A stretch of 64,000 nucleotides of DNA from an uncultured Actinomycetota bacterium. GTDB taxonomy: Bacteria; Actinomycetota; Actinomycetes; BP-191. A program made the position numbers and the translations under genes. The notes beneath the pieces were generated by a model. The model saw nothing but the letters and a program-made list of their open reading frames with translations. It ran no database searches and had not been told where the DNA came from. Below are positions 1-64,000 of this stretch, piece after piece (within the stretch, counting starts at the first letter, position 1; every line of letters starts with the position of its first letter). Location: contig CAVXXT010000005.1 of NCBI GenBank assembly GCA_963765815.1, positions 150,238 through 214,237 of the forward strand, in the 5' to 3' direction.

Positions 1-11
1 CGCGAGGGCGC

Positions 12-548
12 TCACGTCGAGGAGTGTGCGCCATGGTCGACCGGGCCGACGTAGCGCATGTCCGGAAGATCGGTGCCGAACAGGTCTATCCGCTTCTCCG
101 TGCCGTCGGGCCTGAGCCCGGCCCGCTCGTAGAAGGAACGTGCGCGGGGGTTGTCGGTGAGCACCCACAGGTACAGCCGCTCGTCCCCCGCCGCGGCCAG
201 CTCCGCGCGGGCGGCGGAGAGCAGCCGGTGGCCGACCGGCGTTCCCCAGCGGGCCTCGTCGACGTAGAGCGCGAGGACCTCGGCCGAGGCGTCGACGTCG
301 TCGTCACGGGGATCGCCGAAGGCGACGAAGCCGACCAGCCGGCCGTCCTCCTCGGCGACCAGCGCCGATCTCGGCGGGTCCACGTCGCCGCGTGCCGTGG
401 CCCGCCAGCGCTGCGCCCGCTCGGCCAGGTCGACCGAGTCGAAGCCGGCCGCTGCCACGAGCCCGCCGTACGCCGACCGCCAGACGGCCAGGTGCAGGGC
501 GGCGAGCTCCTCGGCGTCGTCGACCCGGAGCGGGCGGATGTCGATCAT
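12..548 (-). CDS. GNAT family N-acetyltransferase
   Basis: C-terminal part of ORF 12..1862. ATG at 548 gives [19 protein letters not shown]...; contains [20 protein letters not shown] and [16 protein letters not shown] motifs. Confidence 0.85.
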
Positions 549-674
549 GACGACGGATTCTCCCCGGTGAGTCGCACCGGCGCATCCCTCCGGTCGCGTA
601 GAGTGCCGGTCTGCCGCTCGCTCTTCCCCGGGCCCCGCGGGCTGCTCTGGTTCGAGATTCCTACGGAGCTCAGC

Positions 675-1424
675 GTGCCCGACATCGTCCCGCTCAAGGT
701 CCAGCTGATTGCCGCGACCCAGTTCTTCCCGCCGGTCGAGGTGCCGTGGGAGACAGACGCGGACGGCGGCCAGGCGCTCGCCGAGTTCGCCGGCCGGGCC
801 TGCTACCAGTCGTGGAAGAAGCCCAACCCGGCTACTGCGACCAACGCCGGCTACCTGCAGCACATCCTCGACGTGGGGCACCTGAGCGTCCTCGAGCACG
901 GCAGCGTGAGTTTCTACATCACCGGTGCGTCCCGGGCGCTCACCCACGAGCTGGTCCGGCACCGGCACTTCTCCTACAGCCAGCTCTCCCAGCGCTACGT
1001 CCCCGAGAAGGACGCCGCCATGGTCGAGCCGGACGTCATCTCCGAGGACCCTGAGCTGCACGCGATCTTCCTCGAGGCCAGCGACGCCGCGCTCGACGCC
1101 TACACCCGGCTGCTCGAGGGGCTGGAGAAGAAGTTCGCCGACTGGGACGACGTCACGGCGCGGAAGAAGAACGCGCGCCAGGCAGCGCGGGCCGTCCTGC
1201 CCAACGCCACGGAGACCCGCATCGTGGTCACCGGCAACTACCGTGCCATGAGGCACTTCATCCGGATGCGGGCCAGCGAGCACGCCGACGTCGAGATCCG
1301 CGAGCTGGCGATCGCGATGCTCTCCGAGCTCAAGCGGGTCGCGCCCAACGTCTTCGCCGACTTCACGATCACCGAGCACCACGACGGCACCCAGATCGCC
1401 TCGTCGGACTTCGCCGAGGGCTGA
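675..1424 (+). CDS. thyX: FAD-dependent thymidylate synthase ThyX
   Basis: GTG start after GGAG; [19 protein letters not shown] and [19 protein letters not shown] (RHRx7S signature). Confidence 0.96.
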
Positions 1425-1521
1425 GCTCGCGCACCTGACCTGTCCGGAAATGGGTACGTTCCCCCTGCGACGAGCTCGGCCGTGTCCCCGAGGACCGGCC
1501 GCGACGACAGGGAGCCAGTAG

Positions 1522-2709
1522 GTGCAGATCGACTTCATGTCCTCCCAGCGGTCGAGCCTGGGCATCGAGGTCGAGCTCGAGGTGATCGACCGCCAGACGC
1601 GTGAGCTGTCCAACGACGGCGCCGAGATCCTTCGCGAGCTCGGCGGCGGTCGGCCTGAGGGCCACCCCAAGGCCAAGCACGAGCTGCTCGAGTCGACGAT
1701 CGAGATCATCACCGGCATCTGCACGACCGTGGACGAGGCCCGGCGCGATCTCGAGGGGACCCTCGCTGAGGTCAACGCGCTGGCTGACCCGCGCGGTCTC
1801 GCCGTCATGTGCTCCGGGACGCACCCGTTCTCGGACTGGAAGAAGCAGCAGATCACCCCCAACGAGCGCTACGCGCGGCTCGTCGAGGAGATGCAGTGGC
1901 TGGCCCGGCGGATGCAGATCTTCGGCATCCACGTGCATGTCGGCGTCCGCTCGCCGGACAAGGTCATCCCGATCGTCAACGCGCTGTCGACGTACATCCC
2001 GCACTTCCTGGCCCTGTCGGCGTCCAGCCCCTACTGGATGGGTCAGGACACCGGGCTGGCGTCGAGCCGGTCGAAGGTCTTCGAGCTGCTGCCCACCGCC
2101 GGGCTGCCGCACCAGCTCTCCGGGTGGAACGACTTCGAGGACTACATGTCCACGCTGATCAACGCGGACACCATCCACTCGGTGCGCGAGGTCTGGTGGG
2201 ACATCCGCCCGCACCCGGGCTTCGGCACCGTCGAGATCCGCATCTGCGACGGCATGCCGCGGATGAGCGAGATCGCCACCGTCGCCGCTCTCGGACAGTG
2301 CCTCGTCGAGCGCTTCAACACCCTGCTCGACCGCGGCTACACGCTGCCCGTGCAGAGCAACTGGATCCTGCGCGACAACAAGTGGCGGGCCGCCCGCTAC
2401 GGCCTCGGCGCGTCGATCATCCTCGACGACAAGGGCAACCAGCAGCCGCTGCTGGAGGCGATCCCCGAGCTGGTCGAGGAGCTCGCGCCGGTCGCCGACA
2501 AGCTCGGCTGCAGCGCCGAGCTGTCCCATGCGCTGACGATGATCGAGGAGGGGCCGAGCTACCTGCGCCAGCGGAGCATCGTCGATCAGGGCGGCTCGCT
2601 GCCCGACGTCGTCGACTCCCTCATCGAGGAGATGCGCACCGACCGCGCAACGCACCTTCCTGATGGACCTCGCTATGACGTGGCGGCGATGCGCCCGGTC
2701 GAGCTGTGA
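1522..2709 (+). CDS. Glutamate--cysteine ligase / YbdK-type carboxylate-amine ligase (GCS2)
   Basis: LGIEVELEVID, SGTHPF, IFGIHVHVG, LALSASSPYW, WWDIRPHPGFGTVEIRICD and NKWRAARYG. Confidence 0.93.
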   Translation: MQIDFMSSQRSSLGIEVELEVIDRQTRELSNDGAEILRELGGGRPEGHPKAKHELLESTIEIITGICTTVDEARRDLEGTLAEVNALADPRGLAVMCSGTHPFSDWKKQQITPNERYARLVEEMQWLARRMQIFGIHVHVGVRSPDKVIPIVNALSTYIPHFLALSASSPYWMGQDTGLASSRSKVFELLPTAGLPHQLSGWNDFEDYMSTLINADTIHSVREVWWDIRPHPGFGTVEIRICDGMPRMSEIATVAALGQCLVERFNTLLDRGYTLPVQSNWILRDNKWRAARYGLGASIILDDKGNQQPLLEAIPELVEELAPVADKLGCSAELSHALTMIEEGPSYLRQRSIVDQGGSLPDVVDSLIEEMRTDRATHLPDGPRYDVAAMRPVEL

Positions 2710-3878
2710 CGTCCTGGCTCGACGGATTCCTCGAGCGGAACGGCGCCGACCTGATCGCGCTCCGTCGCGACCTCCACGCGCATCCGGAGCTCGGCCGGCA
2801 GGAGACGCGCACGTCGGCCGTCGTCGCCGAGCGCCTCACCGCGGCCGGACTGTTGCCGCGCGGGCTCTCGGGCGGCACCGGGCTCCTGTGCGACGTCGGC
2901 GGCAGCGCCGGGCCGACTGTCGCGCTGCGTGCCGACCTCGACGCGCTGCCCATCCACGACCCCAAGGACGTGCCCTATCGCTCCACCAACGCCGGGGTCT
3001 GCCATGCGTGCGGTCATGACGTGCACACCGCGATGCTGGTCGGCGCAGGGCTCGCGCTCGCGGAGCTCGGCGCCGAGCTGCCCGGGCGGGTGCGGCTCGT
3101 CTTCCAGCATGCCGAGGAGCTGATGCCCGGCGGAGCCACCGACGCGATCGCCGACGGTGCGCTTGACGGCGTGTCCGCGATGTACGCGCTGCACTGCCAT
3201 CCCGGCTACGAGGTCGGGCAGGTCGGCGTCCGCGCCGGCGCGATCACCGCGGCGGCCGACATGGTCGAGGTTGTCCTGACCGGGCTCGGCGGGCACACGG
3301 CGCGGCCGCACGCGACCACCGACCTCGTGTACGCCGCGTCGCGGGTCGTCACCGATCTGCCGGCCGCGCTGAGCCGCCGGGTCGACCCGCGCCAGGGGAT
3401 GAGCATCGTGTTCGGCTCCATCTCCAGCGGTGTCGCGCCCAACGTCATCCCGCGGATCGCGACGATCCGCGGCACGGTCCGGGTCCTCGGCCACGAGGCG
3501 TGGGAGCAGGCGCCGAAGCTGGTCGAGGAGCTGGTCGCCGCGACCGTCGCGCCGCTCGGCGCCGACTACCAGCTGACCTACACGCGTGGCGTTCCGCCGG
3601 TCGTCAACGACGTACGCGCCACCGGTGTGATGGCGACCGCGATCACGCGCGCGCTCGGGCCCGACGCGGTGCAGCCGACCGAGCAGAGCCTCGGCGGCGA
3701 GGACTTCGCGTGGTACCTGCAGCAGGTGCCCGGCTCGATGGCCCGCCTCGGCGTCCGGCCGAAGCACGGCGCCGCTGACCTGCACGCAGCCGGCTTCGAC
3801 GTCGACGAGCGCTGCATCGCGGTCGGCGTGCGGGTCATGGCTGAGACCGCGCTCGAGGCGCTGCGCGTCTACTCCTGA
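2706..3878 (+). CDS. M20D family amidohydrolase
   Basis: RRDLHAHPELG, ALRADLDALP, HACGHDVH, FQHAEE, GGEDF and LH...FDVDE; start overlaps the upstream stop (GTGA). Confidence 0.93.
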   Translation: MTSWLDGFLERNGADLIALRRDLHAHPELGRQETRTSAVVAERLTAAGLLPRGLSGGTGLLCDVGGSAGPTVALRADLDALPIHDPKDVPYRSTNAGVCHACGHDVHTAMLVGAGLALAELGAELPGRVRLVFQHAEELMPGGATDAIADGALDGVSAMYALHCHPGYEVGQVGVRAGAITAAADMVEVVLTGLGGHTARPHATTDLVYAASRVVTDLPAALSRRVDPRQGMSIVFGSISSGVAPNVIPRIATIRGTVRVLGHEAWEQAPKLVEELVAATVAPLGADYQLTYTRGVPPVVNDVRATGVMATAITRALGPDAVQPTEQSLGGEDFAWYLQQVPGSMARLGVRPKHGAADLHAAGFDVDERCIAVGVRVMAETALEALRVYS

Positions 3879-5128
3879 CCGGCGACGGTCCCTGACGCGG
3901 CGGAGTCCTTTGCCCAGAGCGCGAACAGCCCGCGGTAGTGCGCGACGAACTGGTCGTGCTCGTGCTCGGGGAACGTCGACTTCACGGTGTCGACCAGGAG
4001 CCGGTCGAAGTCGTCCGAGGTGAAGTAGTCGTAGGCGACCTCATTCAGCGCCCCCAGCTTCGACGCGCAGAAGTCGCGGTACTTCGAGGCCTGGAAGTAG
4101 TCATCGGCCATCGAGCGGTACTTCGCGAGCTTGTCCTCGTACGACGCGTCGCTGTCCGCGACGTCGAACCACTTGCGGGTGTCGAGGTCGACCCGAGGCC
4201 TGCGCTTCGTCGCGGTGCAGAAGAGCGACCACTTCACGAGCGACGTCATCGCCCACGGGAAGTAGTAGTGCAGCGAGGTGATCGCGACGTCCGGGCAGGC
4301 GTTTGCGTAGTCGATCGGGTGCACCTGGCCGTCGCGGATCAGCGTCTCGCAGGAGTTGAACTCCCAGCGGAAGAACGCATTCACGATCTTGCCGATCGTC
4401 ACGACCTCGTCGCCCACCTCGGGGGAGAGGAAGTCGTGGGTCACCGAGTACCGGTCGTGCATCGGCCGGTCCGGCGCGAACTTCATCACCATCGTCTCGG
4501 CGCCGATCGACAGCGACCGGGCGAAGACGTCGAACCCCTCGACGCTGGCCTGCAGGTGCATCAGCCGCTGCCCGGACTCGTCGTACGCGCGGTGCAGCGC
4601 CTCGTCGTCGGCGATCCGCGTCACGCCGACCCACGCCCCGCCGTCGTACGGCTTCATGTAGAGCGGGTAGCCGACATGGTGAGCGACTTCGGCGAGATCG
4701 AACGGCTGGTTGTACTTCGCGGCGGTGTAGGGGAACCGCGGGTTGTCCAGCGGCTCCTTCTGCGGCACCAGCCAGGTGGTCGGCACCTTGAGCCCGAGCC
4801 GGATCATCGCGCAGTACGCCGCGTGCTTCTCCATGGCCTGGAACGTGAACGGGTTGTTGAGCAGGTAGACCTCGTCCATGAGGGCGACCTTCTTCAGCCA
4901 CTCCCGCGGCACGTGGTACCAGTAGGCCAGCCGGTCGACGACGAGGTCGTATCGACTCTTCTGCCGCAGGTCGAACGGCTCGATGGTGATGCGGCCGACG
5001 TCGTAGCGGTGGGTCGTGCTGCCGACCCGCAGTGCGGGGTCGAGGCGGCGGACCAGCGACTCGAAAGCCGTCGGCCAGTCCTCTTCCGTCCCGAGGAGCA
5101 GTCCGATCAGGTGAGTCGTGTCGGCCAT
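3869..5128 (-). CDS. ATP-grasp (RimK-like) amidoligase
   Basis: ATG at 5128 with GGAGG RBS; YLLNNPFTF, GYPLYMKPYDGGAWVGV and WEFNSCE...PIDYANACPD. Confidence 0.85.
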   Translation of the reverse strand: MADTTHLIGLLLGTEEDWPTAFESLVRRLDPALRVGSTTHRYDVGRITIEPFDLRQKSRYDLVVDRLAYWYHVPREWLKKVALMDEVYLLNNPFTFQAMEKHAAYCAMIRLGLKVPTTWLVPQKEPLDNPRFPYTAAKYNQPFDLAEVAHHVGYPLYMKPYDGGAWVGVTRIADDEALHRAYDESGQRLMHLQASVEGFDVFARSLSIGAETMVMKFAPDRPMHDRYSVTHDFLSPEVGDEVVTIGKIVNAFFRWEFNSCETLIRDGQVHPIDYANACPDVAITSLHYYFPWAMTSLVKWSLFCTATKRRPRVDLDTRKWFDVADSDASYEDKLAKYRSMADDYFQASKYRDFCASKLGALNEVAYDYFTSDDFDRLLVDTVKSTFPEHEHDQFVAHYRGLFALWAKDSAASGTVAGQE

Positions 5129-5268
5129 CCGCGGACCTCCGGTCTGTGGGCGAAGCGCGACCGAGGCTACCGAAGTGGGGCGATCCGGCGCGGAGCCGGT
5201 CAGACCGGGCAGCACATCCGCCGGATGCCGTACGGTCATCCGACGAGCATCGACGGACGGAGCGGACG

Positions 5269-6171
5269 CTGAGCACGACCCAGACGACGGACACGCCTTT
5301 CGGCCGCGTCCTCACCGCCATGGTCACCCCGATGACGGCGGACGGCGCGGTCGACCTCGACGGTGCGGCTGTGCTGGCCACGCACCTGGTCGACGCCGGC
5401 AATGACGGCATCGTCGTCAACGGCACCACCGGCGAGGCCCCCACGACCACCGACGACGAGAAGGACGCGATCGTCCGCGCGGTCGTCGACGCGGTCGGCG
5501 CGCGCGCCCGGGTCGTCGCGGGAGTGGGCACCTACGACACCGCCCACACGTGCCGGCTGGCGCAGCAGGCCGAGAAGGCCGGCGCCCACGGGCTGCTGGT
5601 CGTGACGCCCTACTACAGCCGGCCCCCGCAGGCCGGGCTGCAGGCGCACTTCGAGCGGGTCGCCGACGCCACGGCGCTGCCCGTGATGCTCTACGACATC
5701 CCTGGCCGCACGGGTACGCCGATCACGACCGAGACCCTGGTCCGGCTCGCGGCGCACGATCGGATCGTCGCGGTGAAGGACGCCAAGGACGACCTGGTCG
5801 CCAGCGCGCGGGTCCTCGCCGAGACCGACCTCGCCTACTACTCCGGCACCGACGCGCTCAACCTGCCGCTCCTCGCCATCGGCGCCTGCGGCATGGTCAG
5901 CGTCGTCAGTCACCTGGTCACCCCGGCGCTGGTCGAGCTGACCGCGTCGTTCCTCAGTGGAGATGTCCTGCGCGCCCGCGAGATCAACGCGCAGCTCCAG
6001 CCCGTCTACACCGGCCTCTTCCGCACCCAGGGCGTGATCCTCGTCAAGGCGGCGCTCCAGGCGATGGGGCTGCCGTCCGGTCCGGTCCGCGCGCCGCTCG
6101 CGGACGCCACGCCGGAGCAGGTGGCGCAGCTCCGGATCGACCTCAGCGCGGGCGGGGTCATCAGCCCATGA
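5269..6171 (+). CDS. dapA: 4-hydroxy-tetrahydrodipicolinate synthase
   Basis: FGRVLTAMVTP, GTTGE, VVTPYY, LYDIPGRTG and VAVKDA. Start is uncertain: CTG at 5269 follows GGAG, and the next ATG is at about 5320. Confidence 0.95.
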   Translation: MSTTQTTDTPFGRVLTAMVTPMTADGAVDLDGAAVLATHLVDAGNDGIVVNGTTGEAPTTTDDEKDAIVRAVVDAVGARARVVAGVGTYDTAHTCRLAQQAEKAGAHGLLVVTPYYSRPPQAGLQAHFERVADATALPVMLYDIPGRTGTPITTETLVRLAAHDRIVAVKDAKDDLVASARVLAETDLAYYSGTDALNLPLLAIGACGMVSVVSHLVTPALVELTASFLSGDVLRAREINAQLQPVYTGLFRTQGVILVKAALQAMGLPSGPVRAPLADATPEQVAQLRIDLSAGGVISP

Positions 6172-6181
6172 GCTGCTCCCG

Positions 6182-7873
6182 ATGAGTCACCCGCATCCCG
6201 ACCTGGTCGGGCCGCCGCCGCTGCCGGCCAACGGCCTGCGCATCGTCGCGCTCGGCGGACTCGGCGAGATCGGTCGCAACATGACCGTCTTCGAGTACGC
6301 CGGCCGTCTCCTCGTCGTCGACTGCGGTGTGCTGTTCCCGGAGACCGAGCAGCCCGGCGTCGACCTGATCCTGCCGGACTTCAGCTACATCCGGGACCGC
6401 CTCGACGACATCGACGCGCTGGTCCTGACCCACGGCCACGAGGACCACATCGGTGCCGTGCCATTCCTCCTGCGCGAGCGCGCCGACATCCCGATCGTCG
6501 GCTCCCGCTTCACCCTCGCGCTGCTGTCGGCCAAGCTGCAGGAGCACCGGATCAAGCCGGTGCTGGACGAGGTCCGCGAGGGCGACGTCCGCACCTTCGG
6601 CCCGTTCGAGGTCGAGCTGTTCGCGGTCAACCACTCGGTGCCCGACGGCCTCGCCCTGTCGATCCGCACCCCGGCCGGCCTGGTCCTGCACTCCGGCGAC
6701 TTCAAGATGGACCAGACGCCGATCGACGGCCGGCTCACCGACCTCGGCGGCTTCGCCCGCCTCGGCCGCGCCGGCGTCGACCTGCTGCTCTCCGACTCGA
6801 CCAACTCCGAGATGCCGGGCTTCGTCGACAGCGAGCGCGAGGTCGGCGACGAGCTGGCCCGGATCATGGACGCGGCGCCCGGCCGGATCATCGTCGCCTG
6901 CTTCGCCAGCCACGTGCACCGCGTGCAGCAGGTGCTGCTCGCCGCGCACAAGCAGGGCCGGCACGTCGCGCTGGTCGGCCGATCGATGATCCGCAACATG
7001 GGCGTCGCCCGCGACCTCGGCTACCTGCAGGTCCCCGGCAACCTCATGGTCGACATCAAGGACCTCAAGGACCTGCCGGACGACAAGGTCGTCCTGATCT
7101 CCACCGGCTCCCAGGGCGAGCCGCTGTCGGCGCTGTCGCGGATGGCCAACCGCGACCACCACCACATCCGGATCGTCGAGGACGACACGGTGATCCTCGC
7201 GTCGTCGCTGATCCCCGGGAACGAGAACGCCGTCTACCGCGTCATCAACGGCCTCTCCCGCTGGGGCGCGCGCGTCGTGCACAAGGGCATCGCGAAGGTG
7301 CACGTCTCCGGTCACGCGCCCGCGGGCGAGCTGCTCTACCTGCTCAACGCGACCAAGCCGCGCAACTTCCTGCCCATCCACGGCGAGTGGCGGCACATGC
7401 GGGCGCACGCGGCGCTGGCGATGGCGACGGGCGTGCCGGCCGAGCGGATCGTCATCGCCGATGACGGCGTCGTGGTCGACCTCGTCGACGGTGTCGCGCG
7501 GATCGTCGGCGCGGTGCCGTGCGGCTACGTGTACGTCGACGGCCTGATCGTCGGCGACGTGTCCGAGATGGCCCTGAAGGACCGCCGGATCCTCGGCGAG
7601 GAGGGCTTCATCACCGTGATCGTCGTCGTCGACTCGGCGACCGGGAAGGTCACCTCCGGCCCGGAGTTCTTCACCCGCGGCTTCGCCGATCCGGGCGCCG
7701 GCAGCTTCGACGAGGCCCGCCGCCGGGTCGAGGACGCCCTGGCCGCCGCCGGCGCCGAGGGCGTGGGGGAGACCCAGGCGCTGCAGCAGCTGGTACGCCG
7801 CACCGTCGGCCGCTGGGTGAGCGACACCTACGGCCGGCGCCCCATGATCATCCCGGTCGTCGTCGAGGTCTGA
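6182..7873 (+). CDS. rnj: Ribonuclease J
   Basis: LGGLGEIGRNM, THGHEDHIG, GDFK, GSQGEP and HVSGH; follows dapA as is usual in Actinobacteria. Confidence 0.97.
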   Translation: MSHPHPDLVGPPPLPANGLRIVALGGLGEIGRNMTVFEYAGRLLVVDCGVLFPETEQPGVDLILPDFSYIRDRLDDIDALVLTHGHEDHIGAVPFLLRERADIPIVGSRFTLALLSAKLQEHRIKPVLDEVREGDVRTFGPFEVELFAVNHSVPDGLALSIRTPAGLVLHSGDFKMDQTPIDGRLTDLGGFARLGRAGVDLLLSDSTNSEMPGFVDSEREVGDELARIMDAAPGRIIVACFASHVHRVQQVLLAAHKQGRHVALVGRSMIRNMGVARDLGYLQVPGNLMVDIKDLKDLPDDKVVLISTGSQGEPLSALSRMANRDHHHIRIVEDDTVILASSLIPGNENAVYRVINGLSRWGARVVHKGIAKVHVSGHAPAGELLYLLNATKPRNFLPIHGEWRHMRAHAALAMATGVPAERIVIADDGVVVDLVDGVARIVGAVPCGYVYVDGLIVGDVSEMALKDRRILGEEGFITVIVVVDSATGKVTSGPEFFTRGFADPGAGSFDEARRRVEDALAAAGAEGVGETQALQQLVRRTVGRWVSDTYGRRPMIIPVVVEV

Positions 7874-7954
7874 CCCTCCTCAAACTTGCCCGGTCAACCG
7901 GCGAGTCAGACCCCCGCAACCGCCTCGGGGGGGTCGAGTCGGCCGGTCAAGCAC
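7874..7954. repeat. Dispersed REP-like intergenic repeat, family A, copy 1
   Basis: TTGCCCGGTCAACCGGCGAGTCAGACCCCC (7886-7915) is identical to 51162-51191; the right arm GGGGGGTCGAGT(C/A)GGCCGGTCAAGCAC is also shared; forms an imperfect hairpin. Confidence 0.85.
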
Positions 7955-7964
7955 CGCGACGTCC

Positions 7965-8447
7965 CTACGAGCAGTTCTTCTGGTAGTACGCCGTCACGTT
8001 CGCAGCCGCAGCGGTGACCGCTGGGGTCGACACCTTCTCGAACACCTTCGGGTCGATCTTGCTGTAGTCGTAGTTCGCCTTGACCGCGGCGTCGAAGAAC
8101 GGCAGGTACGCGTCGCCGAGCAGCTGCATGTCCGACTTGATCTCCGCCGGGGCGACCTTGATCGCCGCGGCGAAGGACGCCTTCATCGCGTCGACGTTCG
8201 GCATGCCGGCCGGCGCGGCCGTGGCGGCGCCCGCGAAGGCGCTGCCGTAGGCGCGCGAGAACGCGAGCCCGTCCGCGCACACACCGCTGAGCCCGGCTCC
8301 GGCGCCGAGGCTCACGGCGGCGCTGGGGGAGCTCTCCGCGCTGCTCGTCGCGGGCGAGGTGGCCGCGTCCTTGCTCGACCCGCCCCCGCACCCCGCGGCG
8401 CCGATCGCCGCCGACGCAACCAGTCCGACGATCCATGCTCTGCGCAC
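7965..8447 (-). CDS. Hypothetical lipoprotein
   Basis: GTG start after GAGGGGG; signal peptide and lipobox AAGC, Ser/Ala linker, helical domain with a Cys pair (C...NCS). Confidence 0.75.
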   Translation of the reverse strand: MRRAWIVGLVASAAIGAAGCGGGSSKDAATSPATSSAESSPSAAVSLGAGAGLSGVCADGLAFSRAYGSAFAGAATAAPAGMPNVDAMKASFAAAIKVAPAEIKSDMQLLGDAYLPFFDAAVKANYDYSKIDPKVFEKVSTPAVTAAAANVTAYYQKNCS

Positions 8448-8598
8448 TGTGGCCCCCTCGGCCTTCCCCCGGCTCCGGTGGCCGGCTGGCTGAATGCGCA
8501 GCGTGGCCCGTCCCGCGCCGTCCGGCAACACCGCGCCACGCCCAGCCCTGTGACTGATGGTGTTTGTGTGACCCCTGTGGCGGGGTTACCGTCGCACC

Positions 8599-11064
8599 AT
8601 GGCCACCCGTGCGCCCGCCGCCCGTCCCCGCGCGACCTCCTCCCGACCCACGGAGGACGCCCGTCCGGCGCGCGCGGCCGCCCCCCGGCGTACGCCGTCC
8701 ACCGGCGCCAGCCGTCCAGCGGCCCGGCGGCCGGCCGCCAAGAGCACGCCGCCGCCGCCCATGCTGGTCGTCGTCGTCCGGGCTATGGTCCGCGCGATTC
8801 GCGCGCTGTGGTCGATCCTCGCCCGAGCCCTCGGCTCGAGCGCCCGCACCGTCGGCGTGAGCGCCCGTGATCTCGACCCGGCCCACCGCCGCGACGGCGC
8901 CGGCCTTGGCGCGATCGCCGGTGCTCTCGTCACCGCGGTCGCCGTCTGGTGGCACGGCGGCGGCGCGGTCGGCTCGGTCGTCGAAGCGGTCGTCCGCGGT
9001 GCGGTCGGCTCCGCCGCCCCACTCGTCCCGCTGCTGCTCCTCGGCCTGACCTGGCGGTTCCTCCGCAGCCCCGCGGACCCGGAGAGCCGTGGGCGGCTGA
9101 TCGTGGGCTGGGCGTTCCTCGTCGGCGGCGGCCTCGGGCTGGTCCACCTCGCCCACGGCACGCCGGTCCCGCCCGACGGCGCGCGCGCGATGCGCGCCGC
9201 GGGTGGCCTCGTCGGCTTCCTCGCCTCCTCGCCGCTCGAGTCGGCTCTCACCGGCCTGCTTGCCGCGCCGCTCCTCGTGCTCGCCGCCGGCTTCGGCCTG
9301 CTGGTCGTCACCGCCACTCCGATCAACCAGGTCCCGACGCGGCTGGTCGCGCTCCGCGACCGAATCCTGCGTCGTACGCCGCCCGCCCCCGAGGTGATCG
9401 ACCTCACCGACGCCGAGGACGAGACGGCACTGCGCCGTCGCCCCGCCCGCCGCCGGGTCGCGGTCGCGGTCCCGCCGGAGGACGACGAGCCGGCGACCGA
9501 CCCGATGCCCGCGCCGGAGCCCCTGCCGCCCGCGGCGAGCGACCCGGTGCCGGTGCCGCGGATGGTCGAGCAGCTCGCGCTGACCTCCGCCGGCTACGTC
9601 CTGCCGCCGCCCGCGATGCTGCGCGCCGGCACGCCGCCGAAGGCGCGCACCGCCGCCAACGACACCGTGATCGCCGCGCTGTCCAACGTCCTCGACGAGT
9701 TCCAGGTCGACGCCCAGGTCACCGGCTTCACCCGCGGCCCGACCGTCACGCGCTACGAGGTCGAGCTCGGCCCGGCGGTGAAGGTCGCGCGGGTCATGCA
9801 GCTGAGCCACAACATCGCGTACGCCGTGAAGTCGCCGGACGTGCGCATCATCAGCCCGATCCCCGGCAAGAGCGCGATCGGCATCGAGATCCCCAACACC
9901 GACCGGGAGCTGGTGAGCCTCGGCGACGTGCTGCGCTCGAAGAAGGCGGCCGACGACCACCACCCGCTGCTCGTCGGGCTGGGCAAGGACATCGAAGGCG
10001 GGTACGTCGTCGCCAACCTGGCGAAGATGCCGCACATCCTCATCGCCGGCGCGACCGGCGCCGGCAAGAGCACCTGCATCAACACGCTGATCGCCAGCAT
10101 CCTCACGCGCGCAACGCCTGATGACGTGCGCATGCTGCTGGTCGACCCGAAGCGGGTCGAGCTCACCAACTACGCCGGCATCCCGCACCTCATCACGCCG
10201 ATCATCACCAACCCGAAGCGCGCCGCCGAGGCGCTGCAGTGGGTCGTGCGCGAGATGGAGATGCGCTACGAGGACCTTGCCGCTAATGGAGTGCGGCATG
10301 TCGACGACTTCAACCGCATGGTCCGCGCGGGAGCGATCAAGGCGCCGCCCGGCAGCGAGCGCGTCTACACGCCGTACCCCTACATCCTCGTCATCATCGA
10401 CGAGCTCGCCGACCTGATGATGGTCGCCCCGCGCGACGTCGAGGACGCGATCTGCCGGATCACCGCGATGGCCCGCGCCGTCGGCATCCACCTCGTGCTG
10501 GCGACCCAGCGGCCCAGCGTCGACGTCGTGACGGGCCTCATCAAGGCCAACGTCCCGTCGCGCCTCGCGTTCGCGACCGCGTCGCTCACCGACTCGCGCG
10601 TCATCCTCGACGGCCCCGGTGCGGAGAAGCTGGTCGGCCTCGGTGACGCGCTGTTCCTCCCGATGGGCGCCAGCAAGCCGCAGCGGATCCAGGGTGCGTA
10701 CGTCGGCGAGGACGAGATCGCCAAGGTCGTGAAGCACTGCATCAGCCAGGCGCAGCCCGTGTTCCGCGACGACGTGGTCGGCACCGGAGCGTCGCGCCCC
10801 GACGGCGCGGGCGGCGGGATGTCCGACGACCTCGGGGACGACGACGATCTTCTGCAGCAGGCGGTGGAGCTGGTCGTCACGACCCAGTTCGGGTCGACGT
10901 CGATGCTGCAGCGCAAGCTCAAGGTCGGGTTCGCCCGCGCCGGGCGGCTGATGGACCTGATGGAGCAGCGCGGGATCGTCGGCCCGTCGGAGGGCTCGAA
11001 GGCCCGCGACGTCCTGGTCATGCCCGACGAGCTCGAAGGCGTCCTGACAACGCTCCGGGGCTAG
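8599..11064 (+). CDS. ftsK: DNA translocase FtsK
   Basis: 4TM N-terminus, Walker A GATGAGKS, IIDELADLMM, LATQRPSVDV and gamma domain STSMLQRKLKVGFARAGRLMD. Confidence 0.97.
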   Translation: MATRAPAARPRATSSRPTEDARPARAAAPRRTPSTGASRPAARRPAAKSTPPPPMLVVVVRAMVRAIRALWSILARALGSSARTVGVSARDLDPAHRRDGAGLGAIAGALVTAVAVWWHGGGAVGSVVEAVVRGAVGSAAPLVPLLLLGLTWRFLRSPADPESRGRLIVGWAFLVGGGLGLVHLAHGTPVPPDGARAMRAAGGLVGFLASSPLESALTGLLAAPLLVLAAGFGLLVVTATPINQVPTRLVALRDRILRRTPPAPEVIDLTDAEDETALRRRPARRRVAVAVPPEDDEPATDPMPAPEPLPPAASDPVPVPRMVEQLALTSAGYVLPPPAMLRAGTPPKARTAANDTVIAALSNVLDEFQVDAQVTGFTRGPTVTRYEVELGPAVKVARVMQLSHNIAYAVKSPDVRIISPIPGKSAIGIEIPNTDRELVSLGDVLRSKKAADDHHPLLVGLGKDIEGGYVVANLAKMPHILIAGATGAGKSTCINTLIASILTRATPDDVRMLLVDPKRVELTNYAGIPHLITPIITNPKRAAEALQWVVREMEMRYEDLAANGVRHVDDFNRMVRAGAIKAPPGSERVYTPYPYILVIIDELADLMMVAPRDVEDAICRITAMARAVGIHLVLATQRPSVDVVTGLIKANVPSRLAFATASLTDSRVILDGPGAEKLVGLGDALFLPMGASKPQRIQGAYVGEDEIAKVVKHCISQAQPVFRDDVVGTGASRPDGAGGGMSDDLGDDDDLLQQAVELVVTTQFGSTSMLQRKLKVGFARAGRLMDLMEQRGIVGPSEGSKARDVLVMPDELEGVLTTLRG

Positions 11065-11705
11065 CTGAGCAGGCCGGCCCGCATCACGATCGCGACCATC
11101 TCCGACCGGTCGCCGGTGCCGAGGCGCCGACCCGCGCGAGCCAGCAGGCTCTTCACGGTCAGCGGGCTGATCTGGAGCTCCTTGGCGATCTCCTTGTTGC
11201 CGGCGCCGCTCGCGATCAGTCGCAGGATGTCCAGCTCGCGCTTGGTCAGCTCACCCGGCTCCGCCGTCGCGTTGCCGCGAAACCCCTGGGCCAGCAGGGC
11301 CGCGACCGCCCCGTCGGCGTAGATCTCGCCGGACAGGACGGTCCGCAGGCCGACGACGATGGTCTCCGGGGGAGAGGACTTCACCAGGTAGCCGGCCGCG
11401 CCGGCGGTGAACGCCGACCGGACCGTGAACGGGTCGTCGGCGGCGGACAGCACGGCGATCCGCTCCCAGCCCGCGTCGCGGAGCTCGGCGAGCAGCTCGA
11501 GCCCCGGACCGTCGGGGAGCCGCAGGTCCACGACGGCGAGCGCGCGAACGCCGTCCCGGGCGACCGCGCGCGCTTCGGCGATGGTGGTCGCCGTCGCGAC
11601 GTCGGTGATGCCGAGCTCGGCGAGAGCGAGCACGACCGCGCGGCTCATCAGCGGGTGGTCCTCGACCACCAGCGCCGTGGCAGCGTCGGACGCTGGATCT
11701 GACAT
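11061..11705 (-). CDS. NarL/LuxR family response regulator
   Basis: REC domain (VVEDHP, VVDLRLPDGPG, GYLVK) plus LuxR HTH (LTKRELDILRLIASGAGNKEIA...ISPLTVK). Confidence 0.93.
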   Translation of the reverse strand: MSDPASDAATALVVEDHPLMSRAVVLALAELGITDVATATTIAEARAVARDGVRALAVVDLRLPDGPGLELLAELRDAGWERIAVLSAADDPFTVRSAFTAGAAGYLVKSSPPETIVVGLRTVLSGEIYADGAVAALLAQGFRGNATAEPGELTKRELDILRLIASGAGNKEIAKELQISPLTVKSLLARAGRRLGTGDRSEMVAIVMRAGLLS

Positions 11706-11923
11706 GGTCCCCCCGGACTGGGCGTAGGGTGGGCCGGAGCACACCCACCAGCGGGAGTTTACGCCTCTGGTTGAGGGCCGAAAGGTGTCATGCGGCGGAG
11801 TGTCGTTAGGCCGAACAGCGTAGGCCAAAAATACCCGCGTGGGCCTCATGTCAGGCCCGTTCATGGCCGATCATTGCCAACGTGGTGTCCCTCTGCCCAG
11901 CGCCACCCTGCTCAGGAGGATCG

Positions 11924-13438
11924 GTGTCCCACTCCGCTCGGCTCGCGACGCGTCGTCTCGCCGTCGCCGTCGCGCTCGCTCTCTCGGCGTTCGCGCCTGG
12001 GCTGACCTCAGCCCGCGCCGCCGAGACGTCGGTCGCCGTCGTCTCCTTGCAGACCGGCGGCTCCGTCGCCGGAATCCAGGGCGTGCGCGTCCTCCGCAGC
12101 CATCCGGCCGTCGGCATCGTGATCGTCCGCGCCACCGACCGTGGGCTGGCCGCCCTCGCGTCGAGCCCGGCCGTGCACAGCATGAGCCCCGACCTCCCCG
12201 TCACCCTGACCGGCAAGGACTCCGCCGCCGCTGACGGCGTGCTGGCCTCCGCCTCGCTCGGGTCCGGAGCCGGCACCACCTCCGCAGGCAGCGGCGTGAC
12301 GGTCGCGCTCGTCGACACCGGCGTCACCGACACTCCCACCCTCTCGCGCAGCTCCGGCCGCATCGTCGACGGCGTCGACACCTCCGGTGAGAAGAAGTCC
12401 AAGGGTGCCCTCACCGACGGCTTCGGCCACGGCACCGCGATGGCCAACCTCATCGCCGGCGGCTCGTCCGGCTCGGGCTCCGCTGTCGGCGTCGCGCCCG
12501 CCGCGAAGATCCTCAACGTCAAGGTCGCCGGCGCTGACGGCACGACGTCGCTGTCGAAGGTCGTCGCCGGCCTCGACTACGTCGTCTCCTCGCGCGGCGA
12601 GAACTCCACCGACGTGCTCTCGATCTCGCTGGCGACCACGGTCGCCGGCGCCGAGTACCTCGCCACGCCCCTGACCGACGCGGTCGACCGGGTGCGCGAG
12701 GCGGGCATCGTGGTCGTCGCCGCGGTCGGCAACACCGCTGGCTCGGTCGGCGCGCCGGCCTATGACCCGTCCATCATCGCCGTCGGCGCCGCCGACACGA
12801 CCGGCACGGCCCCTGCGGTCGCCGGCTTCAGCGGGTCCGCCGTCGTCGCGGGCGCGCCCCGGCCCGACTTCGTCGCGCCCGGCGTCGGCGTCGTCACCGT
12901 CCTCCCGAAGGACTCGCAGCTCGCCAAGGCCAACAAGTCCGCGCAGCGCAGTGACGGCTTCTGGCGCAGCACCGGCACCAGCCAGGCGACCGCCATCGCG
13001 GCGGGCGCCGCGGCGATCACCGTCCAGCGCTTTCCGTCCGCCGGTGTGCAGGACGTCCGCTTCTCGCTGATGGCCGCCTCCGCGCCGATCGACGGCAACG
13101 CCTCCGGCGCCGGCGTCGTGCGCCTGCCGGCCACGCTGGTCACCGCGGCGCAGTACGCCGACGGCTGGCGTCAGGTCAGCGACGACGGCACGCTCGTCCA
13201 GAACCCGTGGACCTCCTCCTCGTGGAGCTCCTCCTCCTGGTCGTCGTCGAGCTGGTCCTCGTCGTCGTGGAGCTCGTCGTCCTGGTCGTCCTCCTCCTGG
13301 TCGTCGTCGAGCTGGTCCTCGTCGTCGTGGAGCTCGTCGTCCTGGTCGTCCTCGAGCTGGTCCTCGTCGTCCTGGAGCTCGTCGTCCTGGTCGTCCTCGA
13401 GCTGGTCTTCGGGATCCTGGTCGTTCGGCGTCCTCTGA
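11924..13438 (+). CDS. Secreted S8 (subtilisin-like) serine protease with C-terminal (WSSSS)n repeat
   Basis: AGGAGG RBS then GTG; signal peptide ending ARA; triad VALVDTG / GHGTAMA / GTSQA and oxyanion Asn in AAVGN; 14 W-x4 repeats at the C-terminus. Confidence 0.92.
   Translation: MSHSARLATRRLAVAVALALSAFAPGLTSARAAETSVAVVSLQTGGSVAGIQGVRVLRSHPAVGIVIVRATDRGLAALASSPAVHSMSPDLPVTLTGKDSAAADGVLASASLGSGAGTTSAGSGVTVALVDTGVTDTPTLSRSSGRIVDGVDTSGEKKSKGALTDGFGHGTAMANLIAGGSSGSGSAVGVAPAAKILNVKVAGADGTTSLSKVVAGLDYVVSSRGENSTDVLSISLATTVAGAEYLATPLTDAVDRVREAGIVVVAAVGNTAGSVGAPAYDPSIIAVGAADTTGTAPAVAGFSGSAVVAGAPRPDFVAPGVGVVTVLPKDSQLAKANKSAQRSDGFWRSTGTSQATAIAAGAAAITVQRFPSAGVQDVRFSLMAASAPIDGNASGAGVVRLPATLVTAAQYADGWRQVSDDGTLVQNPWTSSSWSSSSWSSSSWSSSSWSSSSWSSSSWSSSSWSSSSWSSSSWSSSSWSSSSWSSSSWSSSSWSSGSWSFGVL
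13208..13417 (+). repeat. In-frame 15-bp tandem repeat (14 units) encoding W-[ST]-S-[SG]-S
   Basis: TGG recurs every 15 bp; Ser codons vary among TCC, TCG, AGC and TCT. Confidence 0.95.
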
Positions 13439-14856
13439 TGGTGGAGCGCCCTCTGCGGCTCCCCGTCCTCATCGGCCTCGTCGCCGGTGGCACGGTCTGC
13501 GCCGCCAAGCTTCTCCCGTGGAACGGGCCGACCTGGTACGCGTTCGCGATCACGGCGTTCGCCGTCCTGCTCAGCGAGTCGCGCGTCGTCAACCTGCCGT
13601 TCGGCGGACAGCGCTGGAGCTTTGCCTGGGCGGAGATCCCGGTCGCCGCTGCGCTGCTCGTCCACCCCGGCAGCTGGATCGCCGCGTCGGTCGCTGTCGG
13701 CGTCCTGACCGCGCAGATGCTGCGTCGGCAGTCCACGGTCAAGCAGGTCTTCAACACCGTCCAGCTCGCGGCGGCGGCCTGCGTCGCCGTAGCGGTGGCT
13801 CAGGCGGTCGGCGGTGAGGTCGGCGTCGCGGCCGGCATGGCCACGTTCTGGACCGCCAACACGACGCTCGTCGCGGCGGCCATCTGGATCACCACTGAGC
13901 GCAAGTTCCTCGGCGTCTGCCTCGACGGCGCACCGCTGTCGGCGCTGCACTCGGCGACCAACGTCTCCCTCGCGATCCTCGGCGTCTGGATCGCGACCCT
14001 CAACCCGACCGGCCTGCTCGCCCTGCTCGCCCCCGCCGGGCTGCTGGCGTGGGCGCTGATCGACCAGATCCAGCGCACCGGCGAGACCCAGCTGCTTGCG
14101 GAGCTGGTCCGGACGCATGAGGCACGGGTCTCCGACACCACCGACGAGGTCGTCGGCGCGCTGCTCGAAGTGGGGTCGCGGCTGCTCCCGAACATCGCCG
14201 TAGAGCTGGTCGTGTTCACCGGCGACGGCCCGCACCTCTACCGCCGACAGAGCCGCGGCGGCATCGCCTGTCACCGCATGCGCGTCGGCGACTTCAGCGA
14301 GACCTGGGCACTGGCCGCGACCAGCGACGACCCGGTCAGCCGTACGACGGGCGACGAGGTCGAGGCGCTGCTGCGCGTCGGCCGGGCCGGCTCCCCGCTC
14401 GGGCTCATCCGGATGGTCACCACGGTCACCGGGGCCACCTTCAACCGCCAGGCGATGCAGGTGCTGCGGATGCTCAGCCGGCACGCCGAGGCGTCGCTGT
14501 CCGTCGACCGCGCGCTGCTCAGCCGCGACGACGCGATCGAGCGCGCCAACCAGGCGAGCGAGACCGTGCGCGCGCTGAGCGACCTCAGCGCCGACACGGG
14601 TCCCGCGCTGCGCACGCTGCGCGACTCCGCCGGCCGGCTCGCGGCGCTCGCGACCAACGCGCCGTCGGACCAGGTCGAGATCACCCGCCTCGTCGAGGAG
14701 CTGTACGCCGTCGAGCGCGCGGTGGCCTCGCTCTGCGGCGCCGTCACCCTGGCGACCGTCCCCGGCATCGAGCCGGACGCCGAGGACGGCGGCGTCGTCC
14801 TCTCCGTCGACCGCACCGAGGCGTGGACGAGCGTCGGGGTCCTGGAGAAGCGCTGA
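13438..14856 (+). CDS. Multi-pass membrane sensor-like protein with cytoplasmic GAF-like and coiled-coil regions
   Basis: ATG overlaps the protease stop (TGATG); about 6-7 hydrophobic segments with SFAWAEIP and KQVFN motifs; soluble C-terminus has no recognisable catalytic motif. Confidence 0.8.
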   Translation: MVERPLRLPVLIGLVAGGTVCAAKLLPWNGPTWYAFAITAFAVLLSESRVVNLPFGGQRWSFAWAEIPVAAALLVHPGSWIAASVAVGVLTAQMLRRQSTVKQVFNTVQLAAAACVAVAVAQAVGGEVGVAAGMATFWTANTTLVAAAIWITTERKFLGVCLDGAPLSALHSATNVSLAILGVWIATLNPTGLLALLAPAGLLAWALIDQIQRTGETQLLAELVRTHEARVSDTTDEVVGALLEVGSRLLPNIAVELVVFTGDGPHLYRRQSRGGIACHRMRVGDFSETWALAATSDDPVSRTTGDEVEALLRVGRAGSPLGLIRMVTTVTGATFNRQAMQVLRMLSRHAEASLSVDRALLSRDDAIERANQASETVRALSDLSADTGPALRTLRDSAGRLAALATNAPSDQVEITRLVEELYAVERAVASLCGAVTLATVPGIEPDAEDGGVVLSVDRTEAWTSVGVLEKR

Positions 14857-15935
14857 TGTCCTTCGGCGGCGGCCGGGCCGTTCTCTGGGTCGGCGGCGGC
14901 ACCTCCGCCTTCGCCCTCGCGACGGTCGGCGTCGGGACTGCGCTGCACGCCCTCGCCGACGGCAACCTCTACGTCGTCGTCGGCGGCACTGCGGGCCTGG
15001 CGGTCGTCGCCGGCTGCGTGGCGTGGCTCTGGCTGCGCAAGCCGATCATGTCGCTGGCGCAGGTGGTGGCTCTCGCGACCGCGTCGAGCTCGGGGGTCAC
15101 GACGGTCAAGCCGCACGCTCTCGGGTCGCGGCTCAGCGCGGTCTCCACCGCCGTCGACACGCTGCTCTGGCGGCTGCAGATGGCCAACCGCGAGGCGGAG
15201 CAGCAGAGCCGGTCGCTGCGCGAGACCACCGCCGGCATGCGCGAGCTGGTCACCGCGCTGGTGCACACCGAGGAGGTCGTGCGCGCCCAGCTCGCCGCTG
15301 ACATCCACGACACCGTCGCTCAGTCGCTGGCCATCGCCAAGCGGCAGGTCAACTCCTCCGACGACGTGCCCCGGTCACTCGCCGACGCCGTCGATGACGC
15401 CGAGGAGCAGGTGCGGGCGGTGATCTCCCGCACCCGCCCGGTCATGCTCGAAGGTGGCGACCTCGCCGCCGCGGTGCACGCGCTCTGCGACGACGTGCAC
15501 AACCGCTACGGCTTGGTCATCCACCTGGTCGGCTGGCCCGACGCCGACCACGCCATGCCGGTCTCGGTCGCGACGGTGTGCTACCGGTTCGTCCAGGAAG
15601 CCATCATGAACGTGACCAAGCACGCCAGCACCGACGAGTGCTTCGTCGCGCTCGGCGTCGAGGGGCGCACGATCACGCTCTCCGTCACCGACCACGGCGG
15701 CGGCTTCGACCCGAGCCTGGTCAAGAGCGCGGGCGGCCGGCACGTCGGCCTGCACCTGCTGTCCGAGCGTGCGCGGCTGATGGGCGGCAGCGTCCAGGTC
15801 TGCTCCGCTCCCGGCGAGAGCACCGTCCTGCGGCTGCGGCTGCCGGTGCCCGAGCGGCGGGTCAACCCCAGCCGTGCGGCAAACGGCCCAGAGGTGCTGG
15901 GCCAGCGGACACGTCCGAGCTCTGCGAACGCATAG
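14856..15935 (+). CDS. Sensor histidine kinase (HisKA_3 + HATPase_c)
   Basis: TGATG coupling; 2 TM segments with almost no extracellular loop; H-box ADIHDTVAQSL, N-box QEAIMNVTKHA, G boxes DHGGGFD and GRHVGL. Confidence 0.92.
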   Translation: MSFGGGRAVLWVGGGTSAFALATVGVGTALHALADGNLYVVVGGTAGLAVVAGCVAWLWLRKPIMSLAQVVALATASSSGVTTVKPHALGSRLSAVSTAVDTLLWRLQMANREAEQQSRSLRETTAGMRELVTALVHTEEVVRAQLAADIHDTVAQSLAIAKRQVNSSDDVPRSLADAVDDAEEQVRAVISRTRPVMLEGGDLAAAVHALCDDVHNRYGLVIHLVGWPDADHAMPVSVATVCYRFVQEAIMNVTKHASTDECFVALGVEGRTITLSVTDHGGGFDPSLVKSAGGRHVGLHLLSERARLMGGSVQVCSAPGESTVLRLRLPVPERRVNPSRAANGPEVLGQRTRPSSANA

Positions 15936-16020
15936 GCCCGATTGCGGCAAACATCGGTCGATACCGCCGCGGCATGCGACGACATCTCCTGCAGGCACCA
16001 CGCGACAGGGGAGAGACCGC

Positions 16021-16149
16021 ATGAACGAGTCCGAGCACGAGGTCTTCGCGCTGATGCGGGCCGGCGTACCGCTGACGCTGCTGATCGACCTGGCCCTCGG
16101 CGTACCCGAGCTGCCGCTCGACGACGCCGAGCTGTCGTGGGCCTCCTAG
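16021..16149 (+). CDS. Small hypothetical protein (42 aa)
   Basis: GGGGAGAG RBS before ATG 16021; MNESEHEVFALMRAGVPLTLLIDLALG; high-GC3 codon usage. Confidence 0.55.
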   Translation: MNESEHEVFALMRAGVPLTLLIDLALGVPELPLDDAELSWAS

Positions 16150-16523
16150 ACCAGCCCTACGGCGCGATCGACCTGCACGGTCTCGCCGCCGCCGAGCTCG
16201 ACTGCGTCGGCGCGCTGCTGTTCGGGACGTGGCAGGAGATCGGCCACCACACGCTCACGCTCGCGGGGACGCAGTTCGTGGACCGCGACCGGGGACTCCT
16301 GTACGACGCGATCGCCGGGCTGCGCCTGCAGCGGCCGCGGATCGCTCTCACCGCGCTGCTCAACTCGGTGCCGGACCACTTGGTGCCCGCCATCTCCGTC
16401 GTCCTCCGCTGGAGTGACCGCGCCGGCTTCGAGCCGACGGCGGAGGTCTTCTGCGCCGCTCGCGACGCGCTCTGCCACGACCGCGTAAACGTCTCTTTGC
16501 CGACTTACCCGGGCACCGCCTAG
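16137..16523 (+). CDS. Hypothetical protein
   Basis: 3' part of ORF 15942..16523; GTG at 16137 overlaps the preceding small ORF; typical codon bias. Confidence 0.55.
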   Translation: MGLLDQPYGAIDLHGLAAAELDCVGALLFGTWQEIGHHTLTLAGTQFVDRDRGLLYDAIAGLRLQRPRIALTALLNSVPDHLVPAISVVLRWSDRAGFEPTAEVFCAARDALCHDRVNVSLPTYPGTA

Positions 16524-16585
16524 ACTCGCATGAGCCGGTGGCCGCGGACTTCCCCCGGCGGCGGCCGACTGGCGGAGGTGTGCGC

Positions 16586-17366
16586 ATGAGTGTCGGCGAG
16601 ACGCTCGTCGCTGCCCGCGAGCAGGCCAGGCTGACCGTCGAGGACGTCAGCCGCGCCACCCGCATCCGCGGCGTCCTGATCCGCGAGATCGAGGCCGATG
16701 GCGTCGAGACCAGCGGCGGCCCGGTCTACGCCCGTGGGCACATCCGGGCGATCGCCACCCACCTCGGCCTCGACCCGCAGCCTCTGCTCGACGAGTTCGA
16801 CCGGCTGCACGGCAGCGACCACGGGCCGGGCGCCCGGCAGATCTTCGAGCGGGAGGTCCTCGCCGAGCCGGCCCGGACCGGCCCGAACTGGACCGCCGCC
16901 ATGGCGGTCGCGGCCGCGGTGCTGCTCGTCATCGCCGTGGTCGCCCTGTTCAACGGTCGCTCCCCGGCCAGCCCGGTCGCCGAGGGCGTGCCGCAGACCG
17001 CCACCTCGACCGAGCCGTCCACCACGCCGGCGACCAGCGCGCCGGCGCTGCAGCTCCACGCCCGGCCCGGACCTCGCGCTCGCGCCCCAGGGCGGGGTCT
17101 TCATCCGGGTGCGGATCCCCGGCGAGCAGCGCAGCTACGTCCTGGTCCGCGAAGGCGGGCCGAAGGGGCCGAAGGTCTTCGAGGGCACGCTGACCACCGG
17201 CGCGGTCAAGGACTTCCGCTCCGACAAGCCGCTCTACCTGGTGCTCGGCAACGCCGGCGCCGTCACCCTGGTCGTCAACGGCCGCGACCTCGGCTCGCCC
17301 GGCGGCACCGGTCAGGTGGTCCGGACGACGTTCGGCCCCGGCGACCCGGCCGGCGCCGCGGGCTGA
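16586..17366 (+). pseudogene. rodZ: RodZ-like HTH-TM-DUF4115 protein, frameshifted as sequenced near 17050
   Basis: The HTH (VGETLVAAREQARLTVEDVSRATRIR, YARGHIR) and TM lie in one frame; the C-terminal [15 protein letters not shown] domain lies in another (ORF 16698..17366); located upstream of rimO. Confidence 0.82.
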
Positions 17367-17388
17367 TCCGCTCCCGTACGCTCGGTCA

Positions 17389-18831
17389 ATGACGTCCCGC
17401 CGCGTGGCCCTCGTGACGTTGGGCTGCGCGCGCAACGAGGTCGACTCCGAGGAGCTCGCCGGGCGGCTGGCCGCCGGCGGCTTCGAGCTGGTCGACGACG
17501 CCGAGGACGCCGACGCGGTCATCGTCAACACCTGCGGGTTCGTCGAGGCGGCGAAGACCGACAGCATCGACACCCTGCTCCAGGCCGCCGCGCTGAATGA
17601 GGACGGCCGGGCGCGCACGGTCGTCGCCGTGGGGTGTCTGGCCGAGCGCTACGGCGAGCAGCTCGCCGCGTCGCTGCCCGAGGCCGACGCGGTGCTCGGC
17701 TTCGACCACTACCCCAACCTCGCGGCCCGCCTCGACGACCTGATCGCCGGGCGGGCGATCCCCTCGCACGCGCCGAAGGACCGCCGGCTGCTGCCGATCG
17801 TCACGGCCCAGCCGGCCGACCCGGCCGACTTCGTCGCCGAGCCCGACACTCCGGTCGGCGGGCCGGCCAGCGGACCCGCACCGGTACGCCGCCGGCTCGG
17901 GTCGGGCCCGGTCGCCGCGCTGAAGCTCGCGTCGGGCTGCGACCGGCGCTGCACGTTCTGCGCGATCCCGTCGTTCCGCGGCTCGTTCGTGTCCCGCCGG
18001 CCGCACGAGCTGATGGCGGAGGCGCGCTGGCTCGCCGAGCAGGGTGTGCGCGAGCTGCACCTGGTGAGCGAGAACTCCACGTCGTACGGCAAGGACCTCG
18101 GCGACATCCGCCTGCTCGAGGCGCTGCTGCCGGAGCTCGCCGCGGTCGAGGGCGTGACACGGGTGCGCCTCGCCTACCTCCAGCCGGCTGAGATGCGGCC
18201 CAGCCTCGTGCAGGCGATGGCGGGTACGCCGGGCGTCGCCGCCTACTTCGACCTCTCGTTCCAGCACTCGTCGCCGACGGTGCTCACGGCGATGCGCCGC
18301 TTCGGCGGCACCGACCGGTTCCTCGAGCTGATCGCGACCATCCGCGCGGTCGCGCCGGATGCGGGCATCCGGTCCAACGTGATCGTCGGGTTCCCGGGCG
18401 AGACGCAGGCCGACTACGACGAGCTCGAGCGGTTCCTGATCGCGGCGCGGCTCGACGCGGTCGGGGTGTTCGGCTACTCCGACGAGGACGGCACCGAGGC
18501 CGCTGCGCTGGAGCCGAAGGTGCCGGCCGACGTCATCGCGTGGCGGGTGGAGCGGCTCAGCACGCTGGTCGACGTCATCACCTCGGAGCGGGCGGAGGAG
18601 CGGGTCGGCGAGCTGCTCGACGTGCTGGTCGAGTCGGTCGACGGCGACGTCGCCAAGGGGCGGGCCGCGCACCAGGCACCCGAGGTCGACGGCTCGGTGA
18701 CCCTGCCGGCCGCCGGACTCGCGGTCGGCGACATGGTGCGCTGCCGGGCGGTCCGGGCCGAGGGAGTGGACCTGGTCGCCGTACCTGTCGGGGTCGCGGA
18801 GTCCGGGCCGGCGCTCGCCGGCGCGCGATGA
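17389..18831 (+). CDS. rimO: Ribosomal protein S12 methylthiotransferase
   Basis: [17 protein letters not shown], radical [11 protein letters not shown] and C-terminal QAPEVDG TRAM domain. Confidence 0.96.
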
Positions 18832-19475
18832 GCCGACCGGCGCCCGAGGACCCGGCCGCGCTGCCGCCGGACCCGGTCTCGACGGTCAACCCGGCCAACG
18901 CCGTGACCGTCCTCCGTGCCCTCCTCGTCCCCTTCTTCGCCGTGATCTTGCTGCATGAGTCCGGCGACGACGACGCGTGGCGGGTCGGCGCGTGGGCGGT
19001 GTTCGCGGTCGCGAGCCTGTCCGACCGGCTCGACGGGCACCTCGCGCGCTCACGCGGGCTGGTGACGAAGTTCGGCCAGATCGCCGACCCGATCGCCGAC
19101 AAGGCGCTCACCGGCGCGGCGCTGATCGGGCTGTCGTCGCTCGGCGAGCTGCCGTGGGCGGTCACCGTGCTGGTGCTGGTGCGCGAGATCGGCGTCACGC
19201 TGCTGCGCTTCTTCGTCATCCGGCACGGCGTCATCCCGGCGAGTCGCGGCGGCAAGCTCAAGACGGCACTGCAGGGGCTGGCGATCGGCCTCTACGTCCT
19301 GCCGCTGACCGGCGTCCTGGCGTCGACGCGTGCGGTCGTGATGGCCATCGCGGTCGTGGTGACCGTCGCGACGGGGGTCGACTACGTCGTCCGGGCGATG
19401 ACGTTGCGGCAGACCAGCGACCGGGCCGCGATGAAGCGGGCGCGCCGCGCCGCTGCCGCCGGGGGCCGGCGGTGA
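18828..19475 (+). CDS. pgsA: CDP-diacylglycerol--glycerol-3-phosphate 3-phosphatidyltransferase
   Basis: [16 protein letters not shown]...[11 protein letters not shown] and GGKLKT; ATGA overlap with rimO. Confidence 0.95.
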
Positions 19476-20740
19476 GGGCCAAGATCCTGGCGGTCGGCAC
19501 CGAGCTGCTGCTCGGCGACATCGTCAACAGCAACGCGGCCTGGCTCGGCCAGCAGCTCGCCGAGAACGGCATCGACATCGCGACGTCGGTCGTCGTCGGC
19601 GACAACGTCGAGCGCATCGCCGACGCCGTGCGATCGGCGATGTCGCGGGCGGACGCGCTGGTCGTCACCGGCGGCATCGGCCCGACGCAGGACGACCTGA
19701 CCCGCGAGGGGCTGGCGCTGGCGGCCGGCGTACCGCTGGTGCGCAACGCCAACCTGGAGGCCGGGCTGCGCGCGCGGTTCGAGGCGCTGCGCCGCGACGT
19801 GCCGGAGATGAACTACCGGCAGGCCGACCAGCCGAAGGGCGCGACCGCGCTGCCCAACCCGCGCGGGTCGGCGCCGGGCCTGCGGTTCGAGCTGCTCGGC
19901 GGGGTCGCCTACGCGATGCCGGGCGTCCCGCACGAGATGCGGGTGATGTTCGCCGAGTCGGTGCTGCCCGACCTGGTCGCGGCTGCGGGGGAGCGGCAGG
20001 TGCTCGTGCATCGCGTGCTGCGCACCGCGGGCATGTGGGAGTCGGCGGTCGCCGCCGCGCTGGCCGAGCAGGTCGAGCGCCTCGAGGCCGCGCCGTCCGA
20101 AACAGGCAGGGGCGTGACGGTCGCGTTCCTCGCCAGCGGTGGTCAGACCCGCGTGCGGCTCACCGCCAAGGCGGCGGACCGCGAGACCGCGCTGGCGGCG
20201 ATCGCGCCGGAGGAGGCGCTGGCCCGGGCGGCGCTCGGCACCGGCTGCTACGGCGCGGACGAGGACACGCTCGAAGACGTCGTGCTGCAGCTGCTCCGCG
20301 ACCGGGACGAGACGGTGGCCGTCGCGGAGTCGCTCACCGGCGGGCTGCTCGGCGCGACGCTGAGCGCACCCGCCGGCGCGAGCGACGTCTACCGTGGCGG
20401 CGTGTCGGCGTACGCGACAGAGCTCAAGGCTGACCTGCTGGGCGTGTCTCGCGACGTCATCGAGCGCGACGGGGCGGTGTCCGACGAGACAGCACGGCAG
20501 ATGGCGATCGGCGCGCGGGAGCGGTGCGGGTCGACGTACGGGCTGTCGTTGACAGGAGTCGCTGGGCCGAGCGAGCAGGAGGGCAAGCCGGTGGGGCAGG
20601 TGCACGTCGGGCTGGCCTGGCCCGAGGGCGCGTGGGCGCGCACCCTGAAGCTGCCCGGTGACCGGCCGCTGATCCGCACCTACGCGTGCGTCACGGCGAT
20701 GAACCTGCTGCGGCTGCACCTGCTCGGGGCGACGTCATGA
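19472..20740 (+). CDS. cinA: Competence/damage-inducible protein CinA (with NMN deamidase domain)
   Basis: VGTELLLGDIVNSNA, GGIGPTQDD, AESLTGG and TGVAGP. Confidence 0.95.
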   Translation: MRAKILAVGTELLLGDIVNSNAAWLGQQLAENGIDIATSVVVGDNVERIADAVRSAMSRADALVVTGGIGPTQDDLTREGLALAAGVPLVRNANLEAGLRARFEALRRDVPEMNYRQADQPKGATALPNPRGSAPGLRFELLGGVAYAMPGVPHEMRVMFAESVLPDLVAAAGERQVLVHRVLRTAGMWESAVAAALAEQVERLEAAPSETGRGVTVAFLASGGQTRVRLTAKAADRETALAAIAPEEALARAALGTGCYGADEDTLEDVVLQLLRDRDETVAVAESLTGGLLGATLSAPAGASDVYRGGVSAYATELKADLLGVSRDVIERDGAVSDETARQMAIGARERCGSTYGLSLTGVAGPSEQEGKPVGQVHVGLAWPEGAWARTLKLPGDRPLIRTYACVTAMNLLRLHLLGATS

Positions 20741-21456
20741 GCCGCACCGACGACGCCGCGCTGCTGGCTCGCCTGCTCGTCGACGAGTCGGCGTTCTTCG
20801 CGCGGTTCCAGCCGATCGTCGACCTGCACACGCGGTCGGTGCGGGCGCACGCGAGCTCGCTGCACGCGCGCGTCGACGACGGCGAGATGGCGCCGCTGGA
20901 CATCTTCGAAGCCGCGCCGGACGACGCGACCGCCGCCCGGCTGGATCTGCTCGGCCGCACCGTCGCGATCCGCGACGCGGCCGGCTGGATCGGCGGGGAC
21001 CTGCTCTTCGTCCGGCTGCTGCCGGAGATGCTCGCCTCGCCGACGCTGGCGCTCGACCGGATCATCGAGTCGATGGCCGCGGCGAAGGTCGGCCTGCGCC
21101 AGCTGGTGATCGAGGTGCAGCTCGCGCACGGCCGCGAGGTGCTCGGTCACCTCGCCCGGGTCGTGACGCGCTGTCGTGGCGCCGGGTTGCCGGTTGCCGT
21201 GGCGTACGCCGAGGACGCCGTGGACATCCGCGACACGATCTCCCTGCTCGCCCCGGACTACATCAAGCTCGACCGCGCGCTGGTCTACGTGCCCGGCCCG
21301 GAGGCGGCGGCGGCGGTGGCCGCGGCGCACCAGGTGGGAGCGACGGTGGTGGCCTTCGCGCTCGAGACGGCGGAGCAGGTGAAGGCCGCGCGCGACCGGG
21401 GCGCCGACTGGGGACAGGGCTTCTATCTCGGCCGTCCGCAGCTCCCTCCGGCGTAG
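20737..21456 (+). CDS. Degenerate EAL-domain protein
   Basis: FQPIVDL, PDYIKLD and GADWGQGFYLGRP are present; EAL is replaced by HASSL, DDFG by AYAE and AEGVE by AFALE. Confidence 0.8.
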   Translation: MSRTDDAALLARLLVDESAFFARFQPIVDLHTRSVRAHASSLHARVDDGEMAPLDIFEAAPDDATAARLDLLGRTVAIRDAAGWIGGDLLFVRLLPEMLASPTLALDRIIESMAAAKVGLRQLVIEVQLAHGREVLGHLARVVTRCRGAGLPVAVAYAEDAVDIRDTISLLAPDYIKLDRALVYVPGPEAAAAVAAAHQVGATVVAFALETAEQVKAARDRGADWGQGFYLGRPQLPPA

Positions 21457-21465
21457 GGTGGTCAC

Positions 21466-21879
21466 ATGCCGACGACGACTCCGCACCGCTCCGTGACCGC
21501 TTCCACCCGACCGGGCGCGAGCACGCTCCTGCGGCGTCACCTCGGTGAGGCGCTGCGCCGCCGGCGCGAGGCGCAGCAGCGCACCTTGCACGACGTCGCG
21601 GCCGACGCGGGCGTGTCCCTCGGCTACCTCTCCGAGGTGGAGCGCGGGGTCAAGGAGGCGTCCAGCGAGCTGCTGTCGGCGATCTGCCGCGCGCTCGGCG
21701 CGCCGCTGTCGGAAGTGCTGGCGGAGACCGCCGACGCGCTCTACCGGCTCGAGGTCGCGACGTCGGGTGTGCCGTCCGTCGTCGCCGTCGGCCTCGTCCC
21801 GGTGACCACAGCGCCGTCGTACGACGAGGCTTCCCGGTCGCCCGACGGCCCCACCTGCGGGTCCGCGCGCGCGGCTTGA
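21466..21879 (+). CDS. clgR: XRE-family HTH regulator (ClgR-like)
   Basis: [16 protein letters not shown]...[28 protein letters not shown]; lies downstream of cinA. Confidence 0.82.
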
Positions 21880-21995
21880 CAGATCTGCCGTCGTCGGTCG
21901 CGCGAAGTGCGACTTGACCGCGCTGGTCACCGTCTGGGATGAACTCCGGAGCATTCTTCGTCCACCTCAGCCATCCACTCGTTGAAGGCAGCCGC

Positions 21996-22682
21996 ATGCC
22001 CGTCGATCCCGCTCAGCCCGCCGCGACTGCAGGGGGTCGGACGCGCGCCGGCAACGGGATGTCGCGGGCCCGCGCGGGGATCCTCGGCGGGGCCGCGAGC
22101 TGCGTCGCTCGCTACGGCACGCGCAAGACGACGATGGGCGACATCGCGCGCGAAGGCGGCGTGGCCAAGGCGACGCTCTACAACCACTTCCGCACCAAGG
22201 ACGACGTCCTCGCCGCGCTCCTCGCGTCGCAGGTCGACGAGCTGGTCGGCCGGCTCGACGGCATCGGCGGTCAGCCCGGCAGCGCGCCGACGCTGACCAC
22301 CGCGCTGGCCACCGCGGCGACGTTCGTGTCGGAGCACCCGGTGCTGCGCCACCTCGCCGTCGCCGAGCCGGCGCTGGTCGCGTCACTCATCACGCCGGGC
22401 GCCGGCGAACTCTGGCAGCGCGCGCGGATGGTGACGCGCGAGCGGGTCTCCCTGGCGCAGGCCGCGGGGTCGCTGCACGCGCGGCACGACACCGAGTCCC
22501 TGGTCGACGCGTCGCTGCGCTGGGTCGTCTCCCACGCCCTCTGGCCGGCGAGCGAGACCTCCGTGCAGGAGTCCGCCCACCGCCTCGTCGGCGGCTTCGT
22601 CGCCGAACCCCTCTCGTCCAGCTCGGCCGAGTCCGGTGAGCTCCGCGACGAAGGTGATGTGCCGAGCTTCCGCACCGCCTGA
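21996..22682 (+). CDS. TetR/AcrR family regulator
   Basis: GTRKTTMGDIAREGGVAKATLYNHFRTKDD; start uncertain. Confidence 0.88.
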   Translation: MPVDPAQPAATAGGRTRAGNGMSRARAGILGGAASCVARYGTRKTTMGDIAREGGVAKATLYNHFRTKDDVLAALLASQVDELVGRLDGIGGQPGSAPTLTTALATAATFVSEHPVLRHLAVAEPALVASLITPGAGELWQRARMVTRERVSLAQAAGSLHARHDTESLVDASLRWVVSHALWPASETSVQESAHRLVGGFVAEPLSSSSAESGELRDEGDVPSFRTA

Positions 22683-22694
22683 CCCCTCTACGAC

Positions 22695-23495
22695 CTAGTT
22701 CGGGGCGGGCTGGCAGGACGGGCACCAGTAGGTGATCCGGCTCATCGTCGGCTGCGCTAGCTCGACCTGATCCTCGCGGCGGATCGGCGTACCGCACCGG
22801 CGACAGGGTTGGCCCTCGCGCTCGAAGACGTACGCCGTCCGTCCGGGACGCGTGTCGCCGGTGGTCACCTGGACCCAGCGGATCTTGTTGGCCTCGAGCA
22901 GCCGCTGGGCGAGTACGACGACGGCGCGCAGGTCGGGCACGTCGGCGACGCGGGTCCACGGGTTGACCCCGCGCAGGTAGAGCACCTCGGCCTTGTAGAG
23001 GTTGCCGATGCCGGCCAGGTTGCGCTGGTCGAGCAGCGCGGGACCGATCTCGCGATCGGGCTGCGCCGCGATCCGGCGTACCGCCTCGTCGGGGTCCCAG
23101 TCAGGGCCGAGCAGGTCGGGCCCGAGGTGGCCGACGACGGTGTCCTCGTCGTCGGTCGACAGCAGGTCGACGACCGGCATGCGGTAGCCGACCGCGACCC
23201 AGTCGGCGTTGCCGAGGACGACGCGCACCTGGTGCGCCGCGCCGCCGGCCCAGCGCTGCCCGGGACGGTGCAGCCGCCAGGTGCCGTCCATCCGGAAGTG
23301 CGTGTGCAGCGTCGTGCCGCCCTCGATCCGGGTGAGCATGTGCTTGCCACGGCTGACGACGTCGAGCACGGCGTGACCGGTGAGGTCTGCGGTCGCGAGT
23401 GACGGGACGCGGAAGTCGGTGACGGTCAGCACTCGGCCGGCCAGCGCTTCGCGCTGCTTCGTCGCGGACAGCCAGACGGTGTCGCCCTCAGGCAC
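22695..23495 (-). CDS. nei: Fpg/Nei family DNA glycosylase (endonuclease VIII-like)
   Basis: N-terminal (M)PEGD, RGKH, H2TH LLDQRNLAGIGN and zinc finger CRRC...CPSCQ. Confidence 0.93.
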   Translation of the reverse strand: MPEGDTVWLSATKQREALAGRVLTVTDFRVPSLATADLTGHAVLDVVSRGKHMLTRIEGGTTLHTHFRMDGTWRLHRPGQRWAGGAAHQVRVVLGNADWVAVGYRMPVVDLLSTDDEDTVVGHLGPDLLGPDWDPDEAVRRIAAQPDREIGPALLDQRNLAGIGNLYKAEVLYLRGVNPWTRVADVPDLRAVVVLAQRLLEANKIRWVQVTTGDTRPGRTAYVFEREGQPCRRCGTPIRREDQVELAQPTMSRITYWCPSCQPAPN

Positions 23496-24102
23496 GCGCC
23501 CGGACCAGGTGCCATCGCCGGTGGCTCTCGCGCGCGCCGACGTGCTCGACCCGCCAGCCGGCGTCGTGCAGCGCGTCGACCAGCTCGTCGCGGGTGCGGT
23601 GCACGAACCAACGACGCCGATCCGGCTCACCCTCGGGCGGCGGCGCGTAGGGCACCACCTCCCAGCCCTCGTCCTCGCCGTTGGACGTCGACAGCGCCAG
23701 CAGTCCGCCGCGGCGAGTGACGCGGCGCCATTCGGCCAGCGTGGGGACCGTGTCCTCGCGAGGGACGTGGAGCAGTGACGCGGACGAGAAGACGGCGTCG
23801 GCCGATTCGTCGGCGAACGGCAGCCGGCGCAGGTCGGCCTGCACCCCGGGTACGCCGGCCTGCCGGGCGAGCTGGAGCATCGACGTCGACAGGTCGAGCC
23901 CGACGACGCGATAGCCGTCGCCCTGCATCACCCGCGCCTCGAAGCCGGGACCGCACCCGAGGTCGATGATCAGGCCGCCCGCGGCCGCGCCGACGAGGAT
24001 CTCGTCGAGCCAGTCGCGGGAGCCGACGTCCTTGCGGCCGGTGTAGTCGTCGGCGATCTCGTCGTACGTCGCGCGCGTCGACTGGACCCGGTCCTCGGTC
24101 AT
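23488..24102 (-). CDS. Class I SAM-dependent methyltransferase
   Basis: IDLGCGPG, GLDLS, ADLRRLPF and SLLHVPR. Confidence 0.9.
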   Translation of the reverse strand: MTEDRVQSTRATYDEIADDYTGRKDVGSRDWLDEILVGAAAGGLIIDLGCGPGFEARVMQGDGYRVVGLDLSTSMLQLARQAGVPGVQADLRRLPFADESADAVFSSASLLHVPREDTVPTLAEWRRVTRRGGLLALSTSNGEDEGWEVVPYAPPPEGEPDRRRWFVHRTRDELVDALHDAGWRVEHVGARESHRRWHLVRARA

Positions 24103-24112
24103 GCGCCCAGTC

Positions 24113-27100
24113 TCACGCACGCAGCCTCAGTCCGCGCGGGGTGGGGCGGAAGCCGGCCGCCTCGAGCGCGGCACCAAGGGGAGTGGTGACGACCATCTCG
24201 CCATCGGCTCGCTCGACGGCGAGCTTGCCGAGGGAGCCGTCGCGGACGGCGAGGGCCAGGGCGTCGACCGCGGGCTGCAGTGCGTCGAGGTCCTCGGTCC
24301 AGGTGAGCAGCGTCTTGCCGCCGCGCTCGACGTAGAGGACGAGGGTGCCGTCGACCGCGACGACGAGCGCGCCCGCCTTGCGGCCCGGCCGGTGACCTTT
24401 CGCGTCACCGCCTGCGCTCCTCTCCGCACTGCCGTTGACGATGCGCTCGGGCCAGGGGAGCGCGGCGCCGAATGGGTTGGCGGGGTCGGTCGCCGCCAGC
24501 ACCAGGGCGGGCGGGCCGGACGGCGTACGACGGCGTACCGGCTGCGGCCCGCCGAGCCACAGGTCCTCGGGGGGCGCAGCCGGGGGAGTGGAGGCCGTCA
24601 TCGCGCGCATGCGGTCGACGGCGCCGGGCATCGCGAACTGCGCGGCGCCCAACGTCTCGACGAAGTAGCCGCGGCGGCAGCGGCCGGACTCCTCGAACGC
24701 CTTGAGCACCGGGTAGACGCCGGCGAAGCCGCCGGGGATGCGCTCGGCCATGACGGCACCGCGGGTCACGATGCCGTGCCGGTCGAGCAGGATGTCGGCG
24801 AGCGCGTGCGCGCGACGAGTGGTGTCGGTCGACCGCTCGGGCAGCAGGCTCCAGCGGCCGGCCGCGATCGGCGGGCCGACCCGGCTGGGCATGGCGACAC
24901 CACGGCGTCCGGCGCGGCCGGGGACCGGGCGTCGGCGGGTCGGCGTACGACCTCGGCCGAGCAGGGTGCGCACTGGGGCGAGGGTGTCGTTGGTGACGAC
25001 GCCGGCCCAGACCAGGTCCCAGAGCGCGCGGACGAGCTCGACATCGTCAGTGCTGTCGACGCGGTCGGCGAGCGACCGGAAGAACAACGCGGCGCCGCCG
25101 TCGAGCGACTCGACTATCGACGTCATCAGCGGCGTCATCGTGATGTCGGCGTCGACCGGCGGCAGCGTCAGGTCGGCGGTCTCGGCGAGGTGCAGCGCGA
25201 CCCAGCCGTCGTCGCTCGGGAGCGCGCCGGCGCCGGCCCAGAGGACCTCGCCGCCGGCGCAGAACTCGTCGAGCATCGCCGGCGTGTAGTCGCTGACGCG
25301 GGCCGGCAGGATCAGCCGCTCCAGCGCGCTGGCCGGGACCGGCACGCCCTGCAGCTGCTCGATCGCGCGCATCAGCGCGTCGGTGCCGCGACCGGCCGAG
25401 GTGCCGATCGACTGCCAGGCGGGCAGGAAGCGCGCGAGCGCCTCGACCGGCGCGGGCTCGACCTCCTTGCGCAGCTTGGCCAGCGACCGGCGGCGCAGCG
25501 AGCGGAGCACCTCGGCGTCGCACCACTCGATGCCGGCGCCGCCGGGCCGGAACTCGCCCTGCACGACGCGACCGGTCGGGGACAGCCGCTGCAGCGTGCC
25601 GGTGACGACGGCGACGCCGAGGCCGAGCCGGGTGGCGACGTCGGCCGCGTGGAACGGGCCGTGGGTGCGCGCGTAGCGGCCGACGACGTCGCCGAGCGGG
25701 TCGGCCGCCGACTCGGCGAACACCTCGGGCGCGCCCTGCGGCACAGGTACGCCGAGGGCGTCGCGCAGCCGGCCGACGTCCTCGACGGCGACCCAGCGCT
25801 CCTCGCCGGCGATGCGCACCCGGAACGCGCGGCGCTGCTCCTCGAGCTCGGCCAGCCAGCGCGGTGTGGCGCCGCGCTCGATCGCCTCGGCGGTGGTCAG
25901 GTCGCCGAGCCCGCGCAGCAGGTCGGTGACCCCGTCGACGTCGCGCGGGTGCCGCTCGAGGGTGAGCCGCTGCAGCTCGCGCTCGAGCTCGTCGAGGGCG
26001 TCGGCGTCGACCAGCTCGCGCAGCTCGGCCTGGCCGAGCAGCTCGGCCAGCAGCGCGCTGTCCAGCGACAGCGCCTGCGCGCGGCGCTCGGCGAGCGGGG
26101 CGTCGCCTTCGTACATGAACGCGCCGACGTACCCGAAGAGCAGGGATGCGGGCGAACGGGCTCGGGCTCGGCGTCTCGACCTCGACCAGGCGCACCTTGC
26201 GCGACTGCACGTCGGCCATCAGGCCCTTGAGCCCGGGTACGTCGAAGACGTCCTGCAGCACCTCGCGCATCGTCTCCAGCACCACCGGGAAGCTGCCGAA
26301 CTGCGACGCGACCTGCAGCAGCAGGGCGCTGCGCTGGCGCTGCTGCCACAGCGGGGTGCGCTTGCCGGGGTTGCGCTTGGGCAGCAGCAGCGCGCGCGCG
26401 GCGCACTCGCGGAAGCGCGACGCGAAGAGGGATGAGCCGCCGACCTCGTCCTGGACGGCCTGCTCGACGTCCTCCGGGTCGAGCAGCACGACGCTCGCAC
26501 TCGGCACCTCGTCGGCCTCCGGCAGGCGTACGACGATGCCGTCGTCGGAGTGCATTGACTGCACCTCGATGCCGAGCGACTCCCGCAGTCGCGCGGCCAG
26601 CGCCATCGCCCATGGGCCGTTGACCTGCGCGCCGAAGGGGGAGTGGACGCACAGGCGCCAGTCGCCGAGCTCGTCGCGGAACCGCTCGACCAGGATGGTC
26701 CGGTCGTCAGGGAGGTGGCCGGTCGCCTGGCGCTGCTCCTCGAGGTAGTCGACCAGGTTGCTCGCGGCCCACTCGTCGAGCCCGGCCTCCTGCGCTCTCG
26801 AGGTCGCGCCGGCCTTGTCGAGCGCGTTCATGTCGCGGAGGAACTTGCCCAGTGCGCGGCCCAGCTCGATCGGCCGGCCCGGCGCGTCGCCGTGCCAGAA
26901 CGGCATCTTCCCGGGCTGTCCGGGCGCGGGGGAGACGAGCACCCGGTCGTGGGTGATCTCCTCGATCCGCCAGCTGCTGGAGCCGAGCAGGAATACGTCG
27001 CCGACGCGCGACTCGTAGACCATCTCCTCGTCGAGCTCACCGACGCGTGATGCCTTCTCCCCGACCAGGAAGACGCCGAAGAGTCCGCGGTCGGGGATCG

Positions 27101-28806
27101 TGCCGCCGCTGGTGACGGCCAGCCGCTGTGCGCCGGCCCGCGGGGTCAGCGCGCCGGTGACGCGGTCCCAGACGATCCGCGGCCGCATCTCGGCGAAGTC
27201 GTCGCTGGGGAACCGGCCGGAGAGCATGTCCAGCGTCGCTTCCAGCGCGCTCTGCGGCAGCGTCGCGAACGGGGCGGCCCGGCGTACGACGTCGGCCAGC
27301 TCGTCGACGGTCCAGGTTTCCATCGCCACCATCGACACGACCTGCTGGGCCAGCACGTCGAGCGGGTTGCGGGGGTAGCGCATCGACTCGATCTCGCCGT
27401 CGCGCATCCGCTCGGCGATCACCGCCGACGGGACGAGGTCGCCGCGGTACTTCGGGAAGAGCACGCCGCGGGAGATCGCGCCGACCTGGTGTCCCGCGCG
27501 GCCGACCCGCTGCAGGCCGGACGCGACGGACGGGGGCGACTCGACCTGGATGACCAGGTCGACCGCGCCCATGTCGATGCCGAGCTCGAGGCTGCTGGTG
27601 GCGACCACCGCGGGCAGTCGGCCGGCCTTGAGCGCCTCCTCGATCAGGACCCGCTGCTCGCGGCTGACGCTGCCGTGGTGGGCGCGAGCGATCTCGCTCG
27701 GCGCGCCGGTGGCGCCCCGGCCGATGCCGGACTGCGCGAACGCGCTGCTCTCGCCCATGAGGTTCGGCGGCGTCAGCCCGAACCCGCCCCCTAGACTTTC
27801 GCGACCGGGTCGCGAAAGTTGCCTTCCCCGCACGGGCTGCGACCGGGTCGCGATTCGTGTCATCGGCGAGTGCCGCAGCCTCGTTCTGCTCGGCGGCGAT
27901 CTCGTTGAGTCGGCTGCAGAGACGCTCGGCCAGCCGGCGCGAGTTGGCGAAGACGATGGTCGAGCGGTGCGCCCGGATCAGCTCGACGATGCGGTGCTCG
28001 ACCGCCGGCCACATCGACCCGGCCGCGCCGGTCGGCGTCGCGCCGTCGGCGGTGAAGCCGCTGTCGGCGCCGACCGCGGTCATGTCCTCGACCGGTACGA
28101 CGACGCTGAGCTCGATCGTCTTCGGCGACTTCGGGTTGACGACGGTGACGTCGCGCGCGCCGCCGAGGAACCGCGACACCTCGTCGAGGGGGCGCACCGT
28201 CGCCGACAGGCCGATGCGACGGGCCGGCCTCTCCAGCAGCGCGTCGAGGCGCTCCAGGGACAGGGCGAGGTGCGCGCCGCGCTTGGTCGAGACCATCGCG
28301 TGGATCTCGTCGACGATGACGGTGTCGACGTACCGCAGGGCTTCTCTCGCCTGAGACGTGAGGATGAGGAAGAGCGACTCCGGCGTGGTGATGAGGATGT
28401 CCGGCGGCCGGCCGGCGAACCTCCGGCGCTCCTCGGCCGGGGTGTCGCCGGAGCGAACGCCGACCGTGACGTCGGGCTCCGGGAGACCGAGGCGCGCGGC
28501 GGCCTGGCGGATGCCGGCGAGCGGGGCGCGCAGGTTGCGCTCGACGTCGACGGCGAGGGCCTTGAGCGGCGAGACGTAGAGGACGCGCAACCGCTGCTTC
28601 GGCTCCGGCGGAGGAGCGGCGGCGAGCCGGTCGAGGGCGGAGAGGAACGCCGCGAGCGTCTTGCCGGAACCGGTGGGGGCCACGACGAGCGCGTCCTGAT
28701 CCTTGGCGATCGCGGCCCAGGCGCCGGCCTGGGCCGGGGTCGGCGCGGCGAAGGACGACTCGAACCACGCGCGGGTCGCGGGTGCGAACGACGCGAGCGG
28801 GTCCAT
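24113..28806 (-). pseudogene. lhr: Lhr ATP-dependent helicase, split into three frames as sequenced
   Basis: APTGSGKT, DEIH and GLSAT in ORF 27037..28926; AHHGS and QRVGRAGH in ORF 25047..27863; C-terminal domain in ORF 24113..26116. Frameshifts near 27790 and 26147. Confidence 0.92.
27795..27853. repeat. Palindromic REP-like insertion inside lhr
   Basis: Perfect inverted repeat ACTTTCGCGACC-G-GGTCGCGAAAGT (27795-27819) plus a second GCGACCGGGTCGCGA at 27839-27853. Confidence 0.7.
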
Positions 28807-28946
28807 CGCTCGATTCTCCCTCGCCGGGCCGACAGGCGCTCCTCGAGAAAAAACAGATGACAGCGGTGTAACCCATGCCGCGCTACCGCGGTCGAACTGG
28901 TTGTACGGCGGATGCACCGCCGACAAACGCCTTCAAGGAGGCAGCT

Positions 28947-29282
28947 GTGTACGCGTTCGTCATCCTGATCGGCCTTGGTCTCGGCCTCGGCGTGGCAATG
29001 GGGATCCTCGACGAGCTCGTGCCCGTCAAGGCTCCGAAGGCGCTGACCCGCACCGTCGGCGCAGTCATCGCGATGGGTGGCGCGTGGGCGCTGAACTACT
29101 CGGTGTTCACCGCGTTCAACCAGCCCCTGCGCGAGACGTGGATGCACCACGTCGCCACCGGTCTCGTCCTCGTCGGCGTCGCCGACGTGGTCCGCGAGGT
29201 CACGGCGTACGTCGGTGACCTGTCCCGCAAGACGGCCGACGAGGCCGCCGAGATCGAGCGGCGCATCCCCCGCGCTGCGTAA
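28947..29282 (+). CDS. Small hypothetical membrane protein
   Basis: AAGGAGG RBS then GTG; about three hydrophobic segments. Confidence 0.75.
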   Translation: MYAFVILIGLGLGLGVAMGILDELVPVKAPKALTRTVGAVIAMGGAWALNYSVFTAFNQPLRETWMHHVATGLVLVGVADVVREVTAYVGDLSRKTADEAAEIERRIPRAA

Positions 29283-29334
29283 CACGCACTGCGCACCATC
29301 GAACCAGCGCCGCCGTGTAGGCGCCAGACAGTCC

Positions 29335-29370
29335 GCGACGCCCCCGGGATTTCCCCGCCGGGGGCGTCGC
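29335..29370 (+). terminator. GC-rich hairpin, probable intrinsic terminator
   Basis: GCGACGCCCCCGG-N10-CCGGGGGCGTCGC, a 13-bp stem. Confidence 0.65.
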
Positions 29371-29396
29371 GCTGTGTCCGGCTTAGGGTGGGCGGC

Positions 29397-29591
29397 GTGC
29401 GGCTGACCGTCTTCTGGGAGCGGATGAACGCGCGCTTCGGACCGGCGTACGCCGAGTCGGTGGCGCGCGACTTCACCGTGGCCCAGCTCGAGGGGCGTAC
29501 GGCGCACGAGGCGCTGGCTTCCGGCGTACCGGCCAAGCAGGTCTGGCTGGCCATCTGCGACGCCTTCGAGATCCCGCCCAAGGACCGATAA
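29397..29591 (+). CDS. DUF3046 family protein
   Basis: MRLTVFWERMNARFGPAYAESVARD...LEGRT..EAL..G...KQVW.A.C; upstream of recA as in other Actinobacteria. Confidence 0.88.
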   Translation: MRLTVFWERMNARFGPAYAESVARDFTVAQLEGRTAHEALASGVPAKQVWLAICDAFEIPPKDR

Positions 29592-29616
29592 CGGTCGGCG
29601 TGTCGCTGCTGGTTGT

Positions 29617-29632
29617 TCGAACACTCGTTCGG
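29617..29632. promoter_or_regulatory. LexA SOS box upstream of recA
   Basis: TCGAAC-ACTC-GTTCGG matches the Gram-positive consensus CGAAC-N4-GTTCG. Confidence 0.88.
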
Positions 29633-29695
29633 TACTGTTCGAATCACGCGATCGACGCGGGCGGTGGTCCACAGATGCAGCTGCGGCAGCACCTG

Positions 29696-29718
29696 TTGTC
29701 ACACCGAGTACCTAGCGT
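29696..29718 (+). promoter_or_regulatory. RecA-NDp / PafBC-type damage-inducible promoter of recA
   Basis: TTGTC-N12-TAGCGT, the same layout as mycobacterial recA P1. Confidence 0.72.
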
Positions 29719-29757
29719 GAATGCCGGTCGCACCCGACGAGTCAGAAGGGCCAGCAG

Positions 29758-32154
29758 ATGGCAGGCATGGATCGTGACAAGGCGCTAGAGGCAGCGCTGG
29801 CCCAGATCGACAAGAACCACGGCAAGGGCTCGGTGATGCGCCTCGGCGACACGCCGCGGGTGCCGATCGAGGTCATCCCGACCGGCTCGATCGCGCTCGA
29901 CGTGGCGCTTGGCATCGGCGGACTCCCGCGCGGCCGGATCGTCGAGATCTACGGCCCGGAGTCCTCGGGCAAGACCACGGTGGCGCTGCACGCGGTCGCG
30001 CAGGCGCAGGCCGCCGGCGGCATCGCGGCGTTCATCGACGCCGAGCACGCGCTCGACCCCGACTACGCGCAGGCGCTCGGCGTCGACACCGACGCGCTGC
30101 TCGTCTCGCAGCCGGACACCGGTGAGCAGGCGCTCGAGATCGCCGACATGCTCATCCGCTCCGGCGCGCTCGACATCATCGTCATCGACTCGGTCGCCGC
30201 GCTCGTGCCGCGCGCCGAGATCGAGGGCGAGATGGGCGACAGCCACGTCGGCCTGCAGGCCCGGCTGATGAGCCAGGCGCTGCGCAAGGTCACCGGCGCG
30301 CTGCACCAGTCCAACACCACCGCGATCTTCATCAACCAGCTCCGCGAAAAGATAGGTGTGATGTTTGGTAGTCCAGAAACGACGACCGGTGGGAAGGCGC
30401 TGAAGTTCTACGCGTCGATCCGCCTCGACGTGCGCCGCATCGAGGCGCTCAAGGACGGCACCGACGTCGTCGGCAACCGCACCCGCGTCAAGGTCGTCAA
30501 GAACAAGTGCCTAGCAGAAGGCACCCTGGTGTTCGACCCGGTCACCGGTACGACCCACCGCATCGAGGACATCGTCGACGGCCACCTGCCGGTGCATGTC
30601 GCGAGCGCGGCGAAGGACGGCACCATCCAGGTCCGCCCAGTCGTGTCCTGGTTCGACCAGGGTGAGCAAGAGGTGCTTGGGCTGCGTGTCCGCGGTGGCC
30701 ACGAGATCTGGGCAACTCCCGACCACCAGGTGCTGACCGACCGCGGTTGGCGCCTCGCCGGCGAGCTGCAGCCGGGCGACCGGGTCGCCAAGCCGCGGCA
30801 GTTCCTCGGTTTCGGCACCAACGTTCCTGTCACCCCCGACCAGGCGCGCATCCTCGGCTACCTGATTGGCGACGGTTACGTCGGCGGCAAGACGCCGATC
30901 CAGTTCACGAATGTCGAGCCGTCGCTGCAGAGCGACGCGGCGACGATCGTGCAGGAACTCGGCTGCGACGTGCACGCGACCGCGAACGACATCACGATGA
31001 GCTTCTCGCACCGGCAGGGAGAGAAGAACGCCCTTCTCGCTCTGTGCCGTGACGCCGGGATCCACGGCAAGCTCGCCTGGGAGAAGACCCTTCCCGCCTG
31101 GGCGTTCGACCCGGAGCTCACCAGTGTGGTCGCGGCAAATCTCGTCTTCGGGCTGTTCGAGACCGACGGCTGCGCGAGCGTCGAGCAGACCGGTGCCCTC
31201 CGGCTCGGCTTCACGACGACATCGGAGCAGCTGGCTCACCAGATTCAATGGCTGCTCCTGCGCTGGGGAATCACCAGCAGCGTCCGGGCCTACGACCCGA
31301 CGACGAAGCGTCCGAGCATCATCAAGGGGCGTCGCGTGCAGGCGCGTCGTCCGATCTGGGAAATTCGAGTCGCCGGCAGCGACAACGTGGAAGCGTTCGC
31401 CGCCGCCATCCCGATGTGGGGCCCTCGGGGGCAGCGGATCACCCAGCAGCTCGGGTCGACTGCTCAGACGCGTCGTCGCGGCTCGCAGGCCGTGTACCTC
31501 AGCCGTGAGCACACGGAGCCGGTGCTCGCTCACGTCGCCCAGCTCGGTGTGAGCGCTCGCGAGGCCGCGCGGCTGGTCGGCCCGTCCGCGGGAGATCCGC
31601 GCGGTGGCCTGCGCCAGGTGCTCGGCGCGAGCCGACTTCGGCGTGATCGCGTGGAGGCACTCGCCAACGCGCTCGATGACTCGTTCCTCGCCGGTGTCAT
31701 CGCGGAGGAGATCTCGTACGCCGCGGTGACCGAGATCCTGCCGGTGCGCACGGCGCGGACCTTCGACGTCGAGGTCGACGAGCTGCACAACCTCGTCGCG
31801 AACGGCATCGTCGTCCACAACTGCGCGCCGCCGTTCAAGCAGGCGGAGTTCGACATCGTCTACGGCACCGGCATCAGCCGCGAGGGCTCGCTGATCGACG
31901 TCGGCGTTGACCAGGGCATCGTGAAGAAGTCGGGCGCCTGGTACACCTACGAGGGCGACCAGCTCGGCCAGGGCAAGGAGAACTCCCGCAACTTCCTCAA
32001 GGACAACCCCGACCTGGCCAACGAGATCGAGAAGCGGATCAAGGAGAAGCTCGGCATCGGCGCGGTCCTCGACGCCGTCGCCGACTCGGTCGACCCGGGC
32101 CCCCTCGGGAAGGCCGCGCCGATCGAGCCGCTGCCCGCCCCGGTCGACTTCTAA
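29758..32154 (+). CDS. recA: Recombinase RecA containing an intein
   Basis: [32 protein letters not shown], and VKVVKNK|intein|[12 protein letters not shown]. Confidence 0.98.
30508..31821 (+). mobile_element. Intein (438 aa) with LAGLIDADG homing endonuclease at the RecA-a site
   Basis: Starts CLAEGT, block B WATPDH, LAGLIDADG-like LGYLIGDG and FGLFETDG, ends IVVHN followed by +1 Cys; more AT-rich codons than the exteins. Confidence 0.96.
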
Positions 32155-32766
32155 GTGGCGTTCGCCCGCTCGGCGGGTCGCGGCTCGACCGCGGCCCGCC
32201 GACGGAGCGCTCGCGACCGCGACCCCGACGCCACCCGCGACGACGGTTCGGACGCCGACCCCGAGTCGGTGGCCAGGGCGATCTGCCTGCGCCTGCTCAC
32301 CATGGGCCCGAAGACTCGCGCCCAGCTCGCCGACGCGATGCGGGCCAAGGACGTGCCGGTCGAGATCGCCGACGGCGTGCTCGACCGGTTCGGCGACGTC
32401 GGGCTGATCGACGACCAGGCGTTCGCCGCGATGTGGGTCAGCTCGCGGCACCTGGGTCGCGGCCTCGGCCGCCGCGCGCTCACCCAGGAGCTGCGGCACC
32501 GCGGCGTCGACGACGAGACGGTGGCGGAGGCCGTCGGCGCGGTGTCCGACGCCGACGAGCACGCTGCCGCCCGCGATCTGGTGGCGAGGCGGCTGCCGAG
32601 CCTCGCCCGCTACGACAAGCCCACCCAGGTACGCCGCCTGGTCGGGCTGCTGCAGCGCAAGGGCTACGGCGGCGGGCTGGCGTTCGCCGTCGTCCGAGAG
32701 GTCATGGGGGAGGCCGCCGCCGAGGCGCTGGCCATCGCCGAGGCAGAAGCCGCCGACGACGAGTAG
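32155..32766 (+). CDS. recX: Regulatory protein RecX
   Basis: Immediately after recA; ARAICLRLLT..PKTRAQL, GLIDDQAFA and LQRKGY. Confidence 0.93.
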   Translation: MAFARSAGRGSTAARRRSARDRDPDATRDDGSDADPESVARAICLRLLTMGPKTRAQLADAMRAKDVPVEIADGVLDRFGDVGLIDDQAFAAMWVSSRHLGRGLGRRALTQELRHRGVDDETVAEAVGAVSDADEHAAARDLVARRLPSLARYDKPTQVRRLVGLLQRKGYGGGLAFAVVREVMGEAAAEALAIAEAEAADDE

Positions 32767-33723
32767 CTACTTGCGCGGCGTCCAGCGGAGCTTGAGGTCC
32801 TTGAGGACCTTCTCCAGCAGTGTCGGCCGGTTGGTCATGATCCCGTCGACGCCCATCTCGATGAGCGAGCGCATCGTCGGCTCGTCGTCGACGGTCCACA
32901 CGTGCACGGCGAGACCGTTGGCGTGCGCGTCGGTGACGAAGTCGGCGTCGACTACCGGGATGCCTTCGTACTCGATCGGCACCTGCAGCGCGACGTAGCG
33001 CGGGTTGGGCAGCCCCGGGAGCACCGCCAGCGACGACAGCTTGAAGACGCCCGCCTCGCCGAGCGCGAGCGCGGTCGGCGTGTTCGGCGAGTGGACCTTG
33101 AACTTCTCGATCGCCAGGTCGGAGAACGACACGACGATCACGTCGTCGGTGCGGCCGAACTCCGCGAGGATCGCCGCGACCTTGTCCTCGTACGGCGTGG
33201 TGTCCGGCGCGGTGCGCTTGATCTCGATGTTCACCAGGTCGTGCGGGAACGCCGCGAGCACCTCGCGCAGCGTCGGGATCCGGAAGTCCGAGGCGGCGTA
33301 CCCGCGAGGCGGCTTGCGGGTCCCCAGCGCCACGCCGCGCCAGGTGTAGTCCTTGGCCGGCTTGCCGAGGCAGGTGCCGCAGCCCTCGATGAACCAGTGC
33401 GCGGCGTCCAGCTGCTGGATCTCGGCCAGGGTCATCGCGTCGACCCGGCCGGTGCCGTTGGTCGTCCGGTCCACGGTCGTGTCGTGCAGCGCGACGATCT
33501 CGCCGTCGGCCGTGGCGTGGATGTCGATCTCGACGACGTCGGCGCCCTTCTTCTTCGCCGTCTTCAGCGCGTAGAGGGTGTCCGACGGCGCCTCGATCTC
33601 CCCGCCCTGGTGGGCGAAGTTGAGGACGCGACGCTCCTGCCAGGTCTCCGGGGCGCGCGCGTCGGACGCCGGCGCAGCCGCCAGCATGGCCAGGACCGCC
33701 AGGGCAAGGGCACGTCGTCGCAT
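32767..33723 (-). CDS. Secreted glycerophosphodiester phosphodiesterase
   Basis: Signal peptide; AHQGG, EIDIHATADG, HD.TVDRTT, NIEIK, VHVWTVD and GVDGIMTNRP. Confidence 0.92.
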   Translation of the reverse strand: MRRRALALAVLAMLAAAPASDARAPETWQERRVLNFAHQGGEIEAPSDTLYALKTAKKKGADVVEIDIHATADGEIVALHDTTVDRTTNGTGRVDAMTLAEIQQLDAAHWFIEGCGTCLGKPAKDYTWRGVALGTRKPPRGYAASDFRIPTLREVLAAFPHDLVNIEIKRTAPDTTPYEDKVAAILAEFGRTDDVIVVSFSDLAIEKFKVHSPNTPTALALGEAGVFKLSSLAVLPGLPNPRYVALQVPIEYEGIPVVDADFVTDAHANGLAVHVWTVDDEPTMRSLIEMGVDGIMTNRPTLLEKVLKDLKLRWTPRK

Positions 33724-33818
33724 GCCCCTAGAGGTTCGCGGCGCGGGACCGGACACCTTCACTTCGGCGAACCGATCCACACACCCCGGCGGCGGGCTGG
33801 CGCCGGGTCACGGCGCAC

Positions 33819-33847
33819 TTGATCTTCCGGACAGCCCGGCCTAGCCT
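33819..33847 (+). promoter_or_regulatory. Housekeeping-sigma-type promoter upstream of the rny leader
   Basis: TTGATC-N17-TAGCCT. Confidence 0.65.
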
Positions 33848-33850
33848 CGG

Positions 33851-33998
33851 CGGCGGTGAGTGGACCAATCCGGGTCTGGGTGACCAGACGCGGTGCTCGG
33901 CATAGCGTGACCTGATCAGCTGACACGACCTCAGACACCTGACCGCGCCGTACGGCGCTCGCACCACCCGCCTGACGTACGCCGGCTCCTCACCGTGC
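33851..33998 (+). ncRNA. Candidate structured RNA (6S-like rod or rny 5' leader)
   Basis: Begins just after the promoter; nested complementarity GCGGTGAG/CTCACCGT, CCGG/CCGG, GGGTG/CACCC, CGCGGT/ACCGCG and CGTG/CACG. Confidence 0.35.
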
Positions 33999-34102
33999 GG
34001 CTGCGCACCATGCAGCCGTGCGGGCGCTGTGCCCCTCTCACCGTGCACCTTCGCGCCTGACCGGGCGCGGAGGCTGGGTACGTGCTCAGTCAGGGGCTTG
34101 TC

Positions 34103-35809
<1,707 letters not shown>

Positions 35810-35819
35810 GGAGCCCGTC

Positions 35820-36343
35820 ATGCGCCGCTTGCTCGCCGTGCTGCTGCTCGCAGCCGGCCTTGTCCCCTGAGCGGCGGTACGGCCTGGGCCTGCAGGACGG
35901 AGGCGCCGGCGTCCGAGAGCGAGGGCTACCGGTACATGGCTGCGCATGCCGCTGCTGTGTACGTCGGCACGGTGGCCGAGCAGGTCGGCCGAACTGACGA
36001 TCAGCAGGACGTGCGATTCCGCATCCGGGTCGACCGGTCGCTCAAGATCGCGGTCGTCGGCTCTGACCGCGTCGTCGTGACGTCCGCCTCGGGCGGAGGC
36101 TGCGGCGCCGCTCTCCAGGTCGGCCGACGGGCCTTCGTCGCCGAGGACCCGAGTGGCCGCGTGTCCGAGTGCTGCGCGACTCACGACGACGTCGACGGCG
36201 AGATCGCCAGGTACGTGCGCTACAACCGCGCGCTGCCCGAGACCGGCACAACGCCGTCGGTCGGCGCCGTCTCCGCCGTGCTGCTCCTCGCCGGCCTGCT
36301 CGGTCGACGCCGGCTCGCTCGGCGGCCCGTCGTACCGGCATGA
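35820..36343 (+). pseudogene. Secreted TIMP/NTR-like LPXTG protein, frameshifted as sequenced near 35868
   Basis: MRRLLAVLLLAAGLVP stops at a C4 run; adding one C restores ...LSGGTAWAC... into ORF 35936..36343, which ends LPETG-hydrophobic-RRR. Confidence 0.65.
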
Positions 36344-36939
36344 CGACGCGGTGGGGACGACACGCGGCGCGCGCGGTCGCGACGGCCGTCCTGGCCGGCG
36401 GGCTCGTGCCGCTGCTGTCCGGGGCGGCGTGGGCGTGCAGCTGCGAGGGCTACGCGTCCGATCGCGAGCAGTACGCCGCCGCGGCCGGCTCTGCCCAGGT
36501 GATCTACACCGGACTCGTCACCGCCGAGAGCAGGCCGACCCCTGCGCCGCAGCCCGCACCCGGCGGCACGCCGGTGCCGCACCCCGGCGACGGTGAGGTC
36601 CGCTACTCGATCCGGGTCGACGAGTCGCTGAAGGGCGACGCCGCGGGCGACCGCACCGTCTCGACGTCCGGGAGCGGAGCGTCGTGCGGCACCTACCTCG
36701 AGACCGGTCGGCGCGCGCTCGTGGTCGAGTACGGCGGCAACCGACGGATCAGCCTGTGCGACGGCACGACCCAGGACCGCGTCGACGCTCGCGCAGCCAT
36801 AGTGCGCGAATCCCTGCTGGGGTCCGGGCCGTCCATGCCGCACACCGGCCTCCGGCTGCCGGCCCAGGCAGCTCCCCTCGGCCTCGTCGGCCTGGCTCTC
36901 CTCGCCGGGGCACGGCGACGGGGGTTCACCCGGCGCTGA
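36340..36939 (+). CDS. Secreted TIMP/NTR-like protein with sortase-type anchor
   Basis: Signal peptide AWA|CSC; VIYTG.V, VDESLKG, SGASCG and SLC; C-terminal MPHTG-TM-RRR; paralog of the upstream gene. Confidence 0.7.
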   Translation: MTTRWGRHAARAVATAVLAGGLVPLLSGAAWACSCEGYASDREQYAAAAGSAQVIYTGLVTAESRPTPAPQPAPGGTPVPHPGDGEVRYSIRVDESLKGDAAGDRTVSTSGSGASCGTYLETGRRALVVEYGGNRRISLCDGTTQDRVDARAAIVRESLLGSGPSMPHTGLRLPAQAAPLGLVGLALLAGARRRGFTRR

Positions 36940-36989
36940 TCCGGGGCTACCCTGGCGTCGCTCGGGGGAGCGATTTGTGGGGGTTTCGT

Positions 36990-37862
36990 ATGATCTCGTC
37001 CTGCCGTCGTGTCGTCGCCGTGCTCGCGTGCGGCATCGCCCTGGTCGGTGCGCCGATGGCGCGCGCGACCGCGACCGACCCGGGCCGCGCCGGGGAGCCA
37101 GGTGCGAGCTGCGCCCCCGCCGGCGCCGCCGACGCGCCGGTCCCGCCGGTCGGCCTCGCCGCCTGCCCGGAGGTGCGCCCGGGCGACTCCCTCTACTCGG
37201 AGTTCGGCGACTCGAGCTCGCGGTGTGTCATCGGCCCGATGTACGCCGACCGCCGCGGCAACCGCTACTTCATCACCGGCCCGGACTGCGCGCCGCCGTA
37301 CGCCTTCGAAGCGGCGGTCACGACGTGGACGTTCGGCAAGGGCCCGATCGCTCTCGACGGCAGGTCCGGGAAGCGGATCGGGGAGTGGGTGTTCCGCTTC
37401 TCGGCGAGCAGCGGAGGCCTGTCGATGGTTCGGCTCTATCCCGGCATCCAGGCGAATCCGCAGATCTGCCAGTACGGCGGCCCGACCGGGCTGAACACCG
37501 CCGTGTCCGAGGACCCCACCACGCTGGTGATGGTGGGCGACCAGGGCGGGTTCCTGTCCTACGACCTGCGACCGTACGCCGACGTCCAGAGCTCGCTCAT
37601 GCGCCCGGGTGTTGCCGCCGAGGGCCTCTACGACCCCAACCTGGTCCTGGTCGCCGCCGAGAACGTCGTCGAGTACGGCATGCCGGTGGTGACCGATGAC
37701 GGTCTGCTGGTCGGCATCAGCGACTACTACGGCTCGGAGCAGCGCGGCAGCGTCGTCGGCATCAGCACAGGGATGGTGGTCGTCCGGCCGACGAAGCCGA
37801 TGACGGTGGCGGCGAAGGTGCTGCGCACGACGTTCACGCTGCTCACCGCGCCGCTGGTCTGA
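36990..37862 (+). CDS. Secreted trypsin-fold protein, catalytic residues degenerate
   Basis: Signal peptide; VRPG...C..G......YFITGPDC at the TAGHC position and EYGMPVV at the GDSG position. Confidence 0.65.
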   Translation: MISSCRRVVAVLACGIALVGAPMARATATDPGRAGEPGASCAPAGAADAPVPPVGLAACPEVRPGDSLYSEFGDSSSRCVIGPMYADRRGNRYFITGPDCAPPYAFEAAVTTWTFGKGPIALDGRSGKRIGEWVFRFSASSGGLSMVRLYPGIQANPQICQYGGPTGLNTAVSEDPTTLVMVGDQGGFLSYDLRPYADVQSSLMRPGVAAEGLYDPNLVLVAAENVVEYGMPVVTDDGLLVGISDYYGSEQRGSVVGISTGMVVVRPTKPMTVAAKVLRTTFTLLTAPLV

Positions 37863-37939
37863 TCCGCACGGAAGGCTGGGGACAGGGCGGCAGTTGCTAC
37901 GCTCTCACCTCGAGCGGGGGCTCGTTCGCGGGGGATTCC

Positions 37940-38791
37940 ATGCAGATGTCCAGGGCGCGGCGCGCGCTCGTCTCGGTGCTGCTCGCCGTGGCCTCCGCAG
38001 CACCGGTTGCCCACGCGAATACGACGGGGCACCAGTGCGCCTCGGGACCCGCAGTAACCGGAGCGCGCCGTGCCGTGCCGCCGGTCGGCTATGCCTCGTG
38101 CATGTCCGTGCGGCCCGGCGACATGCTCTATGCCACGCTCGACGGCGGCAGCTCGAGCTGCGTGGCCGGCTTCCTCTACAGCGATCGCCGCGGCGACGCG
38201 TACATCGCGACCGGCGGCAACTGCGCGCCCCCGTGGGAGTTCGCCGAGCCGATCACGACCTGGAAGCGCGGCAGGGGTCCCGTCGCGCTCGACGCGCGCA
38301 ACGGCAAGCGCATCGGCGAGTGGGCCTTCCGGGTCGTCGAGGGTGACGTGTCGATGTCGCTGGTCCGGCTCGACGCCGGCGTGCCGTTCGACCCGCAGCT
38401 GTGCCAGTACGGCGGCCCGACCGCCCTGACCACCGACGTCTCGAGTGACCCGGTGCAGCTCGTCATGGTCGGCCCGCTTGCCGGGCTCACCGAGTCCGAC
38501 TTCTACTTCGGCCGCAGCAACGGGTCGATGTCCCGACCTGCTCTCGCGCACGGCGGCCTCTACGACCGCGATGTGATCCTCGTGCAGGGCGGTTCGCTCA
38601 CCGAGTCCGGCATGCCGGTCGTCACGGCCGACGGCGAGGCGGTCGGCCTGGCCGACTTCTACGTCGTGCGCGAACGAGGCGCAGCCGGATACGACGCCGG
38701 GCTCGTGGTCACCCGCCTCGCGCGACCGATCGCGATCGCGGAGAAGGTCATGCGCACGCGGCTCACGCTGCTCACCGCTCCACTCACGTAG
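37940..38791 (+). CDS. Secreted trypsin-fold protein, paralog of 36990..37862
   Basis: Shares VRPGD, GPVALD.R.GKRIGEW.FR, CQYGGPT and LTLLTAPL with the upstream gene; has YIATGGNC and TESGMPVV. Confidence 0.7.
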   Translation: MQMSRARRALVSVLLAVASAAPVAHANTTGHQCASGPAVTGARRAVPPVGYASCMSVRPGDMLYATLDGGSSSCVAGFLYSDRRGDAYIATGGNCAPPWEFAEPITTWKRGRGPVALDARNGKRIGEWAFRVVEGDVSMSLVRLDAGVPFDPQLCQYGGPTALTTDVSSDPVQLVMVGPLAGLTESDFYFGRSNGSMSRPALAHGGLYDRDVILVQGGSLTESGMPVVTADGEAVGLADFYVVRERGAAGYDAGLVVTRLARPIAIAEKVMRTRLTLLTAPLT

Positions 38792-38825
38792 GCCGCGGCA
38801 GATCGCCGCACGTAGGCTGGCCGCC

Positions 38826-40070
38826 ATGCCCGCCGCTGTGCCACGCCTGCTGACCGTCATGGGGTCGGGCGAGACGGCGCCGACGATGGTCAAGGTGCAC
38901 CGCGAGCTGATCGCGCGCTCAGGTACGCCGGCCGTGATGCTCGACACGCCGTTCGGGTTCCAGGCCAACGCCGACGACCTGGTCGCCAAGGCGCAGTCCT
39001 ACTTCCGCGAGAGCGTCGGCACCGAGCTCGACGTCGCGTCGTACCGGTCCGCCGCCGCGATCGACACCGTGTCGCTCGAGCGGATGCTGGCCCGGCTCCG
39101 GGACGCGCGCTACGTCTTCGCCGGTCCCGGCAGCCCGACGTACGCGCTGCGCCAGTGGACCGGGTCGCCGGTGCCGGATGTCCTGCGCTCGCTGCTGTCG
39201 TCCGGCGGCGCGGTCACGTTCGCGAGCGCCGCCGCGCTGACGCTCGGCGTCGTGACCGTGCCGGTCTACGAGATCTACAAGGTCGGCGAGGACCCGCACT
39301 GGCTGCCGGGTCTCGACCTGCTGTCGCTCACCGGCCTGCGCGCGGCCGTCGTACCTCACTACAACAACGCCGAGGGCGGTCACCACGACACCCGCTTCTG
39401 CTACCTCGGCGAGGAGCGGCTCGCCGCGATGGAGGCCGAGCTGCCCGCCGGCGTGATCGTGCTCGGCGTCGACGAGCACACCGCGGTGGTGTTCGACCTC
39501 GACGCCGGCACGGCGGCCGTGCACGGGCTCGGCGTCGTGACCGTGCGCGCTCAGGGGCGCAGCGCGACGGTCGAGAGCGGCCGCGTCGTCACCGTCTCCG
39601 AGCTCGCCGCGCTGGCCGGCACCGGCGTCACGACGACCTTCGCCGCGCGCGCTGACGAGGACGAGCCGTCGGCGGGGGAGTCGCCGCTCGCCTCGTCGAT
39701 CGGCGGAGCGGGCGCGTCGTTCGACAGCGCGCTCGCCGCGCGCGACGTGACGGCGGCGCTGTCCTGCGCGCTGGAGCTGGAGCAGCAGCTCGACGAGTGG
39801 TCACGCGACTCGCTGCAGTCCGACGACCGCGAACGCGGCCGAGCGCTGCTGCGCTCGATGCTGGTCCGCCTCGGTGACCTCGCGCAGACGGGGACGGCGG
39901 ATCCAAGGGACACCGTCGCGCCGTACGTCGACCTGCTGCTCGAGCTGCGCGCGGCGGCTCGCGACGACAAGCGCTTCGCCGACTCCGACCGGATCCGCGA
40001 CGGACTCGCGGACGCTGGAGTCGAGGTCCGCGACACCGCCGCGGGCGCCGACTGGCAGCTCCGCGGCTGA
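38826..40070 (+). CDS. Peptidase S51/cyanophycinase-like domain fused to a CysRS-type C-terminal domain
   Basis: MGSGE, FAGPGSP, FASAAA and VVPHY...LGVDEHTA; C-terminal LLELRAAARDDKRFADSDRIRDGL...GVEVRDT..G.DW. Confidence 0.8.
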   Translation: MPAAVPRLLTVMGSGETAPTMVKVHRELIARSGTPAVMLDTPFGFQANADDLVAKAQSYFRESVGTELDVASYRSAAAIDTVSLERMLARLRDARYVFAGPGSPTYALRQWTGSPVPDVLRSLLSSGGAVTFASAAALTLGVVTVPVYEIYKVGEDPHWLPGLDLLSLTGLRAAVVPHYNNAEGGHHDTRFCYLGEERLAAMEAELPAGVIVLGVDEHTAVVFDLDAGTAAVHGLGVVTVRAQGRSATVESGRVVTVSELAALAGTGVTTTFAARADEDEPSAGESPLASSIGGAGASFDSALAARDVTAALSCALELEQQLDEWSRDSLQSDDRERGRALLRSMLVRLGDLAQTGTADPRDTVAPYVDLLLELRAAARDDKRFADSDRIRDGLADAGVEVRDTAAGADWQLRG

Positions 40071-40106
40071 CCGGTCAGTCGAGGCAGCTGCCCGCCGGCC
40101 TCACCG

Positions 40107-40174
40107 ACCGGGGAGCGTTTCCGTCACTGCAAGCGCGTCTGGACCGGGTTTCAGTGACCGAAACGCTCCCCGGT
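40107..40174. repeat. Long intergenic palindrome (REP-like, GGAGCG/CGCTCC arms)
   Basis: ACCGGGGAGCGTTTCCGTCACTG-N22-CAGTGACCGAAACGCTCCCCGGT, a near-perfect 23-bp stem. Confidence 0.75.
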
Positions 40175-40199
40175 GGGGACGGGTCCTAGAGTTGTCGGC

Positions 40200-41675
40200 A
40201 TGGCGGAGACCTCTGTGCGCACGTACGACGTGCGCACGTACGGCTGCCAGATGAACGTGCACGACTCGGAGCGGATCTCCGGCTTGCTCGAGAGCGCCGG
40301 CTATCAGCGAGCGGCTGAGGGCGCTGACCCCGACGTCGTCGTCTTCAACACCTGCGCCGTCCGCGAGAACGCCGACAACAAGCTGTACGGCAACCTCGGC
40401 CACCTGCTGCCTGTGAAGAAGGCCCACCCCGGCATGCAGATCGCGGTCGGCGGCTGCCTCGCGCAGAAGGACCAGGGCACGATCGTCGAGCGCGCGCCGT
40501 GGGTCGACGTCGTCTTCGGGACCTACAACATCGGGTCGCTGCCGGCGCTCCTCGAGCGGGCCCGGCACAACGAGGAAGCCCAGGTCGAGATCCACGAGGC
40601 GCTCGAGGTCTTCCCGAGCTCGCTGCCGACGCGGCGCGACTCGACGTACGCCGCCTGGGTGTCGATCAGCGTCGGCTGCAACAACACGTGCACGTTCTGC
40701 ATCGTGCCGAGCCTGCGCGGCAAGGAGCGCAACCGCCCGGCCGGCGACATCCTCGGCGAGGTGCAGGCGCTGGTCGCGCAGGGCGTCCTCGAGGTCACGC
40801 TGCTCGGCCAGAACGTCAACAGCTACGGCTCCGACCTCGGCGATCGCGCGGCGTTCAGCAAGCTGCTGCGTGCCTGCGGTGACGTCGACGGGCTGGAGCG
40901 CGTGCGGTTCACCTCGCCGCACCCGAAGGACTTCACCCACGACGTGATCGAGGCGATGGCCGAGACACCCAACGTGATGCCGCAGCTGCACATGCCGCTG
41001 CAGTCCGGCTCCAGCGAGGTCCTCCGCCGGATGCAGCGCTCCTACCGCCAGGAGCGCTTCCTCCAGATCGTGCGCGACGTGCGCGACGCGATGCCCAACG
41101 CCGCGATCACCACCGACATCATCGTCGGCTTCCCGGGCGAGACCGACGACGACTTCGAGCAGACCCTGCACGTCGTGCGCGAGGCAGGGTTCGCGTCGGC
41201 GTACACCTTCCAGTACTCGATCCGACCCGGTACGCCGGCCGCCACGATGCCTGATCAGATCCCTCGGCAGGTCGTGCAGGAGCGATACGAGCGGCTGGTC
41301 GAGCTGCAGGAGCAGGTCTCCTGGGACTCCAACAAGTCCCAGGTCGGCCGCACCGTCGAGGTGCTGGTCGCCGAGGGCGAGGGCCGCAAGGACGGCGCGA
41401 CGCACCGGCTCTCCGGTCGCGCGCGGGACAACCGGCTCGTCCACTTCGCCGCGCCGTCCGACCCGTCGTCGATCCGCCCGGGCGATGTGGTCGAAGCCGT
41501 CGTCACGTACGCCGCCCCGCACCACCTGATCGCCGACGGACCGCTGCTGTCTCACCGGCGCACCCGGGCGGGCGACGTGTGGGAGTCGCGGCTCGACTCC
41601 TGCGGCACGCCGGCCGGCGCGACCGCACCGGTCGCGGTGTCGCTCGGCATGCCCCTCGTCCGCCCCATGGGCTGA
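40200..41675 (+). CDS. miaB: tRNA methylthiotransferase MiaB
   Basis: [36 protein letters not shown] and a TRAM domain. Confidence 0.97.
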
Positions 41676-41676
41676 C

Positions 41677-42372
41677 GTGTCCCTCGTCGCGGCCGCGGTC
41701 TGCCCGCACCCGCCGCTCCTGGTGCCCGAGGTCGCGTCGGGTGCGGCTCCGGAGCTGGACAGCCTCCGGATCGCCTGTGTCGCAGCCGTCGAGACGCTGC
41801 GCACGGCAAGGCCTGACCTGCTCGTCGTCGTCGGTCGCGGGCCCGAGACCCGCTACTACGCCTCGGGGTCGCGCGGATCCCTCGCCGGCTTCGGCGTGCC
41901 GGCCGAGCTGCGGCTCGGCGCTGGCGAGGGCGAGGGCGACGCCATGCTTCCGCTGTCGCTCACCGTCGGCGCGTGGCTGCTCCGCGAGGCCGAGTACGAC
42001 GGCGCCGTGGTGGGCCTCGCCGTCGACGGACGTGACACCTCCGCCGGACTCGACCTGGCGGTGAAGCACGACCGGCTCGCGATGCTGGTGATGGGCGACG
42101 GCAGCGCCCGTCGTACGCCGAAGGCCCCGGGTGCGTTCGACGACCGCGCCGAGCCGTTCGACCGGGCCGTCGCGAGCGCGCTGGCGAACGCAGATGTCGA
42201 CGCGGTGCTCTCCCTCGACGAGACGCTCGCTGACGAGCTGATGGTCGCCGGGCTGCCGGCCTGGCAGGTGCTCGCCCGCGCGGCAGGCGACGTCGGCCCG
42301 TGGCGGGGAGAGGTGACGTACGACGACGCGCCGTACGGCGTCGGCTACCTCGTGGCCTCCTGGCAGCGATGA
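41677..42372 (+). CDS. Class III extradiol dioxygenase subunit B-like protein
   Basis: AAVCPHPPLLVPE, MGDGSARR..KAPG.FD and APYGVGY; sits between miaB and miaA. Confidence 0.8.
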   Translation: MSLVAAAVCPHPPLLVPEVASGAAPELDSLRIACVAAVETLRTARPDLLVVVGRGPETRYYASGSRGSLAGFGVPAELRLGAGEGEGDAMLPLSLTVGAWLLREAEYDGAVVGLAVDGRDTSAGLDLAVKHDRLAMLVMGDGSARRTPKAPGAFDDRAEPFDRAVASALANADVDAVLSLDETLADELMVAGLPAWQVLARAAGDVGPWRGEVTYDDAPYGVGYLVASWQR

Positions 42373-42379
42373 CACGCCG

Positions 42380-43285
42380 ATGACAGCGCGGGTGATCGCG
42401 GTCGTCGGCCCCACCGCGGTCGGCAAGTCGGCCGCCGGCATCGCGATCGCGCAGGCGGTCGGCGGTGAGGTCGTCAACGCCGACTCGATGCAGCTCTACC
42501 GCGGCATGGACGTCGGCACTGCCAAGCTCACGACCGCGGAGCAGCAAGGCGTCCCGCACCACCTCCTCGACGTGCTCGACGTCCGCGAGACGTCGACCGT
42601 CGCCGGCTACCAGGCGATGGCGCGACGCACGATCGACGAGCTGATCGCGCGCGGCGTCACGCCGGTGCTGGTCGGGGGCAGCGGCCTGTACGTGCAGGCG
42701 ACCGTCGACGACCTCACGTTCCCGGCAACCGATGCCGACGTCCGGGCCGCGCTCGAGGCCGAGCTCGACGAGGTCGGCCCCGGTGCTCTGCACGCGCGGC
42801 TCGTCGAGGCCGACCCCGAGGCGGCCGCGAAGATCCACCCGAGCAACGGCCGTCGTACCGTGCGCGCGCTCGAGGTCATCGCTCTCACCGGCGAGCCCTA
42901 CAGCGCGAGCGGACCCGGGATGACGGCGTACCGCGCCCACTACGACGCGACGATGGTCGGCCTCGACCTCGACACCGACTCCCTCGACGCGCGGATCGAG
43001 CACCGGGTCGACCACATGTGGGAGCAGGGCCTGGTCGACGAGGTACGCCGCCTGGAGGCCGACGGCCTGCGCGAGGGCGTCACCGCCAGTCGCGCGCTCG
43101 GCTACGCGCAGGTGCTCGCGCACCTGTCCGGCGAGTACGACGAGCGCACCGCGCGCGACCGGACCGTCCAGGCGACGCGACGGTTCGTCCGCCGTCAGCG
43201 GTCGTGGTTCCGCCGCGATCAGCGGATCACCTGGGTCGCCCCGGGTGACGACGTCATAGCGGCAGCGACGTGGTCATCAAGATGA
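42380..43285 (+). CDS. miaA: tRNA dimethylallyltransferase
   Basis: GPTAVGKS, NADSMQLYRGMDVGTAK, VGGSGLY and RRQRSWFR. Confidence 0.97.
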   Translation: MTARVIAVVGPTAVGKSAAGIAIAQAVGGEVVNADSMQLYRGMDVGTAKLTTAEQQGVPHHLLDVLDVRETSTVAGYQAMARRTIDELIARGVTPVLVGGSGLYVQATVDDLTFPATDADVRAALEAELDEVGPGALHARLVEADPEAAAKIHPSNGRRTVRALEVIALTGEPYSASGPGMTAYRAHYDATMVGLDLDTDSLDARIEHRVDHMWEQGLVDEVRRLEADGLREGVTASRALGYAQVLAHLSGEYDERTARDRTVQATRRFVRRQRSWFRRDQRITWVAPGDDVIAAATWSSR

Positions 43286-43333
43286 CCCAATCGGGCCATA
43301 CCGGACCCCGATCGCCCGGAACAGACTGCGGCT

Positions 43334-44146
43334 ATGACGATGTTCGAGACCGACCTCATCTCGGCCCTGCAGCACGCCCTCCAGGCGGAGCAGTTCCGGC
43401 TCCTGTACCAGCCCCAGGTGGACCTCGCGAGCGGTGAGGTGCTTGGCCTCGAGGCGCTGATCCGGTGGCAGCACCCGGAGCGCGGGCTGCTCGAGCCCCG
43501 CGAGTTCCTGCCGACGGCCGTCAGCAGCGAGCTCATCGTCAACATCGGCCAGTTCGTCCTCACCGAGGCCTGCCGCGAGGTCGCCAACTGGCACTCGCTG
43601 TTCACGCCCGGCTACACGCGCAAGAAGGAGATGTGGGTCAACGTCGCCGCCGTCGAGCTGATGCAGCCCGACTTCGTCGAGTGGTGCGGCGCGCTGATGG
43701 ACTCCGCCTCGATCGACGCCGGCGTACTCGGCCTGGAGATCTCCGAAGCCGACCTGATCGCCCACAGCGACGAGCTCCGTGCCGTGCTCATCGCGCTGAA
43801 GGAGATCGGCGTCATGCTCGCCGTCGACGACTTCGGCACCTGGTACTCGTCGCTGTCCGGCATCCGCAACCTGCCGATCGACGCGGTGAAACTCGGTCAC
43901 CAGTTCGTCCGCGGGGTCGGCCACGACCTCGACGAGGACGGCGTCGTCGCCGCCGTCATCGCGCTGGCGCACGCGCGCGGCCTGACCGTCGTCGCCGAGG
44001 GCGTCGAGAGCTGGACCGAGGGCGCGCGCCTGTGCGACATGGGCTGCGACCGGGCGCACGGCTACCTGTTCAGCGGACCGCAGCGCGCCGACCAGGCCCG
44101 CTGGATGCTCACCCGCGGCACCGGCTGGCACATCCCCACCCAGTAA
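43334..44146 (+). CDS. Stand-alone EAL domain protein (putative c-di-GMP phosphodiesterase)
   Basis: YQPQVDL, EALIRWQHP, DDFGTWYSS, VAEGVE and HGYLFS. Confidence 0.9.
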   Translation: MTMFETDLISALQHALQAEQFRLLYQPQVDLASGEVLGLEALIRWQHPERGLLEPREFLPTAVSSELIVNIGQFVLTEACREVANWHSLFTPGYTRKKEMWVNVAAVELMQPDFVEWCGALMDSASIDAGVLGLEISEADLIAHSDELRAVLIALKEIGVMLAVDDFGTWYSSLSGIRNLPIDAVKLGHQFVRGVGHDLDEDGVVAAVIALAHARGLTVVAEGVESWTEGARLCDMGCDRAHGYLFSGPQRADQARWMLTRGTGWHIPTQ

Positions 44147-44169
44147 CCCTCCCCGGCCGGCTGGCTGGC

Positions 44170-44211
44170 CGTGGAGCGAAACTCGACCTGACTGCCGGTT
44201 ATTGCTCCACG
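44170..44211. repeat. REP-like palindrome, family B, at the 3' end of the DUF559-like gene
   Basis: CGTGGAGCG-N24-TGCTCCACG; overlaps the gene's stop codon. Confidence 0.75.
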
Positions 44212-45089
44212 CCCAGGGCGCGGCGAACCTGATCGGCGACCTTGGCGGGCTCACGCCTGAGCTGCCGGCTGGTGAACCGGAGGGGCAGCAGCCGACAGCC
44301 GATCGAGATCTCGTTCATCCGTGACAGGTCCGCCTCCCAGTCCTGGATGGCGAAGTGGCAGATCCGGCCGTCGATCTCCACGTAGTAGCCGTGCTCCGGA
44401 TAGCCGAGATCGGCGTAGCGGGTCACGCCGTCGTCGCACAACAAGGGGACGTTGCGCTCCGGCTCCGGCAGCCGGAACCGGCGTACGACGCGGATGTAGT
44501 CGATCTCCGGCATCGACCGCGATCCGAGGCAGATGTGGGTGAGCAGCTCTTCGAGCCGGATCGATCGCAGCCCGAGGTGCTCGGCCATCTGCACCAGGCG
44601 GGGGCCGTTGGTTTGGCCCTGCTGCACCACGCCGGTGATGAAGGCCTCCGCATCGGTCCACGACCGCTTGGCCATGGCGTGCTCCAGCACCGCGCGCTCG
44701 AGGCGCAGCACCAGGACGCCGTCCAGCGTCGCCGTGCATCGATCACAGAGGTGGCGGGTCCGATGAGCTGTGAGCGCACCGGTTGCCCGAAGCCGTTGGT
44801 CGACGGTCGTGACGACCTCGAGAGCGCCGGGTCCGGCGGAAGCGAGGCCGTGCCACCACACTGCCGACCTTCCGGCGAGTGCGGCGGTGGGAGCGCTCGC
44901 TGCCAGCGCCTTTGCTCTGGTCCGAGCGTTGGCGTCCGGCCGCACGTAGAGCCCTCGGCGAAGTCGTTCCCACTGCCGCCGCGCCACTCGAGTGCACGCT
45001 ACGTCGCTCGTCACGCCGTGCCGACGGCAGTCGGCAACGTCGATCCAGCCACGGCGGTCGAGCAGGCGCTCGAGTTCCACGATCCCCAT
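44199..45089 (-). CDS. AbiEi-like wHTH plus DUF559/Vsr-like PD-(D/E)XK nuclease-domain protein
   Basis: N-terminal WERLRRGLY, ALAGRSA and GSRSMPE; C-terminal LPEPERN...ADLGY....VEIDG..H...D..R.N.....LRFT; atypical codon usage; start uncertain. Confidence 0.8.
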   Translation of the reverse strand: MGIVELERLLDRRGWIDVADCRRHGVTSDVACTRVARRQWERLRRGLYVRPDANARTRAKALAASAPTAALAGRSAVWWHGLASAGPGALEVVTTVDQRLRATGALTAHRTRHLCDRCTATLDGVLVLRLERAVLEHAMAKRSWTDAEAFITGVVQQGQTNGPRLVQMAEHLGLRSIRLEELLTHICLGSRSMPEIDYIRVVRRFRLPEPERNVPLLCDDGVTRYADLGYPEHGYYVEIDGRICHFAIQDWEADLSRMNEISIGCRLLPLRFTSRQLRREPAKVADQVRRALGVEQ

Positions 45090-45152
45090 CCGTCGAGGGT
45101 GCGGTGGCGGCATGGCCGCGCGGCGGCCGAACGGCGAGGCTGTGGACCGGCG

Positions 45153-45198
45153 GGTGTGGAGCGTTAGCCGGCGTGGGCGCCGGATATCGCTCCACACC
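45153..45198. repeat. REP-like palindrome, family B, upstream of the DUF559-like gene
   Basis: GGTGTGGAGCG-N24-CGCTCCACACC with perfect 11-bp arms. Confidence 0.8.
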
Positions 45199-45233
45199 AG
45201 GGCCAGCTGGGCGCGGCGCCTACGATCGTCGGC

Positions 45234-46076
45234 GTGAGGTTCACCAAGGGACACGGCACGGCGAACGACTTCGTGCTCATCGACGACGTCGACGGCCGGC
45301 TGGCGCTCACCGACGCCGCGGTTGCCGCGATCTGCGACCGCCGTCGCGGCGTCGGCGCCGACGGCATCCTGCGGGTGGTCCGCACGAGGTACGTCGAGGG
45401 CTGGGCGCAGGACGCCGACTCAGCCGAGTGGTTCATGGACTACCGCAACGCCGACGGCGGGGCGGTCGAGATGTGCGGCAACGGCATCCGGGTCTTCGCC
45501 CGCTACCTCGCGGACCGTGGGCTCGTCACCGGCAGCGAGCTCAGCATCGGCACGCGCGACGGCGTGAAGACGGTCTGGCTCACCGACGGCGGCCAGGTCA
45601 CCGTCGACATGGGCCAGGCACGCGACACCGAGCTGCTGCCCGACGACGGCGTCTTCGTCTCCATGGGCAACCCGCACGTCGTGCTCTTCGCCGACGACCT
45701 CGCCACCGCACCGGTCGAGGAGGTCGGCCGGCGGATCGAGCAGGAGTGGGACGGCGGCACCAACGTCGAGTTCGTCCGCGTAGTCGACCGCTCCGCGATC
45801 GGCATGCGGGTCTGGGAGCGCGGCGTCGGCGAGACGATGTCCTGCGGCACCGGCGCCTGCGCCAGCGCGGTCGCAGCCAGCCTGCGCGGCTACGCCGACC
45901 GCATCGTCGACGTATCGCTGCCGGGCGGCACGCTGGCCGTCGAGTGGACCGAGTCAGGCGCCGTCCTGCTCACGGGTCCCGCAGTCCTGGCGTACGACGG
46001 GGAGCTCCGACCCGAGTGGCTGTCCGCGACCGACCTCACCATCGCCGATCGCGAAGCAGAGAAGGAGAACGCATGA
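45234..46076 (+). CDS. dapF: Diaminopimelate epimerase
   Basis: FTKGHGTANDF, EMCGNG, MGNPH and ERGVGETMSCGTG. Confidence 0.96.
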   Translation: MRFTKGHGTANDFVLIDDVDGRLALTDAAVAAICDRRRGVGADGILRVVRTRYVEGWAQDADSAEWFMDYRNADGGAVEMCGNGIRVFARYLADRGLVTGSELSIGTRDGVKTVWLTDGGQVTVDMGQARDTELLPDDGVFVSMGNPHVVLFADDLATAPVEEVGRRIEQEWDGGTNVEFVRVVDRSAIGMRVWERGVGETMSCGTGACASAVAASLRGYADRIVDVSLPGGTLAVEWTESGAVLLTGPAVLAYDGELRPEWLSATDLTIADREAEKENA

Positions 46077-46828
46077 CCGTCACGCCCGAAGAGGTCAGCG
46101 CGGCCGTCAAGAACGACATCGCGCGGCTCGGTGGCGGCTTCATGCTGAGCGACCAGGCGAAGGCCGCGGCGATGAGCGCGGGCACCGGCGGCTGGGCGCT
46201 CTACATGCTCGGCCGCGGCGGTGTCCTCGGCGAGGTGCACCCCGACGTCGTCGTCTCGGCGTTCCACTTCTTCCCGCCCGAGAGCGTGCACAAGGGCTGG
46301 ACCAAGGCGCGGGCGATCATCACGCCGGCCGGCGCGGTCGGGCTCTTCACCGGCGCCTGTCACGAGTGGGGCCGCCGGCACCTGGCCGAGGCCAAGGAGC
46401 TCGACCGCTTGGCGGTGCTGCTCGAGAAGGCGATGCAGGGTGCGCCGGTCGCCGGGGCGCCGCTCTTCGCCGGGTGGCGCGCCGTGCCGCTGCCGGACGA
46501 CGCCCCCGCCCGCGTCACGCAGCTCGCGCATGTGCTCCGCGAGTACCGCGGCGGCATCCACGGCGTCTGCTGTCTCGCCGCCGGCCTCACCCCCCTCGAG
46601 TCGGTGCTCACGTCCGGGGGAGAGGGCAACGCGAAGTTCTTCGGGTGGGCTGAGCCGTTTCCGGACGTGGCACATCTGAAGCCGACCCGCGACTACGCCG
46701 AGGCGATCACCGACTCCCGGGCCGCAGCCCCGTGGGCGGCGCTCGACGACGCCGAGCGCGCCGAGCTGCTCCCGCTCCTGGCCGCCGCCAGCGAGTGCGC
46801 CTTCGTCTCGATGTCCACGCCGGTCTGA
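46073..46828 (+). CDS. SCO6745-like conserved actinobacterial protein
   Basis: AAGGAG RBS and ATGA overlap; YMLGRGGVLG, PLFAGWRA and LREYRGGIH. Confidence 0.78.
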   Translation: MTVTPEEVSAAVKNDIARLGGGFMLSDQAKAAAMSAGTGGWALYMLGRGGVLGEVHPDVVVSAFHFFPPESVHKGWTKARAIITPAGAVGLFTGACHEWGRRHLAEAKELDRLAVLLEKAMQGAPVAGAPLFAGWRAVPLPDDAPARVTQLAHVLREYRGGIHGVCCLAAGLTPLESVLTSGGEGNAKFFGWAEPFPDVAHLKPTRDYAEAITDSRAAAPWAALDDAERAELLPLLAAASECAFVSMSTPV

Positions 46829-46882
46829 CCGAGGGACAAACCCAGGTGTACGCCGTACCGCGGGGTGGGATCATGAAGGCAG

Positions 46883-48328
46883 ATGACTGACCACCGCGGC
46901 TACGAGCCGAAAGAGGACGTCGAACCCACGGAAGGCGGGTTCGAGTTCCACGACATCGAGGGCGACGGCTACGACCTCGAGGACCGCCAGGCGCTCCGCC
47001 GGGTCGCCGGGCTCAGGACCGACCTCGAGGACATCAGCGAGGTCGAGTACCGCCAGCTCCGGCTCGAGCGGGTCGTCCTCGTCGGCGTGTGGACCGAGGG
47101 CAACAGCGACGACGCCGACAACTCCCTGGCCGAGCTGGCGGCACTCGCCGAGACCGCGGGCTCCGAGGTCCTCGACGCGCTGCTGCAGCGGAGAGGCCGG
47201 CCCGACCCGGCGACGTTCGTCGGCTCCGGCAAGGCCATCGAGCTGCGCGACGTCATCCTCGCGACCGGCGCCGACACGCTGATCTGCGACGGCGAGCTGA
47301 GCCCCGGCCAGCTGCGCAAGCTCGAGGACATCGTCAAGGTGAAGGTCATCGACCGCACCGCGCTGATCCTCGACATCTTCGCCCAGCACGCGACCAGCAA
47401 GGAGGGCAAGGCGCAGGTCGAGCTGGCGCAGATGTCCTACATGCTGCCGCGGCTGCGCGGCTGGGGTGAGTCGATGTCCCGCCAGGCCGGCGGTCGCGTC
47501 GCCGGCGGCGGCGGCATCGGCACGCGCGGCCCCGGCGAGACGAAGATCGAGACCGACCGCCGTCGCCTGCGCAACCGCATGAGCAAGCTCCGCAAGGAGA
47601 TCAAGGCGATGAGCACCGTGCGCGACACCAAGCGCCAGGAGCGCAAGCGCAACCTCGTGCCGAGCGTCGCGATCGCCGGCTACACCAACGCCGGCAAGTC
47701 CAGCCTGCTCAACCGGCTCACCGGCGCCGGCGTGCTCGTCGAGAACGCGCTCTTCGCCACCCTCGACCCGACGGTACGACGGTCGACGCTCCCTGACGGC
47801 CGGACCTTCACCCTCACCGACACCGTCGGCTTCGTCCGGCACCTGCCGCACCAGCTGGTCGAGGCGTTCAAGAGCACGCTCGAGGAGATCAGCCAGGCCG
47901 ACCTGATCCTGCACGTCGTCGACGGCAGCCACCCCGACCCGGAGTCGCAGATCGCGGCGGTGCGCGAGGTCTTCGGCGAGATCGGCGCGCGCGGCGTCCG
48001 CGAGGTCATCGTCGTCAACAAGGTCGACGCGGCCGACGAGGTGGTGCTGGGACGCCTGCGGAGGGTCGAGCGCAATGCGGTCTTCGTCAGCGCCAAGACC
48101 GGCGAGGGCCTCGACGAGCTGGTCGGGGCGATCGAGAACGACCTGCCTCGCCCGCTGGTCGAGATCGACGTCCTGCTGCCGTACAGCCGCGGCGACCTGG
48201 TCAGCCGGCTGCACACCGATGCCGAGCTGATCGGCGAGGAGCACACCGGCGAGGGCACCCGGGTGAAGGCCCGGGTGGCGCCGGCGCTGGCCGCCGAGCT
48301 CTCGGCGTACGCCGTCGAGCAGGTCTAG
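46883..48328 (+). CDS. hflX: GTPase HflX
   Basis: RGPGETKIE, GYTNAGKS, FATLDPT, DTVGF and NKVD. Confidence 0.97.
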   Translation: MTDHRGYEPKEDVEPTEGGFEFHDIEGDGYDLEDRQALRRVAGLRTDLEDISEVEYRQLRLERVVLVGVWTEGNSDDADNSLAELAALAETAGSEVLDALLQRRGRPDPATFVGSGKAIELRDVILATGADTLICDGELSPGQLRKLEDIVKVKVIDRTALILDIFAQHATSKEGKAQVELAQMSYMLPRLRGWGESMSRQAGGRVAGGGGIGTRGPGETKIETDRRRLRNRMSKLRKEIKAMSTVRDTKRQERKRNLVPSVAIAGYTNAGKSSLLNRLTGAGVLVENALFATLDPTVRRSTLPDGRTFTLTDTVGFVRHLPHQLVEAFKSTLEEISQADLILHVVDGSHPDPESQIAAVREVFGEIGARGVREVIVVNKVDAADEVVLGRLRRVERNAVFVSAKTGEGLDELVGAIENDLPRPLVEIDVLLPYSRGDLVSRLHTDAELIGEEHTGEGTRVKARVAPALAAELSAYAVEQV

Positions 48329-48408
48329 GTCCGACTAGGCGATCAGCCGTGCGGGAATAGGCCGTTCGCCGCAGGCGCTCGACGGCCCGGATCGTCGATA
48401 ATGACCAG

Positions 48409-51150
48409 GTGATCCAGCTCTCTCCGACGCATCGACGCTACGCGCGCGACCTCGTCTTCGCCGTGCTGATGCTCGGCGGGCTCCTCGGCATCGCGCTGTG
48501 GACCGACTACCCGGCCGTCCAGCACCTCTGCCTCGCGGTCGCCGGGCTCACCGCCGGCCTGTCCGCGATGAGCGTCGTACGCCGGGACAACATCGTCCGG
48601 CGGGTCCCGGGCGCGCTGCTCTTCGGCGCGGCCCTGGCCTGGACCGTGGGGGAGCTGGTCGAGGCGGCCCGGCTGCTCGCCGGCGCAGCGGTCCGCATCC
48701 CCTCGATCGCCGACGCCGGCCACTTCGGCGCCGAGGCCCTCGTCGTCGCGAGCCTGCTCACGATGGTCGGCGTGCGCCGTGGCCTGCTCCCGGTCGTCAG
48801 CGCGGTCCTCGACAGCCTGCTCATCGCCGGCTCGGTCTTCGCGGCGTCCTGGGTGCTGGTGCTGGGTCCGGCGTACCGCGCCAGCGAGGACGGCGCCGTC
48901 TCCCAGCTCGCCGTCGTCGGCTACCCGGTCGTCGCGCTCATCACCGGCACCGTCGCGCTGTACGCCGTCCTGGCCGGACGCCGCGGCCGCCGCGTGTCGC
49001 TGCCGTCGATCGTGCTGGTCGGCACCGGCGCCCTGCTGCTCGCCGTGTCCGACAGCTCGTGGGCCGCGCTGATCGCCGCCGAAACGCGCGAGCCGTCCGC
49101 CGGCGTCCTCGTCGGCTGGTACCTCGCCTTCCTCACCTTCCTCGCCGCCGCCCGTCACCCGCGGGCCGGCACCGCGAGCACCCGCATCGGCGACGACGCG
49201 GAGATCCGGCCAACCGCGCTCGGCACGATGCTGCCGTTCCTGTCGCTGCTCGTCGCGGTCGGCTTCGGCATCGCCGAGGTGGTGCGGCTGGGTCACTCGA
49301 CCGTGTTCATCAGCGCCGTCGGCGCGGCGCTGCTGGTCATCTGCACGCTGCGGCTGCTGATCTTCGTGTCGGAGACCGACCGCTTCGCCACCGACCTCGA
49401 GGACCGCGTCAACGCGCGGACCGCCGAGATCCAGGTGCGCGAGGAGCGGTTCCGTGCCCTGGTCGCGCACTCCAGCGACGTCACCACGGTCATCACTGTC
49501 GACGGCCTCATCACCTACCAGAGTCCTGCGGTCGGCCGCGTCCTCGGCCTCGGCGCGCACGAGCTGGTCGGGCGCCCGATCACCACGCTCATCCACGAGC
49601 AGGACCACGGCCGATTCCAGTCGCTGCTGCAGCGCGTGCGCGACGAGCCCGACCTGCCGATCGTGGTCGAGCTGCGCATGGCGCACAGTGCGGGCGGCCA
49701 CCGCATCACCGAGACGACGATGACCAACCTGCTGCGCGAGCGGAGCGTCCGCGGTGTGGTCCTCAACTCGCGCGACATCACCGAGCGCCGTCAGCTCGAG
49801 CGCGCACTGCAGCACCAGACGATGCACGACTCGCTCACCGGGCTGCCCAACCGGGCCATGTTCGCCGAGCAGCTCGGCAAGGCGCTCTCGAGCAGCCGCT
49901 CGGGGTCGGGCCTGCTCGCCGTCGTGGTGCTCGGCCTGACCGACCTGCACCGGCTCAACGACACCCACGGCCACGAGTACGGCGACACCGTCATCCGCGC
50001 GATCGCCATGCACCTGCGCCAGGAGGCCGGCGGGCACAACCAGGTGGCCCGGCTCGGCGGCGAGTTCGGCGTGCTGCTGCACGACGTCGGCTCCCGCGAC
50101 GACCTCGCGACGTCGATCGAGTGGCTGCTCCAGGTCGTCCGCTCGGTGGAGGTCGAAGGGGTCGCCGTACCGCTGACCGTCACCGCCGGCGCTGCCATGG
50201 CGCGCCCCGGCGACAACCCGGAGGACCTCCTGCGGGACGCCGCGCTGGCGCTGCAGCGCGCGAAGGCGGAGCGGCCCGGCGGCTGGTCGGTGTTCGACCC
50301 GGGCTCGCAGGCGCCGGTCGCCGACGCGCAGCACGGTCTCGAGGCCGACCTGCGCGGCGCTGTCGCGCGCGACGAGCTGGTGCTGCACTACCAGCCGACG
50401 GTCGAGCTCGCGACCGGGCGGATCGTCGGCGTCGAGGCGCTGGTGCAGTGGGCCCACCCGACCCGCGGGCTGCTGGCGCCGATGACCTTCATGCCGATCG
50501 CCGAGGAGACCGGGCTGATCCTCGAGATCGGCTCGTGGCTGCTGCAGTCGGCCTGTGCGCAGGGCGCCCAGTGGCAGCGGCGCTACGGCGCGGCCGGCAC
50601 GCCGTCGCTGGAGATCTACGTCAACCTCTCGGGCCGCCAGCTCCAGGACTCGTCGCTCGCCCGCAGCGTCGCGTGGCAGGTCAACGCATCGGAGATCGAC
50701 GCCGGCAGCCTGGTCCTGGAGATGAGCGAGAGCCTGCTGGTCGAGGACGACGCGGCCACCATGGACCTGCTGGTCACGCTGCGCGCGATGGGGGTGCGGC
50801 TGGCCATCGACGACTTCGGCACCGGCTACACGTCGCTGTCGTTCCTGCACCGGCTGCCGGTGGACATCCTCAAGATCGACCGGTCCTTCGTGGAGATCCT
50901 CGGCCGGGGCACCGAGGACGAGTCGACCGAGCTGGCCCGCACCGTCATCCAGCTCGGCCGCTCGCTCGGCATGCAGACCGTGGCCGAGGGCGTCGAGACC
51001 CACGAGCAGCTGCGCGCGCTGCTGGAGAACCGCTGCCAGCACGGCCAGGGCTTCCTGTTCCACCGGCCGATGCCGGCCGAGGACCTCGAGCGCGCGCTGG
51101 CCACCCAGTTCGCCCTCGGCGCCGCCGGCGAACCCGCCTTCACCCTCTGA
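48409..51150 (+). CDS. Membrane PAS-GGDEF(degenerate)-EAL protein
   Basis: Multi-TM N-terminus, PAS (RFRALV..SSD...RDITER), HDSLTGLPNR, RLGGEF (one residue missing), and EAL motifs VEAL, DDFGTGY, LKIDRSF and AEGVE. Confidence 0.92.
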   Translation: MIQLSPTHRRYARDLVFAVLMLGGLLGIALWTDYPAVQHLCLAVAGLTAGLSAMSVVRRDNIVRRVPGALLFGAALAWTVGELVEAARLLAGAAVRIPSIADAGHFGAEALVVASLLTMVGVRRGLLPVVSAVLDSLLIAGSVFAASWVLVLGPAYRASEDGAVSQLAVVGYPVVALITGTVALYAVLAGRRGRRVSLPSIVLVGTGALLLAVSDSSWAALIAAETREPSAGVLVGWYLAFLTFLAAARHPRAGTASTRIGDDAEIRPTALGTMLPFLSLLVAVGFGIAEVVRLGHSTVFISAVGAALLVICTLRLLIFVSETDRFATDLEDRVNARTAEIQVREERFRALVAHSSDVTTVITVDGLITYQSPAVGRVLGLGAHELVGRPITTLIHEQDHGRFQSLLQRVRDEPDLPIVVELRMAHSAGGHRITETTMTNLLRERSVRGVVLNSRDITERRQLERALQHQTMHDSLTGLPNRAMFAEQLGKALSSSRSGSGLLAVVVLGLTDLHRLNDTHGHEYGDTVIRAIAMHLRQEAGGHNQVARLGGEFGVLLHDVGSRDDLATSIEWLLQVVRSVEVEGVAVPLTVTAGAAMARPGDNPEDLLRDAALALQRAKAERPGGWSVFDPGSQAPVADAQHGLEADLRGAVARDELVLHYQPTVELATGRIVGVEALVQWAHPTRGLLAPMTFMPIAEETGLILEIGSWLLQSACAQGAQWQRRYGAAGTPSLEIYVNLSGRQLQDSSLARSVAWQVNASEIDAGSLVLEMSESLLVEDDAATMDLLVTLRAMGVRLAIDDFGTGYTSLSFLHRLPVDILKIDRSFVEILGRGTEDESTELARTVIQLGRSLGMQTVAEGVETHEQLRALLENRCQHGQGFLFHRPMPAEDLERALATQFALGAAGEPAFTL

Positions 51151-51229
51151 CCCCCCCAAAATTGCCCGGTCAACCGGCGAGTCAGACCCCCTGACTGCGG
51201 CTGGGGGGTCGAGTAGGCCGGTCAAGCAC
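51151..51229. repeat. Dispersed REP-like intergenic repeat, family A, copy 2
   Basis: Near-identical to 7874-7954; both copies start right after a TGA with a C-rich run. Confidence 0.85.
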
Positions 51230-51332
51230 GGCGCCGGCCGGCACGCGTCGTTGGAGATCTCACGAGCGCGGCCCGGTCGGCTCGGGAGTTCCAGCGTTGC
51301 CGTCGGCGGCCGCGACGGCGAAGACTCGACCC

Positions 51333-52481
51333 ATGAGCGACTGGCGGGGGATCGGGGTCGCGACGGCCGCGGCGGCACTGCTCGTCGTCGGGGGGACCAC
51401 CACACCGGCGTACGCCGAGGGCACGGTCGGTCAGGCCTTCCCGGCCGACTTCCCGGTCATCGACGACGCGTCGCTCGGCGTGCCGGTGATCGGCTTCGGC
51501 GGCAGCAACGGCCCGGTCACCCACACGCCGGTGATCTTCCTGCACGGCAACAACGACACGCCGTACCCGACGACGTGCAACGGCTCGTACGGCGCGCCGC
51601 AGGCGTTCGCGCAGCACTTCGCCGACAGTGGCTACACGACCAGGGAGCTGTGGGGTCTCGGCTACCAGGGCGACCAGTGCGACCTGCTGTCCGACGAGAC
51701 CCGGCGGGCGAAGGAGCCGCACAGCACCGCGGCCAACGTGGCGGACCTGCGGGCGTTCGTCCACGCGGTGCTCGACTACACCGGCGCGAGCCAGGTGGAC
51801 GTCGTGGGGCACAGCCTCGGCGCGACGCTGACCCGGGAGTGGATGCGACAGGACCGCGCGTACCCGCTCGTCCGCAGGTTCGTCTCGATCGACGGCCCGC
51901 ACCACGGCATCGTCAACTGCTCGCCCGACCCGCAGAACTACTACGTCACCCTCGGCTTCACCCCAGACAGCGCGGTGTGCCAGGAGTACGGCACCGACCA
52001 CACCGAGTTCCTCACCCGGCTCAACGCCGGCGACGAGACGCCGGGGCCCACCGAGTACCTCGCGTTCGTCAACGTCGACGCGTCCTTCGTCTACATCTCG
52101 GCCCGGGACGGCGTGCTGCCGGCGGTGCCCGCCCAGGACGCCGAGGGCAACCCGCACGAGTTCGACGACAGCGCGCGGCTGGCCGGCGCGGAGACGGTCG
52201 AGATGACCGGGCAGGGCGCGCACGACATGGCGCTGCAGGCCGCGCACACCGGGATCGTCAACTCGCCCAACGTGTGGGCGCGCACGCTGGAGTTCCTCAG
52301 CGCGCCGTACGCCGCCCCGGCGCCGACGGCCCGGCCCGCTCCGTCGCCGGCACCGCGCCCCGAGCCGGTGCCGGCGCCGGTGCCGGTCGGACCGCTGCCC
52401 GCGACCGGCGCCGACTCGACGCTGCCCGTGATCGGGCTCGCGGCCGGCCTGCTGGCTGCGCGGGGCCGCCGCCGCCGGTGA
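51333..52481 (+). CDS. Secreted lipase/esterase (alpha/beta hydrolase) with LPXTG anchor
   Basis: Signal peptide, PVIFLHGN, nucleophile GHSLG, Pro/Ala linker and LPATG-TM-RRRR. Confidence 0.88.
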   Translation: MSDWRGIGVATAAAALLVVGGTTTPAYAEGTVGQAFPADFPVIDDASLGVPVIGFGGSNGPVTHTPVIFLHGNNDTPYPTTCNGSYGAPQAFAQHFADSGYTTRELWGLGYQGDQCDLLSDETRRAKEPHSTAANVADLRAFVHAVLDYTGASQVDVVGHSLGATLTREWMRQDRAYPLVRRFVSIDGPHHGIVNCSPDPQNYYVTLGFTPDSAVCQEYGTDHTEFLTRLNAGDETPGPTEYLAFVNVDASFVYISARDGVLPAVPAQDAEGNPHEFDDSARLAGAETVEMTGQGAHDMALQAAHTGIVNSPNVWARTLEFLSAPYAAPAPTARPAPSPAPRPEPVPAPVPVGPLPATGADSTLPVIGLAAGLLAARGRRRR

Positions 52482-52575
52482 CAGTGCCGCCGGTGAAGGT
52501 GCCGGCGGGCGGGGCGGCGAAGGAGTCCGGCGTACGTCGTGTCGCCCTGTCGCCTCGGCCCCCGGAGAGCTCAGC

Positions 52576-54075
52576 ATGCGTCGCAGCACCCAGCGCCGGA
52601 CCGTCCACCTCGGCCTGCTCGCCGCCGTGGTCGGCGTCGCCGCGCCGATCGCGATCGCCAAGCCGTCGCAGGGCATCGTCTGCACCGGCGCCGAGACGCC
52701 GACGCTGAGCTTCGCCAAGCCGACGTTCATCGACCGCAACCGGGCCGGCGGCGAGCCGGTCAGCGTCGTCGCGCAGGACGGCTCGATCACCGTGTCGACC
52801 CATGCGGGTACGACGCACGCCTACAAGGACCCGCAGACGGTGGCGCTCGGCTCGAGCGACTTCCTCAACGGCTACACCAACCAGACGCTCAACTGGCGCT
52901 CCATCGACGGCGGCAGCTCGTGGCGCTTCGTCGGCACCGGCGGCACGGAGCTCGGCCCGCACTCGCCCACGTCGAGCGGCTTCAGCGACCCCGACCTGTC
53001 GATGGACGCGAGCGGCAACCTCTACAACACCGAGATCAACCTGGCCAACGTCGCCGTCTTCGCCAGCCCGGACGACGGCAAGAGCTGGCCGATCGCCAAC
53101 CCGGTCGCCTCGTCCGGCGACCGCCCGTGGGTCACCGGCGCGGGCGAGGACGAGGTCTACCTCTACATCAACGCGCCGAAGCAGCTGCTGCGCAGCAACG
53201 ACCGCGGCCTGACGTGGACGATCGTGTCCACCGCGTTCCCGGCCGACGGCAAGCTGCTGGTCGACCCGCTGCACCCCAACGGCGGCCTGATCGGCCCGAT
53301 CGGCGACGGCGGTGCGGCGATCACCGAGGACGGCGGCGTGACGTGGGAGGCCTATGACACCGCGTTCTCCGCGTCGACGCAGTTCTTCGGGACGATCGCG
53401 GTCGACCGGGCCGGCAACATCTACGCCGCGGCGGCCGGCGGCTACCTCGGCGCTGAGGACACCGAGGCCGACGGTCAGGTGGAGTTCAACTACTTCAACC
53501 GCGCGACCAAGGAGTGGCTGCCGGAGCCGATCTCGATCCCGATCCCCAAGGGCGACGCGATGTGGCCCTGGCTGATCGCCGGCGACGACGGCCGGGTCGC
53601 GGTGATCTGGTACCAGAACTTCGCCGGCGAGCCGACGAAGTTCTACGCCTTCGCCGCGGTGACCAACAACGGCGTCGGCAGCGTCGAGACCTGCCGCGAC
53701 CGCGGCGGGCGGGTCATGTCGAGCAAGCGGGTGCCGCCGCGCTTCGCGGTCGCCAACGCCAGCGGCCGCCCGATCCACGAGGGGCCGATCTGCCTCGGCG
53801 GCACCGGCTGCAACGCGGCGACCGACTTCTCCGCCGGCGACCGGCGCCTCGGCGACTTCTTCACGGTCAACTTCGACCACACCGGGCGGGTCTTCATCGT
53901 CTCCGCGGACACGACCCTGCGCGGCACGAACGGCGTACCGAAGATCGTGTCCAACCCGATCTTCATCAAGCAGAAGAGCGGGGCGAGCCTGCTCGCGAAG
54001 CCCGATCAGATCCGCCCGTCGCGCTGCCTGTTCCCCCTGACGACCTGCGCCCCGGAGCCCCGCTCCGGCTCCTAG
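52576..54075 (+). CDS. Secreted BNR/Asp-box (sialidase-like beta-propeller) protein
   Basis: Signal peptide; Asp boxes SIDGGSSW, SPDDGKSW, SNDRGLTW and TEDGGVTW. Confidence 0.82.
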   Translation: MRRSTQRRTVHLGLLAAVVGVAAPIAIAKPSQGIVCTGAETPTLSFAKPTFIDRNRAGGEPVSVVAQDGSITVSTHAGTTHAYKDPQTVALGSSDFLNGYTNQTLNWRSIDGGSSWRFVGTGGTELGPHSPTSSGFSDPDLSMDASGNLYNTEINLANVAVFASPDDGKSWPIANPVASSGDRPWVTGAGEDEVYLYINAPKQLLRSNDRGLTWTIVSTAFPADGKLLVDPLHPNGGLIGPIGDGGAAITEDGGVTWEAYDTAFSASTQFFGTIAVDRAGNIYAAAAGGYLGAEDTEADGQVEFNYFNRATKEWLPEPISIPIPKGDAMWPWLIAGDDGRVAVIWYQNFAGEPTKFYAFAAVTNNGVGSVETCRDRGGRVMSSKRVPPRFAVANASGRPIHEGPICLGGTGCNAATDFSAGDRRLGDFFTVNFDHTGRVFIVSADTTLRGTNGVPKIVSNPIFIKQKSGASLLAKPDQIRPSRCLFPLTTCAPEPRSGS

Positions 54076-55043
54076 CTGTACTGACCGGACAGGTTGTTGA
54101 CGCGGTCGATCGGCGCGAGCCCGCCGAGTGATGTGTGGGCTCGGTGATGGTTGTAGGTGTGCAGCCACTTGTCGAGGGCTGCGGCCCGTCGGGCGCTTGA
54201 GGTGTAGACGCGGACGTAGGCCCACTCCTCGAGCAGGGTGCGGTTGAAGCGTTCGACCTTGCCGTTGACCTGGGGCCGGTAGGCCGGGATGAGGACGTGC
54301 CGGGCGCCGAGTTCGGCTAGGGCTGCCTGGAAGTCGTTCGAGCGGCGGTAGTTCAGCGCGTTGTCGGTCATTACCTCTTCGATAGCGATGCCGACGCGGG
54401 CGAAGTCCGCCGCTGCGCGGCGCAGAAAGCCGGCGCAGGAAGGTCCGGTCTCGTCGGCGAGGGTTTCGGAGTAGGCGTAGCGGCTGCGGTCGTCGACGGC
54501 GGAGTGGACGTAGTCGTAGCCGATGCGCTGCTTCTTGGAGTGGGCCTTGCGGCGGCCGAGTTCGCTGTCGCGGCCGTGGGCGCGCCACCCACCGCCAGTG
54601 CGGATCTTGCCGAGCTTCTTCACGTCGACATGCACCAGCTCGCCCGGCCGGGCGCGCTCATACCGACGGATCACCCGCCCGGTGGGACGGTCCATCCATG
54701 CCAGCCGGTTCAGCCGCAGCCGGCACAGCACCTGGTAGACCGTCGAGGACGCCAGGCCGAGCCGGAACCCGATCCGCACCGGGCCGAGCTTCTCGCTCCG
54801 GCGAAGCCGCTCCACCCGGGCCTCGAGCCGCGTCGAGACCATCCGCGGCGAGCGGTGCGGGCGGCTCGACCGGTCCTGCAGCCCGTCGACGCCGTCGAGC
54901 AGATACCGCTGCCACCACTTCGTCGCGGTCGCACGAGACACGCCCATCTCGTCCGCGACGTGGGCGATCGGCCGGCCATCGCAGATCCGCTCGCACATCG
55001 TGAGCCGACCCGCCGGGGTCAAACGGGCATTACGGTGAGCCAT
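54072..55043 (-). CDS. IS481 family transposase
   Basis: MAHRNARLTPAGR, HVDVKKLG, VMTDN, NGKVERFNRTL and YNHHRAH; stop codon lies in the TSD. Confidence 0.96.
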   Translation of the reverse strand: MAHRNARLTPAGRLTMCERICDGRPIAHVADEMGVSRATATKWWQRYLLDGVDGLQDRSSRPHRSPRMVSTRLEARVERLRRSEKLGPVRIGFRLGLASSTVYQVLCRLRLNRLAWMDRPTGRVIRRYERARPGELVHVDVKKLGKIRTGGGWRAHGRDSELGRRKAHSKKQRIGYDYVHSAVDDRSRYAYSETLADETGPSCAGFLRRAAADFARVGIAIEEVMTDNALNYRRSNDFQAALAELGARHVLIPAYRPQVNGKVERFNRTLLEEWAYVRVYTSSARRAAALDKWLHTYNHHRAHTSLGGLAPIDRVNNLSGQYS

Positions 55044-55133
55044 GTGAGCCTCCTGGGCTGAAGCGGGGTGTCTAGACAGCCCTCACTTCGCCCGGAGGCT
55101 CACTTCATGTCAACAACGTCTGTGGTCAGTACA
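54077..55133 (-). mobile_element. Complete IS481-family insertion sequence (1057 bp)
   Basis: 25-bp imperfect TIRs TGTACTGACC-N6-GTTGTTGAC; 6-bp TSD CCTAGC at 54071-54076 and 55134-55139. Confidence 0.95.
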
Positions 55134-55155
55134 CCTAGCCCCCCGACCCACGCCC

Positions 55156-55205
55156 GAACGTTGAAGCGATCTGCACCGTTGTGAGCGTGCCGCGCTTCAA
55201 GGTTC
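55156..55205. repeat. REP-like palindrome, family B variant, next to IS481
   Basis: TTGAAGCG-N24-CGCTTCAA (55161-55200), extended by GAAC/GTTC. Confidence 0.65.
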
Positions 55206-55226
55206 CGGGGTCGGTCGTGCGGGGAG

Positions 55227-55652
55227 TCAGCCGACGGTGTGCTTCTCGGCGGCGCGCAGGCGCTTGGCCATGGCGACGAGCAGCTTCTTGTCCAGGCCCG
55301 GCGCGGCGGAGAGCACCGACCAGAACTCCTGGTAGCCGAGCAGGATGACCTGCAGATCGGTCGTGGCGGTGACGGTGGCGTTGCGCGGCTCGCGGTCGAG
55401 CAGCGCGAGCTCCCCGGCGTAGTCGCCCGCGCCGAGGGTCGCGATGACCTGGCCGTCGCGGGTCACCTCGGCCTCGCCGTCGACGATGATGAAGAACTCG
55501 TAGCCGAGGCTGCCCTGCTTGGTCAGCACCTGGCCGGCGGTGAACGCGACGCGCTCGACCTTCTGTGAGATCAGCGCCAGCTCGTCCTTCGTGCACCCCC
55601 CGAACAGCGGGATGGCTGCGAGGTGCTCGAGGTCGCTGTCGTGGCGGCGCAT
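55227..55652 (-). CDS. Cyclic nucleotide-binding domain protein
   Basis: LAAIPLF, FFIIVDGEAEV and GDYAGELALLDREPRNATV; no HTH. Confidence 0.9.
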   Translation of the reverse strand: MRRHDSDLEHLAAIPLFGGCTKDELALISQKVERVAFTAGQVLTKQGSLGYEFFIIVDGEAEVTRDGQVIATLGAGDYAGELALLDREPRNATVTATTDLQVILLGYQEFWSVLSAAPGLDKKLLVAMAKRLRAAEKHTVG

Positions 55653-55772
55653 GGTGCGTCCTTCCGTCGGTGCTGCTGTTGCGTGGGCTCAGCGTGGCAG
55701 GTCGCCGCCCAGCCGACTGTCAGCGACGCGACACCCGTTCGCGCGCAGTCTAGGAGCAAGGGGGCCGCCGCC

Positions 55773-56630
55773 CTAGCGCTCCTCGGTCACGAGCTCGGTG
55801 CGCGCCTCCCGGACCACGATCCGGCGGGTCGACGTGCGCGTCACGGTCTCGGTGATCGGCAGCTCGCCCATCTCCGGCACTTCCACGGTGCCGACCCACG
55901 TGGTGGTGACCGTCGCCGTGACGGTGCCGCGGCCCAGGTAGGTGTGGGTGATCGAGTGGTTCGGGTACGGCGCGCCCGGCTGGGCCGTGGTCAGGCTGGT
56001 GCCGTCGCCGAAGTCCCAGCGCCAGCTGCTCGGCGTCGCGGTCAGGCTGGCGCTGAATCCGCGGAGCGTCACGCTGATCGTGATCGGCGCCGTGTCGTCG
56101 CTCCAGAACACCGTGGGCAGGTTGACCGCGGTGCCGCCGGGTGGCTGCGACTGCAGGCCAGGCGGCGGGAGCGGCAGGTCCTCGAGTCGCTGGGCGGCGA
56201 GCTCGGCGATCTGGGCGGGGGTGGTGACCGGCTGGCGCGGGTTGCTGCAGAAGCTGTTGACGACCCGCCACGGCTGGCCCGGCCGCTTGAGGTAGACGTC
56301 GACCAGCGTGCCGCCGGTGTCGGCGCAGGCGATGACCGCCCGGGCGCAGTTGACGTCGTTGTCGCCGGTGCCGGGGGAGTTGGCGTCGCAGGCCGGGACG
56401 ATCTCCCAGCGGCAGTCGGGGCAGGAGTACGCGCCGCCGGATACGTCGTGCGCTCGGCCGTCGCTGCCGGGCACGAAGAGCCCCAGCTCGAATCCGTTGC
56501 CGGACGCTGTTCCTGTTGCCCGCCCACCGCACTCGTAGAACTGGCCGCAGCTCTGGTCCGCGCTCGCATCGATTGGACAGAGCAAAGACGCAGCTAGGAC
56601 GAGAGCAGTCGCACATCGCTGACGGCCCAT
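55773..56630 (-). CDS. Secreted Cys-rich protein with C-terminal PKD-like domain
   Basis: Signal-like N-terminus; LEDLPLPPP, VNLPT, WRWDFGDG, GAPYP and HTY. Confidence 0.72.
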   Translation of the reverse strand: MGRQRCATALVLAASLLCPIDASADQSCGQFYECGGRATGTASGNGFELGLFVPGSDGRAHDVSGGAYSCPDCRWEIVPACDANSPGTGDNDVNCARAVIACADTGGTLVDVYLKRPGQPWRVVNSFCSNPRQPVTTPAQIAELAAQRLEDLPLPPPGLQSQPPGGTAVNLPTVFWSDDTAPITISVTLRGFSASLTATPSSWRWDFGDGTSLTTAQPGAPYPNHSITHTYLGRGTVTATVTTTWVGTVEVPEMGELPITETVTRTSTRRIVVREARTELVTEER

Positions 56631-57133
56631 CGCGCCCCCTCTCGCACGACCTCTACCTCTTCGGATCCGCTTCGCGCGCGCACCTTTGACGTGATTCGGC
56701 CGGCCTTGTCGACGACGCGGTACGCGCGCCCGTCGTAGTCGACCTTGACCGAGACGACACCGGGGTACACGTCGAAAGGCTTCGTCGTGCGCACGACGAA
56801 GAACGTCTCTCCAACGACCCGGCCCGACGCCCACGTCTCCTCGACCTTCCGAGTAATGCGGGTGCACGCGCAGGTCGGCTTCTGCATCGCGCGGAGCTGT
56901 GTCGTGTCGCCCGTCGCGATGGCGTGGTTGATCTCGGCGTAGTAGCTCCGCACGAAGGCCACCGCCTCTGCCGCGATCTGCGCCGTCGTCAGGCTCGGCG
57001 TGGGCGAGGCGACCACCGACGTCGGCGTACCGCGGGTGGGGAGTACTGCTGCGCCGCTGGCGTCACCGCCGCAGCCGGCCAGGCCGAGCACGCACGCCAT
57101 CGCCACGCCGGCAACTCGGGACGGACCCCCCAC
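56594..57133 (-). CDS. Hypothetical lipoprotein (DUF6318-like)
   Basis: Lipobox LAGC, Thr/Pro linker and AVAFVRSYY..IN.A..TGDT..L......C.C; overlaps the downstream gene; start uncertain. Confidence 0.7.
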   Translation of the reverse strand: MGGPSRVAGVAMACVLGLAGCGGDASGAAVLPTRGTPTSVVASPTPSLTTAQIAAEAVAFVRSYYAEINHAIATGDTTQLRAMQKPTCACTRITRKVEETWASGRVVGETFFVVRTTKPFDVYPGVVSVKVDYDGRAYRVVDKAGRITSKVRARSGSEEVEVVREGARWAVSDVRLLSS

Positions 57134-57222
57134 GTCGGCGATTGTGGGACGAATCCGGGCACCCGGCAACGGGTCCTGTGGACCGCGTGACCAGTGTGAA
57201 AGATGTGCCGGCGACGAGGTGG

Positions 57223-57266
57223 GTTGGAGTGATAGCGCGCTCTACAAGCCGCGCGGTCACTCCAAC
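57223..57266. repeat. REP-like palindrome, family B-related, overlapping the HAD gene stop
   Basis: GTTGGAGTGA-N24-TCACTCCAAC with perfect 10-bp arms. Confidence 0.65.
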
Positions 57267-57973
57267 TCGAGGGCGAGGGGGAGCAGGTCGCGGTGGTCGC
57301 TCACCACGTGGTCGGCGTCGGGCTCGCCGGGCGCGGGCGGGTCGTCGAAGACGGCGGTGTAGCGGGCGGTCTGCATGCCGTAGGCGCGGCCGCCGCAGAC
57401 GTCGGTGCGCCACAGGTCGCCGATGTGCAGAGCTGTCGACGGGTCCGCGATGCCGAGCCCGTCGAGCGCGCAGGCGAACATCTCCGGCCGCGGCTTGCAG
57501 CCCCCGACCTCGTCGGAGAACGCCCACACCTGCACGAGGTCGTAGAGCCCGGCCCGCCGGAAAAGCTCGCGGATCACCCGCCCCGGCGAGAAGCCCGAGT
57601 CGCAGATCACCGCCACGCCGACGCCGGCGCTTCGCAGGGAGGAGAGCACCTCGACGGCGTACGGCGTGGCCCCGGCGCCGGTGGACAGCGACGCCTCCTC
57701 GAAGACCGTGGTCAGCCGCTCTCGCAGCGAGTGGTCGTCGCTGCGTCCATGGCGATCGAGCAGCCAGTCGACGATGTGCCGCGCGACGTAGGACTCCGAC
57801 CGCAGCCACGCCTCGTGGTGGCGCTGCCAGCCCTCGGTCACCTGCACGCGCGCGTCGGCCTCGGACAGCCCCAGCTCGGCGACCAGCGCCTCGACGCGGA
57901 TGTGGGCGGCCTCGGTGTCGTCGTACGCCGTGAGCAAGGTGTTCCAGCAGTCGAACGTGACGGCGCTCAGCAC
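57257..57973 (-). CDS. HAD-superfamily hydrolase
   Basis: VTFDCWNTL, FSDEVGGCKP and HIGDLWRTDV.GG...GM. Confidence 0.88.
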   Translation of the reverse strand: MLSAVTFDCWNTLLTAYDDTEAAHIRVEALVAELGLSEADARVQVTEGWQRHHEAWLRSESYVARHIVDWLLDRHGRSDDHSLRERLTTVFEEASLSTGAGATPYAVEVLSSLRSAGVGVAVICDSGFSPGRVIRELFRRAGLYDLVQVWAFSDEVGGCKPRPEMFACALDGLGIADPSTALHIGDLWRTDVCGGRAYGMQTARYTAVFDDPPAPGEPDADHVVSDHRDLLPLALELE

Positions 57974-58404
57974 ACGCAGAACTCGTTGCCCTCGGGGTCG
58001 AGCATGACGATCCAGACGCCGCCCATCTCCTCGACCTCGCCGACCTCGGTGGCGCCCAGCGCGATCAGCCGGTCGGCCTCCGCCCGCTCGATCGGCCGGC
58101 GCTCCTCGACCGACATGGACGGGCCGCCGCTGTAGCCGAGGTCGAGGTGCAGCCGGTTCTTGCCGGCCTTCGACTCGGGCACCTGCTGGAAGTAGACCCG
58201 CGGGCCGGTGCCGGCCGGGTCGACGACGGCGCTGGCGGAGTTCCACTCCGACTCGGGCACGCCCCACGACGCGAGCGCGGCCTCCCAGGTGTCGAACCCG
58301 TCGGGCGGGGGCTGCACGACGTAGCCGAGCGCCTCCGCCCAGAACCGCGCCAACGACGCTGGGTCGGCGCAGTCGATCGCGATCTGCAGGCGGTTCACGA
58401 GCAC
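57967..58404 (-). CDS. VOC/glyoxalase family protein
   Basis: GAGGAGG RBS; IDCADP.SLARFWAEALGY, FQQVPE.K.GKNRLHLD and DPEGNEFCV. Confidence 0.9.
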   Translation of the reverse strand: MLVNRLQIAIDCADPASLARFWAEALGYVVQPPPDGFDTWEAALASWGVPESEWNSASAVVDPAGTGPRVYFQQVPESKAGKNRLHLDLGYSGGPSMSVEERRPIERAEADRLIALGATEVGEVEEMGGVWIVMLDPEGNEFCVC

Positions 58405-58424
58405 CGTCGTACCTCCTCTAGCCG

Positions 58425-59144
58425 TCAGATCTTGCGCAGCACCGTCACGACGCGGCCGAGGATAACGGCGTCGTCGCCCTCGATCGGCTCGTAGGCCTCG
58501 TTGGCCGGCATCAGCCAGGTGTGCCCGGCGCGCCGGCGGTAGGTCTTCACGGTCGCCTCGCCGTCGAGCATCGCGGCGACGATGTCGCCCTGCTCGGCGT
58601 TGGGCTGCTGGCGCACGACGACCAGGTCGCCGTCGAAGATGCCCGCGTCGATCATCGAGTCGCCCTTGACGTTGAGCATGAACAGCGTGCCCTCGCCGAC
58701 CAGCTCGCGGGGGAGCGGGTAGACGTCCTCGATGAGCTGCTCGGCCAGGATCGGGCCGCCGGCCGCGATGGCGCCGACGATCGGGACGTACGCCGGCGTC
58801 GGACGCGCGGCCCGGGCCTCGGCCGAGTCGTCCATGCCGGGCTGGCCGGAGAAGATCTCCATCGCGCGCGGCCGGTTGGCGTCGCGGCGGATGTAGCCCT
58901 TGCGCACCAGCGTCTCGAGCTGGTGGTGGACGCTGCTCGAGCTGGCCAGCCCGACCGCCTCGCCGATCTCGCGGACGCTCGGCGGGTAGCCGCGCCGCTC
59001 GACCGAGTCGCGGATGACCTCGAGCACCCGGCGCTGCCGCGGGGTGAGCCCGGTCTCGTCGGCCGGGCCGTCGGGCAGCTCGGTGACGTCGGCGGCCGGC
59101 GTACCGGACGGGGTCTTCACGGACTTCGGCTCGGGCTTCGGCAT
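58425..59144 (-). CDS. lexA: SOS repressor LexA
   Basis: [10 protein letters not shown], Ala-Gly cleavage site IAAGGP, Ser in GDSM and Lys in ATVK. Confidence 0.97.
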
Positions 59145-59161
59145 GGGGGGCGTCCTCCTGC

Positions 59162-59302
59162 TCGCACGGGTGTTCGATCGGCACGGTAGCGGGGTCGGGC
59201 GCCGGAATCAAACATCTGTTCGACATTTTCTGGTCAAAGGCTGGATTCGGCGTCCACCCCGGGGTATACATCGCACAGACGTTCGAACGAACACCCGTTC
59301 GT
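59162..59302. promoter_or_regulatory. Cluster of four SOS boxes between lexA and the LysM gene
   Basis: TCGCACGGGTGTTCGA 59162-59177, TCAAACATCTGTTCGA 59208-59223, TCGCACAGACGTTCGA 59271-59286 and ACGAACACCCGTTCGT 59287-59302. Confidence 0.85.
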
Positions 59303-59350
59303 TTCCACCCCTCGAGCGTTTTGTCAGACCCGGGAGCCAGCATGACCGCC

Positions 59351-59698
59351 ATGACCTACCAGCGCCCCTTCCCCGCCTCGACCGGCCCCGCGACCGCGCC
59401 CGCCCGCCTCACCCGGCGCGGCCGCATCGTCGTGGTGCTGGTGCTGGCGACGCTGACGCTCATCGCGTTCTCGCTCGGCCGGGCGTCGAGCTCCGACGCC
59501 TCGCGCGGCTCGGGTCGGCCGGCTTCCCCGCGGCCGACCACGGTCGTGCAGCCCGGCGACACGCTGTGGTCGATCTCGCGGCGGATCGCGCCCGGCGCCG
59601 ACCCGCGGGTCATGGTGTCGCGCCTGACCGAGCTCAACGACCTCGGTGGCCGCGCCATCCAGGCCGGCGAGAAGCTCACGCTGCCCTACTCCGGGTAG
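59351..59698 (+). CDS. TM-LysM protein (YneA/ChiZ-like SOS division inhibitor)
   Basis: RLTRRGR-TM-VVQPGDTLWSI...ELN.L....IQAGEKLTLP; divergent from lexA; alternative starts at 59321 and 59342. Confidence 0.85.
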   Translation: MTYQRPFPASTGPATAPARLTRRGRIVVVLVLATLTLIAFSLGRASSSDASRGSGRPASPRPTTVVQPGDTLWSISRRIAPGADPRVMVSRLTELNDLGGRAIQAGEKLTLPYSG

Positions 59699-59768
59699 CT
59701 CCCGGTGACCGTGCGTGACCTGTCGACCTGAGGTCGACGAAACACGCACACCCCACGATGCTGGGGGC

Positions 59769-60968
59769 ATGCGACGCGACGAGGCACGGGCCATCGCCGA
59801 GGCGACCGCGGGCGGCATCACCGCTCTGGTGGGCGCCGTCGAGGGCGTGCAGCGCGCGGTGACCAAGCGCGCCTATGGCGTCGTTGGACCGGTCGCCGTC
59901 GTACCCCGGGTCGCGCAGCAGGCGATGACCGCCGGCGTGTACGCCGCCGTGCGCGGCGCCACCCGAGCCGCCGGGATCGCCGCCGGCAAGGTCGCCGAGT
60001 CGCGCTGCGACGAGACCGCGCCGGCGCTCGAGGAGTCCAAGACCGCGAAGCTCGTCGGCTGGCTCAACTGCGCCTTCGGCGACGCGCTGGCCGAGGCGCG
60101 CAGCCCGCTGGCCGCGCAGATGTCGGTGCGCGTCGACGCCTGCGCCGTGCTGACGACCGCCGAGTGCCTCGCGGTGAGCTTCCCGGACGCAGGCGGGCGA
60201 GTGGTCGTCTTCCTGCACGGACTCGCTGGGACAGAGGCGGTCTGGGGCGCGCCGTCGTACGGCGAGCGCCTCACCGAGGACGTCGACGACGTCACGGCGG
60301 TGCATGTCCGCTACAACACCGGCCGGCACATCAGCGACAACGGGCACGACCTCACCGCGCTGCTCGACGAGCTGGTCACGCACTGGCCGACGACCGTCAC
60401 GCAGCTGGTGCTGGTCGGCCACTCGATGGGCGGGCTGGTGATCCGCAGCGCGTGTCATTACGCCGACGGGTCCGGGCACACCTGGCCCAAGCTGGTCACC
60501 GACATCGTGTCGCTCGGCTCACCGCACCGCGGCGCGCCGCTCGAGCGCGCGACCAACGTCATCACCGCCGCGCTGGGCCGGCTGCCCGAGATCGCGCCGC
60601 TGGCCAAGCTGGTCGACCGGCGCAGCGCCGGCGTCAAGGACCTGCGCTACGGCTACCTGCTCGACGACGACTGGTCCGGCTATGACGCCGACGAGGTCGG
60701 GATCGACCGCGGCGCCGACGTACCGCTGCATCCGACTGCGCGCCAGCACTTCGTCGCCGCGACGCTGACCGTGAAGCCCGACGGGCGGCTCGGCTCGCTG
60801 GTCGGCGACCTGCTGGTGCTGCCCGCCTCCGCGCACGGCCAGGCCCGCGACGGCCGGCGTACGTCGTTCCCGATCGAGCGGACCCGCCACGTCGGCGGCG
60901 CCCACCACCTCGCCCTGCTGCGCCACGAGCAGGTCTACGCCCTGCTCCACGAGATCCTCGCCACCTGA
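59769..60968 (+). CDS. PGAP1-like alpha/beta hydrolase
   Basis: VVFLHGL, RYNTG.HIS.NG, GHSMGGL, LGSPH.GAPLE and GDLLV. Confidence 0.85.
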   Translation: MRRDEARAIAEATAGGITALVGAVEGVQRAVTKRAYGVVGPVAVVPRVAQQAMTAGVYAAVRGATRAAGIAAGKVAESRCDETAPALEESKTAKLVGWLNCAFGDALAEARSPLAAQMSVRVDACAVLTTAECLAVSFPDAGGRVVVFLHGLAGTEAVWGAPSYGERLTEDVDDVTAVHVRYNTGRHISDNGHDLTALLDELVTHWPTTVTQLVLVGHSMGGLVIRSACHYADGSGHTWPKLVTDIVSLGSPHRGAPLERATNVITAALGRLPEIAPLAKLVDRRSAGVKDLRYGYLLDDDWSGYDADEVGIDRGADVPLHPTARQHFVAATLTVKPDGRLGSLVGDLLVLPASAHGQARDGRRTSFPIERTRHVGGAHHLALLRHEQVYALLHEILAT

Positions 60969-61057
60969 CCCCCCCTAACGAGATGGGTGGGGTTGGTTGA
61001 ACGGATCGGGCCGCTCGCGCATCTCAGCCTCGGCACACTGGCGAGGAGGGGCGGGGC

Positions 61058-61594
61058 ATGGTCGAGCTGGCGGGGGTGTCGATGGCCGGTCGCGCGTCCG
61101 GCGCGCCACGACTCGCCGGCATGTCCGCGGCCCGCACGGCGGCGTACGTCGAGTGCTTCGAGACCCACTTCGACCGGGTCGCCGGCTACTGCGCCACCAT
61201 CACCGGCGACCGGCACCTCGGCGCGGAGATCGCGCAGGAGTCGTTCGCGCGGCTCTTCGCCAAGTGGGTCGGCGTCCGCGACCCGAAGGCCTACGTCTAC
61301 CTCGTCGCCACCAACCTCGCGCGTGAGCGGTGGCGGCGCCTCGCCGTCGAGCGCAGCGCGTACGCCGACCTCGTCGCGCGCGCTGCGTCGGTGGCATCAC
61401 CGCCGGATGTGGACCTGCGCGACATGGTCGAGCGGCTGCCGGCCCGGCAGCGCGAGGCCACCCTGCTCCGCTACTACGCCGACCTGCCGATCGCCGACGT
61501 CGCCGCGCTGATGTCGCTGCCCGACGGCACCGTGAAACGACTGCTGCACGAGGCGCGCACCGCGCTCGGGCTGGCCCTGGGAGACGACCGATGA
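61058..61594 (+). CDS. ECF RNA polymerase sigma factor
   Basis: Region 2 EIAQESFARL...AYVY.VATN; region 4 LPARQREATLLRYYADL...VA..M..PDGTVK. Confidence 0.9.
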   Translation: MVELAGVSMAGRASGAPRLAGMSAARTAAYVECFETHFDRVAGYCATITGDRHLGAEIAQESFARLFAKWVGVRDPKAYVYLVATNLARERWRRLAVERSAYADLVARAASVASPPDVDLRDMVERLPARQREATLLRYYADLPIADVAALMSLPDGTVKRLLHEARTALGLALGDDR

Positions 61595-62556
61595 GCACAC
61601 CGCAGCTGCCCGACCCGATCCGGTCGGTGCCCGCCGCACCGGGCACCCTCGACGCGGTGCTCGCGGCCGCGCGGGCCAAGCGGCTGCGCCGGCTGCAGTT
61701 CGTCGGCGGCACCGGCGCGGCGGTGCTGCTCGCCACCGTCCTCGCGGTCAACCTCGGCGGCGGCGCCCCCACCGACTCCCTCGGCGTCACGGACGGCGGC
61801 GATACGGCGGTCGTCGACTCGCCCCCGGCCTCGTTGCCGCAGGACAACGAGTCGGCGCCCGGCTGCGCTATGCAGTCGGACGGCGCCGTCAGCTGCGGTC
61901 GCGAGGACGCCGATCCCGAACCGCCCACTTCGCCAAGCGCCGAGCCGGGGCACTCCGGCGGCGCCGACCCGGGGCCGGGCGAGCCGACGCCAACTCCGCG
62001 GCCGAAGCCGACCACGACGTACACGCCGTACCCGACGCCGCACCCGTCCGACCCGGGGCCGGAGCCGCAGCCGACGAAGCCGGCCGAGCCGACGTACAGC
62101 CCGCGCCCGCAGCCGACGACGACCGCCGAGCCGAGCCAGGACGCGCGCGGCGAGATGCGCCGTACGTACGTCGAGGGCACGACCCAGTGCAAGGACGGCG
62201 CCGAGTGGTGCGCCGACGCGCTGCCGACGCCGGCCGGCCGGCCGCTGGAGCTCACGGTGCGCGCCTGCCGCGACGCCGACGCCGGTCCCGGCCAGCTCGA
62301 GACAGGCCCGCCCGGCGCCGACTTCGAGGTGTACGACGGCGAGGGCATGGTGTGGCGCTGGTCGAGCGGCCAGGCGTTCCCGGCCGTGATGATGAGCCTC
62401 GACGTGCAGCCCGGCGACTGCCTGCAGTGGGCGACCACGTGGCAGGGCGTCGACGACGCCAACCACCGGCTCGCCGCCGGCCGCTACGACGGCGTCGCCT
62501 ACGTGACGGCCGAGCCGGTCCGCGCCCCGATGAAGTTCGTCATCACGCTGTCCTGA
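61591..62556 (+). CDS. Putative anti-sigma factor: TM, Pro/Thr stalk, BsuPI-like domain
   Basis: ATGA overlap with the sigma gene; RAKRLRR-TM; C-terminal DFEVYDGEG.VWRWS.GQAF...PG.C..W...W...GRY. Confidence 0.7.
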   Translation: MSTPQLPDPIRSVPAAPGTLDAVLAAARAKRLRRLQFVGGTGAAVLLATVLAVNLGGGAPTDSLGVTDGGDTAVVDSPPASLPQDNESAPGCAMQSDGAVSCGREDADPEPPTSPSAEPGHSGGADPGPGEPTPTPRPKPTTTYTPYPTPHPSDPGPEPQPTKPAEPTYSPRPQPTTTAEPSQDARGEMRRTYVEGTTQCKDGAEWCADALPTPAGRPLELTVRACRDADAGPGQLETGPPGADFEVYDGEGMVWRWSSGQAFPAVMMSLDVQPGDCLQWATTWQGVDDANHRLAAGRYDGVAYVTAEPVRAPMKFVITLS

Positions 62557-62602
62557 CCGCTCGGCCGGGAGGGACGCAGCCCGCTGCGCCGAAGTCAGCA
62601 GG

Positions 62603-63604
62603 ATGCGCTTCCTCGCCCAGACCTCCGCGCGCCGTCGTACCGCCGTCGCGCTCGCCGCCATCGCGGTCGCGGCCACCGTCTCGCCGGTCGCGGCGCACCC
62701 GCTGCACGGCACCGCGGTGTCCGGGCCGCGGGGCGTCGGCTACGACGTCGCCCAGCTGCTCCCGATCGACGTGCCCGGCATGGCGCCGATCGAGGACACC
62801 CCGCCGAGCTCGACCGCCAGCCGCTACGACTACGCGATCCCGCGGTCGACCGTCGACCGGCGCGACGAGGTCGACGACGGCCGGCTGGTCCACGTCGTCT
62901 ACTACCTGCCCGCCGACAAGCCCGACGAGGGCCTCGACATCAGCGGCGTCATCGACGTCTCCGTCGCCGCGCAGCAGAAGTGGATCGCGACGCAGACCGG
63001 CGGTCGCACGTGGCGCTTCGACACCTTCGCGTTCGACTCGCCGAGCGGACGGCAGACGGCGTACGACGTCACGTTCTTCCGCTCGCAGCTCACGTCGTCG
63101 CAGGTGAGCAGCGTGCAGGGCATCGACGAGGACCTGATCACCGCCGGTCTCGTGCAGGCCGGCAAGCGCTACCTCATCTACGCCGCCGTCGAGTCCGGCA
63201 ACGTCTGCGGCGAGGCCTACTACCCGCTCGGGTCGCCGACCAACTCCGCGGCCGACGGTCAGTTCGCGGCGGTCTACCTCGACGCGTCACCCGGCTGCGC
63301 GGCCCGCGACTTCGCGTCGTCCGTCGACTCCGCCGGCATGGTCGAGACCATCGCGCAGCAGGAGATCATGCACAACGACGGCGTCGTGCCGATGACCGCG
63401 CTGCACCAGTGCGTCCCCGGCTACTGGCACGTGTGCACGGCCGGGCTCGCCGAGGTCAACCTCGACCCGGAGCGGTTCGACATCCTCTTCCCGTACGTCG
63501 GCGTACCGCTGCGCGACAAGGTCCTCGACATCGGCCACGACGACTACTACCTCGCGCCGACGACGCTGCGCGACCTCACCGACAGCCCGTTCCTGACGAG
63601 CTGA
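62603..63604 (+). CDS. Secreted hypothetical protein with a degenerate zincin-like motif
   Basis: Signal peptide; QEIMHNDG at the HExxH-like position; Cys pairs; LDIGHDDYY. Confidence 0.7.
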   Translation: MRFLAQTSARRRTAVALAAIAVAATVSPVAAHPLHGTAVSGPRGVGYDVAQLLPIDVPGMAPIEDTPPSSTASRYDYAIPRSTVDRRDEVDDGRLVHVVYYLPADKPDEGLDISGVIDVSVAAQQKWIATQTGGRTWRFDTFAFDSPSGRQTAYDVTFFRSQLTSSQVSSVQGIDEDLITAGLVQAGKRYLIYAAVESGNVCGEAYYPLGSPTNSAADGQFAAVYLDASPGCAARDFASSVDSAGMVETIAQQEIMHNDGVVPMTALHQCVPGYWHVCTAGLAEVNLDPERFDILFPYVGVPLRDKVLDIGHDDYYLAPTTLRDLTDSPFLTS

Positions 63605-63624
63605 GCCGGGCACACGCGCAACGA

Positions 63625-63660
63625 AGCAGCGGCGCGGGGGAGAGGTCCCACGCCGCTGCT
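63625..63660. terminator. Hairpin between convergent genes
   Basis: AGCAGCGGCG...CGCCGCTGCT. Confidence 0.6.
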
Positions 63661-63680
63661 CCGATGCCGGGGAAGGCCTG

Positions 63681-64000
63681 TCAGACGGTGGCGGTACGAC
63701 GTGCGCCGGCCAGGCTGACGCCGAGCAGCGCGACCGAGCTGGCGAAGTGCAGGCCGTTGTCGGCCGAGTTGAGCGCGAGGATGTTCGCCGAGCTGTTCAG
63801 GATGAAGAGGCCGAGGACGCCGACCAGCAGGTACGTCGCGCCGACCGAGCCGTTGATCGCGCGGGCCGCCATCTCGCTGTTGCGGGCGGCGAGGATGAGC
63901 GTCACGCCGATGGCGAGGTGCACGACGTTGTGCAGCGGGTTGACCTCGAAGATGCCGAGCAGGTCCTTGCCGGTCGTCGATGCGAAGCCGACGCCGCTGG
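63681..64000 (-). CDS. DUF4383-like membrane protein (5' end outside the window)
   Basis: Open frame to the window edge: LLGIFEVNPLHNVVHLAIG...YLLVGVLG...NILALNSADNGLH. Confidence 0.8.
   Translation of the reverse strand, partial: SGVGFASTTGKDLLGIFEVNPLHNVVHLAIGVTLILAARNSEMAARAINGSVGATYLLVGVLGLFILNSSANILALNSADNGLHFASSVALLGVSLAGARRTATV

Follow-up and report, generated by a model that had tools for sequence, protein, structure and literature searches.

The locus lies within the 64,000-nucleotide window (the whole stretch of DNA that was analysed) and is made up of four genes: one for a NarL-type regulator, transcribed divergently, and three for a secreted S8 subtilase, a membrane protein of 472 aa, and a HisKA_3 histidine kinase with two transmembrane (TM) segments. 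The open reading frames and domains of this block, as judged by ORF reading and by Pfam and NCBIfam searches, agree with those described in the first-pass annotation, and a GC3 of 0.93–0.96 in each of the four main genes provides a coding signal. The regulator is on the reverse strand (11061–11705, within an ORF of 11061–11864), with a likely start at ATG 11705 (MSDPAS...) and a stop codon that overlaps the stop of ftsK by 4 bp. The remaining genes are on the forward strand. The subtilase (11924–13438, within an ORF of 11882–13438) likely starts at GTG 11924, which is preceded by AGGAGG at 11915–11920; an alternative GTG start is located at 11882. The membrane protein (13438–14856) and the kinase (14856–15935) follow, and the two TGATG stop/start overlaps proposed earlier to link the three genes can be read in the sequence at 13436–13440 and 14854–14858. 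The regulator and the subtilase share an intergenic region (11706–11923), presumed to hold the promoter and operator, in which a consensus scan found no sigma-70-like promoter and no terminator.

The block had also been described as an insertion at ftsK-rodZ, and related genomes bear this out. In G001, G003, G006 and G011, ftsK and rodZ are 0.1–0.9 kb apart with no cassette between them, and G002 carries the same insert at this position. Alignment of the shared intergenic region with its G002 orthologue reveals only short conserved blocks. Two small ORFs follow the kinase. The first (16021–16149, 42 aa, forward strand) is probably a real gene, with a GC3 of 0.95 and, in the orthologous G002 locus, a counterpart that shares 48% identity over 44 aa; it has no Pfam or NCBIfam match. 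The second (16137–16523, 128 aa, forward strand), from a probable GTG start at 16137, overlaps the stop of the first. Its codon-position GC is 0.73/0.48/0.94 on the forward strand, with a mirror pattern in the antisense ORF, and no homologue was found in the fetched loci or in the same genome, nor any Pfam or NCBIfam match.

The subtilase contains a signal peptide, an I9-like propeptide, a catalytic domain, and a C-terminal tail. It belongs to the Peptidase_S8 family (PF00082, 113.8 bits against a gathering threshold of 21.8), and the catalytic residues D145, H183 and S367, together with the oxyanion N284, are invariant in 20 aligned homologues. The catalytic core is confidently modeled by AlphaFold2 (mean pLDDT of 74 for the whole protein). 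Hydropathy analysis identifies a single hydrophobic segment, which is N-terminal and signal-like, and no C-terminal anchor; instead, the protein ends in a Ser/Trp repeat (13208–13435). This tail contains 15 tryptophans with a period of 5 (13208–13420), mostly as WSSSS units, and closes with ...WSSGSWSFGVL before the stop codon. It is predicted to be disordered, residues 431–518 having pLDDT values under 50 and no secondary structure in the model. A pentapeptide-repeat β-helix was considered for the tail and rejected: Peptidase_S8 is the only Pfam match of the protein (E≤0.01), and the repeat region has neither secondary structure nor pLDDT values above 50. Assignment of the enzyme as a mycosin (TIGR03921) was likewise rejected, given a score of 126.3 bits against a cut-off of 278.75 and the lack of a C-terminal hydrophobic segment.

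The tail is not a chance feature: when the entire 3.36-Mb genome was scanned in six frames, three ORFs with at least six tryptophans at period 5 were found, and each is the C-terminal end of an S8 subtilase. Homologous tails contain 4–35 tryptophans, in units that include WSANS, WSASS, WSGSS, WGASS, WSARM, and WTGGT. The units are highly uniform within one protein and differ between lineages, as well as between the three paralogous modules of this genome (WSSSS, WTGGT, and WxGHS.WYxSx). Only the tryptophan and small residues are constrained, while copy number and non-Trp residues vary. Closely related sensors can be paired with different units (L064 WAANS and L085 WGANA; L086 WGAGA and L096 WGASS), and copy number ranges from 8 to 15 among near-identical sensors. 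Such differences between close relatives fit a loose recognition of the tail, and also the absence of any recognition.

The membrane protein consists of a MASE9-like polytopic TM domain (residues ∼1–230), a GAF-like domain (∼235–330), a long helical hairpin (337–440), and a disordered C-terminus that bears a conserved WTxxGxL motif. The TM domain appears to be MASE9-like (PF20972), although the match is marginal: the whole protein scores 23.6 bits and residues 1–234 alone 25.3 bits against a cut-off of 24.3, and the match covers profile positions 55–151 of 203. Four of ten long relatives scanned score 24.8–26.6 bits, and only 1 of 40 metagenomic partner sensors matches MASE9 at E≤10−4. In the structure model (pLDDT 76), the GAF-like region is matched by Foldseek to GAF domains with target TM-scores of 0.5–0.6 and E-values of about 10−3 to 10−2. 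No Pfam GAF match was found in the sensor of the window at E≤0.01; its relatives have Pfam GAF matches at the equivalent position. A profile search retrieved 2187 relatives (E≤10−3), and invariant residues were derived from a multiple alignment of homologues. The protein has no output domain of its own, and its TM-GAF module is fused elsewhere to histidine kinase, GGDEF-EAL and HD-GYP domains, as had been foreseen, and also to PP2C outputs.

The kinase had been described as lacking a sensor, and hydropathy and Pfam analyses agree. Its two hydrophobic segments (residues 8–26 and 40–58) are separated by ∼13 residues, and no further Pfam domain was found N-terminal of HisKA_3. This arrangement of two TM helices with a very short linker is that of an intramembrane-sensing histidine kinase. 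The HisKA_3 (26.1 bits, cut-off 24) and HATPase_c (47.1 bits, cut-off 26.4) domains are both present, and H151 in the ...HDTVAQ... box is invariant across 19 homologues. The regulator contains Response_reg (60.9 bits) and GerE (53.7 bits) domains; thus, the pair has the kinase domains, conserved His box, and REC-GerE regulator of a HisKA_3/NarL-type two-component system. The best NCBIfam match of the regulator is NarL at 104.6 bits, well below the cut-off of 250, and it therefore corresponds to no named equivalog.

Sensor relatives were gathered by profile search of genome contigs, and the best 80 of 163 were analyzed. The four genes form a conserved cassette in this sample, as suggested earlier. 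The kinase is downstream of the sensor in 78/80 loci, and in most of 20 inspected loci its start overlaps or abuts the stop of the sensor gene; the regulator is divergently upstream in 68/80, the remaining 12 loci ending before its position. An ORF with a W-period-5 tail lies directly upstream of the sensor in 65 loci and is absent in 14, the upstream sequence being too short in one; in most of the 65, the stop of the tail ORF and the start of the sensor gene overlap or abut (offset −3 or 0). A quick tree indicates at least seven losses of the S8 gene from otherwise complete cassettes of sensor, kinase and regulator, among them the second cassette in this genome. The core therefore functions, or at any rate is retained, with no S8 gene next to it.

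The first-pass annotation had proposed testing whether genes for W-tailed S8 proteases neighbour members of this TM family, and three independent samples were strongly positive. One is centred on the S8 protein and not selected for the sensor, comprising the best 80 of 415 metagenomic relatives, 78 with a complete S8 3′ end. All 78 carry a W tail, and a broadened HMM places the sensor immediately downstream, in the same orientation, in 61. The sensor is farther away on the same strand in three loci, upstream on the same strand in one, and divergent in one; seven loci end too soon to tell, and five have no sensor with at least 1.5 kb available (5 of the 71 long enough to judge). In the genome that contains the window, a MASE9-like sensor gene follows all three W-tailed S8 genes; the outputs are none plus a HisKA_3 kinase, GAF-PAS-HisKA-HATPase, and GAF-SpoIIE-HATPase_c_2, respectively. 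Its five other S8 loci have no W tail and no MASE9-like sensor neighbour. In five genomes of five other families, all 13 W arrays inspected are at S8 C-termini, and each is followed by a MASE9-like ORF. The outputs of 12 of these sensors are GGDEF-EAL (8), PAS-HisKA-HATPase (3), and GGDEF with HD_5 (1). Among 40 metagenomic sensors, 23 have GGDEF (21 of them also EAL), one has HisKA-HATPase, and 16 have no output. At one genomic locus (L178), a convergent UPF0182 gene takes the place of the sensor next to a W-tailed S8 gene.

A K..FN motif in the TM domain is present in 65/65 S8-linked split-type sensors and in 0/8 of the one old S8-less clade, where it has six different replacements; its loss is a single evolutionary event. 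A sensor-centred sample from five genomes contains 20 MASE9-like matches, and in eight of them the 900 bp upstream contain no tail. Four of these eight tail-less sensors keep the motif, which therefore does not follow S8 strictly.

The island represents a variant form of a two-gene module that is far more widespread, and not an isolated oddity. Since the protease-sensor pairing recurs widely in actinobacteria, it looks like an undescribed signalling module; our literature searches returned no description of it. The gene pair is conserved, and its stop and start codons mostly overlap. We propose that the island represents this widespread actinobacterial module in a split, two-component form, in which the W-tailed subtilase would be the extracytoplasmic input partner of the MASE9-like/GAF sensor, which has no extracytoplasmic domain of its own. 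We regard this as moderately probable. The MASE9-like domain would recognise the Trp tail; in the version we prefer, the tail would dock the anchor-less protease on the sensor and serve as a multivalent tethered ligand, whose occupancy or proteolytic trimming sets the state of the sensor. The signal would then pass through the GAF and helical regions to the kinase and the regulator, which may act on the shared promoter region.

Several known systems resemble parts of this arrangement. Intramembrane-sensing histidine kinases of the LiaFSR and BceS types work with an accessory membrane protein. Like these systems, the locus encodes a HisKA_3 kinase whose two TM helices are joined by a minimal loop, together with a NarL-type regulator and a neighbouring membrane protein that presumably delivers the input. 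However, the accessory protein here is a MASE9-like/GAF module rather than a LiaF-like inhibitor or an ABC transporter, and the unit includes a secreted protease; the kinase scores 59.8 bits against the NCBIfam LiaS model (cut-off 450). MprAB-PepD and CssRS-HtrA are two-component systems that adjoin secreted proteases. Mycosins are type VII secretion-associated S8 proteases with a C-terminal TM anchor. TIGR03921, a subfamily of actinobacterial envelope-associated subtilases, is the best-scoring named subfamily for the S8 protein, but the window protein falls far below the cut-off and lacks the anchor. MASE9 itself, in the accessible part of its description (Galperin and Chou, bioRxiv 10.1101/2021.11.05.467447), is a polytopic domain without sizeable extracytoplasmic loops that heads HD-GYP, GGDEF-EAL and kinase outputs, with ligand binding proposed to occur within the membrane; that part names no ligand or partner protease, and the only characterised member is uninformative. 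The polytopic domain of the window sensor is a marginal match to MASE9, and here it also occurs in a stand-alone protein with GAF-like and helical domains.

The model of the first-pass annotation was that the protease cuts its own tail into diffusible Trp pentapeptides, which act on the TM sensor as an autoinducer and, by way of kinase and regulator, close a positive loop. There are precedents for its elements: the receptors of Agr and ComX/ComP are polytopic, S8 proteases release the Phr pentapeptides, the multi-copy precursor of yeast α-factor is cut by an S8 protease, and short Trp-containing or pentapeptide signals are known from Agr, ComX/ComP and Phr-Rap. As in these peptide systems, genes for a (putative) peptide source, a protease and a polytopic sensor are found together. 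The uniformity of the units within a protein and their divergence between lineages and paralogous modules would fit such a signal, as would a polytopic receptor and the fusion of the tail to a protease whose catalytic triad is intact; the tail would be accessible because it is predicted to be disordered. However, the putative signal here takes the form of tandem repeats at the end of the protease, the receptor belongs to another domain family, and most partner sensors act on c-di-GMP and not on transcription; an autoinducing loop would therefore not be general. The pairing of close sensors with differing units and with 8 to 15 copies is unexpected for a specific pheromone and receptor, and the stop/start overlap suggests one-to-one co-production, as in complexes. 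A specific autoinducer is further weakened by the repeated loss of S8 from intact cassettes and by the constraint on Trp and small residues only. No sequencing run is listed for the locus. Judged from genomic linkage and these sequence features, the released-peptide model seems unlikely.

Information might also flow in the reverse direction, the membrane protein being a docking platform or regulator of the protease that replaces a mycosin-like TM anchor, with its cytoplasmic domains controlling retention, activation or release of the enzyme. The mycosin-like character of an S8 protein without a C-terminal hydrophobic segment, the widespread stop/start overlap, and a constant TM domain combined with variable cytoplasmic domains are compatible with this idea. 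But GAF-GGDEF-EAL, HisKA-HATPase and PP2C behind a TM domain are typical sensor-to-output layouts, and we know of no mechanism by which such outputs act outward on a secreted enzyme. We consider this proposal quite unlikely. The accessible part of the MASE9 description also defines it as a sensor domain (bioRxiv 10.1101/2021.11.05.467447). An ordinary envelope- or nutrient-responsive operon that co-expresses a protease effector, with the tail as a generic cell-wall- or substrate-binding appendage without a signalling role, would account for the tail being a trait of the whole S8 subfamily (78/78 in the metagenomic sample of the best 80 of 415, and the three paralogues here) and for the persistence of cassettes without S8. 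Yet co-regulation leaves unexplained why the same S8 subfamily is found upstream of one TM family whatever its output, and why no other S8 locus in this genome is sensor-linked; moreover, GGDEF-EAL- and PP2C-output sensors have no DNA-binding domain with which to regulate the protease gene. We consider this explanation very unlikely.

In bacteria, many c-di-GMP enzymes and kinases begin with a MASE-type membrane domain. A near-obligate, translationally coupled protease partner provides a concrete candidate input for such a domain, in the form of a secreted enzyme with a peculiar and easily synthesised repeat. Sensors with several types of output take part in the pairing, and a single mechanism could therefore account for the way in which many actinobacteria link proteolysis outside the cell, or the state of the envelope, to decisions on lifestyle. 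Extending the input-partner reading, we tentatively propose, at somewhat less than even chance, that the (W-x4)n tail, tethered or released, is a natural ligand of a MASE-type domain and is read in or at the membrane. In many families of actinobacteria, extracellular proteolysis would thus be linked with c-di-GMP turnover, PP2C partner-switching or two-component signalling, and paralogous modules would be insulated by their different repeat units.

The six-frame scan of the genome gave a fourth match, a 70-codon ORF with four tryptophans. Besides the coding frame, other frames are open across the repeat, giving open frames of 633 to 1657 aa. The start of the gene that follows a W repeat is therefore easily miscalled. 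A further example is the predicted protein P0011, which is 686 aa long and whose match begins at residue 226.

The block lies on a high-GC (about 72%) actinobacterial contig; among named genomes, its closest relatives are metagenome-assembled genomes carrying the labels Mycobacteriales, Frankiales, Frankiaceae and Acidothermaceae. It is located between ftsK (8599–11064) on the upstream flank and rodZ/rimO on the other, and comprises a NarL-type regulator with REC and GerE domains (11061–11705, minus strand), an S8 subtilase (11924–13438, plus strand; probable GTG start at 11924, behind AGGAGG), a 472-residue membrane protein, referred to here as the sensor (13438–14856, plus strand), and a kinase with HisKA_3 and HATPase_c domains (14856–15935, plus strand). 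The first-pass annotation regarded this block as an interruption of the ftsK region, and the relatives agree: ftsK and rodZ are separated by 0.1–0.9 kb in four of them, and only G002, which has an orthologous locus, carries the same insert. Both TGATG stop/start overlaps that it described, between subtilase and sensor and between sensor and kinase, are present in the sequence. The stop codons of ftsK and the regulator overlap tail-to-tail by 4 bp (11061–11064), such that the insertion abuts ftsK without a spacer. Hydropathy analysis places the two TM segments of the kinase about 13 residues from each other, and gives the protease nothing but a signal-like segment at the N-terminus. Two small coding-like ORFs follow the kinase on the plus strand, neither of which is present in the main-clade cassettes; the 42-residue ORF (16021–16149) is conserved in the G002 locus, and no relative of the 128-residue ORF (16137–16523) was detected among the loci retrieved. 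A consensus scan of 10900–16700 returned zero promoter and zero terminator sites.

Genes for a protease subfamily defined by a C-terminal Trp repeat, (W-x4)n, almost always sit immediately upstream of one family of membrane sensors, whatever output the sensor carries. A six-frame scan of the window's own genome identified three ORFs with at least six Trp at period 5. Each of them encodes an S8 subtilase that carries the repeat C-terminally, and each is followed by a same-strand gene with a MASE9-like TM domain. The outputs of these sensors are none (with the HisKA_3 kinase encoded next, in the window), GAF-PAS-HisKA-HATPase_c, and GAF-SpoIIE-HATPase_c_2. The genome contains five MASE9-like TM-domain genes and about eight S8 loci in total, and none of the five tail-less S8 loci adjoins any of these TM-domain genes.

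Of 401 genomes in the class, 282 match a DNA pattern of six Trp codons at 15-base spacing. This tally serves only as a pointer, since controls with the pattern reversed also give matches and nine unpublished genomes contribute to it. Among 30 loci returned by this pattern, 17 have an in-frame tail on an S8 protein, with the TM domain encoded directly downstream in 14 of the 17 (13 of 16 without L110, from the unpublished genome G266). At one of the remaining loci, L179, a GAF-GGDEF-EAL protein is encoded downstream, and its TM domain is detected by a broadened HMM only; the narrow HMM, built from the 19-member sensor alignment alone, missed such divergent domains. The sensor of L180 is encoded divergently upstream of the tailed S8 gene, and L178 has none on re-examination.

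The same arrangement is seen in five genomes from five other families, where 13 of 13 arrays among the matches listed (not a full census; 68 further pattern matches fall outside this count) are S8 tails followed by a MASE9-like ORF. The outputs of 12 of these sensors are GGDEF-EAL (8), PAS-HisKA-HATPase_c (3), and GGDEF with HD_5 (1); the thirteenth, a 486-residue ORF at L175, was outside the output scan. The converse association is weaker: when the five genomes are sampled from the sensor side, 12 of 20 MASE9-like matches (11 distinct) are preceded by a tail at a distance of no more than 900 bp. An identical S8 tail and sensor sequence is found on two contigs of one genome (G123:C1:4086–7043 and G123:C2:101182–104139), where it reflects a recent duplication or else a duplicate in the assembly, and is counted once wherever a count is given as distinct. 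An S8-linked protein of 959 residues (L176:1272–4148, minus strand; G084:C9) contains two MASE9-like TM domains, the first followed by GGDEF and the second by HD_5 (HD-GYP type).

Metagenomes were scanned using patterns from the S8 catalytic domain only, and the best 80 of 415 relatives were analyzed. A complete 3' end is available in 78 of these loci, all of which encode a tail with at least four Trp. Within this sample (best 80 of 415), the sensor is directly downstream in 61 of the 78 loci, farther along the same strand in three, upstream on the same strand in one, and divergent in one; five loci lack a sensor although 1.5 kb or more is available downstream, and a further seven are not classifiable. 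The 40 complete downstream sensors include 23 with GGDEF (21 of them also with EAL), one with HisKA and HATPase_c, and 16 with no output domain. The linkage of tailed proteases to this TM family, and the occurrence of the family with kinase, GGDEF or HD outputs elsewhere, had both been anticipated by the first-pass annotation, and both are upheld in these samples. In one metagenome locus (L237), two tandem MASE9-like sensor ORFs (2101–3867 and 3827–5209, plus strand) follow a single tailed S8 gene.

The cassette of regulator, subtilase, sensor and kinase is itself conserved. By protein search, all of the 16 other genomes from the window's family encode the sensor, as do 8 of 24 from other families (unpublished G022 and G038 included). 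We scanned genome contigs and analyzed the best 80 of 163 relatives. In this sample, the kinase is downstream of the sensor in 78 loci and the regulator divergently upstream in 68, the remaining 12 loci ending first. An ORF with a period-5 Trp tail lies directly upstream of the sensor in 65 of these best 80 loci (absent in 14, too short in one), its stop usually overlapping the sensor start. Across 20 loci examined, the kinase gene mostly begins within, or immediately after, the stop codon of the sensor gene. In a quick maximum-likelihood tree built on 81 sensors, with L101 removed because of its length, the window and G002 form a long separate branch, and the S8-less state requires at least seven changes. 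The window's own genome has a second regulator/sensor/kinase cassette (G000:C3:361284–362960; L013:7282–8739, minus strand), which belongs to the main clade and lacks an S8 gene. Its sensor is 42% identical to that of the window. The window protease might serve both cassettes, or the second might work without one.

The N-terminal 234 residues of the sensor score 25.3 bits against Pfam MASE9 (cut-off 24.3), and the whole protein scores 23.6. A profile from 19 family members matches 2187 proteins at E≤1e-3. Of ten long matches scanned, two run on into GGDEF and EAL and the other eight into HisKA, with or without HATPase_c; in seven of these eight a PAS domain comes first. The window sensor is therefore a stand-alone copy of a module normally fused to its output. 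In the AlphaFold2 model (pLDDT 76), a membrane domain built of helices is followed by an alpha/beta domain that matches GAF domains in Foldseek, then by a long hairpin of helices, and the C-terminus is disordered. Foldseek also matches the membrane domain (model m3975dda5ebd5) to RibU, a riboflavin-binding ECF S-component (5kbw_A; target TM-score 0.62, 168 columns, E = 7e-3). As a lead only, this match may point to a MASE9-like fold that holds a small ligand inside the membrane. In its passages on MASE9, the preprint defining this domain presents it as a promiscuous membrane sensor, with intramembrane ligand binding proposed and no known ligand (bioRxiv 10.1101/2021.11.05.467447).

The disordered C-terminus of the sensor contains a conserved WTTTGVL-like motif (14776–14856), just where the sensor gene runs into the start of the kinase gene; W463, T464 and G467 are invariant in 19 sequences, and L469 is nearly so. 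We considered whether the C-terminal helices (ELYAVERAVASL) represent a degenerate DHp domain related to the His box of the kinase. This was rejected, as hhalign of the sensor and kinase alignments gave a probability of 0.3% and a Pfam search at E≤10 gave nothing relevant. A predicted sensor-kinase complex (score 0.08, mark 0.32) counts neither for nor against binding.

All sequences of the 19-member alignment share a K..FN motif (K102/N106 in the window sensor); among the 40 metagenome sensors, its lysine is invariant and its asparagine nearly so. Among split-type sensors, those without a fused output, the motif is present in 65 of 65 S8-linked and 7 of 7 scattered S8-less members, and in none of the eight members of a single deep clade without S8, among which six different replacements occur. 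The fifth sensor of the window's own genome, also S8-less, lacks it too. As a strict marker of S8 linkage, the motif holds in the split family but fails in fused sensors, where four of eight tail-less matches retain it. The deep clade, moreover, lost the motif only once, and the pattern is no more than suggestive of co-evolution.

The subtilase has an invariant catalytic triad among its homologues. AlphaFold2 predicts its propeptide and catalytic domain confidently and residues 431–518 as structureless (pLDDT<50). Its C-terminus contains 15 Trp at period 5, mostly as WSSSS. Every cassette homologue has Trp at this period with mainly small residues between, in units such as WSASS, WSANS, WSGSS, WSAGS, WSAAT, WSTRS, WSAKS, WSAMS, WGASS, WGANA, WGAGA, WGAST, WGASR, WSARM and WDARM. 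Tails have 4–18 Trp copies in the cassette set and up to 35 in metagenomes. A pentapeptide-repeat beta-helix was rejected, given the absence of a family match and the predicted disorder. A WXG/type VII signal would fit only part of the repeats: WxG units are frequent, but neither WSSSS of the window nor the common WSANS and WSASS is of this form.

We propose that the protease, via its tail, would supply an extracytoplasmic input to the sensor; in the window, the signal would then pass through the co-encoded sensor-less kinase to the NarL-type regulator. According to the first-pass annotation, the tail may be processed into a multi-copy peptide signal; we consider such released pentapeptides possible but less likely than a tethered tail. 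Near-identical sensors (L042, L035, L037) are partnered with 8, 11 or 15 copies, and closely related sensors with differing repeat units. We lean instead towards a tail that would remain tethered and act multivalently on the sensor, because the protease lacks an anchor, its gene overlaps that of the sensor, and only Trp and small residues are constrained. Systems for comparison are Agr, ComX/ComP, Phr, LiaFSR, MprAB-PepD, Kex2/alpha-factor, and the mycosin anchor. The 218-bp intergenic region between the regulator and S8 genes might allow autoregulation, a plausible idea that the sequence does not support: alignment of this region with its G002 orthologue reveals short conserved blocks only and no clear operator, and the consensus scan gave no promoter. 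The parts are members of known families. At the level of titles and abstracts, literature searches yielded nothing on this protease-sensor pairing, although figures S5–S7 of the MASE9 paper may list gene neighbours; the system-level pairing appears undescribed.

The Trp/Ser repeat leaves other frames open, generating spurious long ORFs at 13171–14484 (minus strand) and 13207–13437 (plus strand, other frame), which read as an acidic DDQE repeat and as LVVLELV, respectively. GC3 values of 0.93–0.96 back all four cassette reading frames and mark the competing long ORFs over the repeat as artefacts. Such open frames (633–1657 residues in relatives) favour miscalled sensor starts, as in protein P0011, which has about 225 extra N-terminal residues.

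Follow-up and report, generated by a model that had tools for sequence, protein, structure and literature searches.

Pentapeptide repeat proteins, among them Qnr, MfpA and Rfr, are one group of proteins with which a tail of five-residue units can be compared; the mycosins, a group of S8 proteases, end in a transmembrane (TM) anchor and not in a Trp array. In the tryptophan repeat (WR) of mammalian Nanog, how strongly the protein associates depends on the number of Trp residues at period 5 and drops sharply below eight, according to the part of PMC5446312 cited here, and the WR region is disordered or prion-like according to the corresponding part of PMC9106587. Among protein families linked to proteases, W_rich_C (PF07483) is listed together with subtilisins in the portion of PMC2605481 that we cite, and among membrane sensors, the MASE9 authors suggest ligand binding within the membrane in the cited portion of their preprint (bioRxiv 10.1101/2021.11.05.467447). 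The Trp-rich tail analyzed here is described neither in the cited sections of PMC2605481 nor in those of PMC7159879, and no Pfam or NCBIfam model covers the tail or the gene pair to which it belongs. Searches of open full text, literal repeat strings included, likewise found no description of either; about 1.7 million PMC articles and the subscription-only papers lie outside that corpus. The group of soil-bacterial proteases that combine a Trp tail with a sensor gene is widespread and apparently undescribed.

In the window, that is, the whole stretch of 64,000 nucleotides that was analyzed, an array of evenly spaced Trp codons forms the true 3' end of a gene for an exported S8 subtilase and encodes the C-terminal tail of this intact protease (Table 1). 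The database gene call for this protease starts at 11924 and gives a protein of 504 aa. The protein belongs to Peptidase_S8 (PF00082; 113.8 bits against a gathering threshold of 21.8), the catalytic triad D145, H183 and S367 and the oxyanion residue N284 are invariant in both alignments (A1, 37 sequences; A2, 117 sequences), and AlphaFold2 (AF2) models the body with pLDDT >90. A signal peptide can be recognized by eye, with RR at residues 24-25 and a junction between ARA and AE near residue 46. The GC content of the gene body by codon position is 0.69/0.60/0.93, and the array is in the frame of the upstream S8 gene body. The best-scoring NCBIfam model is the mycosin model TIGR03921, with 126.3 bits, below its cut-off of 278.75; no anchor family is reported on the protease by Pfam or NCBIfam, and neither an LPXTG motif nor a TM helix was seen in it by eye. 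Rfam yields zero matches across the whole window and therefore no riboswitch before the protease gene.

Table 1. Features of the protease locus, with positions counted from the first letter of the window
Feature	Position	Strand	Description and basis
LuxR-type response regulator, divergent from protease	11061..11864	-	Pfam Response_reg 1.6e-16, GerE 1.6e-14
Secreted subtilase gene	11882..13438	+	518 aa; signal peptide, I9-like propeptide, S8 catalytic domain, Trp tail
Peptidase_S8 catalytic domain	12287..13081	+	Residues 136-400; Pfam; AF2 pLDDT 91-98
Trp-period-5 tail	13208..13435	+	Residues 443-518; codon-by-codon translation, TRF, AF2
Higher-order DNA repeat, period 60 nt	13229-13390	+	TRF, 91% match, 2.7 copies
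Higher-order DNA repeat, period 45 nt	13228-13434	+	TRF, 82% match
Partner gene, 472-aa multi-pass membrane protein	13438..14856	+	ATG overlaps protease stop (TGATG)
HisKA_3-type histidine kinase	14823..15935	+	Pfam HATPase_c 3.9e-12, HisKA_3 1.4e-5; overlaps partner end

Read codon by codon, positions 13208-13438 encode WTSSS, 12 copies of WSSSS, WSSGS, WSFGV and a final L before the stop TGA (13436-13438). The 15 Trp residues at a spacing of exactly five that a preliminary description of this DNA had reported are borne out by this translation; its title, which spoke of fourteen exact WSSSS units, overcounted, 12 units being exact and two being one-residue variants. The same description was right about the mixture of Ser codons, including those of the non-adjacent box, given that AGC accounts for 8 of the 54 Ser codons. 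Over the 14 full units, the Ser codons are AGC 4, TCG 5, TCC 3 and TCT 1 at position x1, TCC 5 and TCG 9 at x2, TCC 3 and TCG 10 at x3, and TCG 3, TCC 7 and AGC 4 at x4. The 12 WSSSS units come in seven DNA versions, and the 14 units, which comprise three peptides, in nine. These counts of distinct peptide units against distinct DNA units replace pN/pS among units, which was discarded because it counts a switch from a TCN to an AGY Ser codon, or the reverse, along non-synonymous paths and so inflates pN.

At the DNA level, the 15-nt unit itself is recovered by TRF at 72% match, next to the higher-order periods in Table 1. In the codon table, units 7-9 repeat units 3-5 without a difference, and one synonymous base separates units 8-10 from units 11-13. 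The 60- and 45-nt periods therefore point to recent duplication of blocks of three to four units, so that the earlier statement that the array is not simple slippage holds only in part. Public contigs match both edges of the array exactly (13095-13245 and 13333-13459; run X1), and none of them spans it, the unit count being that of the assembly. The sequencing runs with matching sequence are small-share soil runs only, and no RNA run is listed as containing it.

The tail is a family trait. At least four in-register Trp residues are present at the protein end in 189 of 191 homologues, with a median of 9 and a maximum of 29 per tail. Of 2282 gaps between Trp residues in the homologous tails, 1979 equal 5 and 73 equal 10, and a median of 4 residues follows the last Trp. 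The period persists down to about 30% identity of the catalytic domain. The four residues between Trp vary by clade (WSASS, WSANS, WAARA, WSGST and others), with Ala or Gly at x2 in 82% and often N, R, K or L at x3, and the type of unit is stable inside clades, such as WAARA in Actinoplanes, Pseudosporangium and Frankiaceae and WSGSS in Gaiellaceae. Acidic tails also occur (WDANS in P0041 and L021), a composition that sits uneasily with plain partitioning of the tail into a membrane surface that is anionic. Arrays extend over 20-145 residues, a range that argues against a C-terminal sorting signal of the PEP-CTERM-like kind, which we had also considered. AGY codons make up 32-47% of the Ser codons in arrays, depending on the position, compared to 30% in the S8 bodies. 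The conservation of the Trp period in nearly all homologues, the near-background use of the two Ser codon boxes and the clade-stable units support selection on the peptide, as proposed earlier, although the case is made chiefly by the comparison of homologues (189/191) rather than by the array of the window alone.

A search for the tail alone among longer proteins returned, from 27 scored candidates, the window's own protein and P0002, which is 75% identical to it and contains six-residue units; this result has no bearing on other families of carriers. A metagenome scan for close orthologues produced seven loci, of which the best, a partial match, reaches 43% identity and those of full length reach 33-35%; in genomes of the same family, the best S8 matches are 42-49% identical.

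The distribution of the arrays was assessed at the DNA level with the pattern (TGG N12)x5 TGG and, as the control, the reversed pattern. The 3.36-Mb genome that contains the window has 23 matches, which fall into three arrays, and the reversed control has 0; given this difference and the frequency of Trp in homologues (0.9% in bodies against 10% in the last 130 residues), the array is not a product of chance. All three arrays of this genome, and all 15 arrays found in seven other genomes from the DNA pattern alone, are located at C-termini of S8 proteases. At least one array of at least eight Trp residues at period 5 is present in 76 of the 151 sampled genomes of the same class (70 of 145 when six unpublished genomes are set aside). 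In the samples taken, the period-5 Trp array is confined to sensor-linked S8 proteases, and the tail family is widespread in Actinomycetota and extends to metagenome-assembled genomes labelled Dormibacterota and Limnocylindrales.

The gene that overlaps the stop codon of the protease encodes a membrane protein with, as judged by eye, about eight TM segments in residues 1 to ~215, a cytoplasmic N-terminus and short outer loops. Its cytoplasmic part has no Pfam family match. MASE9 (PF20972) scores 23.6 bits on the partner protein of the window, just below the cut-off of 24.3, and is found in none of 58 partner proteins at E<=1e-4; the partner's neighbors in the Atlas are GAF and HisKA_3 clusters (scores of 0.80-0.84), which we treat as a lead only. 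In 56 of 66 S8-seeded loci, the membrane domain starts between -30 and +450 nt from the S8 stop, with stop and start often overlapping, and it adjoins 14 of the 14 pattern-found arrays with downstream room; all three array-bearing S8 genes in the genome of origin are paired in this manner. This conserved sensor gene at the protease stop is the main piece of context that was absent from the preliminary description. The link is not obligatory: 10 of the 66 loci lack an adjacent sensor (seven have none on the same strand in the fetched flank, and three have it at 1.8-3.3 kb), and two sensor paralogues in the genome of origin come without a protease. One locus (L024) that resembled an S8-sensor fusion proved to be a frameshifted read-through and was removed from the counts.

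The membrane domain is constant, and the outputs attached to it differ: GAF-GGDEF-EAL or a PAS/GAF histidine kinase in other clades, and, in the clade of the window, a protein of ~470 aa, with a LuxR-type regulator before it and a HisKA_3 kinase encoded separately after it. This cassette of regulator, S8 protease, partner and kinase is kept in the window's clade (L001-L014): the kinase lies downstream in 12 of the 12 loci with room, and 12 loci encode a homologue of the regulator (E 1e-63 to 1e-67) on the opposite strand, the exceptions being a fragment (L008) and a locus without upstream room (L011). In L001, the sole locus for which coordinates were converted, the regulator is directly upstream and divergent. 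The distances between S8 bodies and between sensors co-vary (Mantel r 0.68, a value reached in 0 of 999 permutations); for genes that lie side by side, common descent by itself would lead one to expect as much.

The reading that we favor, at somewhat less than an even chance, is that a disordered, Trp-studded tail retains the protease at the membrane, next to its cognate sensor. Trp has the strongest membrane-interface preference on the Wimley-White scale, and the tail may behave as a non-globular "sticker and spacer" chain in which Trp is the sticker and small polar residues are the spacer. After export, such a tail would confine the protease to the outer surface of the cytoplasmic membrane, next to the sensor or touching it; the sensor would be reachable only at or within the membrane because its extracytoplasmic loops, in the topology drawn by eye, are almost absent. 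The state of the protease would thereby be linked to c-di-GMP or two-component signaling, and the array would grow and shrink by duplication of three- to four-unit blocks, with selection keeping the Trp spacing and the clade-specific unit sequence.

In a more specific arrangement, which we consider rather unlikely, the tail would be a tethered ligand that docks at or in the membrane bundle of the sensor, with the unit of each clade conferring specificity on the pair. Under this scenario, cross-talk among the three pairs in one genome would be prevented, the c-di-GMP or two-component output would be switched when the protease is engaged or trims itself, and the module would represent a new class of protease-coupled receptors in Actinomycetota and neighboring phyla. 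Against the favored reading as well, the type of unit correlates no more closely with the sensor (r 0.44) than with the S8 body (r 0.42), and hence gives no specific sign of recognition between tail and sensor.

A tail that folds into a Trp-core beta-solenoid, either a Trp variant of the right-handed quadrilateral beta-helix of pentapeptide repeat proteins or a triangular helix, and serves as a rigid stalk or binding surface, would account for the strictness of the period, the small residues between Trp, the degenerate units at both ends of the array, which resemble caps, and the 45- and 60-nt blocks, whose 15 and 20 residues equal one triangular or square coil, perhaps by coincidence. Structure prediction lends it no support: in two monomer AF2 runs, the tail shows no secondary structure from residue 450 in the window protein (pLDDT 29-43; alignment of 117 rows) and none in the Geodermatophilus tzadiensis homologue (pLDDT 27-31; 55 rows), although low AF2 confidence is no proof of disorder and a new repeat fold could escape detection. 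The Pentapeptide models PF00805, PF13576 and PF13599, which stand for the A[D/N]LXX pattern, match neither the window protein (E<=0.01) nor any of 13 tails (E<=10), a tail search in which the HMMER filters may drop very weak matches, and W_rich_C (PF07483) is also absent from the matches of both. With Trp as the core, the i-2 position (x3) would often be occupied by N, R, K or L and not by the small inward residue of known repeats, and the six-residue units of P0002 are a further difficulty. The beta-solenoid or amyloid-like scaffold that had been put forward from the window alone is weakened by these results, and we regard such a fold as unlikely.

The tail might instead anchor the protease to the cell wall or to glycans, or form an O-glycosylated Ser-rich linker, so that retention in the envelope would be independent of the sensor. 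Among the residues that stack on sugars, Trp is the commonest, and secreted actinobacterial proteins are O-mannosylated in regions rich in Ser/Thr; the window tail is about 70% Ser and is the sole candidate retention element of the protease. However, tails nearly free of Ser and Thr are numerous, those with WAANA and WGAGA units (P0068, P0074 and P0078) having 3-4 Ser among their last 110 residues, as do those with WAARA. As Ser/Thr is not conserved across the family, glycosylation cannot be the shared function, and the earlier suggestion of a glycosylated tail loses ground. General anchors, moreover, occur on many secreted proteins, whereas the array is limited to sensor-linked proteases (15/15 and 3/3), and no known wall-binding family is matched, so that we assign this explanation a low probability.

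Lower still is the probability that the tail is a store of peptides, with cuts after each Trp, made by the protease itself or by a different enzyme, releasing pentapeptides that the adjacent membrane sensor perceives. Phr pentapeptides of Bacillus are released by subtilisin-type proteases, and here a protease and a tandem array share one chain next to a sensor gene, the window units are identical (12 WSSSS) and each clade has its own type of unit, as would be expected of pherotypes. Near-identical units in all members, as in a tandem precursor, are nevertheless not the rule: distinct units account for 12 of 12 in L019, 10 of 11 in L053, 12 of 13 in L068 and 12 of 14 in L071, Trp alone being constant, which also weakens the earlier idea of a polyprotein of signaling peptides. 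Some arrays have no more than 4-6 Trp, processing motifs were not seen on the flanks, the initial Trp units in the homologue from G. tzadiensis lie inside a confidently folded body (pLDDT 92-95 to about residue 480), and the unit type follows the sensor no better than it follows the protease body.

A tail that makes protease molecules join into dimers or clusters, as in Nanog but without direct contact with membrane or sensor, seems improbable to us as well. Shared with Nanog are the Trp at every fifth position and the prediction of disorder, and the family median of 9 in-register Trp is above the eight below which Nanog association drops sharply in the cited part of the Nanog work; arrays of 4-6 Trp are common, however, and self-association alone leaves the tight link to the sensor gene unexplained. 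Neutral low-complexity expansion or an assembly artefact, to which the block duplications, the lack of a read or contig across the array and a contig of the same-genus genome G134 that ends within its best S8 match (49% identity), ahead of the tail, might point, is hardly credible and largely refuted by the exact edges in run X1, the Trp period in the homologues, the near-background codon use of the arrays and a frame that stays open to a stop overlapping the start of the next gene.

If the pair does work together, whether by the membrane tether that we favor or otherwise, it would be a common but unstudied path by which extracellular proteolysis feeds into c-di-GMP and two-component signaling in soil Actinomycetota. 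Cultured carriers are found in Geodermatophilus, Actinoplanes, Kineosporia, Motilibacter and Pseudosporangium.

Each of the known systems shares part of this architecture. Like the pentapeptide repeats, the tail consists of tandem five-residue units with one large hydrophobic residue each and small residues around it, but its center is Trp, not Leu or Phe, position i-2 is not small, Pfam gives no match and AF2 no beta-helix. With the subtilases that carry C-terminal extensions, the window protease shares the S8 domain, the propeptide and a non-catalytic extension of the type thought to place or regulate the enzyme; its strict period-5 Trp array matches none of the catalogued extensions, W_rich_C included. 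The mycosins (TIGR03921) are likewise actinobacterial S8 proteases, but the window protease scores below their cut-off, and no ESX genes were noticed near it. The partner resembles the MASE domains in being a multi-pass module that has very short loops on the outside and is attached to GGDEF-EAL, GAF or kinase outputs, and differs from MASE9 in its score below the cut-off and in its protease partner, of which the cited part of bioRxiv 10.1101/2021.11.05.467447 makes no mention. To Nanog WR, the likeness is one of pattern only, with no homology claimed: both are simple repeats with a Trp at every fifth residue, 15 in the tail and about ten units in Nanog, which is a nuclear transcription factor of eukaryotes, whereas the tail is borne by a protease, extracytoplasmic as judged from its inferred export, and tied to a membrane sensor gene. 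The tail can be viewed as an equivalent of the Nanog tryptophan repeat that occurs naturally in bacteria, and its hundreds of variants could be used to study association driven by evenly spaced Trp.

Codon-by-codon translation of the 3' end of the S8 protease gene in the window gives 15 Trp with a spacing of exactly 5 residues (WTSSS, 12 copies of WSSSS, WSSGS and WSFGVL), in agreement with the unit order and spacing in the preliminary description, except that the exact WSSSS pentapeptides number 12 and not fourteen. The tail ends a 518-aa ORF in which Peptidase_S8 matches residues 136-400 (113.8 bits vs a cut-off of 21.8), D145, H183, S367 and N284 are invariant among 37 and 117 aligned relatives, and the propeptide and catalytic body are modeled by AlphaFold2 with pLDDT >90. 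The N-terminus, judged by eye, probably has a twin-arginine signal peptide with a site between ARA and AE. The GC content of the gene body by codon position (0.69/0.60/0.93) agrees with the reading frame of the tail. Two further frames are open across the array, 13207-14856 (+) and 13171-14484 (-); the array text is of the LLVVE type in the plus-strand frame of the downstream gene and of the DDQDDEL type on the opposite strand. Because the repeat keeps the former frame open, mechanical ORF lists start the downstream gene 231 nt too far upstream, inside the array; homologue alignments place the true start at 13438.

Features of the protease-sensor locus, its neighbors, and paralogues outside the window in the same genome (G000, contigs C3 and C8)
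Feature	Location	Strand	Remark
FtsK/SpoIIIE (alpha, motor, gamma domains)	8599-11064	+	flanking housekeeping gene
S8 protease ORF	11882-13438	+	ORF call; ends in Trp tail
Trp-period-5 tail	13208-13435	+	followed by TGA
Membrane partner (multi-pass domain and cytoplasmic part)	13438-14856	+	ATG overlaps protease TGA
HTH_25 (RodZ-like)	16538-17392	+	flanking housekeeping gene
UPF0004/radical-SAM/TRAM methylthiotransferase	17389-18831	+	flanking housekeeping gene
S8 paralogue 2	C3 600770..598806	-	WTGGT x ~16
S8 paralogue 3	C8 189043..187370	-	6 Trp at period 5
Sensor copy without protease	C3 361281-362960	-	
Sensor copy without protease	C8 423999-426545	+	

The window tail is real. Both array edges are matched exactly in sequencing run X1 (13095-13245 and 13333-13459); no array-spanning contig was found in the runs checked, and the copy number of 15 Trp rests on the assembly. 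Within the 3.36-Mb genome, the pattern (TGG N12)x5 TGG has 23 matches, grouped in three arrays, and its reversed control has 0. Such arrays may break short-read assemblies, so copy numbers from metagenome-assembled genomes (MAGs) need caution. A contig from the same genus (G134:C129:1-1179) stops within the best-matching S8 gene (49% identity), ahead of the tail. The assertion that the array is not a product of simple slippage holds in part: WSSSS is written in 7 different ways at the DNA level across its 12 units (the 14 full units have 9 versions encoding 3 peptides), and AGC accounts for 8 of the 54 Ser codons in the full units. However, units 7-9 exactly copy units 3-5, units 11-13 differ from units 8-10 by one synonymous substitution, and TRF detects periods of 60 (91% match, 2.7 copies) and 45 (82%), indicating recent growth via duplication of blocks of 3-4 units.

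Trp-x4 arrays end all of the best 120 protein relatives (37-78% identity), with units including WSSSS, WSGSS, WSASS, WSANS and WGANS as well as WAANA, WGAGA, WTATR, WATNK and WYGAK. Scanning a single genome for each species gave 78 loci, in 73 of which the S8 frame reaches a stop; the tail statistics are based on 191 tails, of which 119 come from proteins and 72 from loci, with the frameshifted locus L024 left out. The claim that selection acts on the peptide is supported by three sequence features: 189 of the 191 tails retain at least 4 in-register Trp (median 9, maximum 29); AGY makes up 32-47% of Ser codons, depending on position, in arrays vs 30% in S8 bodies, as would be expected of old, peptide-selected arrays; and the type of unit tracks S8 phylogeny (e.g., WAARA in Actinoplanes, Pseudosporangium and Frankiaceae; WSGSS in Gaiellaceae). 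The Trp-Trp gap is 5 in 1979 of 2282 cases and 10 in 73, and a median of 4 residues follows the last Trp; Ser predominates at x1 (60%) and x4 (56%), Ala or Gly at x2 (82%) and Ser or Asn at x3 (61%). The majority of carriers are MAGs labelled Mycobacteriales, Frankiales, Acidimicrobiia, Gaiellales or Nitriliruptor, with a few labelled Dormibacterota or Limnocylindrales; cultured carriers belong to Geodermatophilus, Actinoplanes, Kineosporia, Motilibacter and Pseudosporangium. In L024 (5704-10050), S8 and sensor share one 1448-aa frame, but the tail region is out of frame; this long-read MAG probably has an indel error here rather than a natural fusion.

By sequence comparison, the Trp tail is evidently a family-specific module. 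Eight Trp at period 5 were found in 76 of 151 genomes of the class (70 of 145 without 6 unpublished ones) by a pattern search in which, as a few control matches show, other 15-nt repeats contribute some noise. Among the matches listed for seven genomes, all 15 distinct coding arrays (leaving out a G051 array with a stop codon in its unit) are C-termini of S8 ORFs (E 1e-99 to 1e-167), as are all three arrays in the window's own genome. In the C3 paralogue, a 55-aa extension (...FLTAFWGNRPPYW...) follows the array, and the similar FLNAFWGARP ends a WTGTA-type tail in another genome (L100); an additional C-terminal segment behind the array may be a trait of this clade. The C8 paralogue, also followed by a sensor domain, has aromatic-rich units (WTGHS, WYSSQ, WVGHS, WYTSE, WYGHS); its 6 Trp show that very short arrays persist. 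No description of the tail or its gene pair was found in the full-text literature searched, and the survey passages of PMC7159879 and PMC2605481 do not describe the tail.

Judging from gene order, the tail-bearing protease is clearly coupled, in the genetic sense, to one membrane sensor domain. In 56 of 66 usable loci, an HMM iterated from the first 240 residues of the partner finds this domain on the protease strand, starting -30 to +450 nt from the S8 stop; it lies 1.8-3.3 kb downstream in 3, and a same-strand copy is absent within the flank in 7, one of which (L042) has an opposite-strand copy. The domain follows 14/14 pattern-found arrays with downstream room and 3/3 S8 paralogues in the own genome, where two sensor paralogues lack an upstream protease gene. 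Of these two, one has a divergent LuxR-type regulator, as in the window, and the C-terminal sequence of the other is EAL-like by eye. S8-body and sensor distances correlate (Mantel r 0.68, reached by 0 of 999 permutations), which would also be expected of adjacent co-inherited genes. Outputs vary, GAF-GGDEF-EAL being the commonest and PAS/GAF-HisKA-HATPase also found; partners from the window's own clade (L001-L014) are proteins of 460-490 aa without a Pfam output, and no Pfam family matched the cytoplasmic part of the window partner. A HisKA_3 kinase comes next in all 12 loci of this clade with room, and an opposite-strand LuxR-type regulator homologue is present in 12 loci (in L001, for which coordinates were converted, directly upstream and divergent). 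Core housekeeping genes flank the cassette, which thus lies in a conserved chromosomal neighborhood rather than on any obvious mobile element.

Of the functions suggested for the tail in the preliminary description, a beta-solenoid becomes less probable in view of both AlphaFold2 models, in which the tail is unstructured (window S8, residues 450-518, 117 alignment rows, pLDDT 29-43; Geodermatophilus tzadiensis homologue with mixed units, residues 484-552, 55 rows, pLDDT 27-31). In the latter protein, the confident body takes in the first Trp units, to about residue 480. The window tail matches no Pfam or NCBIfam model, and no Pentapeptide or W_rich_C match appeared among 13 tails scanned at E<=10. 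A glycosylated linker is likewise weakened: many homologous tails lack Ser and Thr, so glycosylation cannot be the shared function. A source of released peptides, such as a polyprotein of signal peptides, fits poorly with arrays in which nearly all units differ.

We tentatively propose, with confidence falling a little short of even, that the tail is a disordered chain of Trp 'stickers' that would retain the protease on the membrane surface after export, at the sensor or close by. The sensor would expose almost nothing beyond the membrane: by eye, it has ~8 TM helices, an inside N-terminus and outer loops of 4-7 residues. Its MASE9 score is 23.6 bits, below the cut-off of 24.3; the portion of the MASE9 report consulted does not mention a protease partner and suggests that ligands of such domains bind inside the membrane (bioRxiv 10.1101/2021.11.05.467447). 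Alternatively, the tail may self-associate, by analogy with Nanog, in which, according to the part of the study consulted, dimer strength is set by how many Trp occur at period 5 (PMC5446312).

Follow-up and report, generated by a model that had tools for sequence, protein, structure and literature searches.

What kind of genetic unit is formed by a lone gene that is placed antisense between its neighbours and closed on both sides by similar palindromes? This question is raised by a gene, hereafter X, located in a 64,000-nt stretch of the genome of an uncultured actinobacterium ("the window" below means this whole stretch as analysed). Few bacterial repeats are as common as REP sequences and, to our knowledge, no enzyme class other than the HUH transposase RAYT has so far been tied to them. 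For the DNA considered here, the original prediction proposed a REP-like system tied to a Vsr-like nuclease not belonging to the HUH class. Here, we describe X, its palindromes and their counterparts in the same and in other genomes, and weigh this reading against its alternatives.

Gene X, its palindromes and its predicted protein

The expected antisense gene between the EAL gene and dapF is indeed present: X is contained in an open reading frame on the minus strand (44199..45254) with a likely start at ATG 45113 or 45086, its left neighbour is the EAL gene at 43334-44146 (PF00563, E 4.5e-61) and its right neighbour, divergent to X, is dapF at 45234-46076 (PF01678, E 5e-57), both identified by Pfam matches. 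Protein searches were run with 44199-45116, that is, with one codon more than in the ATG 45113 model. The codons of X, described beforehand as atypical, deviate weakly, with GC3 of 0.837 versus a crude genome mean of 0.918 (sd 0.042). The elements of the locus are arranged as follows:

44147..45220, no strand: whole insertion (palindrome, X, palindrome) of about 1.07 kb, from the EAL stop codon to a conserved TACGAT box 7 nt before the dapF GTG
44165..44216, no strand: downstream (3′) palindrome, core GTGGAGC-N26-GCTCCAC, 12 pairs, loop of 26
44199..45113, minus strand: gene X, about 304 aa from ATG 45113, with a predicted AbiEi-like half and a predicted Vsr/DUF559-type nuclease half
45140..45147, minus strand: GTCCACAG, non-coding motif conserved family-wide, placed after the upstream palindrome and 26 nt ahead of ATG 45113
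45153..45198, no strand: upstream (5′) palindrome, between X and dapF, 21-nt arms, 90% complementary, 4-nt loop

Both predicted flanking hairpins exist, TGGAGCG-N24-TGCTCCA at 44172-44209 and TGGAGCG-N24-CGCTCCA at 45157-45194, but their proposed length of 38 nt was too short: the repeat comprises 43 nt, and its copies at 44171-44213 and 45156-45198 share 72% identity at a spacing of 985 nt. The last codons and the stop codon of X fall inside the left (downstream) palindrome. Folded as DNA, the left copy has a z-score of -4.06 and the right one reaches -23.8 kcal/mol with z -8.01, none of 200 shuffles being as good in either case. Solo copies of X's own palindrome family are found at C3:15403-15452 and C7:492971-493020, both intergenic and outside the window; since the whole family thus amounts to two diverged flanks and two solos, the system of X may be decaying.

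Within the gene family the GTCCACAG motif occurs with at most one mismatch in 46 of 69 upstream windows versus 12 of 67 downstream ones, and in 21 in antisense. Its exact form TCCACAG is present in 36 of the 69 upstream windows and lies 3-27 nt past the palindrome in 18 of 20 measured cases (35 and 112 nt in the remaining two). Scanning of 44050-45300 for sigma-70 promoters and terminators returned no promoter-like site and one terminator-like site, located within the gene; the window has no match to any Rfam family at gathering thresholds, nor has X to plasmids in tblastn at E 1e-8. One DNA sequencing run accounts for 6% of the words sampled, and no RNA run is among those listed.

Judging from profile matches and from a structure model (pLDDT 94.2), the X protein is composed of an AbiEi-like winged helix with the AbiEi C-domain (approximately residues 10-196) followed by a Vsr/DUF559-type PD-(D/E)XK domain (approximately residues 200-304). 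The PADLOC AbiEi profile matches X (E 2.1e-10, residues 20-171) together with 40 of 42 aligned family members, and the model resembles the AbiEi structure 6y8q both in Foldseek (E 1.1e-7) and in VIA-align (Z 10.0 over residues 10-196). The nuclease domain superimposes in VIA-align on 3r3p_A, the catalytic domain of the homing endonuclease I-Bth0305I and its closest solved structure, with Z 11.0 and rmsd 2.9 A for 94 of 97 residues, and residues ~200-304 also match 3hrl (Z 9.9), Vsr in 1cw0 (Z 8.6) and 1vsr (Z 7.8); comparison of X with TnsA (1t0f) gives Z 5.0. The family profile detects 3hrl, a solved DUF559 protein, with E 5.8e-8 over profile positions 188-290. E204 and D236 are invariant in the family, E247, D249, G250, H254 and R266 are kept in at least 90% of it, and X retains all residues of the D ... 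E-x-D-G-x3-H motif, of which we take the acidic and histidine ones to be catalytic by analogy with Vsr. Earlier assignment of X as DUF559-like holds at the level of family profiles and fold but not for the sequence of X itself, which has no match to Pfam DUF559 (PF04480) even at E 10; among the 42 members PF04480 matches 26 (best 3.5e-15), MTES_1575 21 and AbiEi_4 18. NCBIfam gives nothing for X and only Hhe (three), ProA (three), PRK09767 (two) and vsr (one) for the 42 members, and Y1_Tnp is matched neither by X nor by any of them.

AbiEi is a winged-helix antitoxin. The consulted part of PMC7319586 describes its binding to inverted repeats, and that of PMC3985639 describes AbiE type IV as a bicistronic operon with the AbiEii (DUF1814) toxin. 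The N-terminal ~190 residues of X match AbiEi in profiles and structure; departures from AbiE are the nuclease domain joined to the AbiEi-like half, inverted repeats on either side of the gene that recur throughout the genome, and the lack of AbiEii, X being the one gene of the 1.07-kb insertion, where neither AbiEii (DUF1814) nor another partner toxin gene was found between the EAL gene and dapF. X could accordingly be imagined as an autoregulated stand-alone nuclease, for example an AbiEi-derived defence or repair factor, the upstream palindrome serving as operator and the downstream one as terminator or second operator, with the scattered palindromes spread by other means and merely bound or of shared ancestry. 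This option, which we rate as rather unlikely, draws on the repression by AbiEi proteins of their own promoters via inverted repeats (PMC7319586, in the part consulted), on the upstream palindrome directly preceding the conserved motif and the start codon and on the downstream copy occupying, at the stop codon, the usual position of a terminator; the lack of a partner toxin gene in the cassette stands against it, as do the counts and insertion boundaries described in the following sections.

Occupied and empty sites

In the same-genus genomes G003 and G001 the EAL gene and dapF are separated by 23 and 26 nt and the spacer contains neither X nor a palindrome, while the site is occupied in G000 (the genome carrying X), G002 and G007, the X-like gene of G002 having the opposite orientation. 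In G007 just 4 nt separate one palindrome from the EAL stop codon and 2 nt the other from the TACGAT box of dapF, which defines the palindromes as termini of the insertion. Two more sites filled in G000 are empty in G002, where spacers of 90 and 62 nt hold no palindrome of the respective cassette's family, and the insertions at all three compared sites begin 4-24 nt past a stop codon. No target-site duplication is visible in these three comparisons, in which the spacers have diverged to the extent that short duplications could be hidden. None of the three empty sites retains a solo palindrome, so that solo copies cannot simply be regarded as remnants of lost cassettes; where solo palindromes of the window were compared with relatives, contigs end or synteny breaks at 40107, and G000 has extra DNA at 55156. 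The EAL-dapF spacer is filled in two genera by mutual best-match proteins, 38% identical, and a family member resides there in only three of 17 genomes; signs of recent spread were not seen.

Presence or absence of the gene at fixed sites may be a parallel to EDxHD homing endonucleases, to which X is similar in its Vsr-like catalytic domain and its multidomain composition with a predicted N-terminal DNA-binding part. One of them, I-Bth0305I, acts as a dimer with a footprint of ~60 bp over a target with pseudopalindromic core, as stated in the consulted part of PMC3239194. It might therefore be supposed that palindrome, X and palindrome constitute a homing-endonuclease-like selfish cassette inserting as a unit at specific intergenic sites through a double-strand break and its homologous repair, with the palindromes as recognition or homology ends and the solos as targets or by-products. 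The clean presence or absence of whole cassettes at three sites in one genus, the filling of the same spacer in two genera, the position of all three insertions shortly past stop codons and the ranking of I-Bth0305I as nearest structure to the nuclease domain are in line with this supposition. Nevertheless, we consider it improbable: near-identical copies of the gene are absent within the genome; cassette sites are associated with no intron or intein; as each end keeps a full palindrome, the presumed recognition site survives insertion, and empty sites offer no palindrome to be cut by a palindrome-specific enzyme; solo families of 15-21 copies would need a separate explanation. Besides, X differs from I-Bth0305I and other EDxHD enzymes by location outside introns and phage genes, by the AbiEi-like N-terminal half, by a complete palindrome at each end that is also dispersed as a repeat family, and by marginal sequence similarity (family profile versus 3r3p, E 0.096). 

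Two kinds of transposable elements offer further parallels. IS200/IS605 are small elements with ends marked by hairpins rather than by long terminal inverted repeats, and in Tn7 the restriction-endonuclease-fold protein TnsA takes part in transposition, working only with TnsB. The cassette of X resembles the former in its hairpin-marked ends and the latter in the fold of its protein, but differs from both in having no HUH or DDE partner and no multiple identical gene copies. Near-identical copies, as expected of insertion sequences, were not found among the 15 full-length members in G000, which are single-copy genes with median pairwise identity of 22% and a maximum of 64%. TnsA appears in a table of PMC3424549.

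The opposite orientation of X and its G002 counterpart at the same site brings to mind an invertible switch, where the palindromes would act as inverted repeats flipping the enclosed gene. In the consulted part of PMC9881135 "DUF559 domain-containing protein" is 14-fold enriched among predicted programmed-inversion targets, and flanking copies occur in both arrangements (direct at 17 loci, inverted at 6, undecided at 9). Still, such a switch appears very unlikely to us, as the cassette has no recombinase, flipping of a whole unit of promoter and gene would leave expression unswitched, and the solo families would be left unexplained; the palindromes of G000 and G002 (scores 13-22) are too diverged to locate breakpoints or to tell inversion in place from re-insertion.

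Palindrome families and their genes

G000 contains 1967 hairpins with at least 11 pairs, and clustering reveals palindrome families of 2-21 copies, with clusters of 21, 16, 16, 16, 15, 11 and 11 copies distributed on all contigs. Paralogs accompanied by a large repeat family include those at C5:10705-11529 and C7:561433-562263. Their units have sharp boundaries and unique flanks. By a crude assignment 98 of 123 multi-copy palindromes are non-coding, as compared with 439 of 1747 singletons, and multi-copy palindromes are over-represented where neighbouring genes converge (convergent, tandem and divergent locations number 38, 39 and 7, versus 405, 1144 and 381 in the background). In the complete genome G021 the palindrome of one gene is found at ~9 sites. 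Y1_Tnp (PF01797; RAYT/IS200 type) has no match in the 84%-complete G000, the control genomes giving matches. Apart from the flanks of X, the window includes the following palindromes:

27799..27853, no strand: member of the largest family (21 copies), z -3.23, cognate paralog at G000 C5:10705-11529
40107..40174, no strand: member of a 16-copy family, z -7.46, the family bracketing its cognate paralog at G000 C8:582973-583808
55156..55205, no strand: member of a small family, z -3.50, no cognate gene found
57221..57268, no strand: solo palindrome, z -7.01, its family bracketing the paralog at G000 C8:773797-774621

Some of these had been taken for relatives of X's palindrome. The element at 55162-55199, interpreted as its compensatory variant, is a member of a separate family (GAACnTTGAAGCGATCTGCACCGT..) with its own conserved interior, of which hairpin clustering recovered three copies and the pattern scan a fourth, similar one; 57223-57266 and 40107-40174 belong to the families bracketing the paralogs C8:773797-774621 and C8:582973-583808, respectively, and the presumed degenerate relative at ~51249-51296 is not significant (z -1.5, 13 of 200 shuffles folding as well). 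The strict motif, assumed to unite them, has only five matches in 3.36 Mb, being rare and split among three unrelated families. The listed relatives thus represent separate palindrome families and not one copied element; for two of the three real ones a cognate paralog is present elsewhere in the genome.

In G000 a matching pair of own palindromes brackets 12 of 19 paralogs, and seven of eight same-cluster hairpin pairs situated 500-2000 nt apart enclose a family gene, with hairpin-to-hairpin gaps of 986-1041 nt. As had been anticipated, homologs are flanked above background: when upstream and downstream flanks are compared, the cognate score exceeds the 99th percentile of 638 non-cognate pairs at 32 of the 54 loci scored in 24 related genomes, and the corresponding result is 14 of 27 loci from an independent phylum-wide sample (11 of 22 without unpublished genomes). 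The flank pair of X itself scores 30, just below this percentile (31). Taken together with the abundance of hairpins and with the rarity and heterogeneity of the strict motif, this value is what could be said for the bracketing being a coincidence of chance hairpins or generic terminators in a GC-rich genome. Such coincidence is refuted by cognate scores lying far above non-cognate ones, by the enclosure of family genes within same-family pairs, by repetition of the pattern in the independent sample and by fold z-scores of -4 to -8, leaving it a negligible probability.

The same counts bear on the autoregulated nuclease. No clear strand bias is present in stem mismatches (37 G-T versus 25 A-C on the sense strand), which fits DNA-level recognition and so agrees with an operator function, but autoregulation does not explain why an operator sequence should recur in the terminator at 32 of 54 loci, why palindromes are the exact termini of insertions and why seven of eight same-family pairs ~1 kb apart enclose a family gene. 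It also implies some other palindrome-spreading enzyme, none of which was found in a search that covered Y1_Tnp.

Of 301 genomes sampled from the phylum, 143 carry family members, and five genomes scoring zero with X alone have one to three members each in the family profile search; the family counts 46,793 clusters at E <=1e-10 and 14,912 clusters (50% identity) at E <=1e-30. Some of the genes are inherited at the same site within a genus and, being single-copy, diverged and partly inherited in place, they recall single-copy RAYTs.

There are also observations counting against a REP-type reading. A matched pair is missing in seven of the 19 G000 paralogs and in 40-50% of homologs elsewhere, and for two large families (16 and 15 copies) the 84%-complete assembly contains no cognate gene. 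Two G000 paralogs that are 64% identical have unrelated palindromes. The supposed co-phylogeny of protein and arm failed to emerge from a Mantel test over 32 loci (r -0.06, with 1535 of 2000 permutations as high), palindrome cores being common to just the two closest protein pairs. Double substitutions within families leave the positions paired in 172 cases and broken in 167, which is about half.

A candidate REP-type system

The central idea, that of a REP-like system whose associated nuclease is Vsr-like and non-HUH, found strong support in the genome-wide and cross-genome counts together with the fold and motifs. We assign roughly even odds (probability about 0.5) to the reading in which nucleases of the X type and their own palindromes form a repeat system of REP type in which a PD-(D/E)XK enzyme takes the place of the HUH RAYT. 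In such a system X would be a sequence-specific DNA-binding nuclease making up one cassette with the two bracketing palindromes. G000 has about 19 genes of this kind, most of them between copies of a gene-specific palindrome that is also scattered as extragenic solos. The data demonstrate the anatomy, the association of genes with palindromes, the presence or absence of cassettes at matching sites of related genomes and the conservation of the nuclease motifs. We infer binding, dimerisation, cleavage and the role of the protein in palindrome spreading in the following form. Each protein, probably dimeric by analogy, would recognise both arms of its own palindrome family and nick or cut there; the break, together with host repair or replication, would lead to copying and homogenisation of the palindromes, and on rare occasions the whole cassette might be moved. 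A PD-(D/E)XK nuclease alone is incapable of strand transfer, so that the spreading requires host functions, which speaks against the proposed scheme.

Comparison with REPIN/RAYT systems is based on the consulted parts of PMC3337134, PMC3116915 and 10.1101/119735. Common to both are families of short extragenic palindromes that are scattered along the chromosome with enrichment at the 3′ ends of genes, a diverged single-copy gene for each family, situated between its own palindromes with vertical inheritance at some loci, and coexistence of several systems in a genome, each with its own repeat sequence. The differences concern, first of all, the enzyme, which here is predicted to combine an AbiEi-like winged helix with a Vsr/DUF559 PD-(D/E)XK domain instead of a Y1 HUH transposase, so that any chemistry of mobilisation must differ as well. 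The systems described here are much more numerous (~19 genes per genome), have far fewer copies each (2-21), carry flanking copies in direct or inverted orientation and reside in Actinobacteria. In the publications searched, part of which were represented by title or abstract, we found no description of an association of DUF559/AbiEi nucleases with palindromes and, within the parts consulted, nothing tying REPIN/RAYT to Actinobacteria in the relevant sense.

More tentatively, and with odds that we put below even, these loci may represent an undescribed class in which REP-type palindrome families are each propagated and maintained by their own winged-helix and Vsr-like nuclease via DNA breakage and host repair rather than HUH transposition. 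Such a class would occur widely in Actinobacteria, with as many as ~19 systems running in parallel in one genome, and would comprise a very large protein family that diversifies fast. If the REP-type reading is true, a second, unrelated enzyme family has the geometry of a gene between its own repeats, implying that the REP lifestyle evolved more than once, and a function would be gained for a protein family of great size whose annotation is limited to "DUF559 / AbiEi domain protein". This could explain assembly breaks at such repeats in these GC-rich genomes, and also why DUF559 genes stand out in inverted-repeat screens. Natural pairs of protein and palindrome would then provide a ready set for studying how DNA specificities diversify together and, possibly, a source of long-site nucleases.

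The gene between the EAL gene and dapF and its bracketing palindromes

The source genome (G000) comprises 3.36 Mb in 9 contigs with 72% G+C and is 84% complete; the window corresponds to its C5:150238-214237. Within its conserved gene row miaA-EAL-dapF a minus-strand gene, hereafter X, is placed between the last two members:

42380-43285, miaA
43334-44146, EAL-domain gene
44199..45254, minus strand, open reading frame of X, likely starting at ATG 45113 or 45086
45234-46076, dapF

The hairpins predicted on both sides of X are indeed present, and repeat search resolved them as a 43-nt element present twice (44171-44213 and 45156-45198; 72% identity, 985 nt apart), the left copy containing the stop codon and last codons of X and the right one forming a hairpin with arms of 21 nt. 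Folded as single-stranded DNA, they gave z -4.06 (left) and z -8.01 (right), with 0 of 200 shuffles as good in each case; GC3 of X is 0.837, lower than the crude genome mean (0.918). The idea of one motif shared by these and other hairpins of the window did not survive, its strict form having only 5 occurrences genome-wide, from three unrelated sequence families. The palindrome family proper to X, GTGGAGC-N26-GCTCCAC, is small and worn, consisting of 4 members, namely the pair flanking the gene and two solo copies located between genes of other contigs. The hairpin at 55162, taken in the original prediction for a "compensatory" copy, belongs to a separate family with its own conserved interior, those at 57223 and 40107, proposed as relatives, belong to two further families, and the degenerate relative suspected near 51249 lacks significance (z -1.5).

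Association of family genes with palindromes of their own

Paralogs of X were detected in G000 by tblastn with X as query, the best of them (C8:773797-774621) being bracketed by two palindromes of the 57223 family. A family HMM made from homologs and then used on the same genome gave 19 loci; 12 of them are surrounded by a matching palindrome pair with sequence particular to each pair, while the remaining 7 are fragments or have one palindrome only or none detectable. A blind genome-wide hairpin census (minimum 11 pairs, no more than 1 mismatch, loop lengths 3-41 nt) yielded 1967 hairpins in G000, which were clustered with blastn-short. Same-cluster hairpins lie 500-2000 nt apart in 8 pairs, 7 of them enclosing a family gene (inter-hairpin gaps 986-1041 nt) and the eighth enclosing unrelated small genes. 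In the family gene tied to a 16-copy repeat family (C8:582973-583808), HMM positions 1-203 and 200-276 are read in different frames, possible explanations being a frameshift, pseudogenization or misassembly.

Using X as query, homologs were found in 24 of 41 related genomes (67 matches). All these matches and three weak G000 paralogs made up a set of 70 loci, of which 16 with partial genes or flanks below 200 nt were left out (L012, L016, L030, L032, L037, L038, L040, L043, L044, L050, L054, L057, L062, L063, L067 and L070). For each gene the windows upstream and downstream were compared with each other, and 638 non-cognate upstream/downstream pairs supplied the cut-off, a score of 31 at their 99th percentile; the cognate score exceeds 31 in 32 of 54 loci and equals 30 for X itself. 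The upstream copy is positioned about 110-190 nt ahead of HMM position 1, and the downstream copy starts no more than about 25 nt from the stop codon; in two loci (L019 and L017) the downstream palindrome is doubled in tandem at a spacing of about 90-120 nt. In an independent search across the phylum, the family profile matched 143 of 301 genomes, a tally including 10 genomes flagged unpublished. From a phylum-wide sample of 29 new loci 2 were left out, and the same flank test was passed by 14 of 27 (3 of the 14 from unpublished genomes) or by 11 of 22 without unpublished genomes. In the complete genome G021 the palindrome of one gene occurs at ~9 sites and that of another gene at 3. Searched against 1.84 billion representatives, the profile retrieved 14,912 protein clusters at E<=1e-30 and 46,793 at E<=1e-10.

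A non-coding motif shared across the family, (T)[GA]TCCACAGAT, stands behind the upstream palindrome at about half of the loci, irrespective of palindrome sequence (upstream regions of L001-L070; window 45140-45147, minus strand, 26 nt ahead of the ATG of X). It lies 3-27 nt past the palindrome in 18 of 20 loci measured, and 35 and 112 nt past it in the other two; its heptamer is also found in the stem of one 15-copy G000 repeat family. A less likely reading, compatible with recognition and cutting of the palindromes by the protein, takes them for operator-like elements of an autoregulated nuclease.

Occupied and empty sites and the dispersed repeats

In all 17 genomes searched dapF was located, and the EAL-dapF site is occupied by a family member in 3 of them (G000, G002 and G007); one unoccupied site is from a genome flagged unpublished (G022). 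The same-genus genomes G003 and G001 have EAL-dapF gaps of 23 and 26 nt with palindrome and X both absent. In G007, which encodes the best match of X outside the genus (38% identical), one palindrome is situated 4 nt past the EAL stop and the other 2 nt ahead of a TACGAT box; the palindromes are therefore termini of inserted DNA, and the cassette of X (palindrome-gene-palindrome) is an insertion with palindromes as its ends. The G002 gene, 64% identical to X, has the opposite orientation, for which inversion and re-insertion cannot be told apart. At the same junction G006 (L077) carries 560 nt of other DNA, in which a family member was not detected. The TACGAT box is kept 7 nt ahead of the dapF GTG in all genomes compared (window 45221-45236; downstream junctions of L025, L100, L101 and L102), suggesting that dapF mRNA may be leaderless or near-leaderless, with the -35 region replaced by the cassette palindrome. 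A CATACT box is likewise kept behind the C8 cassette.

The cassette at C8:773797 is present in G000, G001 and G003 and missing in G002 (90-nt spacer), that at C3:593996 of G000 is also missing in G002 (62-nt spacer), neither spacer containing a palindrome of the respective cassette's family, and at a fourth site all four genomes carry a family member. A solo palindrome was retained at 0 of 3 empty sites, and target duplication is not visible in the three empty/occupied comparisons. That the cassettes are of a homing type, itself compatible with recognition and cutting of the palindromes, is likewise a less likely reading. Although the proteins encoded at the shared C8 site are 54% identical, G000 has a palindrome there with no relation to the one in G001 and G003; the nuclease domain is the most conserved part of the protein (62-86%) and HMM positions 46-100 the least (36-53%). 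Predicted inversion targets in a published screen showed a 14-fold enrichment of DUF559 proteins (PMC9881135), a result that fits genes placed between palindromes.

Palindrome clusters of G000 reach 21, 16, 16, 16, 15, 11, 11, 7, 5 and 5 copies, with members on all contigs, the units being 55-75 nt long with sharp boundaries and unique flanks. Of 123 palindromes in clusters of at least 5 copies, 98 lie in crude non-coding DNA (20% of the genome), versus 439 of 1747 singleton hairpins. Convergent, tandem and divergent gene settings account for 38, 39 and 7 multi-copy palindromes, respectively (background 405, 1144 and 381), excluding 10 copies flanking family genes, 23 called "inside" genes and 1 at a contig end. 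A cognate gene could be assigned to about six of the nine largest clusters and, within this assembly, to neither of two others with 16 and 15 copies; one more, with 5 identical copies, resembles the end of an insertion sequence. Within families, double substitutions kept pairing in 172 cases and broke it in 167, a modest excess above chance. The 16-copy family without cognate gene forms three tandem doublets, 76-87 nt start to start (C3:629360-629486, C7:499168-499303 and C8:304956-305086), reminiscent of REP doublets. In alignments of clusters 0-8 the 5′ flank of the consensus is rich in C and the 3′ flank rich in G, so that the palindromes may extend as weak outer arms. A 60-nt hairpin at 55044-55103, probably an insertion sequence end, has 5 copies in G000 (4 of the same sequence and 1 reverse-complement with small differences), abuts the start of the minus-strand gene 54072-55043 and is absent at that site in G001 and G003; a member of a small palindrome family lies 53 nt beyond it.

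The protein and its proposed action

X alone gives a weak Pfam match to AbiEi_4 (E 0.011) and none to DUF559; among 42 aligned family members DUF559 matches 26, MTES_1575 21 and AbiEi_4 18, while PADLOC AbiEi models match 40 (X: E 2.1e-10, residues 20-171). Compared with structures, the family profile found the DUF559 structure 3hrl (E 5.8e-8), PvuRts1I (1.1e-4), I-Bth0305I (0.096) and AbiEi (0.13). For the confident AlphaFold model of X (pLDDT 94.2), Foldseek ranked AbiEi (6y8q, E 1.1e-7) and Rv2827c at the top, and VIA-align gave Z 11.0 for the I-Bth0305I catalytic domain (94 residues, 2.9 A), 10.0 for AbiEi (183 residues), 9.9 for 3hrl and 8.6 for Vsr. Residues E204 and D236 are invariant and E247, D249, G250, H254 and R266 nearly so, the 15 full-length G000 members having a median identity of 22% and a maximum of 64%. 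The cassette of X contains no second gene, so an AbiE toxin-antitoxin pair is excluded.

X-type cassettes share their geometry with REP/RAYT systems (repetitive extragenic palindromes with a Y1 HUH tyrosine transposase), but the enzyme is unrelated to RAYT, and a search of the 84% complete G000 yielded no Y1_Tnp gene. Palindromic repeat families linked to DUF559/AbiEi-type genes were not found described in the literature covered, which excludes most subscription journals and leaves absence unproven. The family proteins may act as dimers by analogy with I-Bth0305I, whose dimer has a footprint of 60 bp (PMC3239194), and with AbiEi, which binds inverted repeats (PMC7319586). Against a simple specificity story count the null result of the Mantel test, 64%-identical paralogs carrying unrelated palindromes, the many family members without a detectable palindrome pair and the small, worn palindrome family of X. 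We rate as the likeliest reading, with a probability of about one half, that each protein recognises and nicks or cuts its own palindrome: the AbiEi-like half would provide recognition and the Vsr-like half the nick or cut, and breakage followed by host repair would multiply and homogenise the repeats.
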